Source: Entomortierella parvispora E1425 (lineage: Eukaryota > Fungi > Mortierellomycota). From it: a DNA stretch of 64,000 nucleotides. The stretch covers positions 1,426,001 through 1,490,000 of the forward strand of contig BQFW01000010.1 in assembly GCA_020891255.1 (NCBI GenBank), in the 5' to 3' direction. Made by a program: the position numbers and the translations under genes. A model generated the notes under the pieces. It saw only the letters and a list, made by a program, of their open reading frames with translations. It had not been told where the DNA came from and made no database searches. Of this stretch, positions 1-64,000 are shown one piece after another. Positions within the stretch are counted from its first letter, which is position 1, and every line of letters begins with the position of its first letter.

Positions 1-312
1 ATCGACGTCTTGGAGATGACTTTTTTTCAACAATTCGGGATGGCAACATGGTCAAATCTCAAAAAGGAGACTTTCAACTTGCGCTTTGTTCGCTGTGACC
101 CAGTGCATTCTGTTCGACTGCGCTATTCACTGGCCGTTGTCGTATCGCTGTTGTTGTCTGGAGACTCTGGATATTTGTATTTCACACCTATTCTCATACC
201 GTGTCCAGTATCCGGACCCCAGCATTACCACCACCTCTTTCAACCTTTTGTTGGGCAGTATTCTAATATGTACCGGAATTCGTTATCTCTCCTTGGAAAT
301 CATCCTCTCTAG

Positions 313-806
313 GCCAGAACATCCGTAAGCTCGTCAAGGATGGTCTCATCATCAAGAAGCCCCAGACCATGCACTCGCTTTTCCGCCACCGCGAGAAGCT
401 CGCTGCCAAGCGTGCTGGTCGTCACTCTGGCACTGGTAAGCGTCAGGGTACCGCTGAGGCCCGTATGCCCACCACCGTCATCTGGATGCGCCGCCAGCGT
501 GTCCTTCGTCGCCTTCTCCGCAAGTACCGCGAGACTGGCAAGATCGACAAGCACTTGTACCACGTCTTGTACATGAAGGCTAAGGGTAACGTCTTCAAGA
601 ACAAGCGTGTCCTTATGGAGTACATCCACAAGGCCAAGGCTGAGAAGCTCCGCGCCAAGTTGATTGCTGACCAGGCTGAGGCTCACCGCAACAAGACCAA
701 GGCTGCCCGTACTCGCCGCAACGAGCGTGTTGCCGAGAAGCGTGCTGCTTTCTCTGGTGTTGAGGTCGCCGCTGAGGCTGAGGCCCCCAAGAAGTCCAAG
801 AAGTAA
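313..806 (+). CDS. RPL19: 60S ribosomal protein eL19, last exon (5' part lies outside the window)
   Basis: After the AG acceptor at 311-312 the frame reads [21 protein letters not shown]...GTAEARMP...[49 protein letters not shown], the canonical eL19 sequence. Strong C/T-ending codon bias. TAA ends at 806. Confidence 0.97.
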
Positions 807-1230
807 ATTTTGTGCCACTCCAACCCAGTCAAATAAAATTTACCCACCATGGAACCTGAAAACAGCTAGGCCAATCTTGAGAATAAACCCCCAATTGATT
901 GCTACTTACATCCTTCATCAGTTTTGAGCATTATGTTCTTGCCGACCGAGATACACTAGAATACCGTTGCTAAAGGTCGCAATGACCACCATAATATTCT
1001 TTTCCAGATCCAAAGTCATGTCAGTTGTCTCTTTAGTTTCCGCTTCGGTCAGCGTGTTTGCTTTGCAATTTGAACTATTGCTTATGTTGTGAATTGATTC
1101 GGTGTTGGAGCTCCTTGGTTTAGCAACAGGATAGGCAGTATCCAGACTGACATTAGCCATACAGAAAGGCTGATTGATGTTCAAAAGAGAAAGAGGGTAA
1201 TATTGAGTAAAGAATGAAAGCGAGGTGGAT

Positions 1231-1488
1231 TTATTTGTTCTTGGTCTGACGGTACGAGAAGCGTTTCCTGGTAGGGGCGAATTCTCCGAGCTTGTGTCCG
1301 ACCATCTCGTCAGTGACGGTCAGTGGGGTGTAGTCCTTGCCGTTGTGGATTTGGAACTTGAGGCCGACAAAGGAAGGGATGATGGTGCAGGCGCGAGCGT
1401 TTGTCCGAACAGGGATGTTCTGGGTCAGAGCTTGCCTAAGACCGGGCAGGGCCACGAAAAAGGGGCCTTTCCATGCAGAGCGAGGCAT
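1231..1488 (-). CDS. RSM19: Mitochondrial ribosomal protein uS19m (85 aa, intronless)
   Basis: [10 protein letters not shown]...[26 protein letters not shown]...[18 protein letters not shown] carries the uS19 signature HNGK...[10 protein letters not shown] at 1488-1486. Confidence 0.95.
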
Positions 1489-1945
1489 TATGAGTTTATG
1501 ATTTGAAATGAGAAGAGGATGGTGTGATAGAGAAGCGATCTGCAAGCCGAGGTGAGTGAGCAAAGTGGCCGAGATGTAGCGAGAAGGACGACAGAGAGTG
1601 TGTTGATCGGATGGATGAGAGCAAAGCTGATAAATGGAAAGGGGATGAAATGAAATGAAATGAATGCAGTGGATTCGTTGATCTGGCCCCGATGGTGGCG
1701 TATGGCTCCTGTGGCACAGGGGCGGGCAGAGTGAGTGTGTTTACAAATTCCTGGAGCCATTCAAATAGACGTCACAAAATTAGCTCGGCTGGATCCTCCT
1801 GTCCAGGAGCAGGGTGCTGTGCCCTGTCCATTCGTCTCGTCCAGCTGAGCTTGCTGCTTGCGCTCAACATACATATTCTATTTTGGACGTTCATCATCAT
1901 CATCATCTCTCTCTTTCTCCCTCATCTCTATTTCTCTACATCATC
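1489..1945. promoter_or_regulatory. Putative bidirectional promoter, RSM19 / GDP-fucose synthase
   Basis: 457 bp between two head-to-head ATGs, with pyrimidine-rich tracts upstream of each start on its own sense strand. Confidence 0.55.
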
Positions 1946-3379
<1,434 letters not shown>

Positions 3380-3502
3380 AAATAACATTTACAAGTTTGT
3401 CTTGCTACACTTACATTTTTTGTGTTCTCCCATCCTCATTTCCCACTCCCTAAAAAAATCACCAGTATATTTTTTGCTGGAGGACATTTTTAAAAAAACA
3501 AT

Positions 3503-3513
3503 AAACAATCATG
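3503..3513 (+). repeat. Left copy of putative 8-bp target-site duplication, with a 3-nt insertion
   Basis: AAACAATCATG directly before the TIR. The right flank 8890-8897 is AAACAATG, identical once CAT is removed. Confidence 0.6.
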
Positions 3514-4195
3514 CAGCCTCGACAACTGGGCCACTTTTTCGAAAAAAGTGACCATCCTTCGTTGCACAGAAACGGTGGCTTCACTCAATTTTTTGGTGGC
3601 CACCACTTGGTCGCCACTCAAAATAAAGGAGTGGTGCAAAGGTGTCAACAAACCTGCAGCTCCACTCTTTTTCACTCTTTTTCACTCTTTTTCACTCTTT
3701 TTCACTCTTTTTGAGTGATTCCTGCAGGAAAATGGTGATTTGTCCCAAAAAGGATCGCATCCACCAAAAAAAAAAGTGGTCGCCAGTAGTCCCACCAAAA
3801 AAAAGTGGACCTCACTTGGGAAAGGAGTGGTCGGAACATTTTGTGCGACCCAAAAGCAGAGACAAAAAGCGCGTGTGCGGTGCGGTCCAGCGTCTCTCCT
3901 CTCGAGCAGCATGCGCATGCCCATACCATGGGCCACACTAGCTTCAAGCGTGCCGTGGTCTATCTGTTCACGCCTGTTTGTCCACGGATGTTTAATTGCT
4001 TGTCTGCCCTTTTTTTTTTTTTTTGTTTCCCGTCTTTTTCCAATCCTGGCCCAAGTCGACATTCTCTCCCAGTGAAATCGTATCATGGACGCGCAAGAGC
4101 AAGCCCTCCCTCCTCAACAACCCGAGGCTGATCCTGAACTCGTTCCCCAACCTCCACAAAACTTATGGCACCCACTGGTAGCGGGACTTGAAGAC
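3514..4195 (+). repeat. Left terminal inverted repeat (682 bp)
   Basis: Reverse complement of 8210-8889. By eye the only difference is a poly-T of 15 vs 13 nt (4010-4024 vs 8381-8393). The mirrored ORFs in the track translate identically. Confidence 0.95.
3663..3712 (+). repeat. Subterminal tandem repeat (CACTCTTTTT)x5
   Basis: Five perfect 10-bp units inside the left TIR. Confidence 0.97.
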
Positions 4196-4234
4196 TATTT
4201 TTTATGCATCGCTGTGCAGTACATATTCAACTAA
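4085..4234 (+). pseudogene. Truncated TIR-borne copy of the accessory ORF start (37 shared codons + 12 unrelated)
   Basis: MDAQEQALPPQQPEADPELVPQPPQNLWHPLVAGLED is identical to the start of ORF 7871-8320, then YFLCIAVQYIFN-stop once the TIR ends. Confidence 0.7.
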
Positions 4235-4304
4235 TGTTAAGGAAGGACTTCTCGTCATTTTTCTCCTAATGTTTACTCAGCTAAGTCTTATATCTTGAGA
4301 GCTC

Positions 4305-7300
4305 TCACCCAATGTTGCTATCCAAATTTTGGAATATGTCGATATCGTCATCGCCATCATTATAGTAATCGTCCAGTTTTATCTTGTAGCCGGTGTCCCA
4401 GGTAGCCAGCAAAACCAATGCCTTAAGCTTGAGGATACCAAGACGCGTTCTTTTTGCTGTAAGAACGCATCCAGAGACGCTAAAGAGCCTTTCACTTGCC
4501 GCTGAGGAGGCTTGTATACTAAAGAAGATGACAACAAACTGGGACAGGTACTTGAACATGCCTCCATGCACTGCCCACCACTCATGAGGTTTGTTGTAAT
4601 CTTTCAACGGTTCCGATTGGGCAAGTTCGATATAACTCTGCAGCTCCATCGACAGGAGCGTGGTGAGATCCTCAGTAGACTTATCCCCAAAGTCGATTCC
4701 TGTGCGCAGTGGACTTTCAGGATCAGCCGTTGCAAGAATAAGGTCCTCTGCAAGCTGTTTCAGTCTTTCTCCTTCCAATCCAGTGAAAAATCCATCATTC
4801 TTAATATTGGTAGGGTGGAGGTATGTGGCAATGAGGACTTCATCGGCCATATCAGCTGTGGAGAAGAGGCCTGCGAGCTGCCTTACAAACTTTTTCTTGG
4901 AACCGCTCCACAATAGGAATCGTCAACAGAGGGTCGGAACTCAGGACCTTGCGGATCTTGGGGTATAAGCCTGTGATGACAGGGTCGTTGGAGGACATTG
5001 CTACTGTCAATTCTGCGGTGGGTCGCAGGACAGTAAGAAGCTCCTTGAGAACATCGAACTCTTCGTTACTCAGAAGCTGACTACCATATTCTCGCCAAAA
5101 TGTCTTCTCCATTTGCGTGGCAGTAGGCATCTGCGCTCGCGCCTTGACCAGGTCTGTTGCTTCACGTAGCTCCAGAAGGCGCTCTATCATCATGAATCTG
5201 CTGTTCCATCGCGTAACAGTGAATGTGAGAGCCTTTAGTTCCTTTTGTTTTAAGTCGGATCGCGCTTTGCATAGGAGAGTTGATCCTCCGCTTGATAGGA
5301 ACGCCTTGTTGTGTTCTTCAGCCTTGCGGACAATAGTCTTTATATCACCCGTTGCTTCGATGATGTTGCGGATAAACAGTTGAAGTTTATGACAGGCACA
5401 GGGAAACCACGGACCAAAAGTTTCGTCATCGTTGATTAAAAAGTCGAGTTGTTGCTTTCATGACATTGGCGGAGTCGGTAGTACTGCAAAAGGCCTTGCC
5501 TTTTAGCCCCCAAAAATAAAAGGGTTCGCTCTAGAAGTTGTGATTTGTATTAGATCAAGCTGCAGCCAGGGCCAAAGACGACGGCAAGCAGAGCTACCAT
5601 CCACACTTACCTACTATATCCTGGATGTCAACAGCCGTCCCAGAACCAAAGTATTCCTCAAAACCAATCGCCAGAGATTTGGGTTTGTAGGTCTTTTTCT
5701 CGATGTAATGGAACGTGATCCCGATGAATTTCCGGCCAAATCTCTTCCAACCGTCGTAGGTAAAGCAGCCTCGAACGACTCCTGCAGCAAATATTTTGTC
5801 CAGTCGTGCGCGAGCATTTCCGTAAAGCTTGAATACACACTTTCCGACGGTTTGAGGAGAAGGCGACGGGTATGAAAATCCGAGAATTCTAGCGACGCCC
5901 GAGGCATACGGGCCAGTAACCACTGAGAACGGGAGTCTCTGTTGAATCGCGCTGTGAGTAGTGAATAGCTGTATAGCTTCTTGAGTACTCGGCAATATCT
6001 TGGTCAGCTGCGAGGACTTTGGCATTGTCTGGTCATAGAATACTGAATACCCTTCCGCGTTTCCTGCTTCCACATCTACATGAATTGACGTTTGATAGGT
6101 TAAAAATGTGATAGTGTACACCTATGAGTAATTCATTGAGATAGATTACCTTCGAATCCTTGATTTTTTCGGAATGTTGTCAATGCTGAGAGTATTTCTG
6201 GATGGTTCCTTGTAACATGTGCCGTACGCATGCCTGTACCTTGAGATCCTGGCTTATGGTAGTGACATCTGCGGTTCTGACTAGTCTTGACTCGGCAAAA
6301 GAACCATGCCTTTGGAATGTCAGAGACATAAGGAAACTTTTTCCCTGTGTATGGATCAACGGTTGGGGCGTTGATGGTGGGCTGGAGATCAACCTGGTTG
6401 ATTGTGGCAGGATTTGTTGTTGACACCTTCTCAAAGAAATGACGGTGCCATGCCCCTGGAATCGTAAGATCGATCTGCCTTATGGGTATATGTGCGAGCA
6501 TAGACTTGGCCTCCTTGCACACACTATATGGTGGGAGCTGGCCCACTTTCAGTGTTTTCTCGTAGTCTGCTATAGTCATGGATATACCTCCGCCATTTGG
6601 TGGAGGTTCGGAAAGGGCTGGGGTTGACCGAAGGAGTACAGGTGACGATGTACTATCGCCCGTTTGTTCCTGAGTGTACATTTCCACTTCGGACATCATT
6701 GATGGCTCTCGTGAAATGGACGCCACCGATGAAGTTCTACTCAGATTCCTTTGTCGAGCATTCCAAAGTTCCATTGGAGTTGTCTCAACTTCAGCCTCTC
6801 GGGCAGTTGGTGATACGGCTCGGGACGAAGCCCCAAGGTGTATATCTGCAATTGCCCTCGGTGCACCTGGAGTTGGACCACGGATTTGATCCGCAGGACG
6901 TTTCTTTGGAATAGTTGGAGGTACTCTGTAGTGCTCATAGGGCATTCCGGGAGGAGGGCGATACTGTGGATGAATGGGAAGAGTAGAATACTGCATAGTA
7001 TGGTGTGATTCGGTGTGATGCATCCCTGGGTAAGGACTGTATGGTACATCTGAATATGGATGGAAGTGGCCTGGTGGGTGGTAGACAGGTTGATTTGGGT
7101 CTTGAGAGTGATATTGAGGAAATTGATACTGTCCAGGGATATGGTATGCATGGTGAAGCTCATGAGGTTGGGAGTATGGGTACTGAGGACCTCGAGGTTG
7201 GGATGGAACTAGTGGGTTATATTGATGGTGGGAAGGTAGATAGGGATGAGGACGAGTCTGTGGTGCTTGAACAGCCTCATTATCGGTGTGGGAAGGAGGA

Positions 7301-7611
7301 CGAGGATGAGGATGAGGATGAAGGCGAGGAGGAGGATGAGTCCGGGGTGCTTGGATGGTCTCATTATCGATGTTGGAAGGAGGATGAGGACGAGGACGAG
7401 GACCAGTCTGTGGCTCTTGGACATCTTCAGTATCGATGCTGGAAGGAGGATAAGGACGGAGACGTGGACCAGTCTGTGGCTCTTGGGTAGCCTCAGTTTC
7501 GATGTTGGAAGGAGGGTGAGGAGGAGGATGAGGAGGAGGAGGATCGGTCTGTACTGTCTGGACAGCATCATCATCATCGTTGAAATGATGACTATATGGG
7601 TCGTAGTCCAT
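4305..7611 (-). pseudogene. hAT transposase, ~1050 aa, 3 exons, with 2-3 single-base frameshifts (possibly assembly errors)
   Basis: ATG 7611 (MDYDPYSHH). Pro/His-rich N-terminus, then a BED-like finger CRVKTSQNRRC...HVTRNH. Intron 6149-6076; exon with CFTYDGW (D1); intron ~5610-5531; then WGL...TTDSANVM (D2), PWFPCACHKLQL, VTRWNSRFMMIERLL, YLHP, and EWW...IQASSAASERLFSVSG (E, C-terminal dimerisation domain). TGA at 4305-4307. Confidence 0.88.
7224..7512 (-). repeat. Degenerate ~66-bp coding tandem repeat (4-5 units) in the transposase N-terminus
   Basis: Core CGATG(T/C)TGGAAGG-like words at 7500, 7434, 7368, 7284 and 7224 (spacing 66/66/84/60), encoding PPS(N/S/H)xDxExxQxPxTxPRP(H/Y)P units. 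Confidence 0.85.
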
Positions 7612-7870
7612 CGTGAGAGAAATGGTAGTACTATAGATGTTATAGAGAAAAGAAAAGGTAGAAAATAAGGAGGAAAAAAAGGAAAGAGGAAGAGGAAAGG
7701 AAAATTCAAGACAAGAGCATTGGAAGAAGTCAAGAGTTCCCACAGCATGGAGGAAACGGGAAGGTTCACAGTGCTTGCGATAAGCTTGGGCGATTTTCTT
7801 GGTCTGGGGCATGCATGCACACCATGGCCACAAAAACATCGAGGAAAAAATGTGAAGGGCTTCACATGGT

Positions 7871-8320
7871 TTATTGATCAGGTAAGAGATGTGTTTGATC
7901 CAAAGCTGGGTCACCTTGAGCGATTCGGAAGGCAACAACTGCATCGATCAAATCTCTGTGGGTGTTCCTGATGTGACGCAGTCGAATGTTCAAGCCAAAA
8001 TCAGAGCGAATTCTGTAAGGACAGTTCTGAACTTGACATTTAGAGAAGCGAGGACCAGTGTCTCCAGTGGCCCTGTCCTCCAATGCAAAAAAATTATTGT
8101 CAATCGATTGATTCCTAGCAACTCTGATAGGAACTGCGGCGAGGGCAAGCCTGTTTGCAGCGATGCATGCTTGAACTGGAGGGAGCTCACCAATTGGCAA
8201 TTGAAAGTGGTCTTCAAGTCCCGCTACCAGTGGGTGCCATAAGTTTTGTGGAGGTTGGGGAACGAGTTCAGGATCAGCCTCGGGTTGTTGAGGAGGGAGG
8301 GCTTGCTCTTGCGCGTCCAT
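7871..8320 (-). CDS. Transposon accessory protein (149 aa): stand-alone BED-like zinc-finger module paralogous to the transposase N-terminal domain
   Basis: Uninterrupted ORF with C-x4-C...H-x4-H (KCQVQNCPY...RHIRNTH). LPIGELPP..AC..A...LAAVPIR and FRIAQG align to transposase LKVGQLPP..VC..A...LAHIPIR and FRKNQG. Confidence 0.8.
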   Translation of the reverse strand: MDAQEQALPPQQPEADPELVPQPPQNLWHPLVAGLEDHFQLPIGELPPVQACIAANRLALAAVPIRVARNQSIDNNFFALEDRATGDTGPRFSKCQVQNCPYRIRSDFGLNIRLRHIRNTHRDLIDAVVAFRIAQGDPALDQTHLLPDQ

Positions 8321-8889
8321 GATACGATTTCACTGGGAGAGAATGTCGACTTGGGCCAGGATTGGAAAAAGACGGGAAACAAAAAAAAAAAAAGGGCAGA
8401 CAAGCAATTAAACATCCGTGGACAAACAGGCGTGAACAGATAGACCACGGCACGCTTGAAGCTAGTGTGGCCCATGGTATGGGCATGCGCATGCTGCTCG
8501 AGAGGAGAGACGCTGGACCGCACCGCACACGCGCTTTTTGTCTCTGCTTTTGGGTCGCACAAAATGTTCCGACCACTCCTTTCCCAAGTGAGGTCCACTT
8601 TTTTTTGGTGGGACTACTGGCGACCACTTTTTTTTTTGGTGGATGCGATCCTTTTTGGGACAAATCACCATTTTCCTGCAGGAATCACTCAAAAAGAGTG
8701 AAAAAGAGTGAAAAAGAGTGAAAAAGAGTGAAAAAGAGTGGAGCTGCAGGTTTGTTGACACCTTTGCACCACTCCTTTATTTTGAGTGGCGACCAAGTGG
8801 TGGCCACCAAAAAATTGAGTGAAGCCACCGTTTCTGTGCAACGAAGGATGGTCACTTTTTTCGAAAAAGTGGCCCAGTTGTCGAGGCTG
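8210..8889 (-). repeat. Right terminal inverted repeat (680 bp)
   Basis: Mirror of 3514-4195. Coordinate sums are constant (12403 outside and 12405 inside the poly-T difference). Confidence 0.95.
8691..8740 (-). repeat. Subterminal tandem repeat (AAAAAGAGTG)x5, mirror copy
   Basis: Five perfect 10-bp units inside the right TIR. Confidence 0.97.
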
Positions 8890-9082
8890 AAACAATGCCT
8901 CCCTCCCTCAATGATTGCTCAACCCATGATGTCGTCGCCACGCGGCCCCTGCAGAATCTTTTGAGAATTATTTATTAGATCGAAAGCAGTTTATTCCTTC
9001 TGAGTTGTTCAATTCTGTAAAGTTTGTTCTTTATGGGTGTTGTCCCCTTTGTATTCAAGTTGGCCTGTAAAAGTTGTCTCGT

Positions 9083-11017
9083 CTAGGCGGCCATCTCCTG
9101 CTGCTCCTCGGCCTGAGTCTGTCGCTGCTTCAGGACAAGCTCGTTGCCAGTCACACGCTTATAAAGGTCCTTGACATCGTCGCAAACAGTCTCAAAGTGA
9201 GAAGTGGCATCGTACGATCTGGAGACAAAGACGTTGTCCTGGCGACCATCATGGATGGGCTCGCAAATGTCGGCAATTTGAACGAACCTAATGATATAAT
9301 AGAAAGACGCATATAAAAGTCAGCAAACTGTATCAGAAGACAGGTCATCTGTGCCTGAATAGAATTGAATTGAGGCGTACTTCTCAACAATGGGTCCAAG
9401 GAGGTTGAGACCGGGCTGGATCTCCTCTTGTGGGTTGTCAGTTTCGATGATGGTCGAAACAATGGCGAGGTAGTGGTTCTTCTCGCAGACGTTGTGCGAG
9501 GCAGAGACTCCGGCAATGTAGATATCGTTCTGGCGCTTAACCTGGTTCTGGGGGATGATCAGCTGGAACGAGTCCACGCTATCGGTGTTGGGGATGGGCC
9601 CATTGAGCATGCAGATGGCACGAATGACACGGTTAACCTTGTGGACCTTCTCGGGAGCATAGGAGGGGTCGCAGATGACCTGGTTGCACTTGGCAACTTC
9701 ATCGCCGCAGCGAACACCAACAACCTTTCCGTCCTCGTAGATAATCTCATCCACCTTCTTGTCCAACATGTAGGTACCTCCATAGATGGCACTCAAACTG
9801 CAAGCATTTTGCGCATATGGAAATGAAAAACAGCGTTAGGAACAGCCAAGAAACGAAAACTGGCATCTAGTGACAAAGGTATACACATACCGAGCGAAAC
9901 CCTGAGGAAGCTCGCCAAGACCGTAAAGAGGGTACAAGTAAGGCGACTTGCCCCAACGAGCCATTGAAGACATGTACAAGGTGATGCGGTCAAAAGTCTC
10001 CAAGGCAGGGCGGTTAATGTAGCTGTATTAGGATGACAGAGAAAAGGATGTCAATAAATGACTAGATCAATCATATCCCTTCCCCTCGACTCCGTATTCT
10101 GCGCGTAAACTTTACCTGTCATCCAAGTGGAGGGCAAGGGCGTGTCCAATAAAGTCAATGGTGCCAGCCTCGAGTCCAAAGTATTTGTAAACGGCCTCCA
10201 TGGGGGTAATGTTGATATCCATGCCCTGGTGGGTCGAGGGGTCGTCCTTTCTGTAGTTCTGGACAAACTCAAAGAACTTCTTGGCTCTGCGCTTCTCGAA
10301 AAGACCCATCAAGGGGGAGCGAACAGCCTCCATCTCGGTGGCAGGGACCTTAGCGATCCTGCCGTCACGGTAAACATAAGAGCCAGCAATTTGCTTGAAC
10401 TCCAAGTAACGGGTGACATCGGTGTGAGTCAAGATTTTGACCAATTCTCCGTTGGCCATCATGAACTTGGGAATCAAGTCAATGTTGTAGTCGCGGTCGC
10501 GTCCAAGCTTCTGGTCAGGGGTCTCGCCTTCACGGAACTTTCTGTAAATCTAATACCAATAAAAGAATATAATGTCAACAGGTCAGCTGTGCGGCTCATT
10601 TACTGTGGTTTCTTTATCGTGTATCTCCAGAAAACAGGTTGCTGTGCAACATCCCATGGTCACTTGTGCTGCCTTGGTTTTTTCACGCATTCATACCTGA
10701 GTCAACGTCAAACTGGCACTCTCGCCTCCATAGTAGTCATTGCGATCCATGTGAAGGACCTTCTTGCCCTCAATGGACAAGAGACCGGAAAGAATGCACT
10801 CGGTCAAACCGGTGCCCAAAACAACGACATCGTATTGCTCATCCTAGCCAAGGATGAAGAATGAAAGAGATTGTTTAGCACCTTGCACAAAAAAGAAGCA
10901 GGTTCGAACGCCTTCGACGTGATTCCTTCAGTTTATCCTCGACTGGCAAGTTATCCTTGCGCAGGTGGACCAGGAGGGGTATCTGTCCAATTGTCTCTTT
11001 CGCGATGCACTCACCAT
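9083..11017 (-). CDS. GDI1: Rab GDP-dissociation inhibitor, multi-exon, ATG-only first coding exon
   Basis: ATG|GTGAGT at 11017-11015, acceptor at 10844, then [45 protein letters not shown]; [36 protein letters not shown]; [10 protein letters not shown]; [17 protein letters not shown] at 9083-9085. Confidence 0.96.
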
Positions 11018-11507
11018 GGCTGCTAGTTGGAATGTTAGGGGGGTGTGTGTGGTGAAGAGAAGATGATGAGCCAAGAATGACTCGCATGCTTCCTTTCCCC
11101 TGGACCAGCACGCCTCCCTCCTGGACATGTGACGTCGAATCAAATGGATCACGTGAGTAAGTTTATTGGTGGCGCTTGAACGCGCTTCGCCGGGCGATAG
11201 CACTTGACGGATTGAGAATGAAGCCTCCATGAGCATTCCCTCCTGTCAAAATTAGATACACTTTCGTCGTTCTTTCCTTCAGTATGCTGGAACGCAATCA
11301 CGGTAATAGGTGTGAACATCTAAGGAGCGCTGGATTGGTCGACACGTGTTGTTTAAAACCCCTTCTCTCTCTCGTTTGAATGCCTGTTCCGAACACATTC
11401 ATTCTCAAGTAGCCTGTTCTGAATTGCATCGATAAAGTTTTTTTTTTATTGCCAAAGGGAGGAGCTCTCGACGAGAAGCCATAGGTGGAAGGCTAAAGAC
11501 GGACATA

Positions 11508-11672
11508 TTACATGCACTCGCAGCGATTGCCGACAGGGTAGCACTCAATTGGGCAGCGGCCAATGAAAGCTTCGGCCTCATTCACGCGACTGGGAGCGGC
11601 GGCGGCACCCTGAGACAGGAGAGCGACGGCAGAGAGGACCAGAACAGCAAGGGTAGGGATGGTGAACTTCAT
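11508..11672 (-). CDS. Small secreted cysteine-rich peptide precursor (54 aa), below the ORF-track cutoff
   Basis: MKFTIPTLAVLVLSAVALLSQGAAAAPSRVNEAEAFIGRCPIECYPVGNRCECM-stop. Classic MKF signal peptide, strong start context (TTCACCATG), C/T-ending codon bias like the highly expressed genes here, TATAAA about 105 bp upstream. Confidence 0.8.
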   Translation of the reverse strand: MKFTIPTLAVLVLSAVALLSQGAAAAPSRVNEAEAFIGRCPIECYPVGNRCECM

Positions 11673-11775
11673 GGTGAAATTAGGTGGTGGGTTGGTGGAT
11701 GATGTTGGGTGATGTTAAGGTATCAGAGGATTGAAGAGGAGGAAACAAGAATGGAAGCAAGATTCCATCCAGGAA

Positions 11776-11781
11776 TTTATA
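11776..11781 (-). promoter_or_regulatory. TATA box (TATAAA) of the peptide gene
   Basis: TTTATA on + at 11776-11781, about 105 bp upstream of the ATG at 11672, with a CA-rich leader between. Confidence 0.55.
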
Positions 11782-12959
11782 TTCTTTTTTTTTGTTCATG
11801 GACGGCATCCTTGGCCACAATATTCAGCAACAAGCTCTCCCTTCTGACCAAGTGTTTGACCTGTTAGTCAGGTAGTCGAATACCTAACTGCGATAATGGT
11901 GGATTCCAATCGAGAGCCTTCCATGACTTTTGCCACTGGATATGATGTTGGGAGATGCGTGTTTGTATCAATCACCCGTTACTTTCAAGTGGGAGAAGGG
12001 GGCAAACGATGTAACCAGAGGCGCGTTTCCAAGGGGGGCGAGGTGCCAGAGTCGAACTTTGGATCCCACACCCCCTGCATGCGAGTGCTTCCCCGGTAAA
12101 CAATCAGGGCGAATGTGGACAAGGGCGATCGTGGGCAAGCAGGAAATTGGTTTAATGCAGAGCTTCAACCGTTTTCATCTTTGCCTTCGCCCTCGTACGT
12201 TCTGTTCAGGATGCATGTCGCAAACGCTCAACGACATTTGCCCTTGTTTTTCTTCCCTTGGAATCAAGGACTCAAGGAAACAGTGAGCGGTTTTGTGTTT
12301 TGTGCCAGCAGACAAGGAAGATTCTATTTTTTCTATCTTGCCTATCGTACATGTAGAGCAAGACCATGCATGCCGCATGATTGTTCGTGCTTCCAGGTTT
12401 GGGGGGCATGGGTTGTTGACGAGAAACCAGCCCGCTTCTTGCCAACAAAAGTTCCCACGTCGAAAACATCAAGACAAGGGCCGACTGTTTGTCATTTGAC
12501 GAATTCCATCAAAAATAAGGAACATCGGCTTTGAATTGCATGGGGGTTTTTTTGTGCAACGCGTTCGCAAGGAACCAATCATGACGCGCGCTTTGTCACA
12601 AAAGAGAATGGTCTGTACACCGCGGATGAGCTTGAAAGATGCAGCCAGGGCTGGCCGTTGTGCATTACATCTATTGAACTGCAGCCCTCGGAATCCTAGG
12701 GTTCGTGGGACGTTCTCGGTGGTGCGATCTTTGCCCTCAATGCGCTCCTCTCGTTCAATATCAAACAATGGGGGCAAAATGGGGGGTAACGTGCTGGGTT
12801 GAATAGGATTGCGTCTCTATGTTTTTCATGTCAGTCGAACATTCTTTTTCATCAATACATTACGCGCAAGGGTTCTCATAGTGGGCCTTGGTACTAACGT
12901 CCAACTCCCTGAACTCCTCCGAGATCCTGCACTGACGAGATTAGAGCCCCTGTCTACAG

Positions 12960-13544
12960 TCTCCTTGACCTTCCAGGGCGCAGGAGACCTTTTGATGATT
13001 TCAATCTAAGTAGGGCACAAACACGGGCCCAAAGAGAAGAGGGATCGAAAAAGGAAAGGGTAGAGTGGGGCAACGAGGATCTCCGAGTCCAACTACCAGA
13101 GTACCCGCCCTCGTCCGCACCCTCAGCTAGGCTATGTTTTGTATCATATCGCACTGGGGAAGAAGGATCACAGCATGCTGCTTTTTATTCACATACAATT
13201 TGCCAGGCTAATAATACAGTCATACTGTGCCCTTTGTTGTCTTTACAACAATGCTCATCAACAAACAGCATCCTGCAGAGCCGGAGGTATCAATATCAAG
13301 TTCCAGTATCTTCTCTCAACTTTCAGCGACGTTGATCCCGCAAAAGGATTCGGAGCACCACAGGTTACTAGGTCCACTTTTCGATGTTTGGCCGATCAAC
13401 AAAGTCCTTCTAGAAAAGTCAACTTACATCCTGCATGGTAGCGGTGAAGGTGGATCCAGAATATTGGAGAGCAGCAGGGCTTCTTTTGACAAAAGCTTTG
13501 TCTACCCACTCGTGATTAAAAAGCCGAGGAACGCTATCTTTTAG
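12960..13544 (+). CDS. Possible spliced hypothetical gene (5' end not resolved)
   Basis: Open frame LLDLPGRRRPFDDFNLSRAQTRAQREEG...PSARLCF after a CAG acceptor at 12959 can splice in phase (GTATCA at 13141 to CAG at 13268) to HPAEPEV...LSATLIPQKDSEHHRLLGPLFDVWPINKVLLEK...VYPLVIKKPRNAIF. No in-phase start exon found. Confidence 0.25.
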
Positions 13545-14767
13545 CCTTGGACCATATCCTCCAAGAGGCGAAGCACACGGATCTGAGAGGCAATCATGGC
13601 CGGATCCTGAGATCGTGTCATCATCGGCACACCAAACAACGCAAGGGTATCTTGAACATGAATAATTTCAGCATCCATAGCTTGAACCACGCTTCGATCG
13701 AAGCGATTCAGCTCGTCACGATGTGCTGCTTTGACAACTCGCGTTTGCTTGGTAACATCGACGCCCATGATCTCGCTGTATATCCATTGCGTTACAATCG
13801 AGGAGTATAGATGATTAGGGTCACTTCCATTTGGAATGTGTGGTCCAGCATAGCCGAGCGGCATCGTGGTTACCTGGCCTGGAGTTGGACGAGTTGCTGT
13901 GCTTGCTTTCCAAGAATGTTTGATCGCTCCTGGAAAAATGATCGCTCAACTTGCAGCTAAGGTGGATCGGCCAGAGTAAAGATAGGACGGCAAGGTTAAG
14001 TTCAAAGCCTCATTTACATAGCACAGGCCCGCCTATCGTACCTGTCTTTCTCGGAGCCGCATTATCTCCGAGAAAAGAGTGTTGCCCTCCCTTGAGTCTT
14101 TTTCGGCGAGATCAGCTAATCGCTTAAGTAGTTGTGGAGTTACTTTGCCATTGCTGTAATCTTCTGGCACGGAGGACAACAGCTGCGGTGACTGTGAGTC
14201 GTATCCAGTGGACCAGGATGCTGAAAGGGCCACAGGCGGTGCCATCGCAGACGTAGTCTCTGTTTCTCGGAGTTGCCGCAAGAGATCGGTGATGGAGGAG
14301 CCTGGATCGCTTGGCACGGGTGGTTGGTCGAGAGATGTATTCTGGTTGAATGAAGACAACAGGCTGTTCTGATGCTCATTTCCTAACACGCCACTTTCTT
14401 GTCTTTGCTGGCGGTGGGAGGCGTCGTATTCCTGACGCGCGGCTTGGATCGCAGACTCGGAAATAAATCCAGGTATTGAAGCCAGCTGAGCGAGTGCGTT
14501 GGGGCTCATGGTCTGAGCCGTAGCTGATGGAGCAAAAGGTTCTGGAGCTCCAGGTTGTGGCAGCAATGGACGAGCATTTGTAGAAGAAGGAGGGGGAAAA
14601 GGAGGAAGAGGAGCAGCAGAGACAGGAGGAAGGAACGTTGGGTTCATGGGCGTGTAGAACTTGGCCATGCGGGAGGTGGAGGATCTTGACGAAGCCAATG
14701 ACGCAGTGGAGGCAGCATTGTCTCCAGAAGTAGTGGCTCCTTGGCCAGGTTGTAATGGATGGGCCAT
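13541..14767 (-). CDS. DUF2458-like fungal hypothetical protein, 3 exons
   Basis: ATG 14767 (MAHPLQPG), low-complexity N-terminus, then LLKRLADL...IMRLRERQ|LQVERSFFQER...LQA|EIMG...ELNRFDRSVVQAMDAE...LALFGVPMM...QIRVLRLLEDM. Exons join in frame. The family assignment is from memory of the FD..V..A...LGVP pattern. Confidence 0.65.
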
Positions 14768-15109
14768 GGCCGTGGCAACGCGCAACAAAGGACTGATGAA
14801 TGAATGAATGAATGAATGACAAGAGATGGATCGTTGCATTTGAGGAATGATTGAATGCATGCTCGACGCGCATCAGAGTGCACGTGACACAGGCTTTCCG
14901 TTGCAGCAATATCTTCTCGCCTCTTGCCCTTCTTTGTCTTTTGTCTCTTCCCTCCTTGACCCAACACACCCCTCGCCCTGGGCCCTTCCCATCTCTTTGC
15001 CGAGTCAACCCCTCTACTCTTCACCCGTTCTCTCACCCTTGTGTATTCCCTTCAACCCCTCCTTCCTTCCGCACCCTTTCCTTCCCCCCCTGGTCGTCAT
15101 TCAATCACC
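14768..15109. promoter_or_regulatory. Putative bidirectional promoter, DUF2458-like / ATG22-like
   Basis: 342 bp between divergent ATGs; contains (ATGA)n and CT-rich tracts. Confidence 0.5.
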
Positions 15110-18100
15110 ATGCAAGACCGACGGGATATCATGTTCCAAGATCAAAAGAGCAGAGAGGATCTCGAGCTGGATCAGTTCAACAAGCACAATTCCTTTGTGC
15201 CAGAGGAGAGACCCTTGACCAAGGCTCAGATCCGTGGATGGTATGCACCTGCACTCAATCGCTCTAATCTTTTTCTCATCATTTGCAGCGAGCTCTTGGG
15301 TTCATTACCGTATTCGGTGATCGCGCCCTCGCCGCCGAGGCAGCCCTGTCTGAGCGGCGTAAAGTGAGATACAGGCTCAGCCGTGGATGCTCCACATGCC
15401 ATGCACCTCTCTGGCCATTGTGTCCCATGCGATAGCAAAGACTAGACCGACTCTTGCCCGTCCTTGCATTCCATCGACATGGAAGAATCGACTTATTGCT
15501 CTTTTTCTAACGTGTTTTTTCTCTCTCTCTTCTTCCTCGCCCTGTCTATGGTTCCTCCACAGGCTTGCATATGCTGTCGCTGTAAGTGCGTCTTTGTTTG
15601 TTGAGACCAACCAAAAGAGTTTCTTTTTCCGGTCAACGGACCATCGTTTTTGACTCTCACTTTGGATTTGAGTTCCAATTCGGCAACGCACACACTGGTG
15701 GACATGGACTCTTCTTCTTCCACACCCGCTGCCAAACTCAAAAAAAGCTTCCTTTGGACACACTCTGTCTGCTCTTTGCTTTACTTTTGCTTTTTGTGTC
15801 CAACGACAACAGCAGCAGTAGCAGCCGAGCAGCTGGACGACCAAATGGCACTCAAGTCCGGAAAATATCTTTTTCATTCAGCCGTGGTCACACAACCAAC
15901 CCTGAATTTCATACAAATTAATGACTAACGATCTGCCGTATTTGCATGTGCCTGTTAGGCCGAGCCTTACAGTGTTGTCTGTATTTCCGCTTTGGCACCC
16001 TTGGTCCTCGAGTCCCTTGCCAGCAACTACGGATATGAAACATCCGATCACTCTCTCAAATGTGACATGGTAAGATTGCATCTTCTTGTCCATACTTCAG
16101 TCACCCTTTTGCTATGGGACACGCGCACTGGTCATCCTTCTCCCGTGCTCCTTCGCCAGCAGGAGAGTCGGCTCTTCTTTTTCTTGCCCCTCGGACTTGG
16201 AAAGCGGGTAGCATCGAATCATGAAGGTCCATGTCTGCACGGGCAACCGGAGAGGATGTGGGAGAGGAGGAGTCAATGAGCACATAGTGCATGTACCTTG
16301 GTCCAGTATATGTACCTTTGCGTGCAAGAAAACCTTAGGAAGTCATAAGTCTTCTTTGACCGTGGGTTGCTCGAGGACCACAGGAACAAGTCAACCAAAT
16401 TGGGAGCTCGACGAGAAGGGCGTGCAGGGAACTGAACTTTGGAAAATACTTGCCCGATGCTCACATACTTTGCGAAACTAAAACTTTGCTTTTGTTTTCT
16501 TGCAACCCATTGTCCATTGGACTATAGAATAACCCAAATTACAGTGTAAGTAAGGAGGAGGGACATTCAGACGCAGGGGCAGGACTGAAGATTCTCCGTC
16601 TGTGGAGACAGCAGAAGCACAGGGAGAGAGCAAAGACGTTTACAATATGTATTCACTAATATGTCCATTCGACTACATTCGCAAACCCTTTATAGTGTGT
16701 TGTGCACCTAGGTGGACTCTGGCTCGATACCGCATCTTTCTCGTTGTACTGCGTCTCCGTCTCTGTGTTCCTTCAGGCCTTCGTCTTCATCAGCATGGGT
16801 GCTCTGGCTGATCACGGCAGTAAGGAAGCAACTGGGGACCTTGTCACGCTACCTTCTTTTTTTTCATTGAAATTGATTTTTTCTGTATCACTGTTGTAGC
16901 ACGCCGCAAGACTTTCATGCTCATGTTTTCGCTCATTGGATCGGTTGCCACAGCGCTCTTCGCCGCCATCACTAGCCCCCGTAAGTACTCAATTGAGCCC
17001 CCATCCCCCCGCTCCATCTCTTTCCCTTCAGCCCTGACAAATGGGGCCTGGGCGGATATCGACTCTCTTCCCATCGTGAGAAAACGGTGTCCACCAATTG
17101 GAGTATCGCATCTCTTTGTGAGAGCCGATTTTTCTGACGTGCTTTTTTTTATGTCGTCTCCTCTCATCTGATGATCTAGGCTTTTACTGGCTCGCCGGTA
17201 TTTTGGTCATTATTTCGAACGTGGCCTTTGGAGCCAGTTGGGTTTTCTATTACGCCTTCATCCCTACTTTGGCACGCGATCATCCTGATGTGATCGAGGT
17301 CCGACAAAACGTGGGCCGAGGATTGGAAACATGGGCCGATTACCAGTTTGTCAAGGATCGTGTCTCGAACACCTTGTCTAGTCACTCCATGGCCATCGGA
17401 TATGGTGCCGGTGTCTTTTTGCTGGTTGTGGCCGCGGGTGTAGCTTTGGCTATGAACCAGACAACGTACTCGATGCAATTGGGCATGGCAATCTCTGGAG
17501 TGTGGTGGTTCTGTGTCATGTTCTACACTTGGAAGAACTTGCTACCCCAGCCTGGTTTGCCTCTCAAGAACAACACCAACCTGTTCCTGTACTCTTGGAG
17601 ACGCTGTAAGTTTTCTCCTTTGCCAGTTATTTCCCCTCTCTTACTCTGGCTTTCGTTGACAGAGCTGACATGGTCTGCTTTCTCCTTCCTAATACCTATT
17701 TCTTTTATTCTCTTCATACTGAACGCTATCCAGTGGGCAAGACCTTGCACCAGGCCAGTATGCTCAAGGAGACTTTCAAGTACTTAATCGCCTGGTTTAT
17801 TCTGTCGGATGGAAGTTCGACCATCATCACGTTGGCCATGTTCATGGGCAAGAAGAACTTTTTGTTTGGGAACACTTTGTTGATGGTTGGAGCCATTGTG
17901 GTTCCAGTCGCCGCCCTGATCGGTACCTACATCTGGTTGTTTATCCAGCGGACGTTCCACTTAACGTCAAAACAGGTCCTGATTATCATTTCTTGTCTCT
18001 ACGTGCTGGTCCCTGTCTATGTGCTGATCGGATTCTCGGGCAAGATTGGACTTGTGCACGAGTGGGAGGTTTGGATGGTCCTTCCTTACTTTGGTCTGAT

Positions 18101-18392
18101 GTTGGGTTCTTCACAGTCGTACTCTCGTGTGTTGTACGCTTCCTTGATTCCTCGGGGTAAGGAGTCCGAGTTCTTCTCGTTGTATGGTATCACAGACAAG
18201 TCGTCCTCTTGGTTGGGACCTCTTATCACCGGTGCCATCATCTCTAACCACGATACCCGCTGGGGCTTTATCTTTCCCTTGGTGATGATGTTCATCCCCA
18301 TCTTCATCATCTCCTGGGTCAAAGTGGAGAAGGGTATCAATGACGCGGAGCGCTTCGGCGAGGAGCACACGGACGACAGAGATGGACTCTAA
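15110..18392 (+). CDS. ATG22: ATG22-like MFS vacuolar amino-acid efflux transporter, multi-exon with two microexons
   Basis: Spliced protein reads LTKAQIRGW|LAYAVA|AEPYSVVCISALAPLVLESLA...KCDM|NNPNYS|CVVHLGGLWLDTASFSLYCVSVSVFLQAFVFISMGALADHG...; SQSYSRVLYASLIPRGKESEFFSLYGITDKSSSWLGP is the Atg22-family C-terminal motif; many TM segments. Confidence 0.9.
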
Positions 18393-19241
18393 GACAAAGG
18401 ACATGTAGATTTTCAATGTAATAAACGCGTCTAACAGATCAACGACCAAAGAGAAAGCAGATAGCTGATGGTGATGGTGGAACTCGGACTTACTCCTCCT
18501 TCTGCCGATTCTACCCTGGTCCTTCATTCTATGCCTGTTATCTTTTTCGTATTCCCTCATTTGTTTAGACACAAATCAGAATCAGAGTCATGAAGAGAGT
18601 CACCCTTCGTTTCGTTGAGCACCTTTGCCCTGGGAGGTTTTATTGGGGAAGGTGTCCGCAAACTAATAAGTCCATTATCAGAGAAGGATGTCATGTTTTA
18701 CTTTTACCGATCACAGAGCCTCCCCCTTGCCTATGCCACCATCGCCTGGCCAACTCATGCAGATACGGAGTAGTAGTCATCGTGGATTAAATGTCGTTGA
18801 CCGTGTAGAGGTCAAGGTCCAGAGGTCCAGAGAGCCTGCTGCAGAACAACAAGACAGAAGGCCTCTCATCTCAAATATCATCGTCTTGGTGAGAACTGCT
18901 TCGTTCATTTGTCAACCCAGTTGCCAGATCCGTCGTCTAACCCCAAACCGATGATACTCTTCACGCTACTGTTGAAAAAGAGAGGGCACCGATGACGAAA
19001 CGCTTTTGTAGGTAGAGTATGTGGTCTAGCATAAAAGGTAGCAGGTAGCAAGCATGCCACGAACGGGTGGAAGGGGACCACACAACATTTCTGAAAATGG
19101 AGTCCATATGAGATTTTGAAGAGTACGAAGGGGGTGGGGGTGGGTATATTGGTGTTTTTTTGCAGAGTTTTTTTCTACGATAAGTTAAATACTTTCAAAA
19201 AAATAAAAATAAAAAAAATGGTGAAGAGGTAACAGAGGATA

Positions 19242-22200
19242 TTAAATGACTTTTGAAAATCGCTTGGTCTCGTCCGTGGACAACTTGAGCATCTCGGCCA
19301 CAACAGGGATCAATTGTTGCTGTAATTCATCAATAGGTCGAGGGAGAGAAGAGGAACAGTTATTAATGGCATTGAAGAGGGAAAAAAAAAAGGTCTATAG
19401 TATAGCCGGTCATTTCTCCTTACCCGACGCTCCTTGTGCTCCATAAAGTTCAAGAGGACGTTCTTCAAGTACTCGACATTGACTTCTTCTGGCTCATTCT
19501 GTTGCTTCACCTTGAACCTTGGTGTTGCAGGAGGGGTCATCAGTGGCGCACCTGCCACCACCTGGCCAGAAGTGTTGACAGAGTGAGGCTTTGGTGTGTT
19601 GGGGCTGTTCAAGAAGAGCTGTTGGCCCTTTGGCAACAGTCCGCCATGGTGAGAGCCGAGATTCTGCATGGGTGTCTGAGGTGGGTTGGATTGGGTATAG
19701 GGCGAGTTGGGAGACAGGGCCATGGGTGATGATCCTGCAGGGAGATGGCGTTGCAACTTGCGGACCTCTTCTTTCAAGGTCTAAAAAAGAGCGGGAGGAA
19801 AAGGTGGAAATCATGGCAGTTAAGAGTTTGGTCATCAAAACCTTGAAAACAACAACAATAAAAAAAGAAATCCAAGTTACTTTGTTAATGGTTCGAAGAT
19901 GGTTCTCACGCATCTTGAATTCTTCGACGGTCGTTTCGTGCGCAGTCTTTTCCTTGGCAAGCAACGCCTCCAAATCCTTAAAGTGCTGCACCTCTAGTTC
20001 CAAGTCTCGTCGACGACCAGTCAACTCCTCCGTCTTCTCCTCGAGCTGCTCAATGTCCTGCTCTCGTGTCTCCAACCGCTGCTTCATCTCCTCGACTTCG
20101 TCTTCCTTCTTCTTCTTGCCCTCCTTCAACTTTTCCACCTGTCGTTGCTTGTCAGCAACGTCCTTCTTCAACGCCACAATCTCCTGGCCCAACGTTTGCT
20201 CCGTTTGCTCCACAGTCTGGGTCAAGTCCTTCAAGCTCCTGCGGTTCATCTCACTCTCCTTGCGCCTCTCCTCTTTGCTCATCTTCAGCTGCCTCTCAAA
20301 TTCAGAAGCCTCGGATTTCAACATTTCCAATTCCGTGACCTTGGTTTCGGCGACCCGCTTGGCAATCGACGTCAACTCTTCCAATGTATCGACTCGGTTC
20401 CGAGCCTCCTTCAACTGACCTTGACACTCCTTGAGCTGGCCTTCCGTCGACTCTTGCATCTTTTGCAAGGTTTCCATCTCTGCCTGATGTCTCTTCAACT
20501 TTTCTTGAGAATCGCTCAAATCGGTGGTCAGCTGCTCCTTCTCTTTCTGAATCCGGTCACGTTCCTGAAGGGTCTTGACATGGGTAGCCTTGAGCTTTTG
20601 CAATTCGAGTGTGACGCTAGCGTGCTTGGTTTGGTTCAAGGAGGCAGCCGATTTGGCATCCTGCTTCTGTTTGGTCATGGTGGCCTTCAATGTCTCGATT
20701 TGCTCCTGGAGAGACTGCTTCTCCTTCTCCAGTTGGCTGATCTGCTGGCGGCTCTGTTCCAACAGGGCCTCGGTCGACTCGATCTTATCCTTGAGGGTGG
20801 AAAGGTCTTGGTCGCGTTGATGGATCGTGGATTTGGCAAGGGTGAGGGACTCCTTGCTGTCACGCTCACGCAAAGTCAGAGAGCGGATCTGGGACTGGAG
20901 ATCCGCCAGCTGTTCCTGAGACTCTGTCTTGGCAGTCAATAGCAAATCCGTATCACTCTGCAAGACGGTCAGCTTTTGAATTGACTGCTCGGCCTGAGAT
21001 GCAGACTCCTGAAGTTGGGACTCGAGCTTGACCCTTTGTTGGTCCAGAGTGTCGCGTTCCTGGGCCAAGGTCTCTACTTGGCGCGAAAGGGTGTCGATTT
21101 GATGTGAGGTGGATTGTCTCAGCTCCTGCACCTGAGTCTCGAGCACAGCACGTTGGCCATCAAGAGAGTCGCGTTCCTGCTTCAAGGCCTCAACCTCCTT
21201 CGTAAGAGCCTCGATTTCCTCTGAAGTGGACTTGCGCAGGTCGTCCAATTGGGCCTTGACTTGCTCCAACTCCGTGGACCGACTCTCTAGGTCAGAGGTC
21301 AGAGTTTGGATCCTCTCCTGTGTCAATTGCTTCTCGGTTTGGGATCCGCTCAGAGTCTCCTCCTTGAGAGCCAAGTCAGATAAGGCACGATCTCGTTCCG
21401 ATTGCAAGACCAAGATCGACTCTGCAGACTCCTGTCGGACTCGCTTGACTCTTTCCTCCCTATCCGTGGTCAACTCTTCCGCCTCTGCCTTCAGTTTCTC
21501 CAGCTCCTCGCTCAGTTGATCTCGCTCCGCTGTCAACTCTTCGATTCGGCTTGTGAGGCTCTGCTCCTGACCGACTTTACATTCCCTCAGCTTCTCTAGG
21601 CGGCCCTCCAGCTTCACCACCTTCTCTACAACTTGATCACGATCTTTGGCCAGCTCGGTGACCTTGGCGCTGGCGAATCTCTCTGCGGTGCGAACAGCTT
21701 CCAGTTCCAGACGAACGCGCTCGATGCCTTCTGCGACTCGCTGCTGCTCCAATTCCTTCTCCTTCTCCTTTTCCTTGATCAAGAGATCGGATTGTTCCTG
21801 AACTTGAGCTTCCAAGGCTGCCTTTTGTTGGAGAAGCAGAGCGAGCTCTTTCTCGAACGACTGAACCTTCTCATAAGAATCGCGCTCGAACCCTTGGTGA
21901 AGTCGCTCCAATCGTGTCAATTTTTCAGAGAGCTCGGCACGTTCTTGCTTAAGCGAAGACAGTTCTTCTAGTCCAGAGATACGTCTTTGTTGAGGAGTAC
22001 TGCGATCGTTTGACTCGGAGGTGTCAGCCTTGCTTGACGCTTCTGCCTTGCTTGGCTCTCCAGTCGGCTTGGTGCTGTCCTGCAGGGTCTCCAGGAGAGC
22101 TGCCAATTCCGACTTCTTTGCTTCGAGTTCCTGGATCCGACCCGACTGGGTTGCCTCGAGCACCTCCATGTCCGCCAGTTTGGTTCTGATCTCTGCTCGC

Positions 22201-25200
22201 TCGTCCTCATGTTGCTTGGACGCGATCATGATCTCGCTCTCCAGAACAGAGACACGGGTCTTCCAGTCGAGCGTAGCCCGGTCCTGCTCTTCCTTCAGCT
22301 GCTCGATCGTTCTCTCGTGCTCCTGGACCAGAGACTCCAATGCCTGCTTTTCGGAAAGGCGGGTCTCGAGCAGAGACATTGTTTGCTTCAACTCTTGGTT
22401 CAACTGCTCAATTTGCTCGGACTCATTTGGAAGCTCACCCTTCGATGCGACCGAGCTCTGGAGGGATCCTTCAAGTTCATCACGTTCCTTGGTCAAGGAC
22501 AACAGCTCCTGTTCAAGGGTATGAATGCGCTCCGTCATCTCCTTGACCATTTCCTGGCTCTGTGCATGTTGCTGCCTCCATTGGTCCTGCTGAAGCTGCT
22601 CGTCCTCTCGATTCTTCATTGCCTCTCTGGCCAAGGTTTCATGTTCGCGTTTCAGGCCATCTCGACTAGCCTCGGCCTCTTCGCGCCACGTGCGTTCCAG
22701 CTCCAGAAGACGTTGCTTTTCCTTGACTTCTTCCAGAGTCTCCACGAGATCCTGCTTCGAGGCCTCAAGGGCCTGAACCAGATCCCGCTCGGTCGTCTCC
22801 ATAGTCTGGATGGACTCTTGAAGCTGCTTCACCAATGCCTGAGACTCTTTCAGTTCCTTTTCTGTACGCGCAATGGAGTCCTCAAGGATCTGATGGGCTT
22901 TGTGAAGTTCTTCCAAAGCTCTCTCCTTCTCTTGCTTGGCTGCCAGGGCCTCCTGCTCTCGCTCAGAGGCATCTCTGGACTCTTGTTCAGATTTGGAAAT
23001 GGCCTCCTTGAGTTCCAGAATCTCTGACGCAAGGTGTTGCTCGGTTACACTTGTCGAAAGATCAGAAGAAGTGGAAGGCTGACGGATGGACGTGTTTTCG
23101 TTCGTTTCTTCGTCTGAAACGCCCTTCTTTTCCTCTGACGCCTTCTCCAGCTCCAATTCCTTCTTCTTGGCCAAGGCGGAGACTCTCCGTTCTTTCTCCT
23201 CCATCTCTGCGACTTGACTTTGCAGCAAATCCATCTTTTGGACCATGGCCTGGTTCACTTCTAGCTCTTTTTCCAGTCGAGACTGAACCATTTGCAGTTG
23301 CTCCTGGGCCTCCTCTTGTTCCTCGCGCGCCTGGTTCTTTTCCTTGAGGACATTCTCCAGACGGATCATCAGTTCACGAAGAGCTTGGTCCTTGTTCTTG
23401 GTCACCTTGGACGGCTGCTTCTTGTCCTTGACGGCAGACGTGCTAATCGTGGGCATTGTAGAGATGGTCGGCGTGGTCGGGGAGGCGACTGTCGCAAGCG
23501 TAGGGGAAGGCTGCGGTGGCAGTGAAGGGGATGTCGGTGTTGCCATTACAATGGGTGTAGAGGACTGCAGGGTATCAATCAGAGATATCAAGGAAGGTGA
23601 AGGCGACGGGATGGGCGAAGTAGGCGTCGAAGTCACATGAATGTCCATGGAATTGACCTTTATCGAGTCGGTATCCGAGCTGCGTTCCTTTTGGTGCTGC
23701 TGCTTCTGTTGCTCCAGCTGAACGACCAACGCTTCCTTATCAGCCTTCAGCGTGTCGATTTCCTACAGGATTATACCAAAATGAACAGGTCAGTACATCA
23801 GTAATGGCGGACTCATATTCAAAAAAAAAAAAAAAAAACACCATCTGATCAGCCACCCTACCTTCAAATGTGTTGCTATCTGACCCTGTAGACTCTCGAT
23901 TGTCTCCTTTTGCTTGGCGCTCTCCGCCTCGTTCGTCTTGATTGTCGACCTCAACTCATCAGACAACCGTCGGATCTCCTGCATAGACATCTAAAACAAA
24001 GAAAACAAAAACAAAAAAAAATCACTCGTTTAGTCGCCATGAGCTCTTTTTTACTTTTGAATCCAGAGCTGCACATCGTAAGGGAGCAGCAGAATAATAC
24101 CTCACTCTTGGTCGACATGTTTTGCAAATGAGCCTCCAACGCCTCTACATCCGCCATGTCTTCCAGTGCCGTGGTGGCCTTCAAGACCCGTTCCGCCGCC
24201 ATCTTTTCATGTACCAACTTTTTGAAAGCTCTGGCCAAATCTGTGGCGAAACAATAATGAAAAAGGAAGAGAGAAAAAAAAAGTGGTTGTTAGTTTCGAT
24301 CTTCGGTTTTCCAAGTACAAATTGAAGGAGGTCTTGCGGGAAAGTCGATCCATGACAAAGCTTGTCCTTTCTCATCCTTTTTTCCCCCCTTCTCTCCCTC
24401 CAACAAAAGTCCCCACATGCAACATCAGAAACAACAAAAGAAAACAACAATGAAACAAAACAAACAACAAAAAAACGGGTGGTGCGTGCCTCGTTGTCGT
24501 CCGATCTTTGGTAGTCCTTCGCTACTGTTCCTTCGGCTCGAGCCACCGCTCTTCGTTCTTTGTTGCCGCTTTTGCTGTTGCTGATTCTCACCTGGGAACC
24601 TTGTCTCGTATCGCTGCAGGATCTCCAGTTTCTCTACCACCTCTTCCGAGATCTCTGCTCCTGCGCCGCCCATGGAGGTCCGGATCGGTTCATGCGATGC
24701 TCTCGGTGTAGAGGTCGAGCGTCGGATGACAAGTGGATCTTGAAGATCGATCATGGACAAGTGGTCCTCCTGACTGAACAATTGTTCTGCGTCCTCGTCC
24801 TGATCGTCCTCTTCAAATGCGCCTCGATCGCCGCCCTGCTGGCGTCGGGGGTTCTTTTGTTTCCTTTCCGTCCTGTCTTCCAAGGTAAAGATGGCAGCAG
24901 AGGATCCTGTGGTAATCGTTGAGGCAGCAGCTGGACGGGTCCCGCTCGTGGAAGCTCGAGAGCTGCTGGTAGAGGGTCGAGCACTGCTTGTCGAAGGTCG
25001 TCGTCTGTACTCTTCCCGGATCTTGGACAGTCTTGCCGGATCTGCCTTTTCCTCTCTGGGATCTAGAGTCAGCTGTTGAACCAAGGTCACTAGCCGATGA
25101 TGTTGACCGCTCCCACCGCCACTGGACTCGAAGCTAATCAGATCCAAAGAAGCACGATTCTCCACTGCGCCTGTGGTTGTGGCTGATGTTGTTATGGAAG

Positions 25201-25576
25201 AGGAAGAGGATGCTGCGGCAGAGGTCTGTGGGCGTCGGAAAAAAGAGGAGGAGGATGCTCCGCCGACAGCACTGAATCTGGAGGCAAGTGATGATCCTAG
25301 GGCACCGATAGAACCCTGTCGCAGAACCGAAGCTGGAGTGGTACTGGTGGAAGCAGCAGCAGCAGCCGCTGTCGACGACAACGATGAAGACGAAGACGAC
25401 GCAGTTATGGATGTTGGGGAGGTGATGGTAGACCCTGGGTCATGCGTGGAGGTGTCGACCAAAGAGTCTACGGTTGTTCCTGTTGTTATTCCGATGGATC
25501 CTGTGGTGGCACCAGATCGGGTCTCTTGGAGGGTCGAGAGACTGGTGTTGAGCTTTTCCTTGAAGGACGAGAACAT
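19242..25576 (-). CDS. GRIP-domain golgin (long coiled-coil trans-Golgi tether, Imh1/golgin-245-like)
   Basis: MFSSFKEKLN start at 25576, ETRFP...AFKKLVHEKMAAERVLKATT N-terminal block, over 1200 aa of heptad-rich sequence, then C-terminal VNVEYLKNVLLNFMEHKERR|QQLIPVVAEMLKLSTDE (GRIP motif with conserved Tyr). TAA at 19242-19244. Confidence 0.88.
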
Positions 25577-25945
25577 GGCGGGGAGAAGAGCGCGCTGGTT
25601 CGCGTCTGGGTTCCGGTCAGCTGTGTCTCTTGTGTCCGTGAGAGGGAAGGAGGGAGAGGGAGTTCTTCTCTAGGGGGGTTTCTGATGAGGATGATGGGGA
25701 TGATGAGAACGAAGGGGCGAAGAGTGAAGGGAATGAATGGAAACGAGAGAAGGAGAAAAAGACTTAAAAAAAAGGAGAGCACTGGCCCAATGGGTAGGTG
25801 TTTGTTCAACGGGTCGAGTGATGGAGTTCACCCTGTCAGTCTGTCTGTCAGTCAGGCACTGTCGTCAGGCACCACCATCAGCCACTCGGATGAAGAGTTC
25901 TTTTTTTAACCTAGGGATTGAGATGGAGGGAGGAGGAAGATGAGG

Positions 25946-25946
<1 letters not shown>

Positions 25947-26040
<94 letters not shown>
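25947..26040. repeat. (TG)47 microsatellite with degenerate TG/TC extension to about 26090
   Basis: Perfect dinucleotide run of 94 bp. Confidence 0.98.
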
Positions 26041-26041
<1 letters not shown>

Positions 26042-26585
26042 ATGTATGTTGTGTGTCTGTGTCTGTGTTTCTGTCTGTGTGCGTGTGAATTGGAATCGGC
26101 CTGGGGGGCATGTCCGTCAGGGCAGTAAAGAGACAAAGAGTGCACCATTGCATCGACTGTTTGCACGGTTTGCACTGTTTGCACTCCACTCCACTCACCC
26201 CATGCATCCGCCCACGCGCACACCTCCTCGGCCTCTGTCTTTGCTGCCCTGTCTTTCTCTCTCTGTCTGTCTGTCTGTCTCTCTTGCCCCCCTTGCGCCC
26301 AAAGCGCTCTCCTCTCCTCTCCTCTCTCGCTTTGTCCCCGTCCATTTAACCTGTCTTGGTCGCCATCCATCCAGTTGCTTTTGCTCTCGCCCAATATCCC
26401 ACAAATTTCACCTTGGACACTGGCTCTGGCGCCGGGAAATGAACATTATCGCTGCTCTCTGATCCAATGTGCTCTCATCTCTCTTTCTCTTTCACCGCCA
26501 TCTCACCATTCAGTTTCAACAAAAGAGGTTTTAATGGTTCAATTGGTCCTTAACATATGGCTTTTTCTCTAACTTTGGGTACATT

Positions 26586-29500
26586 TCAAGCAAACTTGAC
26601 GAGGACATAGGGGACCTCCACATCCTCGCCATCACGGTCATAGCATACCACCTCCACAGTGAACGCCTTGACGTGAGGAGGCGTGGGCTTTCTAGACACT
26701 GTCTCCACCAAAGTCGAGAACCTATCACACAGAGAAAATAAATAAATAAAAAAAAACGTACAAGGGAGGGTAGGTCCGTCAGCATCCACAATCAACAATC
26801 AACCCCTAAACTTCTTTGAACAGACAACAGTGAAAGCAACACAACCCTCGGAGGGCCAAACTCAACAAAAACTTACTTCATGTCCAAACGCTCATCCTTC
26901 TTGGCCTTGGGCATAAACGAAGTGTACAACATGCTCACACCTGAAGACACCATCGCAATTTCCAACTCGTGCTTCTCCAGGAAGTACTTCAAGAACTCGC
27001 GCAATGTCACATCGCCCTCAATCTCGAATCGATCCCACAGAGTAAACTCGGTCTCATGGTACTTGAACTTTTGAGCCGCAATGGGTTCAGAAAAGCCAAA
27101 GAAGGGCAACGCCAAGTTAACAAATCCGTTCTTGTAGTCGTCAATCTTGGTGCGACCATCAATGATCTTGTAAAGCTCCAAGCACACCAATCCAGTCACC
27201 ATAGCTGTCGTCGTCGCAATGGCGGGGATAATACGACCGGCAATAAACTTGGTACGGTGCTTGTCTGCAGGGTTGATGCCATAGTTGGATGCACGCAAGT
27301 TGGACGTGGCCGTGATAAAGTCAATGTGGAAGTTGGTGTCATCATCCTTCTCAAACTCGACGGGGTGGAGGCGGTATCCTGCCAAGGTCGAGGGTGCAGG
27401 GAGGCTACTGACGAGCTTTTGAAGCTCGGCCTGGTCACTCTCCTCTGTTGGGACGGTCTCGCTCTCTGTGACTTGGATCTTCACGCCAGACTTGGGCTTG
27501 AACTCTGGCACAGACACGGTCGAAAGAACCTGACGGAAGACCTCAGGGTTGGTTTCACCCTTCAAACCATAGTTGAAGGCGTGAAGATTGGCGGCAGCAA
27601 TGATAAACTCCAAGTGGGTGGGGTCATCAATGTTGAAGGTGAGAGGGGTTGGGGGACGCTTGGGTGCACTCCAGAACAAAGTACCGCTCGAGGTGATAGA
27701 GTCCTTGGGGAAGTTGAAGAGGAGCTGCTGAATGTTGTTGTTGAACTGCTCCTCGAACTGAAGGCGAGCCCAGGCAATGCACTCCTCAAAGGTCAATGGC
27801 TTCTTGGAAACAAGGTACTTCTCGATCGTCTTCAAGGTCTCGGCGCTGTTGCCTCTGTCCTTGAGCAATCCTTCGACATAGTTGGGCTGGCTAAGGTAAA
27901 GGTTGGTGTTCTCGGCAGGCTGCTTAAAGAATCCCTCAAAAGCGTCACGGGCCCACTGGATGGTGTGCTCGATGGCGTTGGGGAAGTTCTTCAAGGTGCA
28001 CAGGGGAATTGAAGTCTCTGGGGGATCCTGAGAAGACGAGTAAGACTCCGTGACAAAGGGGACGACAACCTGAACATTTCCTTTGGTGCCAAGGGTTCCC
28101 GACTCCAACAAGGACTTGCGGTAGTAAACGCAGCGTCTATCCATGTACTTGCGGGCATCCAGGTTATCAAGAGCGTTGGTAACACCATCCAAGTTGGCAA
28201 AGAACTCGTCACCATAGACCCTCTCGCTGTCAGCTCCGACACGCTCCTCATATGCAAAAACATGACCAACAGTGGCAGGGTTCATCTTGGCGATCGCATC
28301 GGCGGCCGAGCGAGACTTGAGCTTGCCAACATCCGAGGGTCTGAACAAGAACTGACGGTTCAAGTTACTCTTCTCGATGGTATCCATGTCCGTGACGTGG
28401 ATCTTTCCCTGAGGACCTGTTCCGAGTCCCATCATGGCCCAGTTCTTGAGCATCTCGCAACCAATGGCACCGGCACCGACCAGGAACTCTCTAAAGTTCT
28501 CGATCCTCTGCTGGAACTCCCTTCCAAAAACAGCAATCTGGTTATCGTGGCGAGAGCCAATGGGTTGGCAAGACTCCTCAGTCAAGGTGACAGACTGGGG
28601 CAAAGACTCCAAAGAGTCAAAGTACATCCACTGATGAATAGGGCTGAACTTTCCTGTGCAGGCCTTCAGAACCTCCTGTGCAATAGTTCCTCCGATCACA
28701 GCGACCATAGGGGACAAGTCTCCAACAGCCTGGTAAGAGAGCTCACGAATGAGCTTTTCGTCCAACTCGGCCTAGAAGAGGTACGTGATGATCAGACAAC
28801 TGCGTAAAATCCACTCTTGAAATCTTTCAAGTAACAAAAATGAACAAGACATACCTTCTCGGAGGCTTTATCGTTAATCTCCTTTGCAAGGGCAAAAATG
28901 GCAGTGGCATCCTCCTCGTTTCTTGGACGAGGCTGACGACCGTTCTTCGCAGAGAAGGCATGAAGAGCTTGGAATCCGACGTGGAGCTGGGCAGGACGAT
29001 CAAACTTTCCAAAATCTGTAATCAAGAATTCTGGCTTCTCGATAGACTCCTTAAGGCTCAACTGTAAGAAGTAGGAGAAAAGTGATGAGTGTCATAATCC
29101 AGCACAAAACACACCATCATGACAAATGGAAACCACTTACAAAGTCAATCTGTTTAGGCATCTTGACCTGCTGGAACAGACCTCCGCTGACGTAGGTTCC
29201 CAAGTCACTGGTGTCACCGATCGAGAAGGTATATGGCCCAAGGACCTTGACCTTCCTTGGTGCGCATCCGTTCAGAGTCTCCACGCCCTTGATCTCTACG
29301 AAGGTAACATGATCGCCATCTTCAAGACCGTGGCGGGTCTCATCCAAGCAGGTGACAATGCCCTCCTTGTCGGAAGAGATCTCTGCGACCATTCCTGAAA
29401 GAGCCTCCTCTCCTGTAACATCGACGACTGTGAAGTTCTTGCCAAAGTCGTTGAACGACGAGGCAAAGAGACCGTGAATCTCGGCCGAGATAAAGTGAAT

Positions 29501-30481
29501 GTTGTTTGCGTGCGCAAACTCGTTGATTTGGATCTGCTTCTCTAATGGTGTCTCTGTCATAACAATGACCTAGAACATGAAGGAACGCATAATGAGTCAG
29601 GCTACTCTTTCTCGCCGACTACTGCAGCACCTGCACCTGTGATTGAAAAAAACCCCCCGCATGAAATTGTCGTATTTTGCGTTACCTTGAACTGTGACAA
29701 CTTGTCGGTTGTGAGCTCTCCTTCCAAAACGCGGATAGGCACGTACGCATTCAATTCTGCAAGTCGTGGCCGGGAAACGACATCGCGGGGCTGGCCGATA
29801 TCTTCCTTGGTCAAGAAGAACTAGTACAGTCAAAACACGATGCAGACGCGTGTTAATCATCCATGCTTTATGCAACATGGTCAACGGCTCTAACTGCAAG
29901 TCTCGAAAAAAGGACCGTACCTGGGTTGACAAGTCTGTGAGCTGAACTGGCGCGGGATCATAGAGGGTGACACTCTTGACTCCAGCAAGAACAACGTTCT
30001 TGGCTAGAAAAGTTACAAGAAAAGGGGGTTTTATGTTGGTAAGCCACACTCCAGGTACAAACCAGGGGGAGGAGGGGGGGCATAGCCTCGTGCAAATGGC
30101 TCCTTGTCCCTATTGTCGGCGCCCTGTGGTTCTCGCAGCACAGTGTGGGAACACGCTTTCATTTTTACCAATTTCAATTCCCAGGCCCTTGAGACCAACA
30201 ATGAGAATGTTGGAGGTGCCCATCTTTTTCATGGCTTCGTGTCCAAGGACATATCTAGACGGCAAAGACAGAAAGAGTTAAAGAGCTGTAGATGAAGAAA
30301 AAAAAAAAAAAAGTCGAAAAGATGCATGGGGCGAGTTGATCCGCAGTCGACGAATGCATTGTTCCATCGAGTTCCACGCGCATAGAGCTGCTTGGAGAAG
30401 GAGGACAGTGCAGACAAGAAATACGTACAGCTGGCGCGAGTAGAGACCCTCGTCAATGGCATTTTCCTTTTCGATTTCCAT
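26586..30481 (-). CDS. UBA1: Ubiquitin-activating enzyme E1
   Basis: [11 protein letters not shown] start; [14 protein letters not shown]; [15 protein letters not shown]; [16 protein letters not shown]; [15 protein letters not shown]; PLCTLKNFP (catalytic Cys); [15 protein letters not shown]; [13 protein letters not shown]; C-terminal UFD ending EDVEVPYV. Confidence 0.98.
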
Positions 30482-30721
30482 GGTGAGGTTGTGGTATGAT
30501 TGAGGGGCGAAAGTGGTGAATAAAGAACAATGAATGAGAACAAAGAAGGGAAATGAAGACGGAGAGCAAGAGCGCCCCCGCCCCTGGCAGCATCGAAATT
30601 CGTCACGTGCGATGCGTCACTCTCTTTTTTGGCAGACAGGTGCGTTGTTTCGCTTTCTGTCTGCAGGTTGATGAGAAATGCATTATGGTTGCATCGCCTC
30701 CAGTGTACAGCCATGTCAAGT

Positions 30722-30766
30722 CCAGAGGGACTATTTCCAGAGGGACTACTTCCAGAGCGACTACTA
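30722..30766 (+). repeat. 15-bp tandem repeat x3 (CCAGAGGGACTAYTT-like)
   Basis: CCAGAGGGACTATTT CCAGAGGGACTACTT CCAGAGCGACTACTA, about 240 bp upstream of the UBA1 ATG. Confidence 0.85.
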
Positions 30767-31068
30767 TGCGCTGGAAAGAATCACGCAATCAGAGCTGGAT
30801 TGTCACCACCACGAGGTGCGTTCGAGCTGGACCCCAGCAATAGCGCTCAAGGAGCAGAGAGAAAGTGCATGGACTACTTCATCGGGGCGCTGCACACGGA
30901 TCATACAACACTACAACGCCAGAGGCATGACATTCATCCTCTACTTTCCGCCTGGCAAAGCGTCCAAGATGTTTTTTTGGCACTGATGCAATCAAATTGG
31001 TGGCGTAATTTTATTTTGGCTCTTGTGGGGTTGGAGCAAGAGCAGGCGACTCTCCGCGCGACTGTTCT

Positions 31069-31701
31069 TCAGAATGCAGATTGTGCGACCATGGTCAGTG
31101 TGCGCTGCTTGGTCCGCTCCTTGACCCACTCGGTCGTCTCTCGACGGCGATCATTCCAGATGGTGCGTTCGTTCACATTCGCGGCCGGGAACTCGTCCTT
31201 CTCCATCTTTTGCAGCAAGTACACAATAAACGAATTGCCTTCACCAAACAACAGAGGCCAGTCCTGCAATCGTCCGATGGCCTTCATTCGAAACAGGTAC
31301 TGGAGAACGCCGGCTTCCACGGGAGGTTCCAAACTTAACTCAATCTCGTTACAAAGCTCCCTGGCCACCTCACTTTCCTTGGCCTGCGAAAACAAGTACT
31401 GGAGGGCACCTACGTAATCGACCACTGGTTCAGGGGGTCCTGCAGTGATGGCGGCGGCAAAGCCGGTGTGGTGGTTGTTGTTGCTGTTGTTGCTATTGTT
31501 GTGGATGGTGCTGTTGCTGTCAGAAGGGTCGGGAAAGTTGCTAAAGAGTCCGCTGTTGAGACCAGTGCAACCACTGTTGTTGCTGTTGAATATCAGAGAT
31601 GTCCTGGAATTTTGACCATACTCAAAGGGCAGGTGAGCAGAGTGGTGCAGTCCAACACAATGCGAGGCTGGATCATTGATGTCTGTGAAGGTAAAAGCCA
31701 T
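31069..31701 (-). CDS. Hypothetical protein (~210 aa)
   Basis: MAFTFTD start after a pyrimidine-rich leader; N/S-rich linker, then a globular-looking block VVDYVGALQYLFSQAK...GVLQYLFRMKAIGRLQDWPLLFGEGNSFIVYLLQKM. No family recognised. Confidence 0.5.
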   Translation of the reverse strand: MAFTFTDINDPASHCVGLHHSAHLPFEYGQNSRTSLIFNSNNSGCTGLNSGLFSNFPDPSDSNSTIHNNSNNSNNNHHTGFAAAITAGPPEPVVDYVGALQYLFSQAKESEVARELCNEIELSLEPPVEAGVLQYLFRMKAIGRLQDWPLLFGEGNSFIVYLLQKMEKDEFPAANVNERTIWNDRRRETTEWVKERTKQRTLTMVAQSAF

Positions 31702-34452
31702 TACCGATAGGTGCGCGCCTATCTCACTAGCGCGAGGCGCAAAAAAAAAGAAAAAGAAAAAAGTGACTGTGGAAGGGAACAGGATTACTGCTGTTAGGAA
31801 GGAGTAGCAGCAGCAGGAGGAGGAGGGTTCAAGCAGATCAGAGAAAGAAGTAGCAGGAGAGGAAGACAGGGGTCGTTTTGTTGGCTGACAGATGACGATA
31901 AAGATGATACAAGCAAAGAGGAAACAGAGCGACATCATTCCAGAGCTGCTTATATCCGCTAGGCAGCGTGGCCACCTTCCAAGAAACAGGTGGTTCATCC
32001 CTGGCCTGAATGCACTGTGGTGCCCTAATCATCATATCCCTGCGAGATCGAATCATCTGTGAAAGACCTTCTCTGAAAAGATTGTTTTCTACAGGAGTCT
32101 CTTCTATTTCTATCTGCAGGGATATATTCAGACGAGAACAGACAAAGACGACCGTCAAAGAGCGCGTCGAATTTTGCATCTTTGATGGGGCACTGTCACC
32201 ATGGAGAATCTTGCGTTGGCACGACGCGTCGGCAATCTTTTTGTCCAAATGTTGTTGTTTCTACGACTCCTTTGGTCCCTCTGCCCTCGCCCTTGCTCTG
32301 GCCAGGCACAGAGTCGATCTCAAGGAGACAGGGAAAGCGACAGACCAAATAAAACGAGAGTGTGTTTGTCTGCCTGTTTGTGAACAAAAGAAAGAGAGAA
32401 AAGAGAAGGGGACGAGGAAAGGAGAGAACGGTCTCTCTCCCTGCAGAACGACCCAGGACAACCACCCCCCATGCACAGCCTGTTCCCGACCCCGCAGCGC
32501 AACCATGCAGATCAGATGTCATCGAACTGATCTCCTTGGTCCCTTCCAAGGAACGGGTCCCTGCCACGGTCCCATCTCTGATCCCCTCTTTCCCTCTCCT
32601 TCTCTACCGACCGACCAGCCGACCCTCTCCTGCTTGCTTCTAGTTCACCCCGGTCGACCAGAGAGAAACCAAACAAGTCGAGGCTCAGACCGTTTATCGG
32701 CAGCAACGGAACGGGTTCACAATTGTCGTTGAGTGGACCACTCTCTCGTACTCTTTGATTCCATGTTCCGGTTTGACTGGAAGGGAAGGGATAAAGTCGT
32801 TCGTCCCCTCGCTTGTTTTGGTCTTCTTCCCACCTTCTCTTCCCTTTCCCATCCCCCCATTCGTCGTTACCTTTGTTGCTGTTGGCGCACCCCCTGTGAT
32901 CTTCTTGCTTCTCTCTTCTTTTTGCTCCAGCCTTTGTTACTTCTTTCTGATCAACCCCTGTTTTTTTTGGTTCTCGCGCTCGCCTTCTTTCTCTCCTGCA
33001 CCCGTGCTACGCATTTTACCTCTTTGGACTCAACTATTTGGTCGAGCCCTACATCAGGAATGAAGTCTCTGCAACCGTCAGATCGATGCGGTAGGTTGAT
33101 CATCCATGTCCACCGATTGCCTGTTCACAATGCAAAAAAAAATATCGTTGTCCGTCTTTATTCTGCTACGTCCCCCTGCCGGTTGTTCAGGCAAACCATT
33201 CCCTGCTCTCGCGCGCACGATTTCCCCCCGCCTTGTCCCCTTCTCCTCCACCCTGTCACCCCCTTCGTGAGCATGGTAACCAAACCCCCACTCCGTCCCT
33301 CCCCTTTTTTTTACCTCTTTTTTTCCGTTGCGAATTGGGGAGCTGTTTGGGGTGCCGTGTCCGTGCCTTGCCCTCAGCATCACAAGTGCCTTTTGGAACG
33401 ACGGTCGTCCGATATAATTGGCTTCTTGTCTGGTTCCTTGAGGTGCGCGTCTTTGCTCATCCTTCTATTCGGTTCCCGGATCCGATAAAGAGCAATGATG
33501 GAAAATGATGATGGTGATGATGTTTCTCCAATGCTCTCCCTCCTTTTTTTTTTTTTTTTTTTTTTTGGGCCCTCTGTTCTTTTATTCTTTTTCCCTTGCT
33601 TCCTTGCGTTGTTGCTCCGTGTTGTTGTTGGCTGCTGTTGGCTGAAAGGGCAATTTCTGCTCATGCGTGCGTCTTTTTCCTTCCTAATTGAATGGAGGAA
33701 ACGACGATGCCTTTTGTTCGACCTTTTGACCCCTTGGTGTTGCATCGAACTTCATCAAAACAATAAACAACAACACCATTTTTTTTTGTGCGGGAAACCG
33801 CGCCATCGAGCCTCCTTGTGCCAATGGAAGATATAAAAAAAGGGCGCACTGAGTCGGGACGGTGGGAAACGGTGTGTGGAGAACCGTTTCGTACAACGAC
33901 AGTGGACGCGGTGGGATCGGATCCAAAGGAAGGAGCACAGAGGAAGCATCTAACAAAAGAAACAAGCCTTCTGAGTACCGTTTCCTTGACTCTTTCATTC
34001 GTCATGGACGGTGCATGGCCTTGGATCAAGTACCCTTGGGATTTTTTTTTTTTTCGTATTTATATCGGTTGTGCTTTGCATTCTTCCCTCTCTTTTTTTT
34101 CCTTTTCTTTTCTTTGTTCTCTTTGTATCCTTCGTATCTCCTTTGTTCTCCTTCTCTCAACTGACTTTCTTTGCAACGATCTCCATCCCATCCCTGAACC
34201 CCGGCCCTTTCCTTTCTCTCCTCCACAATCATCTTTGATCTGCCTTCTTATCATCCACGTCTGCTCTCTTTCTTTCTTTCTCTGACTCTTTCACACTCTT
34301 TCTTTGCACCCCTGCCCTTTTTGATCCACCCTCATTTCCACTCTACTAACTTGATCTTCGCCTCACGTTTTATTTTATTCCCATCTACCCTCTTTCAACA
34401 AAAATATCCCTCACCTTTTTGCCACATTCACCTTTACATCGCTCTCTCTGAA

Positions 34453-35798
34453 ATGACCATGGCCGAACATCGACTCCCAGCTGGCGACTTTTTCCAGTCC
34501 ACACATGCCCGCGTCGACTCGAAATTGCACTCGGACTCTTCCTCCGAAAAGATCGATGACTCTTTGTTTACACCGCTATCGCGTCCACTCTCCAGTGGGC
34601 TGCGACGATGCGCCGGAACCCGAGATCTGACCAGGTATGAGTTATATCCCTCTGCTTTTTGTCACTCAACCTAAAAAAAAGGGGACATCACGTCCAGTGC
34701 ATTCAGCGACAGACGGACAGGCCAAACAGGCAAGCAGCATCAACAAAAAAGAGGTCTTTGGATCATGACCCTCGGTCCTCTTTATCCTCCTGCTTCCCCT
34801 CTCTTTTTCTTCACATCCTTGGAGTCTCTTTTTTTCTCTCTCTCCATCGCGTTTTCCCTCCCTTTTCTCTAAACCCTATCTGATACTCACCCCTCGTTTG
34901 TATCAAAGAGAAAAAAAAACGGTCGTCCGTCTTGCACTATCTCTTTGCTAAAGCGATCATGCACTTTGCTATCATGTCTGATCCCATCCTTTTTGGTGGA
35001 CAATACTGGGGAAAAGCGTGCGAAACAAACCATAGAGACGTGCTGACATGATCACTGCTTTTGGTTATCCTCTTGTAGTATCGGATCCAATGTCAACTAC
35101 TTTGCCAAAGTCAATGTCGAATACAAGTTGGGCGACCTGTCAACACCTCTGGAAACTCTGTCATGGAAATCATTGAATGCTCCTGGACGACCCAGCGATG
35201 AGGTCGTTGTGGATAACGTAAGGAACCCTTTTTCTTTTACTTTATTCCATTCACACACACACACCCTCCGTTTAGGATAGGCGTGACGAACAGACCATCG
35301 ACATCATCCGCGCAATCCTCCACCATGCAGAAAAATGAAAACCCTTGTTTGAAAACACCTAAACTGTTTTCTGTGGTTTTTTTCTTTCTTTCCTTACCCC
35401 GTACAGTCGCATCTCTTTTATTTTTTTACTACCACCTGAATGACTCTTAACCTCAGTCTGCGACTCTTTCTTCCCCTCATTAGCTCGAAACCGTCCGCCG
35501 GTTCAAAAAGACACTTTATTCACAACTGAACCCATCGTTTGAAGAAGGATCAGAAGAGGAATCCTGGCCAGAGTTCACACTGTTTCGCAGGAACGACAGC
35601 TGTGAAGCGGGATTGGAGATCATTGAAGGCGATCAGGAGGCGCTCTACATGTTTGCACTCAAGGACGGGGACAGTGTGGTGCTTCTGGTGCACGAAACAG
35701 CGGCGCTGACGAGTCGACCGATGATGATGCCGGATCCGGTGGCCCAATGGGTCGAGGCCATGAGGGCTCAGACCGAGTTCGAGACGATGGATTGTTGA
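34453..35798 (+). CDS. Hypothetical 211-aa protein with a putative C-terminal ubiquitin-like (beta-grasp) domain, 3 exons
   Basis: Exons 34453-34634, 35079-35217 and 35484-35798 join in phase through GTATGA/TAG and GTAAGG/TAG sites with no stop. LETVRRFKKTLYSQL...LEIIEGDQEALYMFALKDGDSVVLLVH resembles the Ubl TV..LK..L / L..Y.I.DG..I.V pattern. Confidence 0.65.
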
Positions 35799-36514
35799 AG
35801 GGGGCAAAGAAAGAACAAAAGGTCGAAAGGAGAAGGGGAGACACGCAAGAAAAAGTGGGCGGAAACGGAACGGAGAGGAGAAAGAGGATCACCCATTGTC
35901 GTCATGGTCGAACCCCTTCCCCTCTCTCCTCCACACCTCTCCTGGCTCTTTTTTTTTTTCTCTCTTTTCTTCTACTTTCTCTAACGTTGAAGAAGAAAAG
36001 AGGCAGAGAGACAGAAAGGCAAGACACCAAAAGAACATAGCACACCGACCGTTCCTTGCCTCCATATTGTAACATACTAATAGTTCACCTCATACGCATT
36101 CTCGAATGGACAACACCGCTTGGTGTTCTTCAGCATACACTAATAATTGTACATCAAATAAACCAGACTTGATCCATAAAGGATAATAAACAGAACGCGC
36201 GCGTTGCACAGGAATGGGTGAGTGGACACGAGTGAGAGCCAGGCCAGTCAAAGGTCGACAGAGAGGCGAGGGCGAGGGCGAGGGCGAGAAAGGCAAAGGG
36301 GAATGAATCAAAGACATGTGCAGTACATCGTTGGAAGAAAGAACAGACACGAAAGAACGAAAGGGAAAAATGACAGTCCCTCTTCCCCTTTCCCCAGACT
36401 GACCGACCCCCGTCCGCTCTTGGCGTGGTTCTTTGGTCGCCCCCCCTGCCTTTTTTTTTTTTTTTTTCTGTTTCTCCATCCATCTCGACTCGACATCTGG
36501 ACAATACGCGAACC

Positions 36515-38096
36515 ATGCTGACTTCTGCCTCAAAGTGCCTGGTGGCCCTCGCCTTCGCCCTCGCGACCGTGACTTTGGCCGTGGCGGCTGCCGAGGACAT
36601 TGAATGCACCACCACTCATCCCACCACCAGCAAGTTTTACGACCTGCGCTCATTGATTCGCAAGGATTCAGAGTAAGAACCAAAAAAAGAAGAAGGCGAA
36701 GGCTACAACGAAGGACCCCCTCCCTCTTCCCGAAACTGTACTTTTGGGGGGCGTTTCTCGGCAACGAGAATGAAAAAAAAAAAAAAAAAAAAAAAAAAAG
36801 ACAAACAGTCATCGTCCTTTACAGGAATACTCATATTCCTTTTTTTTCATATTTTTTTTTTTGCCCGTTATTTCAGACAGGATTGGATCCCAACGACTGG
36901 AAATGACAAGTCGACGGAATACAAGTTGAATGTATGTCACAAGGTCCTTCATGAGGAATTGGGCGTCAAGGATCCTATTGGCATGAACATCGCGTCCTGG
37001 GGCAAACGGAGCAAGGGCTTTTCGTATGGGTAAGAGAAGGAGGGCACAAAATGTATTGGTAGAATCAGATGAACACAACGATGCGTTTTGTGATGCAAAT
37101 TGTCTGAGATAACCTTTTTCTTTCTTTCTTTCTTTATCGTATTTCCTCTTTTTGTTTCTTGATAATAGTGCTGTGAGCACGAGGCCATTCTTTGAAGGTA
37201 AGAAGAGGTACCTTACCTCAGGACTTTGAAAAACGAAGGCAGGAACTCGATTGAGATTCATCGAGACCAAACGAGTTGCACATAAAGAAACGCGGCCCAT
37301 TTCACTGATGACAATGAAGATCTAACAAACCACTTTTTATATATGAACTTCTTCCAACCATAGGCGACAACTTGGTTCTCAGATATGAAAGTGGCAGTGA
37401 GTGCCCGGATGCTTCCAACTACTTGAGATCGACCTTGATCCGTTTCATTTGTGATCCCTCTATCAGTGGACCGGTAAAAAAAAGAAGTCAAGGATGAACA
37501 TGATCCTGCAAAAAAAAAAAAAAAAAAAAAAAAAGGATACGTGGCACGAACTTTTGTTAACTGTTGAATTTGTTTGCCCATTTCCTGGCGAATAATCATG
37601 ATCATCGAATAGGGTAACCCAGTCCTTATTGCCAACAACAAGGAGTGCCATCTTTGGTTCGAGTGGCGTACTCCTGAGGCTTGCCCCAAGGAGCGTCCTA
37701 GTGGAAGCGGCAGCAATGGCGGTGGAATCTTTGGCACCATGTAAGGACCCGCTATTCAGCGTCATCTTGATCGTAAAACGAGTGCACATGTGTGGGCTAT
37801 TCGTTCTAACCAGAGTACTGTCTCTATTTATCATGATTCGCAGTATCGGTGTCGTGGTGGCAGTTTATTTGTTGGGAGGCATTGCCTATAACCGTGTGGT
37901 ACACCATGCGCGTGGACTCAAGCAGATCCCCAACTATCATTGGTGGGCCGAGGCGTTTGACTTTATCAAGGACATGGTCATTATCTTGTTTGCAAAGTGC
38001 TACCGTCCCAAGCGGTCGCAGACCTACCACAACCTGCCCGTGGACTCTGAGATCAACACGCTGATTGACGACGACTATGAGGATGACGAGGTCTAG
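36515..38096 (+). CDS. Mannose-6-phosphate receptor-homology type I membrane protein (MRL1/ATG27/CD-MPR-like)
   Basis: Signal peptide; C...YDLRSL; YKLNVC; LVLRYESGSECP...RSTLIRFICD; ECHLWFEWRTPEACP (MRH hallmark); TM VYLLGGIAYNR then RGLKQIPNYHWW; acidic tail with YHNL and TLIDDD sorting-like motifs. Confidence 0.9.
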
Positions 38097-38939
38097 ATGG
38101 ACAGAGATGTCTCTTTCAGGAGGGCCAGAATGGACACCATGGATCCACACGAGGTGGAGATGGGAACTTTTTTAAGAGAACATAAACAATAAAAAAAAAA
38201 GCATATATTTATTTATTTAGGTATAGTCATAGACAGAGGGACAGAGAGAGAGAGAGAGGGAGAGAGTGAAGAGAGAAGGAGAGAGGCAGCGAGAAAAGAG
38301 AGGAGAGACATGTGTGTGTGTGTGCAGGGGAGAAGGTTCAGTCCGCGATCGCCCCCTTCCCCAGGGCAGCGACGACAGCGGTTGGTGAGAGTGTCGTCGG
38401 TGCCTGAACTGGCGAGAGAGTCTGTTCCTGTACCTGTCTGTGCGTGGGCCAGTCCGGCCTGTTTTGTGTGAGCGAGTCTGTCAATAATGAGGCAGTCAAG
38501 TCAGAAGGGGCGCGGGTGTAAATACATAGTGGCTGCAATAATGGGTTGTTGCAGGCAGCGAACCAACGGGCCCGCAGAAACGAAGAAAAAAAACTTTATG
38601 TTATCTGCTGGTGGCCGTCAGTCCTCTCCTCCGCCAGTCAGTCAGTCAGTCAGTCAGAGCAGACGGCTCTCTTTTCGTTACCCTCGTTCACTCGTTCACC
38701 CCCTCATGCTCTTTTCTCTCTCCATCACTTTTTCCCTCTTTTCTCTTGCCCTTCCTTCCCCTGCCCCTTCCTATCCTAACTCGTTCTCTCATTGACAATC
38801 CATCAGCAAGCAGCCATCTTTCCACCCTCCCTCTTGGACTGTTCATTCCACCTCTTCCTCTTCATTGTCTATTCTCCTCCCTTTTTGTTCTTTATTTTTT
38901 TTTTTTTTTTTATTCTTCTTCATTCACTCATTCTAACCC

Positions 38940-39136
38940 ATGGCAGGTATGTGCTTCGACTTGCTACCCTTATGAAGCACAACAAAAAGAACAAGAGAGG
39001 GAAAGTGAGAGTGAGAGAGCACAAACAATCACTCGACATGCATCTCGTGCTCTCGAAGAAGAGGCATTCGCCCTGCAACTCCACATGGGTTCCTTGTGGA
39101 AGTGAGCCATGCGAGAACAAAACATGACCCATTCAC

Positions 39137-39168
<32 letters not shown>

Positions 39169-42100
39169 GCTTAGGTTATTTTGTCTTTTTTGTCTTGTAA
39201 AGTTGACAGGATAGATGGGCAGGTACAAAGGTCAGGCCTAGTCTCTCTTTGTCCTCCCTTTCCCCTTCTCTTCCCTGCATACAAAATATGGGTCTATTCG
39301 CCACTCGACTCCCTACCTACTTCGCCATAGTCCCCTTCCTTCAAGGGAAAGAGCGACATCTCATTGAGTGGAAAAAAAAAAGTTTATCTGGCTAAGAGTG
39401 AGTAGTGAGAGAGCATGGGCGCAGGGCCATGGTTTGCTTCCATGCATGGTGAGCGCATGTGGTGTGGTCTGCCCTGAACGAACGACCAAAAGAGAGTGGT
39501 CAGTGGCTGGATGGGTTGGGTTGGGGTTCGTTCGGTCGGTTTGGTCGGAGGGATTTGGGACCCAGTTTGTTTGTTTTCTTACCCAAGCCAAAGCAGCTGA
39601 ATATCTTGTTTTTCGATGTACCTCTTCCTCTGTGTTGTTGTTGTGCATGTGCCTCTTGAGAAAAAGACAAAGATCAAGTGAGCGACCTGACAGAAGATAA
39701 AAAAAACAAACTAAAAGTGCGGGAAATCATCGAGATGCTGCCGCCCTGCCCTGCCCTGCCCCCGAGGCCTGCCGAGGGAGAGGAGCAAAAAATAGTCTGA
39801 AATATGGCGGTTTTCTGTCAAAGCAGAGAAAAGGACAAAGGGAGAAGGGCATGGACACAGCCATCTTTACTTCTTCCTCCCCACGAGGTCTGCAGGAGGA
39901 TTGGTGTTTCAGCCATGCCGGTGGATCAGGGGTGGCGATAACAAGGCCAAGGCAGAGGTGCCTGCGTGATGCGAGTGAGGACACATGGTGCCTGGATCGA
40001 AATCGATGCAAATGCACCATGCGTGGAGAGAACCGAGAGAATGGGCAAAACAGAGAGAAAAGGGGGTCCATCCATGCCCAACGCCCCACCGCATCCCATC
40101 GATTAAACAAAAACTGATCGTCTGATGAATATTTTTGTTCTGCGTCGAGAAACTAACGGCATTGTTCTTCTCTCTCGCCCTTATTTTTCTCTTGTTGATG
40201 TTGTTTGTGTCCGCATGGCAAAAATCATCGCATGGCACAATCACAACATCCGCGCACAGATCTCGGCTTGTATTTTGGCGATGAAGACGAGGAGCAACTC
40301 GAGCAAGAGAACAAAGCTCTCTCGTACCTGGTGCTCGCTACAGACCAAGACGATGCTTTTGACCCTGTCGATACTGAGAACTTGCTAGCCCAGATGAGTG
40401 CAGGTAACAAATCGCTGCTCGCTCCTCTAACTGCCTTTGTATCTATCAATGTGTTTGCGAATGCACTGCTTACTCGGTCTCTGTCTTTTTTCAATGATGT
40501 AGAATCATTGATCTCACATCGCATGGAACTCGACGAAGAAACGAATGTGGTTCAGCTCCTTTCTGAACCAAACCTCACTGCTCTTGAAAAGGTCCAGTTG
40601 CTTTCTCAGAGTCAATATCACTTCCATCGGTAAGTTTGGAGGATTTCCTCTGGTTTTAATTGGACCGTGGAGGAAATGTGTGGATGGGGATGGGGTGTGC
40701 AATGGGTTGGACGTGCTTGTTGCATCAGAGTCCAAAAAAAACAAAATTATTGAGTCCAGAGAGCAGTGTTGGACTTTATGTTTGCTCTTCTTCTGTTCTC
40801 GTGGCAAACACAAAAGGTGGGAGAGAGTTGGCCAAGTTTTCTAATTTCGTCTGGCACCTTCTTGCACCTCTTTGTGCAACCTCCAACATGTCGATGGCGT
40901 TCGTTGACACTAATTGAAAAATCGCTCTCATCCACCTTTTTCTGGTCCTTTTGTTAGGTCCTTTTTGGCTCGAGAAATAACGACGCTTTTGCCCCAGATG
41001 GAGATGCGCGAGGCCATTGGACATGTCATACCCATCATCAAGGATTTTTCAATGGACAACATGGATGCAGTCAGAGAAGCCCTTGCCGCACAGCTCGACA
41101 AGATTGTACTATACTTTTTTAATGTAAGAGTTTTGGGCATGCAATGAGCACTGGGGAGACGAGGTCGTGTTTACTCGTATATCCGTGTTTTTTTGTCAAG
41201 AGTATTCTATCTCATGTGGTTACTCTTTTTTTTTCTCTCCTAGAATACCATAATCGACCACGATCTCTCAACGGAACCCGTTGATGACGAACAAGAGGAT
41301 CCATTGGAGGACGAATACCCTGGACAGAAACGACCCTTGCCCCATGGGATCTTCACAGCCATTTTTCTGAACCTGCTCTTGGACCAAGTCTCTGGTATTG
41401 CTCATCAGACAAGGGTGGCCGTTGCCGCTGTCTCTGAAAATGTGTCGGAGGAAATCATGGAGAGCGAGATGTTGAATGGCGTCATTGCTGGTTTGAAGAA
41501 TCTTTACAACGCACAAAGCCAGGGGGAGAGCTATGAAGAGCCTGAGGAGAACCAAGATCAGTATCAGAATGAGTTTGGTTATGGCAGCACATCCGCTAAA
41601 GAGGAAGAAGAACGGAAGGCCGAACTTGCCAAGATGCTCGTCGTCGTGGTAAGGCCACTAGAGTCAAATCTACGCTTCTTTATTTTTCAGGTATTTTTTG
41701 GCCTCTGGATATTGATTTCTTTCTTGCTGCCACACATAGCTCTTGACAACACAAGCAAAACTCCTGGGGCCTGTCAGATGTACAAACATTGTTATTCCCA
41801 CACTGGAAAAGTTTATGAACAACTCTGAATTCTATGTTCGCAAGGTCAGCATTCACAACCCTACTACTACTGCTCTGGAACAAACATCAGCAACAGTGCC
41901 CTCTGGATCCACGGGAACCACGGCCAAGAAAGGAAAACGAAGGCCATATACTGATCGTGTCGGGCAAAAACTCGCTTCTCTCTTCACCAAACAGGAGATT
42001 GTCATGGCTTTGGGAACCCTTTGTTCGATCGTGGAACCGACGGTGGTCGTGGACCAACTTTTGCCTATTTATGACGCCTTTGTTCAGGATGATACCTGGC

Positions 42101-44771
42101 ACATTCGTCGGGCTTGCTGCACCATCCTCGCTCCCTTGATCGCTGCCCTCCCCACCATGGAGATGAAGGCGAGCAAGGCCGAAGAAGTGTATGGTATCTT
42201 TTCAACCGATGTTAGTTACAGTGTCCGAAACTCCATCATGGAAGTATTGGGCGAGGTGATTGCAAAGTTTGAAAAGGAGCAGGTCCCCGATTCACTTTTG
42301 AACCATTTCTTGAGCATGGGACAGCACCCCATCAATGAATATGAGCGTGCTGTGATGTGCGCCTTCAGCTTCCCAGGTAAGAGATACTTCGTTTCTTTCA
42401 TAAATAGGACAGGAGTTGGGACAAAACATCCGATATCAGATCGCTCATTCTCACTCTTGAATTTCTTTTTCTCGTACTTTTAGCTGTCATCTTGACTGCA
42501 GGTCGGTCGAAATGGGAGCTCATGAAGCCTGTTTACATGCGTCTTGCCGGCACATTCCGGTCACCAATCCGACGCTCGCTTGCCTGTTCTTTGCACGAGG
42601 TGGCAAAGATCCTCGGGCCAGACCTGGCCGGTCGAGACTTGGCGGTGGCCTTTTCGGACTGTCTTGTGGCTGAAGATGAGGTCAAGGAAGGTGTCCTGGG
42701 CCATGTAGTGGAATTCTTGGCCGCGCTTTCAGAGGAGCACAGATCCAAGGCCCTTGAGGAACTCCATCACGCCTGGACAGATTTGGAACGCTCGAGCAAT
42801 TGGCGATTGCGTGATTCCTTGGCGGGTCACCTTCCTGCGCTGTGCGAGTTGGCCGAAGCCGAGGACTTGGTCCGGTTCCTGATGCCACTGTGCGTCAAGG
42901 CCTGCACGGACAGTGTCTCCACCATTCGAGAGTCGGGAGTCATGACTTTCCCAGCCCTTTGGGAAGCGAGTGATCGGGTCGGACCTGTGCCTGTTCCAGA
43001 GCATTCTGAGGACGAGGAAGACGAAGAGGAGGAAGAGAAGGATGCACAGGTCGCCCCTACAGCGGGAGAGGATGTGGAGATGCAAGACATGACTGATGCC
43101 TCCATTACAAACGATATATGCGACGAGTCGACCTCCAAGCCCACCTCTTCATCGGCTTCCGAAAACATCATCACGAAAATGACGACACTCAAGGAGCAAG
43201 TGATTCTCCAGACGGCCGATTTTGGTATCCATGGCACCTTCCGATCCCGGGTTGTGGCGGTTCAAATTATCCAGTCGCTTCTGGACCACGGGATCACGAT
43301 TGAAGAATTTGAGCAGCATTTCATGCCGTTGATGATTGAACATTTGGCAGTTGACAGCGTAGCAAATGTTCGGATCTGGACCGCCAGAGTCGTCACTTGG
43401 ATCGTGGAGAATGGCTTCTATGGCGATGCACCTGTTTGTGAACCGATTCAGGAACTTTTGTTGAGACTTCAGCAGGATTCTGACAGAGATGTTCGTATCT
43501 ACTCTGGTGGCCCAGCCGAGTTGAACCCACCACTCAAGAAGAAGAAAAAGTCGTCCAAGAAGTCCAAGAAGGAGGGCAAGACATCTGCGACCAAGAAAAA
43601 GGTTTCGGCCGTTTTCCACCAGAACCCAAAGCATGGAGAGCCGGCGACCATGGAGGAGGAGGAGATTGACATTGAAAATGTTGATGACGAGGAGGGCGAG
43701 CAAGTACAGGTGCAGGTACTCTTCCAAAAGGACGAGGACGAGAGTAACAGTGGTGAAGAGGAGGAGGATGACGAGGAGGATGACAGCAGTGATGAGAGCT
43801 CTGAAGAGGAAGAAGTGGAACAGAGGACCACTATCACGACCAGAGTAGCCAAGACGAGTTGGGATGATGTGCCTGACGCAGAGGACGAGGATATCGACAT
43901 TGGTGACGAACATTCAGAATACGAGCTTTCACCGCGCCGCTCGATCCTTGCTGAAGATGAGGATGAGGATGAGGACGAGGAAGGAATTGCAGACCGTGTT
44001 GTTCCTTTTTCGACCTTGACAGCCAATGGCGCCAGCCCTCTGGATGTCGAGATGGAGGAGCCAGAGATGGCAGCAGAGGAGGGATCTTTGGAGACCACCC
44101 CATCGTCTTCTGCATGGTCCCCGCAGACTTCACAGTCAACGTCACCCGAGCGTTCCGGTCCGTCGGAAAGTGCGTTCCCACCCCTCTCTCCTTCGTCCCC
44201 TTCAACCATTAGCACCGCTCAGATGACTCCTTCTTGCCCTGTGGCGCAATCGACTCTGACATATGCCGGTGTTGCAAAGGCCAAGCAGCTCTCGTCCAAC
44301 CTGAGCTCGTTGACCTCGTTCAGTCAAGCCAACATCCCCGAGCCGTCAGTCGCGTCCACACTCGAGTCCAAGACCGCTTCCAATGCGGACAACCACTCTT
44401 CCAACGATGACAATGAGGGCGACGATGACTCTGAAGAGGAAGACGAGGTCGTGTTCCAGGGTCGTCGCCAATGGCTCACCAGCAGAACCGGTCACCACCT
44501 GGTGGCGCGCCACCAGAACACTGAGCTGCTGACGTCCTTCCCTTCCCTGTCTTCTCCACCTTCATCCTCAAATTCGTCGTCATCGCCATCCTCCTCATCG
44601 GCCCTGACTTCGGCGTCCTCGTCTTCTGCCGTAGCAGCCGTGGCCGCTGCAGCTACGTTACCCTTCTCATATGCCTCCGTCGTCGCGTCTGGGGCCCCTC
44701 TGCATTCCGCTTTCTCACAACCATTGCAACCCGTGATGGCCTCTTCTTCTTCATCTGCATATTCATTCTAA
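38940..44771 (+). CDS. HEAT-repeat protein, PP4 regulatory subunit 1-like, with a long acidic/Ser-rich tail
   Basis: ATG GCA G|GTATGT at 38940 splices across a 1313-nt intron to DLGLYFGDEDEE. HEAT repeats (DDTWHIRRACC, TDVSYSVR). VILTAGRSKWELMKPVYMRLAGTFRSPIRRSLACSLHEVAKILG and SNWRLR match the PPP4R1 pattern; DSDRDVR ends the last HEAT. Confidence 0.82.
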
Positions 44772-45070
44772 GAAGGGGGGAAAACAAACCAAACATACAA
44801 AAAAAAAAAAAAAAAAAAACGGATTTTCATACATTTCAGTTCATTTTTTTCATCATCATAAAGCTTTGTAATATTATTCTTGGAAAAAAAAAAAACGTTG
44901 CACTTGGATCACTGAAGGATGAAGGTCGATCTCATACTTTGACCAGGGACGTGCATATCCGATACCGCTCTTGTAGTTCTCCAAAAATGGGTAACAGAAT
45001 TGACAATTTTAATGAAGATGACGAGGGGAGGGAATCAAAATATAATACGAAGAGGGGGGGATAACTCGAC

Positions 45071-46770
45071 TTAGACAACAACGGACCAGCCGGCGGGTCC
45101 CTGGACATCACCATACTGGATATCCATGATAGAGTCGTTAATACGCTTGGTCAACTTTCCGGCCTGGGAGGTCTTGTCAGAAGGATCAAGAGGAACGTGG
45201 ATATCATGACCATCATAGTGGATTCTCTTGATGGGGCAAACAATGCAGGCAGTTCCGGCGCCTAAAGAGTTGCGAAAAAAAAGAGGCGCAGAGCATAGAG
45301 TCATGAGTTGTTTGGTTTTGGTTCGATAAGAAGCAGTAGATATGGGGGGACCATGAGTCAATATCCGGGAAACAAAAATAAAGAAAAAGTGAGCCAAATG
45401 AGTAACCCTCTCAGATCCACGATCTGCTTCTTGTGCAACGTTGTCCTTTCAGGTACAGAGATCTCCTTGCATTTGATTGCATGATGAAAAGTCGCCGTCG
45501 TCCGTTTGTGCAATGGTCCACGGCAAAAAGAGGAGACACATGGCACGACTGACTGCGGACAAAAAAAAAAAAAATTGAAATCAAAAATCAAGAAAAAGAC
45601 TTACCGAACATCTCAATGATACGACCCTCCTTATCGGCCTTGACAAGGTCCTTCATGGTGAACTTGCGCTCCGAGACCTTGAACTCGCCCCACTGACGGG
45701 CCAAGGACAAGATACTGTCACGGGTGACACCGGGCAAGATCTGACCGTCCAAGGCAGGGGTGACCAACTCGGTCTCGCCCTGCTCGTTCTTCCAGTAGAC
45801 AAAGCAGTTCATGGTACCGACCTCGGTGACCTGGTGGTCCTCGCCAAACAACCACAAGTTCTGCTGGAAGCCCTCCTTGTTGGCATCCAACTGAGGCTTG
45901 ATGCAAGGGGCATAGTTGCCTCCGACCTTGGAGTCACCCGTTCCACCGGGCCAGGCACGGACCTTCTCGGTCGTGGCCAACAAGTTGACGGCGGCGAATC
46001 CCGAAGGGAAGTAAGGGCCGACGGGGGAAGCAATGACAAAGATCATGGCCTTGTTGGAAGCACCGACACCCAAGGACTCTTGGGTTCCGATCATGGTGGG
46101 GCGCAAGTACAAAGAGTAACCGCGACCCTTGGGGATCCAGCGATCATCCACCTTCAAGAACTCGCCAATCAACTTTGTCAACTCCTCGCCCTCGAAGCTC
46201 TACAAGATGAACATGAAGGAATAAAATAGTCAGTTTTTTTTCCCATCTAAAAAAACAATTCTCAGGCACAAGGGGAGGAAACGAAACAAAATAAAAACCC
46301 AATAAAAAAAAAAAGAGGTTTTTCCTTACGGGAAGGGCAATGCGACCAGCACTGCGGTTGAAACGCTTCATGTTCATGTCAGGGCGGAAGAGACGGGTCT
46401 TTCCGTCCTTGTCCTTGTAAGCCTTCATGCCCTCGAAACACTCAAAGGCATAGTGGAAGACGACGGCGGAGGGATCCAACTGGAGCTTTCCGTACTCCTT
46501 GATCTGGGGGGTACCCCAACCCTTGCCAGCCTCCCACTCGACGGTCAACATGTGGTCGGTGAAGGTCTTGCCAAAGACCAACTCGGAGTTGGCCTGGAGC
46601 TTCTTTTGCTTGGAAGACTTCTCGACCTCGAGCTTGGAGGCATCCAAGGGAGCCAACTGAGAGCTGTAGAAGCGGGAGAAGGAGGTGGAGAGGACCTTGG
46701 GGCTGTAAGAGGATGAAGCAAAGGCGTTGTGGGCCTTGATGGCCTGGCGCATGGTTCTTTGGACAAACAT
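45071..46770 (-). CDS. BAT1: Branched-chain amino acid aminotransferase, mitochondrial presequence
   Basis: Presequence [14 protein letters not shown]...; [12 protein letters not shown]; [15 protein letters not shown]; [11 protein letters not shown]; LYLRPTMIG; [16 protein letters not shown] (PLP Lys); EVGTMN; [11 protein letters not shown]; GAGTACIV. Confidence 0.96.
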
Positions 46771-47682
46771 TGAGAGGAGAGGAGAGGAGAGGAGATGCGG
46801 TGAAATGTACAAGAGAGGAGAGAAAGGATGAAGAGATCTGAAAAGGGGAAGAGAAAGAAGAGCAAAGCTGTGGAGAGAGGGGAGAGGAGAGTGAAAACAG
46901 CGAAAAAAGTGGACACGGAGAACGGCCGCGGTTGGTTTCTGGGGGTGTGTGGGCGGGTGACTGAAGTGAGTGAAGGTGGGAGGAAGGAGAAGGGAGAAGG
47001 GAAGGATCTCTCTCGCGCCATAGCATCACCTGACCGTGAGAAGAAACCTTGCAGGGCGTGGATCAGATCGGCTCTTTCTTTTTTTTTTCTTTTTTTTTTT
47101 TTTTCTTTTTCTTTTGTTCTCTTTCTGTCGGATGATGGAGGGCGTTGCAGCTGCTTCCTGCTCTGCTGCTGCTGCTGGTGGGTGGGTGGATCGTTCTTTT
47201 TCTTTTTTCTTTTTTGTTTTTTCTTTTTGTTTTCATTCGGTCGGCCGTTCTTTGTCTCTACTCGGTTCACCCCCCTTTTGACCCCACTCCGACAGTCTGC
47301 GCCGTTGCAGAACTGTCATCATGATCCATAACTAGGACACAGAGAGACTCCACTGTGCAAGTGGCGCTATTATACTCCATCTTTGATTTCTAATTCTATC
47401 CTCACCTTGACCTCTGGGTCAGGCCATCTTGGGACCCCAACCCCAAGGACATTTTTCTTTCAGGCACTCTTCTTTGAAAGGACAACAGATCACAGTCACA
47501 ACGCGCGTTGAAGCTAAGCCTCCCACAATGTAGAGAAAACGCGAATGTGTCTCGAGTCATTCATCCACTCAACGACCGCGACAAGGAGACAGGAACATCA
47601 ACTCGAGACATCAAATTCAAAGGAGCACGGCCATCCTATTACAATTGCGACCTAGCAGGCATTGCAGAAAACAACCACCATC

Positions 47683-48584
47683 ATGAACAATTACCCATTT
47701 AATGGCCAGCTTAATGGCCAGTTTTCATTTCACAGCTTTGCTTCTTCGTCATCCCCCTTTCAGTTCAGTGGACAAGAAGCAGCCGTTCAGTCTTCAGGGT
47801 CACGGAAGCGAAAGTCAAGTTACGAAGACATTTCGCCCTTGTTCACAAAGACGCGGTCAGGAATCGGTCTTGAGGAAGAAATTGTTTATGGTGAGTGCTG
47901 TTCAAATACCAGCATTTTTTTTTTATTATTATTTTTTTTTATTTGAGAGCATGGAAACCTGTAAAGACTAAACAATCCTGATCTATGTTTTCGGGGGGGA
48001 AATATAGACCGCACCATAACCATGATGGCACAAGGACAGAGTCGATTCCTGGCTGAACAGAAACAAAAAGAACTCGAGGAACAGCAACAATTACGCTTAC
48101 AGCAGGAACAACTTCGACAACAGAAATATCAACAGAGTCAACAAAGGGAGAGTCAAGCAGACGCTATGAGACGTCTCTTTATGGTCGGCAAGAGAGCGCC
48201 TTTGCAGAACCAATACCCACCCTCCAACAACCCAGCACTGAATGGAACAGGACACACGTTTGCGGATTGTGCGGGCGAGATCAATGGCTGTGAAACAAAC
48301 AAGATCCCAGGCATGCGAGACCGTTACCAGGCCGCAATCACCCCATGCACGTTCTGTCAGAGACCTCAGTGCCAGTTCTGTATAGTGCAGTGTGCTTCTT
48401 GTCAAGAACCATCTTGTCGGGCGTGCTGCTTTGCCAGGTAACCACCATGTGAAAGATCAGAGCAGAACCAGTGACACTGGTTGTGGAGATAGAAAACAAA
48501 CAGACACTAATTCATCCGATATTTTGTTGAAATAGCTACGAAAAGTCCGAGGTCGAGTTCTTCTGCCAGGGATGCCGCGGATGA
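47683..48584 (+). CDS. Siva-like zinc-finger protein, 3 exons
   Basis: Exons 47683-47890, 48008-48437 and 48536-48584 are in phase. C-terminus PCTFCQRPQCQFCIVQCASCQEPSCRACCFASYEKSEVEFFCQGC has the CxxC-x4-CxxC-x3-CxxC-x4-CxxC...CxxC spacing of Siva; RKRK NLS-like motif and Q-rich helix. Confidence 0.7.
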
Positions 48585-48801
48585 TTCCGTCAAAGATCTT
48601 GAGTACCGTCCGCCAGATTGAAATAACACACGCTGTTTATATACCCCCATCTCGCCTCAATGAGAAAAAAGAATAAACTATTTTTCTCGGCATCACTGCA
48701 TCACAAAACACCAGTTTACTCTTATCCCATCAGAATTCACTGCTTCCTTCTGCTCACTCCTTACTGGACTCTTCACTCACGACTCTGTAGTTACCTCCAC
48801 C

Positions 48802-50774
48802 ATGATGCAGCAGAGAGCGCCTTCCTTCACCTATCACTCTCAGCAAAGTCTGAGCTTTGGTACACCCACGCAGAAGCTCCCCTCCGAGCAAGAGCAGCCT
48901 TTTGTCCCTTTTGTCCAGGATGACCATCCCAGTTTTGGTGGCGGCAGTCAGGTCATTTCCCAGAGTTGGATCAACGACACCTCCAGCGGATCGAGACAAC
49001 TGCACGAAACCAGACATCAAGCATATTCTCCTCCCCGTTCCGGACATCGGGGTCTAGTGCGTAATACTTCTTCATCGACTTCTTACTTCCCCCATGCCTC
49101 AGCAATAGCAGCAAATGGGAAGAGGACGGAATCGGGTTATGATGGTATGCCCACGCTCTCGACAGGTGGCCGAGCTCCGACAACTCCAAGCGAGCAAGAG
49201 GCTGACCTCGAGATGGGCTTGGCATCACAGTCTCAGAAGCAGCAACAACAGCAACAGCAGCAACAGCAGTGGCAACATCATGACCAGCGACAGCAGCGAC
49301 CTCAACAACAACAACAGCAGCAGCAGCAGCAAACAAATTCAGGGCATCAACTCAGAGATACGGCTGCTCAAGGCATGTCGACAGCCATGTTACATCCCTC
49401 TATTCCCTCGTACCTGCGACCTTATCTTTCCAAGAAGCCCATTGTTTCGAGCGCAAGCAATGTTTCACAAGGCATCCTTGACCAGGCCACTCAGGGACGG
49501 TCTGAGAAATACCCGTCCATGGCTTCGAGCCTGTTTTCTCAATCTCGAGAGATCCAGACTTTGCTGGACAAGATCACGATGCTGGATGGAACATTGGATG
49601 GATTCGACCGCAGGATGGTGGATTATCAACAGCGAATGACAGATGCCATGGTCACCAAGGACGACGCGATGTCAATGTTTGAATCCAAAGCGGGCGAAAA
49701 GGTCGTAGAAACTCTACAACGTCAAGGAACTGAAGTTCTATCACGCTTGAAAGAGCAGGCTGGAATGGCACAAGAGTTGCAAGGACAGCACCTTGAGGAG
49801 TGGAGCAAAAACTTGTTTGGCGAATTGGGGAAAATGACAACTCTGTGGCAGCAGCAAGCTGGAAAGCTTCAAGAGATCCAAGGAGAGTGGAAAGGAGAAC
49901 TTTGGAGATGGAAGACGCAAGTCCAGGAGGAGCTTGCCTCGGAAATGAATTCACTGAGATCTGCCATCGCGCTGCAATCTCATATGTTGACTATGATATC
50001 GGAGGTGAGTTTCACATGGCCGTGTTATGGACAAATAAGAAGGCCCTCCCGCTATATGGGTCATCGAGTGAACTGACCTGTTGTTATATATCTTAGCAAA
50101 ACCGTCGAATTCTTGAGGAGCGCCATCAGATGATGACGACACCAAATATTGAAAGCGACAACAACATTCAACAAAAGCCTGGCGTTCCTGGTGGCAGCAC
50201 TTGTGTTGGCGCAGTTTACAATTCGCAAGATCCGGGAGGGTATATCATGATAAGCGACCCTGTTATTGATACCATTTTTCATCCGCAGCGACCTACGAAG
50301 AAATCCATTGCACAAAAAGAGTCTGGTGCCAGTAGTCAAAGGGGAGAACGTGCGAAAGGAAAAGGCCGGGCTCAGGGCGTTGGTAGTGGTAATGGTCGTG
50401 GTCGAGGTCGCCCTCCTGGAAAAGCTCGCCGGGCCGAGTTAGATGCTCAACTGGCCTCTCGTATTGACCCTAGTGATGAAAGAGTGGATCATCCTTCTAG
50501 TGCACTGGAGCGCAATTCGTCTAAAGATCAAGATATCGCCATACAGAGTGGTCAGACACAAGTCAAAGCTGCCTCACACAAGGAAATCTCTGATGATCCA
50601 CAACAAAGAGCCGGAGGCGTTGAGCGACCTCGTAGAGTGGTATTTGCTGATCAACCCCAGCTTGAGGACCATATCTCCCTCAGCCTTCCGGTCATGACAA
50701 GGTCGAGGCGTGTAAGTTTGTGTATGATGGTTGAGATTGTACCACAGACCTTGTTTTTCCAGACTCGTCACTGA
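48802..50774 (+). CDS. Hypothetical protein: S/Q-rich N-terminus, central coiled coil, basic C-terminus
   Basis: Long exon 48802-50004, intron GTGAGT..TAG (50005-50096), in-frame exon from 50097. Poly-Q tracts, a heptad region, and a GRGRGRPPGK AT-hook-like motif. The 3' end is uncertain (possible donor at 50712). Confidence 0.65.
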
Positions 50775-51113
50775 ACGTACACTTTTTTATTTCCTGTGAA
50801 CCCAACATGTATTAGCGAGAATATGATCTTCAAGCACCGTTCATGGATCTGGATCATCGTGAACGACCTCGACACGCGAACAGTGTCGGATAATCTTTCG
50901 TTCCCTGCAAGATGGATGCAGCATGCATCACGTGGCTGACAGGCGCGTTTTCTCGCGTATGGCCCCCTTGGACCCAAAAAAAATAAAATAAAAAGACAGA
51001 GAGCAATGTACTGTATCTCTTTTTCCTCATCGCCACCTCACATTTCACCTTCACTGCAGCTCATTCAACCCACATCCACAACTACATTGACTATACCCAG
51101 CACTTTAATAGCA

Positions 51114-53406
51114 ATGACACCCTTCAATGTTCCCCTCGCGGTCATGACCGATTCGTACAAGATTACACATCCATTCATTTATCCCAAGGCTCGAAGAATG
51201 GTTGCCTACGCCGAAATGCGCCAGGCCTACGACAAGGACCCCAATGACAATCGCATTGTCTTCTACGGAATCCGCTACATGTAATGGAACATTTGGCGTG
51301 AGAACAATCACGCATGCGTACCTGTAATGCTGCTACTGCTGAAGAGAGATGGACCCTGATACCTTCTATTTTTGGATTCTTAATCGTACCCTGCCGTAAC
51401 GCTGCAGCATCGAGAACTACGTTGCTAAGAAGTGGACTATGCGCGACATTGCTCAGGCCGAGATCTTTTTCTCGACTCATAACGCTGGATTCACGGCCTT
51501 TCCCTTCCCAAAGGATCTCTTCATCAAGGTAACAAAAGATGACAAGACTGCTGGCCATGTGGATTGTTGATGACTCTGGCAGAGTCAATTTTTGTTTTAC
51601 CATCAAATCACTGACTGCGCGACAACCCGACCTTCTAGATTGTTAATGAGCACGATGGATATTTCCCTGTCAAGATTGAGGCTCTCCCGGAAGGAACTGC
51701 CTGTCACTCCCATGTTCCTGCCTATCAGATCATTGCCGAAGGAGAAATGAGTCGGCTGGTGACCTTTTTGGAAACATTGCTGACAATGATCTGGGTATGT
51801 GCACAAAGGTCTGGCTGGCTTAGGCCGCTTTCGTGGAGGCAGTGCTTTGAGGAGTGTCGACTCAGAATGGACAAATGCGTCCACAAGATTATTTTTTTGA
51901 ATGCACAAGAACGCCACATCCTTAAACCCAAAAGTTTTTTTTTTGCCTCAATTTGATTCTAGTACCCCATCACCGTCGCCACTTTGTCCCGTCGGTCTCG
52001 CGATCTCATCCAAGCAGGATATGAGAAGAGTGTTGACGCAGATGGATTTTGGTCCTTGGATAGCCGTCTCCACGACTTTGGATTCCGTGGATGCACCTGC
52101 CCAGAGCAATCTGTGATCGGAGGCACTGCCCACTTGGTAAGTCGGTCGTTTTTCTTTTCTGATTTCAGGAGTTGACAAACCCTTTTGGATAGTCCTTGAG
52201 GTAATGCCGAGGAGTGGCTAACACTCCGCGTGCTCCTGCATTCTCTCTTGTAGTTGAACTTTACTGGAACGGACACCATGAGCGCCGCATTCTACGCTCA
52301 GTTCCAGCTGAACGGAGGCAAGCCTGTCGGTAACTCGATCCCTGCAAGCGAGCACTCAGTCATGACTGCCTTTAGAACCGAGAAAGAGGCCATGGAGGCC
52401 ATGATTTCAAAGTTTGGCGAAGGCGTGTTTGCCTGTGTTATGGACTCGTACGATTACCAGCGAGCCCTTGACTCTGTCCTCCCCTCGGTGGCGAGCTTCA
52501 AGTTGGAGAAGGGTGGATTCCTAGTCCTTCGACCAGACAGTGGCGATATTGTCGAGTCTGTCCTTATGGGACTTCGGTAACAAAACATCACTTGATTGCT
52601 CCAGTTGAAAATTTTTGTACGACCTTCTCAAGACTCATTATTGCAACAATTGTATCTTGCTCCTGATAGTGCCGCCGAAAAGGTCTTTGGCTGTGACATC
52701 AACAAGAAGGGATACAAGGTTATTCGTGGATGTGGCGTTATCCAGGGAGATGGTGTCAGCTTCAAGACCCTTGGTCAAATCATTGATGCTGTCCTCGCGG
52801 CTGGATACTCGGCTCAAAACTGCGCTTTTGGCATGGGAGGAGGTCTGCTTCAAAAGCTCAACCGTGATACTCTTTCCTTCGCAACCAAACTGTGCCACAT
52901 TGTGTACGAGGATGGAACTACCCGGGATGTCATGAAGCACCCCAAGACAGACTCTGACAAGATCAGTCTTCCTGGAGTTTTGGATGTTGTCCGCAATGAG
53001 CAAGGAGTAAGTGGGCTGACCCAGGCTAGAAGCTTCTAGCCTGCGTTTAGGATTGACTGAAGCATCCTCAATCTCTTCACTAACGATTTGCCCTACATGG
53101 TACTCGAATTAGATTCCCATGGTATACCCTCGCGCTGCTGATGGCGTCCCACGAAAGGGCAACCTTTTGCAGGTTGTCTATGACCACGGAAAGATTCCTG
53201 CAGACGTTACAGCACACGAGGACTTTGTCGTCTCGGGAGATAGACAGACTCTCTCGGGTGAAGGTGCCCTGAAATCCTGGCCCTTGTACTCGGACATCAG
53301 GGAGCGTGTGAAGGCTGAGTGGGAGAGTCTGCCAAAGGTCTTTGACCCAATCTCGAAAGAATTGAGGATCAGGATCCAGGAAGTTTTGGCAGCCGGAGAG
53401 CCATAA
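51114..53406 (+). CDS. NAMPT: Nicotinamide phosphoribosyltransferase (NAMPT/NadV-like), multi-exon
   Basis: MTDSYKITH..YP; VFYGIRY; GYFPVKIEALPEG; LETLLTMIWYPITVATLS; LHDFGFRG; GGTAHLLNFTGTDT; SIPASEHS; VMDSYD; LRPDSGD; VIQGDG; FGMGGGLLQKLNRDT. These NAMPT motifs are distinct from Npt1-type NAPRT. Confidence 0.92.
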
Positions 53407-56400
53407 ACAAGAAGTAGCCTTTGCGATGTCCCGGGGCCTTCCGGGGCCAAAGAACTCTTAGCAAAAGCTATTGGGGAAACCCACAGGGTCAAAAATAAAA
53501 CTGAGACTTTGATATTTCAGTTTTTTTAAGGATGGGCAATTGTGGACAGAGCCGCGAAACTTTCAACTTGTGCGACAATTCAGTAGCTCGGGACATCGTC
53601 GCGTTTGATAGTGACCTGCAAGAGAGTTCTCGCGTGGACGTGGAGCGGGATGTGAGAGCCCTTTCATGCAAAAAAGTATTGCCGCTGGACTTTTGGAGAT
53701 CAGCAGACAGCAACTACTGAAATTACGAGGATACCTCTACTCCCAAATTGCGCCTCTAGTTTTGTGCATGACCCATTACTTCAGCTCTCTGAAGGTATCT
53801 GTCCGTCTTTAGACCAAATGTGTTCTTGATCTGGTGGAGCGGTCCAGAACAATCCTCAACGCCCATGGATGGCTGCACGGGGCAGGTTTTGGATCCAGTA
53901 AACCCATGTGTGGCGCTGGGTTACGAAGAATCGCAGCCTGTGATTCGAGTGGATCGGTCAGCACAAAAGGGACCCACTTTTCTCACCAGGGACGGGCCTG
54001 GCGCTCATTTGATCTCTTCACGGGGGCCTTCCACTGAGGAAGAAAGAGATTCGCCCAGTCAAAGATCTATGGCCTCTCCGATTCGATGTGTTCTTCACAC
54101 GCTGCCGGAAAACCTTCCCCGCATTTTTCATTTTTTTTTTAAATTTTTTTTTGCTCTGCTGACATCCATCTCAGCGGAAGGTTTCGCTAGTCGCCAAGCG
54201 AGATTAGAGGAGAGGGTAGGGAAAAAAAAGAGAGTTTTGAACCTTGGTCAAGAAGTCCATTGGTCCTTTTTTTTATTTTTTTTTGAGGAGGTCCATCCAG
54301 AAGAGAGTTCTTCATAAAGACAACTTTATTGTACACATGCGCAAAGAGATCGTCGCCTTTCGGACAGTTGCATCTTGATGATGAATAATTTTACCGTTCG
54401 CGTTGGCTGCCAGTTCTTTTAGTCTTGGATTTTTTTTTTTTTTTTTTTGCTCACAAAGGACCTCTGCCGTTTGACTCGTCCGTCGAGGTCTGAGGTCTGA
54501 GAGGGCGTGTGTTTGTGTGTGTGCGTGTGAGGGATGAATGAAGGCACCTTTGGGCTTATACGAGCCCTCATTTGCCCCCCAACTCACCTCAAGGTTGGAG
54601 CGAAATATCAAGTAGGCAAGGAGAAATTACCTTGACCATGGTGGGGTCTTGTTGGCCCTGTTAAGGCCGTGAACGAACACAAGGTGCACAGCACAAAAAA
54701 TGAGGACCTCTTTTTTTTTGTGCGACTCCAGATTTCTCTGTTCAACGGATCGCGAGCAATTGGGGGCCCAGAATGTGGGGGAGGGGGTGAGCAAATGGGA
54801 AGAGAGATGGAGAGAAGGGTGGGGTATCTACCTGAAGGGTAAGGAATCTGTATTCTTCTTTGTTTCTTTACTTCATATCTCGATAAAGGACTGAAGGGTT
54901 GATGAAGGAAGAGGAGGCAGCTCAAGCAGCGCAGCTCTTCAGGCAGCTCTAGCAGCTCTTCTCGCGTGTGCACACATGGCAATTTATCCGCCTGTTGTCC
55001 TAAACGTCGAAAGGTACGAGATAAAGTACAGTATGCAAGTGAGTGAGAAAAAGCCCTTGATCTGGCTACTGTCCCTGAGCCCTGAGTTTCAAGATCAGAG
55101 CAGGACAGGGAACAAACAGAAAAAGAGTTGACGGAACTAAGCTAAAGAGCATGCAGAAGATAGTTTCAGTTAACAACGAAATAGGATTGATGCAAGAAAC
55201 CGGATTGCAAATCTTGAGAGCTGGAGCCAGGTACCTTTGCTGTCGTTGATCAACTCTCTTTTTCTTTTTCGCAGTTGGGTTGGGGGGACCTTTTGCCACT
55301 CAAAACGCCGAGCGGAGGTCTCTCCACTTTTTTTTGACGTGTGCTGTTGGACCACTCGCATGCCAGCACTCTTTTGACCTGTAAAATAACGGTTGGGAGG
55401 GTGGAGTAGGGACTCTCAATCACCCACTGATGATGAGCTCCGAGATCTTTTATTTCCCTTTATTCTAATTAGCTGATGAGGGGACGACAGAGAGACCGAG
55501 AGCCTGGCCCTGGACTATCCTCCTTGTGTTGCTCTTCTTTTTCCTTCTCTTTTCCCTCGAGGCTACGCAAGGGTCGAATGAGAGAAGGGGGAAAAGGCTC
55601 ACCTGTCGTTCTCCCCACCTCCCCGTCTGTCCCCCTCACTCGATCGCTGCGCTCGCCTCTTTTGCCATGTGCTCCTCACTTGTTGACGTGCATGACAAGG
55701 CATGGGCCGCACAGCAGTCCAAACATTGCAAACAACGCATGCACCTCAACCTTGTCCTGAAATCTTGAACCCGAAAAAGACAACAGAAAAAAAAAACTCG
55801 CATTGATTTGGTCATTATCTCTGCATCCAGATCTAGACCGAAAGAGCTGCACGTCCAACAGGTGAAATAAAAATTTAGTCAAATTGGCAATAGACCCAAG
55901 AAATGAGGCAGGGAACTGGGGGGGGGGGCAGTCTGGTTCTTTCACCTGCTTCTTTTTTTTCCACATTTTTGCTTTACGCCCGCTCTTGGAATTGGAGAGG
56001 GAGGGACCCACGACATGGGCGCCCTTGGGGGATGTCAATTGAACCAGCTATTGGGTAAATTGGCTCTGTGTGCTCCCCCATTCTTGGGTGCTTTAAGCTT
56101 GGGGATGACAAAGTGCCGATTTGCTCGTTACGTTTGTCAGATCCCTCCATGGTCGCACAGAACAAAAACGGTCCCACCAAAGGCGACAAAAAAGATACAC
56201 AGAGTGGTGAGAAACGTACAATTCAAAAAAAATCGCTGAGCAATGTTGAAAAAGGCGACTGTGTCCAAACGAAAAAAGCGGACGAGTTGAACATCGACTT
56301 TTTGACCATACTTCAGCCTTGGCAAAGTCAAGAGCTCATTCTTTGAGCCCTCTCTTGCATTGTACTTCGTTCTTGACTCTCATATGCTGAGAGCTGGAGA

Positions 56401-59400
56401 GAAAGAGAGAAAGAGAGAAAGGGAGGCGAGGGGGCGGTAGGTCAGAGGATAGCCGAACGCTGCTGACTTTTTTTTTCTTCTTTCTTTCTCGGCTCTTTTG
56501 ACACTCGCACGCTCCTGATCCTCCTCTCAAATCCCTCACAACCCTCTGCTGACTTAGACGCGCAGCGAGATGACAACAACAAAAGAGAGCTGTTCGGAAA
56601 AAGTCCAGGGACCGAAAAGCGGGTGGGAGGGAAGAAGAGGATGAAGCTGGATTATTTTTTTTTTGCTCCGAGCTAGCAGCTCCAGCTCTCACACACCACT
56701 CAATCCATCGAGACATCCATATCTCCACGTTCCTTATTGTTTTTGTTATGGTTGTTGTTGCTAATGTTTCTTTTTTGTTTCTCTTCTGAGCACCATGGCG
56801 CCTCTCTTCAATGCATACTTTACGACTTTACGAGGTGTAGTGAGACCATCAGTGAAGAAGAGATGAGAGGAGGTCTAGCCCTACAACCAAGACGTCTGTT
56901 GACCTGCCTGGCGCCACACCACACCCACTCATGAGCTGGGTGACCATCGTGATCTCGTTGTTTCCCCGCGGAAGAATGCGGTGAACATCTATAAAAATAA
57001 AAAAAGAAAGGTACAAAGCATTGCATTGCAGTGGATATACATTTGCTGGTGTTACACGCGCTAGTCGCCTCCAGCGGATCTTCAAGACTTTTTTTTTTTC
57101 TTTTTTTTTGTATCCCCTGGAACTACGAGAAGGTCATCTGGTGTTCTTGACTTGAACTTGATAGGAACTTCTCGTTGGTCTGCCCATTGTTACCCACGGC
57201 CACGCCCTCATTTCGGAACACCGGCGCCATGTTTTTGCACTCTCCTTTTTGCCCATTCCCCCCGAAACTGATGTCTTTTTTCGGTTGCCTCCACTGAGAA
57301 AAGACGAACATGGTGGTACAACAGCTGCCATTTGTCTGTCTCTCTTTACTTTTGGAGAATACAATCGTAGTCCTAAACCATTGTCTTCCGTTCGTCCAAG
57401 ACAAAAACCATTTGTCCAGTCCCCCCCCCCCCTTCACTTTGTCTCCATCTCGTTGAGTGGTAGAGGATGGGTTTCTTTTTTGATCGCCCGCGTTTTTTTT
57501 TATAACCAAGGACCAAGGGTTCTCCAACTCCTTTGTTCATTCGTTTTTCCGATCCTGTGCCTGTGATAATCTCTTCCTTATCCCGTCATTCTGAATGGAT
57601 CAAAACATCCATCAAATGAAAACCGACCGTTTGCGCCTGCTGTTCAAATTGAGACCTGACCAGTCCTTCTTTGCTCCGGTTTCATCGATTGTTTTTAGGA
57701 TAATTGATTCCACGCTATTGGATTTTTTTTTTTTTTTTTTGAGTCTCAACCCCAGGTTCCCCGATGAAGTTGGATTCAACTCAAAGGAAAAAAGCGTTTG
57801 GTGCCTGTCACCCTCTGGTCCTGGATCAATTAACTCTATTGCCACAAGGAGAATAACTCAATGGGGAAGCGTCTAGAGAGTTTATCCAGGGATCAAGATG
57901 GCCATTTGCATGCCTCCCCGGGCGGGGGAAGGATAGGAGACCAAGTTAGGGAAGAGTAAAGGGGGGGTGAAGAGGATTGTTAAAAAAGGCCAAAGGAAAA
58001 CAAATATGGGATTCATCTACCGACTCTTCCACTGTTTCTTGTTGTCCTTTTCTACCTCACTTAAACAAGGTAGGTTAACTTGGGACCTTTGAGGAGGCGC
58101 TGGGATAGTCATAGTTTTCTCTTCCCGTTGGGCTATGCTGGAGAGTTACGTTCCTTGCTGGCGCCCCCTCCCCCCCCCCCCACCCAAGGATCGGAGGTTG
58201 GAAAATCCTCGAATTGTCGATTGGGCCTAGAAGAGCTCTTTTGGACGGTTGTTTTTGCGGCATACAAGAGGGATCGACAGTGGAGTCTAAACCCCTCCAG
58301 GGCAGCTGTTGTAAAAAGGACTGAGCACTTTTGGATGGGCACCCTCAAAAACACCGATTGTGTTGCGCTGAGTGAGCTCATTTTGACAATAACAAAAAAA
58401 AAAAAAAGGTATACTTTTCTCGGTACCGTTTCTCATCTTTCTCATCCTGTCAAAGAAGCTGCTGGTCTCCTCTTTTTGTCTTGAACAAGGAAGAACCAGA
58501 AGGGTTGATCTCTCTTCTTTGTTTTTTGTCATGAACGTGGCTCCGATCTTTAAAAGTCCCTCACCAGTTTTTTTTTTTTTTTTTACCAGGAGGTGACCAG
58601 AAGGGTTGATCATTTTTTTTTCGTTGACGGACAAAGTCCAGCCCTACTAGAGTACATGTAGCCCCATTATTTTCCCATGAGGTGAAAAAAAAAAAAAAAA
58701 AAAGAGAGATGCCCGCCCGGTTCTGACTCTTTTTTGTTTGTGGTATCCCTGCAAAAGTAAAAGCGATGAATCACCCCGTCTAGCAAGAACCAGACAAAAA
58801 CGCATTTCTAGGATAAATTCTCCGAATAGTGAAGAGGAAAGAGAGTGACTGTATTCACGTGGAGGTGAAGGGAAGGGGAGAGTAAAGGAAGCAGGGGTTT
58901 CCGACGCGTCTCTGTTCACACCTAGAATTTTTCGATCTATGGAGACTTTCTTTCCTCCTTGTCAGGAAAGAGCAGATCGGGCCAGTGCTGGGTCTTTTCA
59001 GGAGGGACATGGAGCTGCGGGATCCAGAACCATGGTCCTTTTAGCTCGTCGACATAAAACGCAGCACCCACGTCCCTTTTCTCCTAGTCCGGAAACGAAA
59101 AAAGGTGGCGAGAGAGAGAGAGCAGGCAGTTCGCTCTCTCGCTCGACGCCCTTCCTACCTTCTAGGCCCATTCGCTTCGTCTAGCGACTGCCATGCGGGG
59201 GATGGGCAGGCGGTTCTAAAATGACAAACCAAAAAAAAAAAAAAGAGACAAAGAAATGAAAAAGCAATCGGGGGCATTGGCCTTCCTTTACGTCAAAAGA
59301 AAAAAGAGCCGATGGTGTGCAGATTGGCTCATCTGACGTCCTGGAGGGTGGGCCCCCTGACCAGAACAGCTGAGTGGACCAAAATAAGGGAAGGGGCAAG

Positions 59401-62226
59401 AGGAAGTCGACAAGGAGACTGCCAAGAGCTGGGTTTTTTTATTATTATCATGATTGTTTCCGTCCAAACGTGCATACTTGCGTAGTCATCATGGATGCGA
59501 CTCAACATCAACAGAGATTGGAGACCCCTCTAGCAGAGAACAACAACCAAAAAAAAAAATCGCCGCTCCAAAAAAACAAAATCAGATGCATGCTCTCTCG
59601 CAGCGGAAAAGGGCCTGCGCTCAAAAAAAAAAAAAAAAAAAATCTGGACAAACAAAAAGACGACTAACGTTTTTGCCGGAATTGGGCGCAAAAGAGAGAG
59701 AGAAAAAGAGAAGGGCGATCGATTGCAGAAGCCGACGACGGACAAAAGAAATGGTGAGACCTGTGATGCCTCCATGAATAGGTCAAATGAGAACAAAAAT
59801 ATTGCTGCAGAGCTCGCCTGTATCAAGATAGGATCACGGCGTGCATGCAGGGGGATTGGCCGAGAGGACGGGGGGGTCTAGATGTAGCTAATCTTCCAAA
59901 ACAAAGACTGCAAAAACGGTTGGCCATTTGTCTGACATTGAGTGAGCAACTAACGTCCAACGTATGGAACATGGGTACATGCATGGTAGTCGAGAGAATG
60001 TATGATGAGGGCACAAGGTATTCTGCACACTCTGTCGTGCTTTTGCGGGGTAAAGCCATGATCCATTGTACTGTAGAAGCATAGTCCCCACACGGAAGAA
60101 TTCGCGAGATGCTTCGTTAAGCAGACGAGAGAACCCGGCCATCGGAAGCTGGAGGAAGGACCAAGGGGGGTTGAACATGCGAGGTCCTCTTCGGACACAC
60201 CGGAACGTGATGGCATTGGTGCCCAGCACGTTAGTTCCGCCTTTTTGTTAATAATGTCGCAGTTGGTTGGTAGCGGCAAGTAGTGCGTCACCCCAAAGGC
60301 AAAAGGCACAGTTGCATGCATGTATCCCAAACAAAGGTTAGGTTCAGCCAACTTGCCCGATATATTTTTACACTTTGGTTTTTCCCTCAAGCTCAGCCAG
60401 ACCAGCGGCGGCAAAACAACATCCGGAGAGTCCATAAACACAGACAAAAAGAGAGTTCTTTCCCCAGATGTGGACCGATTGTTTGTCTCGAACTCTTTTA
60501 CTCTTTCTCGGAGGAAACAAGGCAAGGGAAGCATTTGTGAGGATGGAAAGATCTGAGATTGAAAAAAAAAATGAAAAAAAATGGCCTTTTGTTTGGATGG
60601 GCTGTCCCTCCTTTTGTTTGTAGCAATTATTGTTGTCATTGTGTTGTTTGGATTCCCTTGCATCGTTCTTGAACATGGTTCGATCAATTAAAAGGGGGGA
60701 AGGAGAGTGCTGCATGCTCTGAGGGAACTGTCAAAGGGTGACAAAAGGGCAAAAAACTCATCTCGATTGTCGGGGTCATCAAGATGCGAGAACCTAATCG
60801 ACCAGATAAGATGACCTTTTCATCTCTTTGACTAAGCCCAATATGTTATGTGTGGGCGTGCCCACTGTCCCCTCTTCGCAGTGTTTTTTTTTTTTTTTTT
60901 TTGTACCCTGGGAAAGTTGGATGTGTATATGTGTGTAGCCTGCACGCAGAAAACGTGGCTTGTGTACGTCAATTGTGGAGAGATTGGCCAGATGGATCGC
61001 AAGAGTAAGTTTGACAAGGAGGTTTAACGAGGTTGAGCAATGAGTAACGTCAAATGCATTGCGCGATAGAGCGCAAATGAGATGGTGGTCCAAACGCTCA
61101 CACGCGTCTTGCCCGCGCGGCTGCCCATAAGGAGATCATGGAGATATCCTAGACCCTGAAATGGACAATGACGCTCTCCATCTCTTCTTCCCTGTTCTTT
61201 TTTCTTGCCTCGGTTCGACAAACGGGAGCATGGGCCATCCTGTCTCCATCTCTCCAACTAACACAATGATGCGACCATGGGCCAAAATCAAAATTAAAAA
61301 GCGAGAACCCTCGGATAATTGATTTGTCCATTTTTGACTTCTTTTTTATCTCTTTTTCACGGAGGGCACATAAACGAGAATGAAAAAGGGAGAGAAGACG
61401 CCGTCCAGTTGATCTTGCTACCAGTCTCCGCTAGATGAGCTTGAGCAAAACGGACCTGCAGCAACAGGGGGTGCGGGCAATGACGCGTGTTGACAATGAT
61501 TTTTCTTGGAGTTGAACTCTTTGGATGCTTGCTCCCTTTTTTTTTGTTTCTTTTGGCTGAGATGAAATGTCTGACACTGAAGGGGTGAAGTTCGAATGGA
61601 TAGAGATGGAAGATTATCGTTGACAAAAGGGCACAAGGGCGGTCACCAAGATCGACAAAGGGATCTCTACTCAATTCAATGGTCACTTTCTTGCTAGGAT
61701 GCGTGTCCTTGGATTTTTCAAGGGATCTCGTTCAAGTTTGCCATGGTTTGCTCTTGCTTACGAAGTCCTTTCAATGGTCTTCTTGAAGTAACAAAAAGAG
61801 GAGCCGTGAAAAAAAAGAAGTTACATGGTGAACGGGGAAAAGAGATGATTGCCTGATCTGATCATCCGACAAAAGAGAACCTTCTCAGAAAAGTCGATTC
61901 AATGGCAAAGGGGGAGGAGGCTGGAAGAGTAGGAGAAACAGAAAGAGAGATGGTGGTGATGGCTCATGATGAGCATGGTTCAAGGTGCGACACGTCAAGG
62001 TTGTTCAAACAAAAGAAAAAAGAGTCGAGTCCCAGTCAAGCTTGAGCGCTCAGGTACCTTGTTTTTTTCCGACTTTGACCTGCATGCTGCCCCATTCGGA
62101 GCTACCGGTTCTTAATATCCCGCAGCCATGATTTCATGGGCTAACGGCAGAGCCAAGAGGCTGAGATGATGGAAGAATGATGAAAAAAAAAAAAAAAAAA
62201 GGAAAAATCTAGGGGGGGAAGGGGAA

Positions 62227-62227
<1 letters not shown>

Positions 62228-62268
<41 letters not shown>

Positions 62269-62269
62269 C
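62228..62269. repeat. (AAC)14 microsatellite
   Basis: Perfect trinucleotide run in intergenic DNA. Confidence 0.97.
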
Positions 62270-64000
62270 GGACGGTCCACACAAATTTGGATCGGTTGTG
62301 TGCTTTTCATTTTGGAAGGTTCCGGCAGGGTCAAGAATGGGTTTCCTTTTGAGAGCCATCGAGGGTTCAAAACACGGGTAGGTGCGCAAAGGAGAGAGAG
62401 AATCAGGCACACAAGCAACAGCAACGTCTTTTTTTTTTTTTTTTTTTTTTTACAACTCCCGATGTGTTTGACCAAGGTGGTTGGTTGTTAAGAACTTGAG
62501 AGCGTTTGGATCCCTTTTGTGTAAACAATCGCATCCTTTCGGACGAAAAAAAGATTTTTTTATCTTCATGGTTGCATCATTTGTGTGTAAACAAACTCTT
62601 TTTTTTTAGGTCTCTTGTTTTCAGGAACGAGCGTGCCGCGGTGAGGCGATGAATAATCGCGTGTCAACAAAGAAAAGGAGATTGAAAAAAATGAAGAGGT
62701 TGAATGAGTATTCCCGAACATCATTAACCATGCCTAAACAGCAACGCCCTGGGCTGTCCTCATTTCTCTCTGTTGCTCGCCCTGCTTCACCCTGAATAAA
62801 AAAAAAACAATAATAAAAAAGCGTTGCACAATCCAACCAGTGCGCGAGCAATTTGCTCCCGAGTTTAGTGTGTTAGGATGTTGGCGAAAAGGTTCAAACA
62901 AAGTGGAGAATGAGCATTCGCGACGTGTAACCATGTCCCTGAAGCAAGTCGTCAGCATTCTTCGCGGGAAGAAAAAAATATGTCTGGGCGCAAGGGACAG
63001 GGACGGACAAAAAAAAAGCTCGAGAGCAGCAAGCGGTGGTTCCCAATTCCTCTTGGAGGCAAACCCTGTTTGGATTTCCAACAGGGGTGTATGTGAACAA
63101 CAGGCAAAACAGGTGGGCTTTGTTGACTATTTGCGCCGCCCATTTCTGGTGGCCAATCCCTTCAGCTCGGTCATGCCAAAGACGGAAGACAAAAAAGAAA
63201 ATTCGTTTTTAACGTTCATGTTTGTTTGTTTGTGCACCTACCCTCAATTCTTATCCTTCAGAAAAGTTACTAAGGGGGAGTTCTTTGGATACCTTCCATT
63301 CTGGTCGTCTTCCATCCTTCCACAATGGATGTTTCTACAGGTCTATTCCAACGTGGTCTATGATTTTGTCCACCCTCTCTTTATCTTGAATGTCAATTGC
63401 ACCAATTGGGATCAAAAATTCTGAAAGATTCTTCCAGAAAGTAATGCATGGAAAAGATCGACAAAGCACAAACAACAAAGCAAGGTTTTCTTCCCCTCAC
63501 AATCCCTTCTCCAGCTGCCCCTTCTCTTCCTTTTCCCCTATTTCTTTTTCCCCAATTCTATTGATCTTGACCACGTCTAGTTGCTTGGCACACTTCTTTG
63601 GAACAGGGACCCCGTACCGGAGTTTGCAGTGGTTAGATTCAGGGCCCTGGTCTGCACCCAGAAAAATTGGCCAATATCTTTGTCAAAAAGTGAGGAGGGG
63701 GCCGCGTTCGATTGCTTCGGGAGTCACCCCCCAGAGGGTAACCAAAGGCGTCCTCTTCGTTGTGTTTTTATTCATCGTTCCTATTTGTCATTTGTCGCTC
63801 AGATCGCCTTGAGCTTTCTAGTCCTGTTTATATCCCCTGCATCTCCGAAACGCAAGGCTGACTGAATAAGAACGTTTGTTACGCGACTTTGTACATAGTG
63901 AGTTCCGCTCTGCTCCCATTTCCAACCCTTCGGTCCCCCCCCCCCCCCTCGTGTCTTTAGACATGGTTTTCCCTATTTTAAAAATATTTCCGTGGTCGTG

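What the first reader, a model, noticed from the sequence alone, without database searches (positions are those of the whole stretch)
3514..8889. hAT transposon with ~680-bp near-perfect terminal inverted repeats
Sequence: CAG-ended TIRs of 682/680 bp that differ only in one poly-T length surround a transposase with the full hAT motif set (DGW, TTD, CxxH, RW, WW, SERLFS) and an 8-bp TSD-like flank. Established: hAT TIRs are normally short (a few tens of bp at most) with asymmetric subterminal regions, and long TIRs are typical of MULE/Foldback/Galileo-type elements. Inference: either a distinct long-TIR hAT lineage, or one end was rebuilt as an inverted copy of the other, since the repeat boundary falls inside a coding sequence at codon 37. 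TIR identity implies recent activity or ongoing conversion.
Basis: partly seen in the sequence, partly recalled or inferred. Interest (0 to 1): 0.8.

Follow-up and report, generated by a model that had tools for sequence, protein, structure and literature searches.

The report
Active hAT transposon with 680-bp ends
A young, expressed jumping gene of the hAT type in the soil fungus Entomortierella parvispora has 680-bp mirror-image ends, about 25 times the usual hAT length. The ends carry the start of a second gene and stay identical to each other, and a distant relative shows a similar layout.

Summary
Window 3514-8889 is a 5376-bp element with arms 3514-4195 and 8210-8889. The arms are identical except for one poly-T length.

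- **Not an artefact or a one-off.** The genome (GCA_020891255.1) holds six full-length copies, 99.1-99.9% alike. All have the same arms, at different sites. Three have perfect 8-bp target duplications.
- **Independent support.** Short-read contigs reproduce the junctions and give a depth of about 6 copies and 12 arms, so there are no MITEs.
- **Superfamily.** The transposase is hAT: Pfam PF05699, and a family profile matches Hermes at E about 1e-70.
- **Intact and expressed.** Three frameshifts in this copy are homopolymer assembly errors. DNA and spliced RNA contigs restore one 1049-codon ORF.
- **Second gene.** ORF A (149 aa) resembles the transposase's DNA-binding region. It starts inside the arm, and its RNA depth is about 80-100 times that of the transposase.
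- **Concerted evolution.** Copy-specific changes appear in both arms of the same copy.
- **Relatives.** A transposase from the same clade (about 33% identical) also sits between long inverted repeats. Two relatives carry ORF A where this element keeps only its first 37-40 codons.

First-reader notes of this scan flagged other copies elsewhere in this genome.

Verdict: a new long-TIR, two-gene variant of hAT.

The parts
3514..8889 (-). Whole element, 5376 bp, genes on the minus strand. It is one of six full-length copies in the genome.
   Evidence: BLASTN of the element against six fetched loci gives full-length matches at 99.1-100%. Short-read contig depth is 460 inside against 78 in the flanks, about 5.9 copies.
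8210..8889 (-). 5'-side arm (right TIR), 680 bp. It ends in CAG and holds the upstream region, start codon (8320) and first 37 codons of ORF A.
3514..4195 (+). 3'-side arm (left TIR), 682 bp, identical to the right arm except for poly-T length. It holds a mirrored ORF A start (ATG 4085) that runs into a stop after 49 codons (4085-4234).
   Evidence: The bases just past the boundary still read D-Y-F, as in the ORF A orthologue P0161.
8890..8897 (+). Target-site duplication, right copy, AAACAATG.
3503..3513 (+). Target-site duplication, left copy, AAACAAT-CAT-G. Three extra bases lie between TSD bases 7 and 8. They equal the palindromic bases expected from an opened flank hairpin.
   Evidence: The junction is confirmed by short-read contig X1 record 1 (3300-3543, 0 differences). 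The hairpin reading is inference.
7871..8320 (-). ORF A, 149 aa, unspliced, with a C-x4-C-x15-H-x4-H finger. It is a paralogue of the transposase N-terminal DNA-binding region and is the accessory gene.
   Evidence: BLASTP to P0004 residues 354-485 gives E=0.001. An ORF A profile hits the transposase N-termini of relatives at E 1e-7 to 4e-15. Orthologues: P0161 at 51% identity and the L013 gene at 40%, E=8e-23. RNA contig depth is 3374-4355.
4219..7669 (-). Transposase mRNA. The CDS runs 7611..4305 (stop 4307-4305) and encodes 1049 aa once three assembly errors are removed.
   Evidence: Spliced RNA contig X2 record 11, depth 42. The reading frame was checked. Annotated products of other copies are P0001-P0006.
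6076..6149 (-). Intron 1, 74 nt, GT..AG.
   Evidence: Joint 6075/6150 in the X2 contig; sequence.
5531..5610 (-). Intron 2, 80 nt, GTAAGT..AG.
   Evidence: Joint 5530/5611 in the X2 contig; sequence.
5512..5516 (-). Homopolymer run that is one base too long in the assembly, giving a false frameshift.
   Evidence: One base is left out in both the X1 (DNA, depth 460) and X2 (RNA) contigs. Copies L001-L004 have the shorter run.
5438..5442 (-). Homopolymer run that is one base too long in the assembly, giving a false frameshift between the TTD and CxxH motifs.
   Evidence: Copy L001 has the shorter run, and its product P0004 reads through.
4891..4895 (-). Homopolymer run that is one base too long in the assembly, giving a false frameshift before the dimerisation domain.
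   Evidence: Copies L002-L004 and L006 have the shorter run. Relative P0010 reads through the equivalent place.
3663..3712 (+). (CACTCTTTTT)x5 microsatellite in the left arm, mirrored at 8691-8740. Copy L001 has 7 units in both arms.
3529..3985 (.). Nine GTGG[ACT]C motifs scattered over the outer 470 bp of the arm and mirrored in the other arm. They are candidate subterminal binding sites.
   Evidence: 9 observed against about 1 expected; 0 of 2000 shuffles reach 9. The motif was chosen after looking at the sequence.
7230..7534 (-). Four 66-84-bp tandem units that encode the proline-rich repeats of the transposase N-terminus.

Best explanation
This is one copy of a very young, autonomous, two-gene hAT-superfamily DNA transposon of Entomortierella parvispora.

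**Movement.** It moves by cut-and-paste and makes 8-bp target duplications.

**Ends.** Its ends are about 680-bp inverted repeats, not the few tens of bp usual for hAT. Each arm has the CAG terminus, scattered short subterminal motifs, a 10-bp microsatellite, and the upstream region, start codon and first 37-40 codons of the accessory gene ORF A.
- At the 5' side this leads into the complete ORF A. ORF A is a small zinc-finger protein related to the transposase's own DNA-binding region, and its RNA is far more abundant than that of the transposase.
- At the 3' side only the start is left, pointing inward. It sits where relatives carry a whole ORF A.

**Why the arms are this long.** The inner edge of the repeat is most likely the breakpoint of a deletion in a once longer, gene-carrying arm.

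**Why the arms stay identical.** They are homogenised by conversion between the two arms of one element. A change in one arm therefore ends up in both.

**Shown:** the architecture, copy number, hAT identity, intact spliced mRNA, expression of both genes, mirrored variants, and relatives with long repeats or a 3'-side ORF A.

**Inferred:** that the promoter lies in the arm, that conversion is the mechanism, the deletion history, the role of ORF A as a DNA-binding helper or repressor, and which part of the arm the transposase needs.
For: **Architecture and copies.** The arms are 682/680 bp and identical bar the poly-T run. Six full-length copies at different loci all have the arms. The TSDs GAATAAGA, GATTGGAG and GAAAAAAA are perfect.

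**Independent short-read contigs.**
- The interior contig 4166-8239 ends in the inner 30 nt of an arm at both sides.
- Junction contigs cross both element ends.
- Depth is 964 (arms), 460 (interior) and 78 (flanks).
- A different sample with the same species label (X3) has a contig that joins the two flanks without the element.

**hAT identity.** PF05699 matches at E about 4e-13. There are 1647 HMMER relatives. A profile of 29 relatives hits Hermes 4d1q/2bw3 at E about 1e-70, and 24 of the 29 carry PF05699.

**Intact gene.** All three frameshifts are absent from the DNA and RNA contigs. The RNA contig is spliced at two GT-AG introns. The result is one 1049-codon ORF.

**Concerted arms.** Three changes are each present in both arms of the copies that carry them:
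- an SNP (window 8297/4108) in L002 and L003;
- a 1-bp A-run change (window 8637/3775) in L002 and L003;
- a +20-bp microsatellite expansion in L001.
No one-armed change exists apart from poly-T length.

**Lineage.** The window, L011's transposase and a Mortierella sp. GBA30 fragment fall in one clade with 100/99 support. L011 has collinear inverted repeats 166-~620 / ~4454-5007 around its transposase. Its outer 40 bp are 98% alike and it has a probable degenerate 8-bp TSD. L013 has a 190-aa ORF A orthologue lying convergent to, and downstream of, the transposase. L011 has a degenerate piece of ORF A in the same place.

**Chemistry.** The 3 extra bases at the left flank are exactly those expected from a flank hairpin nicked 1 nt outside the element. 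Kat1, a fungal hAT-derived enzyme, forms its hairpin 1 nt from the TIR (PMC4763223).
Against: - No transposition event was observed directly.
- The relatives come from short metagenome or Logan contigs. Only L011 shows both ends. Its arms are degenerate (72-98% by segment), its TSD is imperfect (chance about 1%), and its termini do not resemble this element's.
- P0012/L009, another member of the same clade in this genome, has no long inverted repeat.
- Concerted evolution rests on three mirrored changes in two sub-lineages of an assembly known to contain homopolymer errors. One of the three is an A-run length.
- Run X2 is labelled 'DNA?'. I read it as RNA because of its spliced contig and very uneven depth.
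- No listed RNA contig bridges 4196-4218, so inward transcription from the left arm is not shown.
- Pfam zf-BED does not score on this protein.
- The literature search covered open-access text only. Long-TIR hAT entries may exist in Repbase or Dfam, which I could not search.
Confidence: 0.8

Rival explanations
1. The long arms arose once, recently, in the master copy of this E. parvispora family. One end together with the ORF A start was copied in inverted orientation onto the other end, for example by hAT hairpin chemistry or repair. They are not an inherited trait of a lineage, and L011's repeats are an independent case.
For: All six copies are under 1% diverged and could descend from one rearranged master. 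A hairpin-based model by which a hAT element gains a new inverted repeat is published for Ds (PMC1978519). The ends of the closest relatives (L007, L014/L015, L013) were not recovered. L009 in the same clade lacks long repeats.
Against: L011, in the same well-supported clade, has long arms. L013 and L011 have ORF A sequence at the 3' side reading inward, which matches the truncated start in this element's 3' arm. Unverified first-reader notes report a second two-gene hAT family with about 400-bp TIRs in this genome.
Confidence: 0.2
2. The arms are identical only because the family is young. Nothing homogenises them.
For: The copies differ at only about 11 substitution sites in 5.4 kb, so few arm changes are expected in any case.
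Against: All three arm changes that distinguish copies are present in both arms of the same copy, including an exact +2-unit microsatellite expansion. Independent double hits are very unlikely.
Confidence: 0.1
3. Assembly artefact: one arm is a misassembled copy of the other.
For: The assembly has homopolymer errors in this very element.
Against: Six loci with different flanks and TSDs share the structure. A separately assembled short-read graph has both arm-interior junctions and both arm-flank junctions, with a 12:6:1 depth ratio.
Confidence: 0.02
4. The element is not hAT but a MULE, Foldback or Galileo-type element, which normally have long TIRs.
For: Long TIRs with an internal promoter and a second gene recall MuDR. 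ORF A gives a non-significant match to DBD_Tnp_Mut (E=0.095).
Against: The hAT dimerisation domain, the Hermes profile match, the hAT motif set and the 8-bp TSDs all point to hAT. No MULE or THAP domain was found.
Confidence: 0.01

Closest known systems
Classical hAT elements (Ac, hobo, Hermes, Restless)
   Same: DDE transposase with a C-terminal hAT dimerisation domain, the D/D/CxxH/RW/E blocks, an N-terminal Cys2His2 finger, CAG termini, 8-bp target duplication and short subterminal motifs. A flank footprint fits hairpin excision.
   Different: TIRs are about 680 bp instead of 5-27 bp. A second gene starts inside the TIR. The transposase has 1049 aa, with a 350-aa proline-rich N-terminus. 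The protein is so diverged that Pfam finds only the dimerisation domain. It sits in a separate clade with other Mortierellaceae and soil-metagenome sequences.
MuDR / long-TIR MULEs
   Same: Long TIRs that hold promoters and binding sites (PMC3310237). Two genes. In relatives L013 and L011 the two genes are convergent, as mudrA and mudrB are in MuDR (the MuDR layout is from my own knowledge).
   Different: A different transposase superfamily, and an 8-bp rather than 9-11-bp duplication. In this copy the two genes are in tandem, and one arm carries only a truncated gene start.
AcademH elements of the same genome
   Same: Same host. About 1-kb identical TIRs that carry a start codon and the first coding sequence. 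A young multi-copy family.
   Different: An unrelated superfamily. There, both arms feed functional genes that share an N-terminus. Here only one arm leads into a complete gene. I did not re-test those findings.
Foldback and Galileo (P superfamily) elements
   Same: Very long TIRs with internal repeats and multiple binding sites (PMC3688188).
   Different: They have a THAP transposase. Their arms are built largely of tandem repeats and carry no coding start.
Herves (hAT, Anopheles)
   Same: A hAT element with unusually long non-coding ends (left end 1478 bp, PMC3143072).
   Different: The Herves ends are asymmetric and its TIRs are only 11 bp. They are not inverted copies of each other.

Membership tests
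hAT superfamily | C-terminal hAT dimerisation domain (Pfam PF05699) | tested here: met
   E=3.6e-13 on window 4308-4913(-) and 4.6e-13 on the L003 copy.
hAT superfamily | Transposase core homologous to a solved hAT transposase | tested here: met
   A profile of this protein plus 28 HMMER relatives hits Hermes 4d1q, 2bw3, 8edg and 6dww at E about 1e-70. The single sequence alone finds nothing in the PDB.
hAT superfamily | Conserved catalytic and signature blocks (D, D, CxxH, RW, E in the C-terminal block) | tested here: met
   After subtracting one from the positions printed (the script's ORF began one codon before the ATG): DGW at 595, TTD at 659, CACH at 686, RWNS at 749, WW at 959, SERLFS at 987. 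In alignment A1 the D, W, H, R and W columns are at least 90% conserved.
hAT superfamily | 8-bp target-site duplication | tested here: met
   Three of six copies are perfect. The window copy and L004 have an 8-bp TSD with 3 or 2 extra bases next to one end. L006 is ambiguous because it lies in a T-rich repeat.
hAT superfamily | Short TIRs (5-27 bp). This is typical of the superfamily, not strictly defining. | tested here: not met
   Arms are 680-704 bp in all six copies. The published range is in PMC10741241 and PMC3942097.
hAT superfamily | N-terminal BED-type zinc finger | tested here: inconclusive
   The pattern C-x9-C-x15-H-x4-H is present, but Pfam zf-BED does not score. Eighteen of 29 relatives carry zf-BED.
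hAT superfamily | Excision through a hairpin on the flanking DNA | tested here: inconclusive
   The CAT inserted between TSD bases 7 and 8 equals the predicted palindromic bases. In L004 only the first of the two inserted bases fits. This is a sequence reading, not an assay.
hAT subgroups Ac / Buster / Tip | Placement in a named subgroup, and that subgroup's target-site consensus | not tested
   No named reference sequences were available. The six TSDs show no clear nTnnnnAn or nnnTAnnn pattern.
MULE (Mutator-like) | MURA-type transposase and a 9-11-bp duplication | tested here: not met
   No MULE domain was found; ORF A gives DBD_Tnp_Mut at E=0.095, which is not significant. TSDs are 8 bp.
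Autonomous, recently active element | Intact transposase gene, transcription, several near-identical copies with intact ends and TSDs, and insertion polymorphism | tested here: met
   One 1049-codon ORF and a spliced mRNA contig. Six copies are at least 99.1% alike. An empty site exists in a different sample of the same species label, X3. The element is absent from seven other runs with the same species label, with word share 0.00-0.03. Mobility itself was not assayed.

The most novel reading that the evidence does not exclude
A hAT lineage specific to Mortierellaceae has ends that are long, gene-bearing inverted repeats. Ancestrally each arm carried a promoter and a copy of a DNA-binding accessory gene derived from the transposase's own N-terminus. 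This gave a MuDR-like layout with genes driven from the TIRs. The arms are kept identical by conversion. The abundant accessory protein binds the repeated arm motifs and governs transposition. The same solution evolved independently in the Academ elements of the same fungus, which points to a host-specific pressure that favours long coding TIRs.
Probability: 0.3. Interest if true: 0.75.

Novelty: new variant of a known kind. Interest (0 to 1): 0.6.

Why it matters
Short TIRs are part of the textbook description of hAT, the superfamily of Ac, hobo, Hermes and Tol2. Automated TE classifiers use TIR length as a criterion. A currently active hAT family with 680-bp arms shows that this trait is not fixed.

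The family offers a small natural system of six copies, with both genes expressed, for three questions:
- what long TIRs do in a hairpin-forming cut-and-paste transposon;
- how the two arms of an element are kept identical;
- what a stand-alone copy of a transposase DNA-binding domain, whose RNA is about 80-100 times as abundant as the transposase mRNA, does to transposition.

Together with the coding TIRs reported for Academ elements in the same genome, it suggests that something in this fungus favours such architectures.

There is also a practical point. The public annotation splits this transposase into fragments (EMPS_07656 and its paralogues) because of homopolymer errors.

Tried and rejected
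- **RNA runs.** The search listed none. The RNA evidence came instead from run X2, which is labelled 'DNA?' but holds a spliced contig.
- **Pfam.** The N-terminal 867 aa (P0004) and the individual ORF pieces gave nothing except PF05699.
- **PDB with the single sequence.** No hit. A family profile was needed.
- **Word-based protein search.** It found only the genome's own paralogues and one 27% relative.
- **Metagenome scan for relatives.** The second found one 1-kb contig, so the ends of most relatives stayed out of reach.
- **L009.** This same-clade hAT-like gene in the same genome has no inverted repeat of 14 nt or more that brackets it, apart from poly-T/A runs. It is probably immobile or domesticated and says little about the ancestral state.
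- **Introns instead of frameshifts.** I considered short introns at 5430-5457 and 4855-4922. The candidate GT..AG intervals are 13-37 nt, the frames do not fit, and the reads show one-base errors.
- **MITE derivatives.** Arm depth is 12.3 times the flank depth and interior depth is 5.9 times, which leaves no room for extra arm-only copies in this strain.
- **Target-site consensus.** Six sites show no clear pattern.
- **Literature.** Searches for long-TIR hAT elements found long TIRs only in MULE, P/Galileo, Tc1-like and piggyBac elements. Repbase and Dfam could not be searched.
- **Inward transcription from the left arm.** Not resolvable. The arms are identical, so contigs map to both, and no listed RNA contig crosses 4196-4218.

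Full report
**1.
A repeat search finds arms 3514-4022/8381-8889 (100%) and 4012-4201/8204-8393 (99%). A global alignment shows 3514-4195 and 8210-8889 identical except for two extra T in one run, followed by scattered mismatches. Both arms start with CAGCCTCG, and the 21-nt terminus occurs only at these two places in the window, against 0 expected. On the minus strand, ORF 8320..7871 starts inside the right arm, and the repeat ends in its codon 37. The same ATG lies at 4085 in the left arm and reads inward into a stop after 49 codons.

**2. It is neither an artefact nor a peculiarity of this copy.**
The window's ORF led to annotated proteins of Entomortierella parvispora, assembly GCA_020891255.1. 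Fetching their loci gave six places, and L005 is the window itself. BLASTN shows six full-length elements of 5373-5417 bp, 99.1-100% identical to the window copy, each with both arms. Within every copy the arms (682-704 bp) differ only in poly-T length and at the boundary base.

Three copies have perfect 8-bp target duplications: GAATAAGA, GATTGGAG and GAAAAAAA. L006 lies in an ATTTTT repeat and is ambiguous.

Logan contigs of run X1, from the same sample, were assembled independently of the reference and give the same graph:
- a contig 4166-8239 whose two ends are the inner 30 nt of an arm;
- contigs crossing both arm-flank junctions without any difference;
- depths of 964 (arm), 460 (interior) and 78 (flank), that is 12 arms and 6 interiors.

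The 12:6 ratio also rules out arm-only derivatives such as MITEs in this strain.

Seven runs of other samples with the same species label hold almost none of the element (word share 0.00-0.03). A contig of one of them, X3, joins the two flanks (3380 to 8960) without the element. The element is therefore an insertion that is polymorphic within the species label.

**3. It is hAT.**
- The C-terminal piece matches Pfam Dimer_Tnp_hAT.
- An exhaustive HMMER search with residues 440-867 of the longest annotated copy finds 1647 relatives at E<=0.001.
- An alignment of 29 of them has the classical hAT consensus (TTDxWTS, DNAxN, CxAHxLxL, TRWNS, LDPRFK, PLxWW, SERxFS), and the query's D, W, H and RW columns are nearly invariant.
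- Its profile hits the four Hermes transposase structures at E about 1e-70.
- Of the 29 members, 24 carry PF05699, 18 carry zf-BED and 14 carry DUF659.
- The protein is very diverged. No Pfam model scores on the first 867 residues, and the single sequence finds nothing in the PDB.

**4. The gene is intact; the frameshifts are assembly errors.**
In the window the reading frame breaks three times, each time at a 5-base homopolymer. Among the six assembled copies these run lengths vary in a mosaic way, which explains the annotated products of 213-867 aa. The collapsed short-read contig (depth 460, all copies together) and the RNA contig both lack one base at 4891, 5438 and 5512. With those three bases removed, the mRNA carries a single 1049-codon ORF from ATG 7611 to the stop at 4305-4307. 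Relative P0010 reads through the last of these sites with a similar sequence.

**5. Both genes are transcribed.**
Run X2 is labelled 'DNA?'. I read it as RNA for two reasons. It holds a 3297-nt contig covering 4219-7669 that skips exactly 6076-6149 and 5531-5610 (GT..AG on the minus strand), and its depth is very uneven.
- The transposase mRNA therefore starts at or before 7669 and is separate from ORF A.
- Contigs over the ORF A body (7857-8065 and 8097-8254) have depth 3374-4355, against 42 for the transposase mRNA.
- No joint was reported in ORF A.
- The ORF A start codon lies 569 bp inside the arm, and the six copies have unrelated flanks, so I infer that its promoter lies in the arm. The start site itself was not mapped.

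**6. ORF A is a conserved accessory gene derived from the transposase's DNA-binding region.**
- It aligns with transposase residues 354-485, including the Cys2His2 pattern.
- A small ORF A profile hits the transposase N-termini of relatives L012, L011, L007 and L013 at E 4e-15 to 1e-7.
- True orthologues exist. P0161 is 51% identical over 96% of ORF A. In contig L014 it is followed by a reading frame ending in MDYD, the first residues of this element's transposase, so the two genes lie in tandem as they do here.
- A 190-aa gene in L013 is 40% identical (E=8e-23), but it lies downstream of the transposase and convergent to it.
- L011 has a degenerate ORF A-like piece in the same 3' convergent position (E=4e-4).
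- The left arm of the window element therefore keeps the start of ORF A at the place, and in the orientation, where relatives have the gene. Just past the identity boundary the left arm still reads D-Y-F, as P0161 does, before homology stops.

My reading is that the inner edge of the TIR is a deletion breakpoint in a formerly longer, gene-carrying arm. This is inference.

**7. The arms evolve together.**
Aligning the six copies gives about 11 substitution sites and some indels. Three changes fall in the arms, apart from the unstable poly-T run, and each is present in both arms of the copies that carry it:
- an SNP in L002 and L003 (window 8297 and its mirror 4108);
- a 1-bp A-run change in the same two copies (8637 / 3775);
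- two extra CACTCTTTTT units in L001.

L002 and L003 are separate insertions with different TSDs. A change that arises in one arm must therefore be copied to the other. Conversion between the arms is the simplest mechanism, but I did not test it. The sample is small, and one of the three changes is a homopolymer length.

**8. The odd flank fits hAT chemistry.**
The right flank is AAACAATG. The left flank is AAACAAT-CAT-G.
- hAT transposases make a hairpin on the flanking DNA (PMC5499845). For Kat1, the hairpin forms mostly 1 nt from the TIR (PMC4763223). The 1-nt offset for Hermes is from my memory of Zhou et al. 2004.
- If the top strand is nicked one base outside the element, the flank hairpin reads ...AAACAAT-C-ATTGTTT....
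- Opening it three bases past the tip adds CAT. Rejoining it to the element end, which kept the G, gives exactly the observed sequence.
- L004 has AGTAAAA-CG-G against AGTAAAAG. The insertion is at the same position but at the other end of the element, and only the first inserted base is as predicted.
- Both junctions are confirmed by independent contigs.

I read these as one-ended cleavage followed by rejoining, and so as a trace of transposase activity. It rests on two sites and is inference.

**9. Is it a lineage trait?**
A tree of the block around the first catalytic D puts eight sequences in one clade with 100/99 support, on a long branch away from 24 other hAT proteins. The eight are the window element, P0008, P0011, P0014, P0024, P0075 (L011), P0027 (Mortierella sp. 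GBA30) and P0012 (L009, same genome).

L011 is the only relative with enough DNA to show both ends.
- Its transposase (1173-3705) lies between collinear inverted repeats 166-~620 and ~4454-5007. The outer 40 bp are 98% alike and the next 270 bp are 84-89% alike. Further in come indels and a low-complexity stretch.
- ACTCGAAC and ACTC-AAC lie 2 nt outside the repeats. A match of this kind has a chance of about 1%.

L009 has no such repeats. Unverified first-reader notes report a second two-gene hAT family with about 400-bp TIRs in this genome. So a long-TIR lineage is likely but not proven. The ends of the closest relatives could not be fetched.

**10. Comparison and novelty.**
Published descriptions give hAT TIRs of 5-27 bp or 10-25 bp, with 8-bp TSDs (PMC10741241, PMC3942097). 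My full-text searches found long TIRs discussed only for MULE, Galileo/Foldback, Tc1-like and piggyBac elements. Herves has long but asymmetric ends (PMC3143072).

The nearest functional analogue is MuDR, whose long TIRs hold promoters (PMC3310237). A hairpin model for hAT-made new inverted repeats exists for Ds (PMC1978519).

I file this as a new variant of hAT. It meets every sequence-based hAT criterion tested except TIR length and a Pfam-level BED match, and it adds a TIR-initiated accessory gene and concerted arms. Repbase and Dfam were not searchable, so prior curated examples cannot be excluded.

Nine GTGG[ACT]C motifs in the arm, against about 1 expected, are candidate binding sites, but I picked the motif after looking at the sequence.

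Other copies of this family were already flagged by first readers elsewhere in this genome.

Noticed in passing
window 4891-4895, 5438-5442, 5512-5516; also L001-L006: The reference assembly has one-base homopolymer errors inside this repeat family. As a result the public annotation splits one 1049-aa transposase into fragments (EMPS_07656, 10542, 04847, 10668, 10418, 06414, and separate C-terminal 264-268-aa genes). Other multi-copy genes of this assembly may suffer the same problem.
   Followed up: yes
L004:11581-14185 (BQFW01000014.1, next to another copy of the element): A gene for a product of 1283 aa or more carries a weak Pfam hit to Cas12f1-like_TNB (PF07282). It may be a eukaryotic TnpB/Fanzor-type gene.
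   Followed up: no
L009:8001-11121 (BQFW01000014.1): A 956-aa hAT-like gene (P0012) belongs to the same clade as this element but has no inverted repeats around it. It may be immobile or domesticated. A first-reader note (s1-193978), matched here only by its length of 3121 letters, calls such a gene in this genome domesticated.
   Followed up: partly
window 7230-7534: Four tandem units of 66-84 bp encode proline-rich repeats of roughly 22-28 aa in the 350-aa N-terminal extension of the transposase (71 of its 350 residues are proline). This is unusual for hAT, and its function is unknown.
   Followed up: no
window 3300-3513 and 8890-9100: The element sits between two strongly expressed genes (RNA contig depth 941 and 408). 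These are an epimerase-family gene on the plus strand and a GDI gene on the minus strand, apparently between their convergent 3' ends. RNA contigs of other copies run from flank into the arm (loose ends at 3513 and 8891 in X2), which suggests read-through transcription into the element.
   Followed up: partly
same genome, other pieces (earlier notes s1-185161, s1-185328, s1-176290): First-reader notes report a second two-gene hAT family with about 400-bp TIRs. A follow-up reports Academ elements with 1-kb coding TIRs in the same fungus. Long, gene-bearing TIRs may be a recurring theme in this genome.
   Followed up: no
window 4010-4024 / 8381-8393: The poly-T run in the arms is the only place where the two arms of a copy differ (13-15 T among arms). 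The short-read contig gives yet another length, so the true lengths are uncertain.
   Followed up: partly

Follow-up and report, generated by a model that had tools for sequence, protein, structure and literature searches.

A small gene that starts in the long terminal inverted repeat of a fungal hAT transposon encodes a predicted stand-alone relative of the transposase DNA-binding module

Introduction

Can a cut-and-paste transposon of the hAT superfamily carry, besides its transposase gene, a second gene that encodes only a DNA-binding domain, and what might such a gene do? hAT elements have been described as one-gene transposons, and where transposons regulate themselves through DNA-binding-only proteins, these are in most known cases truncated or alternative products of the transposase gene itself. 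Our literature keyword searches returned no description of a hAT accessory gene of this kind. The question is raised by a stretch of 64,000 nucleotides (hereafter the window) of the genome of the soil fungus Entomortierella parvispora E1425 (assembly GCA_020891255.1), in which a short open reading frame (ORF) lies beside a hAT transposase gene and resembles its DNA-binding segment.

The analysis described here suggests that the logic of the DNA-binding-only regulator has seemingly been fixed in this element as a separate, conserved and highly expressed gene, with its promoter in an unusually long terminal inverted repeat (TIR). Should the encoded protein bind the element ends, it would provide a simple system to study how a eukaryotic cut-and-paste element sets its copy number, in an element that is small and active, has about six copies and resides in a culturable fungus. 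Binding would also show how BED-finger proteins can come to stand alone within an element, ahead of their domestication by a host, and it would warn annotators that small genes inside the TIRs of DNA transposons can be real. If the element is truly a two-component system, its small gene would represent a eukaryotic counterpart of bacterial InsA-type control that has arisen by gene duplication, as well as a living intermediate on the way, taken repeatedly, from hAT DNA-binding domains to host transcription factors such as CGGBP and ZBED.

The element and its terminal repeats

The small ORF sits within a complete hAT element of 5376 bp, whose features are collected in Table 1. Both termini read 5'-CAGCCTCGACAACTGGGCCA, and the region 4305-4913 matches the hAT dimerisation domain PF05699 (E 3.6e-13; 49.5 bits, cut-off 21.4). 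Two further copies, L003 and L004, occupy other genomic sites. L004 is flanked on both sides by a perfect 8-bp target-site duplication, GATTGGAG. The flanks of the window copy, read on the element's minus strand, are CATTGTTT and CAT(GAT)TGTTT, an imperfect duplication whose halves are a 3-bp insertion apart, and those of L003 are of low complexity with a 1-base offset between the sides. In short-read DNA contigs the depth is 460 within the element and rises to about 960 in the TIRs, as against 78 for the flanking DNA; taking depth as a rough guide, E. parvispora E1425 carries roughly six copies of the element, and TIR-only derivatives are not in excess.

The two TIRs of 688 bp are complementary at 99-100%, with a single homopolymer indel between them. 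hAT elements typically have TIRs of 5-27 bp and a single gene. This one has 688-bp TIRs and two separately transcribed genes and is an atypical hAT, short TIRs and a single gene being typical of the superfamily rather than defining for it. Five tandem CACTCTTTTT units and several A4-5GTGG motifs all fall into the first 320 bp of the TIR. In copy L004 the two arms have in common a C>A change and a deletion of 1 bp that are private to this copy, which indicates concerted evolution of the arms.

Table 1. Features of the hAT element and its two genes, in window coordinates
Feature	Position	Strand	Details
Complete hAT element	3514..8889	-	inverted repeats; two 99.7-99.8% identical copies elsewhere
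Left TIR (transposase-3'-side)	3514..4201	.	inverted-repeat comparison
Left-arm stub of the small gene	4085..4234	+	ATG and 38 codons identical, Y for H, 10 unrelated codons, stop; 49 aa
Transposase mRNA	4219..7669	-	one 3297-nt RNA contig; exons 7669-6150, 6075-5611, 5530-4219
Transposase's own domain copy	6150..6552	-	LKVGQLPP ... FRKNQGFE; ends at intron-1 donor
Spacer	7612..7870	-	259 nt, 69% pyrimidine on coding strand; small ORF to transposase ATG 7611
Small-gene transcript part	7857..8254	- (from AATAAA position)	run X2 contigs 7857-8065, depth 3374, and 8097-8254, depth 4355
AATAAA polyadenylation-type signal	7870..7875	-	overlaps small-ORF stop; RNA contig end 13 nt downstream
Small gene	7871..8320	-	149 aa; TIR-encoded leader (residues 1-39) and predicted ~105-residue DNA-binding domain (40-140) with terminal BED-type Cys2His2 finger
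Right TIR (transposase-5'-side)	8204..8889	.	subterminal A4-5GTGG / CACTCTTTTT motifs; small-ORF upstream region, ATG, codons 1-39
Five tandem CACTCTTTTT units	8691..8740, mirrored at 3663-3712	.	candidate subterminal protein-binding repeats

The right TIR takes in the start of the small ORF, from the ATG through codon 39. This part is therefore duplicated at the left end of the element, where the ATG is found at 4085 and opens a short stub. Past the TIR boundary the left arm resembles the full small ORF in short patches only, such as ATGCATCGCTG (an exact 11-mer and one 9/11 match), which suggests, though not conclusively, a decayed second copy of the small gene.

Relationship to the transposase DNA-binding module

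The basic observations of the earlier note, which had been made from the sequence alone, hold. The small ORF has the position and size given there, starts with ATG and is uninterrupted, ending 28 residues past the last His of the finger. Inspection of the ORF and a Pfam search found no catalytic, RNase-H-like or dimerisation region in the small protein, in agreement with the note's statement that it lacks a catalytic domain. The four ordered blocks that had been aligned by eye with the transposase segment before intron 1 were recovered by BLASTP, which pairs residues 41-136 of the small ORF with residues 465-596 of a mechanical 603-aa transposase ORF (E 7e-7, 25% identity). With a profile built from the four stand-alone small ORFs only, hhalign matches the same transposase segment at a probability of 97.4% (E 1.2e-11, 107 columns, 29% identity). 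The similarity starts exactly at the inner TIR boundary. Ahead of the finger, the transposase copy of the domain has some 35 inserted residues that are absent from the small ORFs. Judged by these alignments, the small ORF is a true stand-alone paralogue of the N-terminal DNA-binding module of the transposase.

The pyrimidine-rich spacer to the transposase ATG, for which about 260 bp had been estimated, contains a conserved motif, TGCATGCATGCCCCAG, at 7804-7819, and a related motif of the GCATGCCC type lies upstream of both the small gene and the transposase gene. The related elements L001 and L005, which carry the stand-alone ORFs P0002 and P0003 described below, likewise have an AATAAA at the stop of the small ORF.

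Predicted fold and zinc finger

An AlphaFold model of the small protein computed with a 4-sequence alignment was poor (pLDDT 54), and a 21-sequence alignment was used instead, giving a pLDDT of 87.8 with values >90 over residues 31-140. In this model short helices and connecting segments, spanning residues ~31-77, are followed by three strands and two helices. Strands 92-95 and 103-105 precede a helix at 110-120, and the putative zinc ligands are distributed over them, the cysteines C95 and C100 belonging to the hairpin and the histidines H116 and H121 to the helix. The arrangement C95-x4-C100-x15-H116-x4-H121 is invariant in 21/21 family members.

The best matches among solved structures were the fingers of ZBED1 (2ct5, Z 3.9, 68/73 residues) and ZBED2 (2djr, Z 3.5), both of them weak, and the N-terminal part of the Hermes transposase (8edg) matched more weakly still (Z 2.1). 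The likeness to all three extends over residues ~69-144 and consists of a β-hairpin with two Cys followed by a helix with two His, whereas residues 31-70 of the small protein form an extra, family-specific part that has no match. Most of the 30 matches listed from the AlphaFold DB clusters are named BED-type, again at weak E-values (at least 0.37). Neither a Foldseek search of the PDB with the model nor a sequence search of solved structures with the small protein gave a significant hit. The Pfam family zf-BED (PF02892) does not match the small protein at threshold and is found weakly in 2/21 family members (best E 0.0027). A sub-threshold Pfam match of the small ORF to DBD_Tnp_Mut (E 0.095) was not relied on. 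As modelled, the small protein is a divergent BED-type finger plus a family-specific N-terminal extension, and nothing else.

Transcription of the two genes

A search with the small ORF brought up no run labelled as RNA, and expression was analyzed in a single sequencing run, X2, which shares its sample with the DNA run X1. It is listed as 'DNA?' and is taken here as RNA from the presence of a spliced contig and from its depth pattern: the flanks reach 941 and 408, compared with 42 within the element, the reverse of what is seen in DNA run X1. One contig of 3297 nt with a depth of 42 covers the three exons listed in Table 1 and precisely skips 80 and 74 nt between them. It is the spliced transposase mRNA, with an apparent 5' end at 7669. 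The two introns, 6076-6149 (74 nt) and 5531-5610 (80 nt), are both GT..AG on the minus strand.

The small gene is covered by two contigs whose depth is ~80-100 times that of the transposase mRNA. They are separated at position 8096, where the genomic copies are polymorphic, and both alleles are present in the RNA. Over 7670-7856 the depth of RNA contigs is zero, and a joint between the small ORF and the transposase was not found among the assembled contigs of run X2. These contigs carry no strand, depth is averaged over each of them and the holes separating them prove nothing, so that low-level read-through from the small gene into the transposase is possible. As TIR contigs match both arms, the very high summed depth in the bin over the left-arm stub (4076-4269, 6868) fits either arm. 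The small-gene region fits a compact minus-strand mRNA of ~0.5 kb. The data thus support transcription of the small gene apart from the transposase and far more strongly than it, in line with the separate transcript that the earlier note had proposed to look for.

Relatives, age and selection

The domain is rare. When 1.84 billion representative proteins were searched exhaustively with a profile, only 27 were found to contain it; all of these are either hAT transposases, with the domain at the N-terminus, or small proteins in which it stands alone. In the longer family members it is placed directly N-terminal to the hAT catalytic core (...GSFTxDxWTS...). From this distribution we read it as the module by which a small clade of hAT elements binds DNA. 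Four members stand alone, namely the ORF studied here (P0001), P0002 (156 aa), P0003 (151 aa) and P0006 (190 aa), with identities to the window ORF, in the multiple alignment, of 53% for P0002, 49% for P0003 and 37% for P0006. The signature GLE-x-YF-x-LP-x-G-x-LPP ... AFR-x-AQ occurs in 4/4 of them. A metagenome scan with the small-ORF profile returned a sole locus (L009), which was rejected as a bacterial chance match to a GLEDHF-like peptide.

The three relatives come from short metagenome contigs, and the full elements with their TIRs extend beyond view. P0002 is followed by a pyrimidine-rich spacer of ~250 nt and a transposase starting with MDYD, and P0003 by one of ~290 nt and the transposase start; both partner transposases have a P/Q-rich N-terminus, like that of the window element. 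The end of the P0002 ORF shows no conserved splice donor. P0006 is located at the opposite end of its element (L006) and is convergent with a three-exon hAT transposase, the stop codons being 168 bp apart; this transposase has a domain copy of its own. In L008, a more distant element, the long TIRs are degenerate, and a domain remnant of 46 aa points inward from the TIR on the transposase-3'-side. Taken with the left-arm stub in the window, the arrangements of P0006 and L008 suggest that the ancestor of this clade already had inward small ORFs next to its long TIRs or within them, possibly at both ends of the element.

A maximum-likelihood tree built from 22 domains groups the four small ORFs together (support 83/80) and places the domains of the three partner transposases in a separate clade (94/88), and therefore the split between the two would predate the divergence of these elements. 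Deeper nodes are unresolved. Of the old intra-element duplication that had been proposed, the age is thus upheld by the tree; the intra-element origin is not, it being equally possible that a DNA-binding exon was captured from a different hAT lineage. The L006 transposase shares 35-48% identity with the window transposase, and P0006 is 40% identical to the window ORF, a similar divergence, which is consistent with co-inheritance of the small gene and the transposase.

In 6/6 pairs of small ORFs pN/pS is 0.44-0.60, with bootstrap upper bounds <0.76, and all four frames have stayed open over 149-190 codons at a pS of 0.56-0.78, near saturation. The three genomic copies differ by only two substitutions in the small ORF, both at synonymous third positions. 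These comparisons support purifying selection on the small ORF in related elements. The outcomes that the earlier note had named as speaking against its reading, namely lack of similarity, neutral decay, use as an upstream exon and absence of transcription, were each tested, and none of them was observed.

Comparison with known systems

DNA-binding-only proteins expressed in excess over the transposase are known from other transposons, such as InsA of IS1 and the KP and 66-kDa repressors of the P element. They originate from the transposase gene itself, through failure to take a frameshift, through internal deletions or through the retention of introns, and their DNA-binding domain is identical to that of the transposase. 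The present case resembles InsA and KP in that a small, abundant product of the element, predicted from its transcript, is a paralogue of the element's DNA-binding domain without the catalytic part. It differs in that the small protein has a gene and a transcript to itself. The domain is an old paralogue that shares about 29% identity with that of the transposase, the small gene is convergent with the transposase in L006, and a repressor role can be proposed by analogy only. The small protein may thus work like the DNA-binding-only regulators, but it is not a strict member of the group because it is encoded by a distinct paralogous gene and is not a product of the transposase gene.

Among fungal hAT elements, Restless of Tolypocladium inflatum reportedly makes a short product that keeps the zinc finger and is said to have been proposed as a regulator. 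The title of a paper cited in PMC3688495 attributes alternative splicing to this element. Both systems are fungal hATs with a short product of the N-terminal type besides the full transposase; however, Restless uses one gene and two splice forms, whereas here there are two genes and two transcripts, which in one relative lie on opposite strands.

Two-gene transposons are established in the PIF/Harbinger superfamily, where a Myb-like ORF1 protein accompanies the transposase (PMC2528002). In both cases a cut-and-paste element possesses, next to the transposase gene, another gene that is transcribed on its own and codes for a DNA-binding protein, predicted as such in our case. PIF/Harbinger is a different superfamily, though, and its second protein is Myb/SANT-like and unrelated to its transposase, which lacks a comparable domain. 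The accessory protein described here has no Myb/SANT match in Pfam; it is a predicted zinc finger instead, and a paralogue of a domain that the transposase retains.

Finally, host proteins of the CGGBP type are DNA-binding-only derivatives of hAT N-termini that have been domesticated many times (PMC8097297). Like them, the small protein appears to consist of only the BED-type DNA-binding region of a hAT transposase. CGGBPs are immobile host genes, in contrast to the small gene, which still resides in a mobile multi-copy element with TIRs and target duplications.

Proposed role and alternative explanations

That the small ORF is a genuine, separately expressed accessory gene we regard as very probable. 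What it does is a harder question. The explanation that accounts best for the observations overall, and that we hold to be somewhat better than an even bet, is that it is the second gene of a two-gene hAT lineage and encodes a predicted DNA-binding module, which may restrain the transposase. Its transcript would start shortly before the ATG, downstream of an upstream region that lies in the TIR, and would end at the AATAAA overlapping the stop. The protein could then bind the repeated subterminal motifs of the TIRs (CACTCTTTTT, A4-5GTGG) or promoter motifs within the TIRs, at sites that would be the same as those used by the transposase or would neighbour them; the GCATGCCC-type motifs that precede both genes are possible further targets. 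Present in large excess, it would occupy the ends and thereby reduce binding of the transposase or its transcription. Since it is devoid of dimerisation and catalytic parts and its message is so abundant, it likely limits the access of the transposase or its transcription. The outcome would be an element-encoded control of copy number that works like IS1 InsA or P-element KP.

Taken by itself, an inhibitory role falls slightly short of an even chance. A simple competition model is weakened by the low identity (~29%) of the two DNA-binding domains, whose sites may differ. A broader version, in which a hAT lineage of Mortierella-type fungi is obligately two-component, with inward TIR promoters driving an ancient paralogue that was originally encoded in both arms and gates the ends, is put forward tentatively.

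Among the alternatives to a restraining protein, a helper or cofactor needed for transposition survives best, although we consider it unlikely. By analogy with the Myb-like ORF1 protein of PIF/Harbinger transposons, the small protein might bind the subterminal repeats and recruit or position the transposase, or bend the TIRs into a synaptic complex. A separate, conserved gene that has long been co-inherited with the transposase is what this would predict, since selection on the element would favour the retention of a required factor, and long, repeat-rich TIRs could call for an architectural protein. Yet the transposase retains a complete copy of the domain, so that a separate targeting subunit is not obviously needed, and an 80-100-fold excess over the transposase mRNA suits a competitor better than a stoichiometric partner. 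The predicted model, moreover, has no evident interaction domain outside the DNA-binding fold.

Less probable again is an anti-silencing factor that would bind the repeats of the element and shield its promoters from host silencing, comparable to VANC of the Arabidopsis VANDAL Mutator elements, or an activator of the TIR and spacer promoters. The high expression of the small gene, the related GCATGCCC motif upstream of both genes and the tandem short repeats in the non-coding ends would all suit such a role, and so would the apparently intact state of all ~6 copies and the expression of more than one allele. The small protein has no similarity to VANC, however, and the comparison is an analogy.

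The small ORF might also be a functionless relic, a leftover 5' exon of an ancestral transposase or a by-product of TIR extension that is transcribed through the TIR promoter. Its start inside the TIR and the decayed stub in the left arm would agree with this, and the 46-aa remnant in L008 implies that copies of the ORF can decay. The comparison among relatives nevertheless makes a relic improbable: four elements whose synonymous sites are saturated keep frames of 149-190 codons at a pN/pS clearly below 1, conservation extends to the zinc ligands and the hydrophobic core, the predicted fold is a confident one, and the poly(A)-type signal at the stop has been conserved as well.

That the small ORF is an upstream exon spliced onto the transposase mRNA, yielding two tandem DNA-binding modules, is very hard to sustain: the two lie close together in the same orientation, the transposase frame is open upstream of its ATG up to 7947 and the spacer offers a possible acceptor-like CCCCAG, but no contig joins them across a ~100-fold difference in depth with zero between, the transposase contig ends at 7669, a conserved splice donor is missing at the end of the P0002 ORF, and P0006, being convergent with the transposase of L006 and thus on the opposite strand, cannot be an upstream exon.

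The transposase reading frame

The transposase of the window copy appears to be interrupted by frameshifts. A gene broken in this way is disfavoured, as three bases in homopolymer runs (4891, 5438 and 5512) are missing from the short-read contigs of both DNA and RNA. The apparent frameshifts are probably homopolymer errors of the long-read assembly, or private to the window copy, and without the three bases the transposase mRNA encodes an intact protein of 1049 aa.

Concerted evolution of the inverted-repeat arms

Sequence comparison indicates that the two arms within one element evolve in concert. In L004, a further copy of the element elsewhere in the genome, both arms carry a C>A substitution (element position 593) and lack one base at position 253; neither change occurs in either arm of the other two copies. 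Since both changes are private to this copy and nevertheless present in both its arms, they indicate concerted evolution; the mechanism may be conversion between the arms, or one arm may be regenerated from its partner. In the distantly related L008, the reading direction of the domain remnant is inward from the repeat on the transposase-3' side.

Features of the element copies and of a distant relative (coordinates refer to the window unless prefixed)
Feature	Position	Strand	Remarks
TIR arms of L004	L004:9431-10130 and L004:14107-14806		another copy of the element
Degenerate long inverted repeats of L008	L008:166-620 and 4450-5007		metagenome-derived hAT, distantly related
Remnant of the same DNA-binding domain, 46 aa	L008:4189-4326	minus	
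Small ORF start, left-arm copy	4085-4234		49-aa stub; within bin 4076-4269
Motif TGCATGCATGCCCCAG	7804-7819		lies in the spacer that precedes the transposase; conserved in the elements of P0002 and P0003 (stand-alone small-ORF relatives)
Related motif GCATGCCC	8481-8488		within the TIR, 5' of the small ORF; the left arm has the mirrored counterpart
Diverged tandem repeats, ~66 bp	7314-7534		78-81% identity; encode the transposase N-terminal region

Transcription around the left end

The read run X2 is labelled 'DNA?', and its contigs are precisely spliced with a depth that varies by gene; it is therefore evidently RNA-derived, from the same sample as the DNA run of the genome. Its highest summed depth, 6868, falls in the bin 4076-4269, a sum that may count right-arm contigs on both arms. 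Alternatively, the left-arm copy of the promoter may itself fire, which would yield a short transcript antisense to the 3' end of the transposase. The related motifs TGCATGCATGCCCCAG and GCATGCCC may represent a promoter or binding element common to both genes.

At the insertion site in the window, a 1130-nt RNA-run contig (depth 941) runs out of the flanking gene and covers the outermost 20 nt at the element's left end (window 3300-3533); it looks like a neighbouring transcript reading through into the transposon.

Transposase reading frame and N-terminus

Homopolymer runs at window positions 4891, 5438 and 5512 each carry one extra base relative to short-read DNA contigs and RNA contigs alike. 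With these three bases the transposase frame is broken, and without them an intact ORF of 1049 aa results. The extra bases are probably long-read assembly errors within a repeated element, or else changes private to the window copy. The N-terminal region encoded by the tandem repeats is proline/histidine-rich, and the N-termini of transposases in related elements are likewise of low complexity and P/Q-rich.

Follow-up and report, generated by a model that had tools for sequence, protein, structure and literature searches.

The window analysed here is a 64,000-nucleotide stretch of the Entomortierella parvispora E1425 genome (contig BQFW01000010.1, positions 1,426,001 to 1,490,000). It contains an open reading frame of 54 codons plus stop at positions 11508-11672, where a sequence-only reading of the same DNA had placed it; the strand, missing from that reading, is the minus strand. 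The encoded peptide starts with MKF, continues with a 17-residue hydrophobic stretch devoid of charge and then reads SQG. A signal peptide, the pro-region AAAAPSRVNEAEAFIGR and the core CPIECYPVGNRCECM follow one another in the precursor, with the TAA codon coming immediately after the core. The features of the locus are the following.

11775-11781, minus strand: TATA box TATAAAT, 109 nt upstream of the ATG (in the orthologue described below, TATAAAT at -106)
11673-11794, minus strand: promoter region and CT-rich 5′ leader, both retained in the orthologue (blastn island, alignment)
11607-11672, minus strand: predicted signal peptide, residues 1-22 (MKF...SQG), with predicted cleavage after Gly22
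11556-11606, minus strand: pro-region, residues 23-39, AAAAPSRVNEAEAFIGR, whose last residue is the conserved Arg39
11511-11555, minus strand: core peptide, residues 40-54, CPIECYPVGNRCECM, C-x3-C-x6-C-x-C plus one residue
11508-11510, minus strand: stop codon TAA, kept in the orthologue; similarity stops here
11445-11450, minus strand: AATAAA, a poly(A)-signal-like hexamer 58 nt past the stop
10694-10819, minus strand: first exon of a Rab GDP-dissociation-inhibitor (GDI) gene (Pfam PF00996, E 3.8e-20), a separate gene that serves as synteny anchor

The start codon lies in the context caccATGAAG, and the TATA box already pointed out in the sequence-only reading is retained in the orthologue. 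The signal peptide was called by a heuristic combining hydropathy, the residues at -1 and -3 and conservation in the seven genes of the family. Over the best 10 residues the Kyte-Doolittle mean reaches 3.06 and charged residues are absent, small residues occupy positions -1 and -3 of the predicted cleavage site, and residues 6-21 were modelled as a helix by AlphaFold. The pro-region, with a pLDDT of below 50-64 in the AlphaFold models, is variable across the family. The codon bias of an expressed gene, which had also been claimed, is present but modest in size: among the window's 279 small ORFs it takes rank 9 by codon log-likelihood, and its GC3 is 0.67 versus 0.52 +/- 0.10. A loose filter for a hydrophobic N-terminus and at least four cysteines was passed by 5 of the 397 ATG-ORFs of 35-150 aa in the window; only 11508-11672 is a clean prepropeptide, the other four come from a membrane-protein exon or from low-complexity sequence. 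At 25940-26128 the cysteine filter was misled by a long (TG/GT)n microsatellite, which yields a Cys-Val ORF when translated.

An exhaustive profile search of protein libraries gave a single match, P0001, a 58-aa protein encoded on contig L026 from an ENA soil-type metagenome. Situated 0.7 kb from the P0001 gene is an uncalled 53-aa ORF (L026:2421-2582, minus strand), orthologous to the window peptide and having GRCPPDCFPFGGHCECM as its core. An identical contig (L027) was found in a JGI metagenome, and the source is a related Mortierellaceae species, seen in two metagenomes. The orthologue sits beside the Rab-GDI gene and is syntenic with the window gene. A blastn comparison of L026 with the window produced three collinear islands.

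Window 10694-11140, L026:55-498: 5′ end of the Rab-GDI gene, 83% identity
Window 11508-11794, L026:2421-2702: peptide ORF, leader and TATA box, 71% identity
Window 12437-12505, L026:3266-3333: short island with no assigned content, 77% identity

In the alignment, the TATA box, the ATG, the TAA and all four cysteines are shared by the two genes. The limit of the middle island coincides with the final base of the stop codon, and 3′ of the stop the alignment is interrupted by gaps of 13 and 32 nt, i.e. indels that are not multiples of three. Within the reading frame we counted 19 synonymous and 23 non-synonymous differences (Fisher p 8e-4), corresponding to a dS of 0.76, a dN of 0.22 and a dN/dS of 0.29 (Nei-Gojobori). 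By region the ratio is 0.065 for the signal peptide, 0.48 for the pro-region and 0.41 for the core. A second orthologue pair, P0001 and a gene on contig 6 of E. parvispora, gave a dN/dS of 0.32 (p 0.004), and all its indels are in-frame. This substitution pattern indicates that the reading frame of the window peptide is under purifying selection. The third island, 69 nt long and collinear with the peptide gene, is embedded in DNA that cannot be aligned and lacks any long ORF; candidates for what it represents are a small exon, an RNA and a regulatory element. We also considered that the peptide ORF might be an upstream ORF of the GDI transcript. This was ruled out, as an opposite-strand gene intervenes in the related species and the other family members do not lie near GDI.

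The sequence-only reading had proposed a TBLASTN search for relatives with conserved cysteines. We ran tblastn on the genome (38.9 Mb, 20 contigs), using first the peptide and then the members found as queries, and in addition scanned 94 kb around the locus for further family members. E. parvispora proved to have four paralogues, three of which lie at a distance of 15 kb from the window gene.

C10:1419826-1420002, plus strand: 58 aa, Arg before the core absent
C10:1421045-1421242, plus strand: 65 aa, two tandem modules
C10:1422072-1422185, minus strand: 37 aa, signal peptide fused straight to CPPQCINVGGHSCEC
C6:166054-166236, minus strand: 61 aa, orthologue of P0001

The three C10 paralogues form a 2.4-kb cluster, and the GDI gene lies between this cluster and the window gene. 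A RiPP cluster was also considered and rejected: neither long ORFs nor modifying enzymes occur in the 10 kb around the three genes. The family as counted comprises 7 genes with 8 modules, 5 of the genes in this genome and 2 in the related species. The four cysteines are invariant in all eight modules with the spacing C-x3-C-x6/7-C-x-C, and every gene has the conserved signal peptide. Missing cysteine conservation in relatives, which the sequence-only reading had named as a refutation, is not what these genes show. The pro-region varies in sequence and in length, from 0 to 25 residues. The two modules of the 65-aa paralogue are divergent from each other, and the window gene corresponds to one module. 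The flanking signals recur as well: a TATA box at -68 to -120 in six of the seven genes (about 0.08 per gene expected by chance), a purine at -3 of the ATG in all seven, and AATAAA or ATTAAA within 150 nt past the stop in six. These comparisons point to a lineage-restricted family with five or more members in this genome and two in the related species.

The number of five is a lower bound owing to the limits of the module pattern search. This search of the genome with a short DNA pattern returned 21 matches against 5 in the control, and the real ones were the known members only. Seven of the matches belong to one repeat sharing an identical or near-identical 30-nt stretch that reads C-R-N-I-G-D-V/A-C-P-C (C2:3983399, C9:1870876, C11:2080311, C14:8996, C14:2193696, C14:2236577 and C14:2251419). 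A transposon or other dispersed repeat, without relation to the peptide family, is the probable explanation. As a separate observation, the P0001 gene (L026:1538-1714) adjoins GDI in the related species, lying between GDI and the orthologue of the window gene, and its own orthologue in E. parvispora is found on contig 6. A 33-nt upstream element is 91% identical between the two loci (L026:1314-1346 and L028:1845-1877, the latter being the contig 6 locus), which indicates relocation of the P0001 gene, or its differential loss, along with the promoter.

The family was previously undescribed, and both its sequence and its cysteine frame are new. Pfam holds no family for any of the seven members. 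No match came from word-index protein searches, whether the query was the peptide or a 2-sequence alignment, a protein search with a 4-sequence alignment recovered P0001 again and nothing else, and the ESM Atlas provided no usable match (score 0.76). Nothing was significant in a sequence-profile search of the PDB, the best matches being a squash trypsin inhibitor (E 0.3) and conotoxin vil14a (E 0.68). With the two-module protein as query, matches were insignificant or absent, and Foldseek against the PDB returned nothing below E 9. Similarity at the paralogue level amounts to 22-28 bits, which would be invisible in protein libraries of the size searched.

Exact look-ups of eight product variants in public protein sets all came back empty. 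Such an absence would be compatible with the window ORF having arisen by chance, being a dead gene or forming the first exon of a longer, spliced gene, but it may merely reflect that gene callers skip small ORFs. We consider these three possibilities extremely unlikely. Purifying selection acts in two orthologue pairs, start and stop are conserved, conservation ends at the stop and all the family ORFs finish right after the CxC; the dN/dS, the conserved stop and the similarity ending there make both a chance ORF and a spliced first exon very unlikely. Splicing at AT/GTAATA, raised in the sequence-only reading as a way of extending the product into a longer protein, is disfavoured on the same grounds, since the orthologue keeps the stop, the indels beyond it are not multiples of three and each ORF or module (7 genes, 8 modules) ends 0-1 residue past its last cysteine. 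Its central proposal, that an unannotated but genuine gene here encodes a secreted micro-peptide rich in cysteine, has held up through the orthologue, the paralogues and the purifying selection, secretion being predicted. To judge from these comparisons the window ORF is very probably a real gene, and 11508-11672 is likely to be an independent, intronless, TATA-driven gene for a 54-residue pre-pro-peptide. Synteny together with dN/dS can thus validate a gene of 54 codons without RNA data. In the metagenome contig, a 158-aa ORF was called by the gene caller at L026:2250-2726 on the plus strand, antisense over L026:2421-2582 on the minus strand. The databases consequently hold a spurious protein at this place, and the true one is missing.

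The structure of the core was modelled in two AlphaFold2 runs, one with the full precursor (4 sequences) and one with the pro-region plus core (7 sequences). Both runs gave a β-hairpin with strands C44-V47 and R50-C53 and a turn at G48-N49, and no helix in the core; the pLDDT of the core was 78 and 85, a moderate confidence. The turn positions are rich in G, N and D in all modules, as expected for tight hairpins. In the modelled register Cys44 lies opposite Cys53, and Cys40, the first cysteine, is outside the hairpin. It would have to fold back to Cys51, and the presumed pairing would be Cys44-Cys53 together with Cys40-Cys51. According to the models, the core would fold as a β-hairpin rather than as a defensin-type cystine-stabilised helix.

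The sequence-only reading had recognised in the cysteines the stabilised motif of defensins, and a miniature cystine-stabilised α-helix or CS-αβ fold of the defensin or toxin type would indeed accommodate the order CxxxC ... CxC and the weak profile match to vil14a. We nevertheless hold such a fold to be very unlikely. Just three residues, often including Pro-Pro, separate Cys1 from Cys2, the pro-region precedes the CxxxC, and Pro or β-forming residues come after it. Besides the hairpin seen in both models, the Pfam searches detected no defensin family and Foldseek no structural match in the PDB. The resemblance to the defensin motif is one of spacing only. A metallothionein-like protein was also ruled out, since a signal peptide is present and the cysteines are fixed in even number.

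As to processing, Kex2 requires Arg at P1, prefers an aliphatic P4 and tolerates some non-basic residues at P2 (PMC8528282). In the family, Arg occupies P1 or P2 before the first cysteine in six of the eight modules (FIGR/C, VAGR/C, QPYR/C, ELYR/C, DQR/LC and, in the linker of the two-module gene, NR/VLC, the slash marking the putative cut). Four of these sites have F, V, V and V at P4, and the remaining two have Q or E. The P2 position is occupied by G, Y, Q or N, none of which is among the residues reported to be tolerated by Kex2 (PMC8528282). The modules of the 58-aa and 37-aa genes (two of the eight) have no such Arg, so that the cleavage site is uncertain; the Arg could instead belong to the mature peptide. 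A cut at the linker Arg followed by trimming of this residue would leave module 1 ending in C-V-C-N, which equals the CxC plus one residue of the single-module genes. The best argument for the core of 15-16 residues as functional unit comes from the 37-aa gene, which has no pro-region.

We infer a mature product of about 15 residues carrying two disulfide bonds. In the sequence of events that we propose, signal peptidase would cut after SQG (Gly22), and the 17-residue acidic pro-region would be removed by a kexin-like or other endoprotease after Arg39 (FIGR/C). The 15-mer CPIECYPVGNRCECM would be oxidised in the ER to two disulfides that would staple a tight β-hairpin, with the CPxxC turn folded back onto the hairpin, and the oxidised 15-mer would then be secreted. 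Kexin-type and DPP-IV-family homologues are present in the genome. Two adjacent loci with P_proprotein (kexin-type convertase) domains lie at C4:2515437-2520041; the second has stops inside the match and may contain introns or be a broken copy.

Alternatively, the mature product could be the whole 32-residue chain left after signal-peptide cleavage, the variable N-terminal tail being part of the active peptide. The core is not preceded by a canonical dibasic site, two family members do without the Arg and the P2 residues fall outside the known tolerance of Kex2 (PMC8528282), all of which would fit an uncleaved chain. We regard it as rather unlikely all the same, because a tail of 0-25 residues that evolves nearly freely is unlikely to carry function, the 37-aa gene manages without it, and the Arg recurs before six of eight modules, the inter-module linker included.

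A further processing route, that of an α-factor-like precursor, was the one suggested by the sequence-only reading, with a Ste13-type dipeptidyl aminopeptidase trimming EAEA to give a 19-mer beginning FIGRC. Ste13 acts on a free N-terminus generated by Kex2, from which it removes XA/XP pairs, and the STE13 signature consists of XA or XP directly after the KEX2 dipeptide (PMC6339444). The EAEA is there, and so are DPP-IV-family genes, but EAEA is preceded by S-R-V-N without any Kex2 site, the orthologue reads KVEA at this position and the paralogues contain nothing similar, which makes the route highly improbable. It was already noted in the earlier reading that no dibasic Kex2 site exists, and indeed the window peptide has no dibasic pair; the RR of the orthologue, 12 residues upstream of the core, is not conserved. 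The 19-residue core of that reading gives way to a predicted product of about 15 residues, to which both the conserved Arg and the paralogue lacking a pro-region point.

With regard to function, the net charge of the cores lies between -2 and +1 in all eight modules. A classical cationic membrane-active antimicrobial is therefore unlikely, and the antimicrobial role that had been envisaged is disfavoured. Tachyplesin, protegrin and gomesin, host-defence peptides folded as two-disulfide β-hairpins, are strongly cationic and amphipathic with ladder-like C-C pairs. The cores described here are comparable to them in their predicted length (about 15-18 residues), in having four cysteines, in the tightly turned antiparallel hairpin that is modelled and in the signal-pro-mature layout of the precursor, but they are neutral to acidic and have no sequence relation to these peptides. 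Since the first cysteine lies outside the hairpin, the pairing cannot be a simple ladder as in the tachyplesin type.

Most likely, these are extracellular peptides that would act on other organisms or in cell-cell signalling. A secreted, disulfide-stapled hairpin peptide for biotic interaction would be the most likely role, with a probability approaching an even chance. The argument is one of evolutionary style: a conserved signal peptide, fast-changing loops on a fixed cysteine frame, tandem and module duplication, a gene position that differs between species and strong-promoter features. The main rival on this point is that the peptides are endogenous signals, pheromone-like or for hyphal communication, and not aimed at other organisms. 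Their near-neutral charge and small size would suit such signals, and α-type pheromones are among the Kex2-processed fungal peptides with conserved cysteines (PMC6339444). Repeats behind dibasic sites are absent from the family, on the other hand, a link to a receptor was not found, and several divergent paralogues per genome together with relocation fit interaction or defence better than a ligand of one receptor. We judge endogenous signalling unlikely relative to a role in biotic interaction.

Precursors of comparable layout are known from several systems. The legume NCR peptides combine a conserved signal peptide with a divergent four-cysteine mature peptide, are encoded by clustered gene families and occur in a host with intracellular bacteria. 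The fungal family resembles them in the signal peptide plus divergent four-cysteine core, in gene clustering and in a host that houses bacteria, but its cysteine spacing is different, there is no sequence relation and it is far smaller. The strain of E. parvispora carries a Mycoavidus endobacterium (PMC8759367). One might speculate that the family is a fungal counterpart of the NCR peptides, host-encoded, delivered through the secretory pathway and controlling or communicating with the Burkholderiaceae-related endohyphal Mycoavidus; such a function seems a very long shot.

In framework XIV conotoxins (C-C-C-C; vil14a, PDB 6efe), the precursor likewise has a conserved signal peptide, continues with a pro-region that varies and ends in a tiny, hypervariable peptide with four cysteines. 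They are helical hairpins from unrelated organisms, however, and the GRC-x3-C resemblance to vil14a comes from a weak, non-significant match (E 0.68) with differing loop lengths, so that the analogy concerns precursor design alone. The K2PP effectors, fungal secreted proteins with a pro-domain processed by Kex2 (PMC8528282), are also built of a signal peptide, a short disordered pro-region and a cysteine-rich mature part and are lineage-restricted and fast-evolving; an Arg at P1 right before the putative mature part recurs in most members of our family. The mature part of the K2PP effectors, in contrast, measures 60-200 residues against about 15 predicted here, their pro-domain ends in KR, RR or LxxR, a motif that is poorly matched by the P2 and P4 residues of our family, of which two members have no Arg, and they come from plant pathogens whereas our host belongs to the saprotrophic or endophytic Mortierellaceae and the cleavage is only predicted. 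The Kex2-processed repeat proteins (KEPs) and α-factor-type precursors (PMC6339444, PMC7329392) are secretory precursors releasing short peptides, as is predicted here, and the two core modules with an Arg-containing linker in one paralogue recall their organization. The cores of KEPs are flanked by KR or RR (also KK) and are present as three or more near-identical repeats; here, dibasic flanks and a post-Kex2 STE13 signature are absent, and there are one or two modules whose cores contain four cysteines.

In kind, the window peptide is an ordinary fungal small secreted cysteine-rich prepropeptide, and its mature product, at the predicted size, is unusually small for a fungus. Surveys of zygomycete fungi have reported thousands of unannotated SSP groups (PMC9391592). 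Peptides as small as this one are skipped by gene finders, which leaves the secreted micro-peptide repertoire of early-diverging soil fungi largely invisible. The family offers a compact 15-mer scaffold that is chemically synthesisable, has a new cysteine frame and comes with natural loop variants already in hand. It is directly testable on bacteria, including the endosymbiont of the strain, on nematodes, other fungi and plant roots. A very similar MKF...LVLSA signal peptide is found in a 109-aa ORF on another contig (L003:1501-1830, i.e. C1:633555-633884, plus strand). This ORF contains two repeats of CC-x6-C-x4-C, each with an AxRAxEAL tail, and would seem to encode a small secreted repeat protein of another cysteine-rich type.
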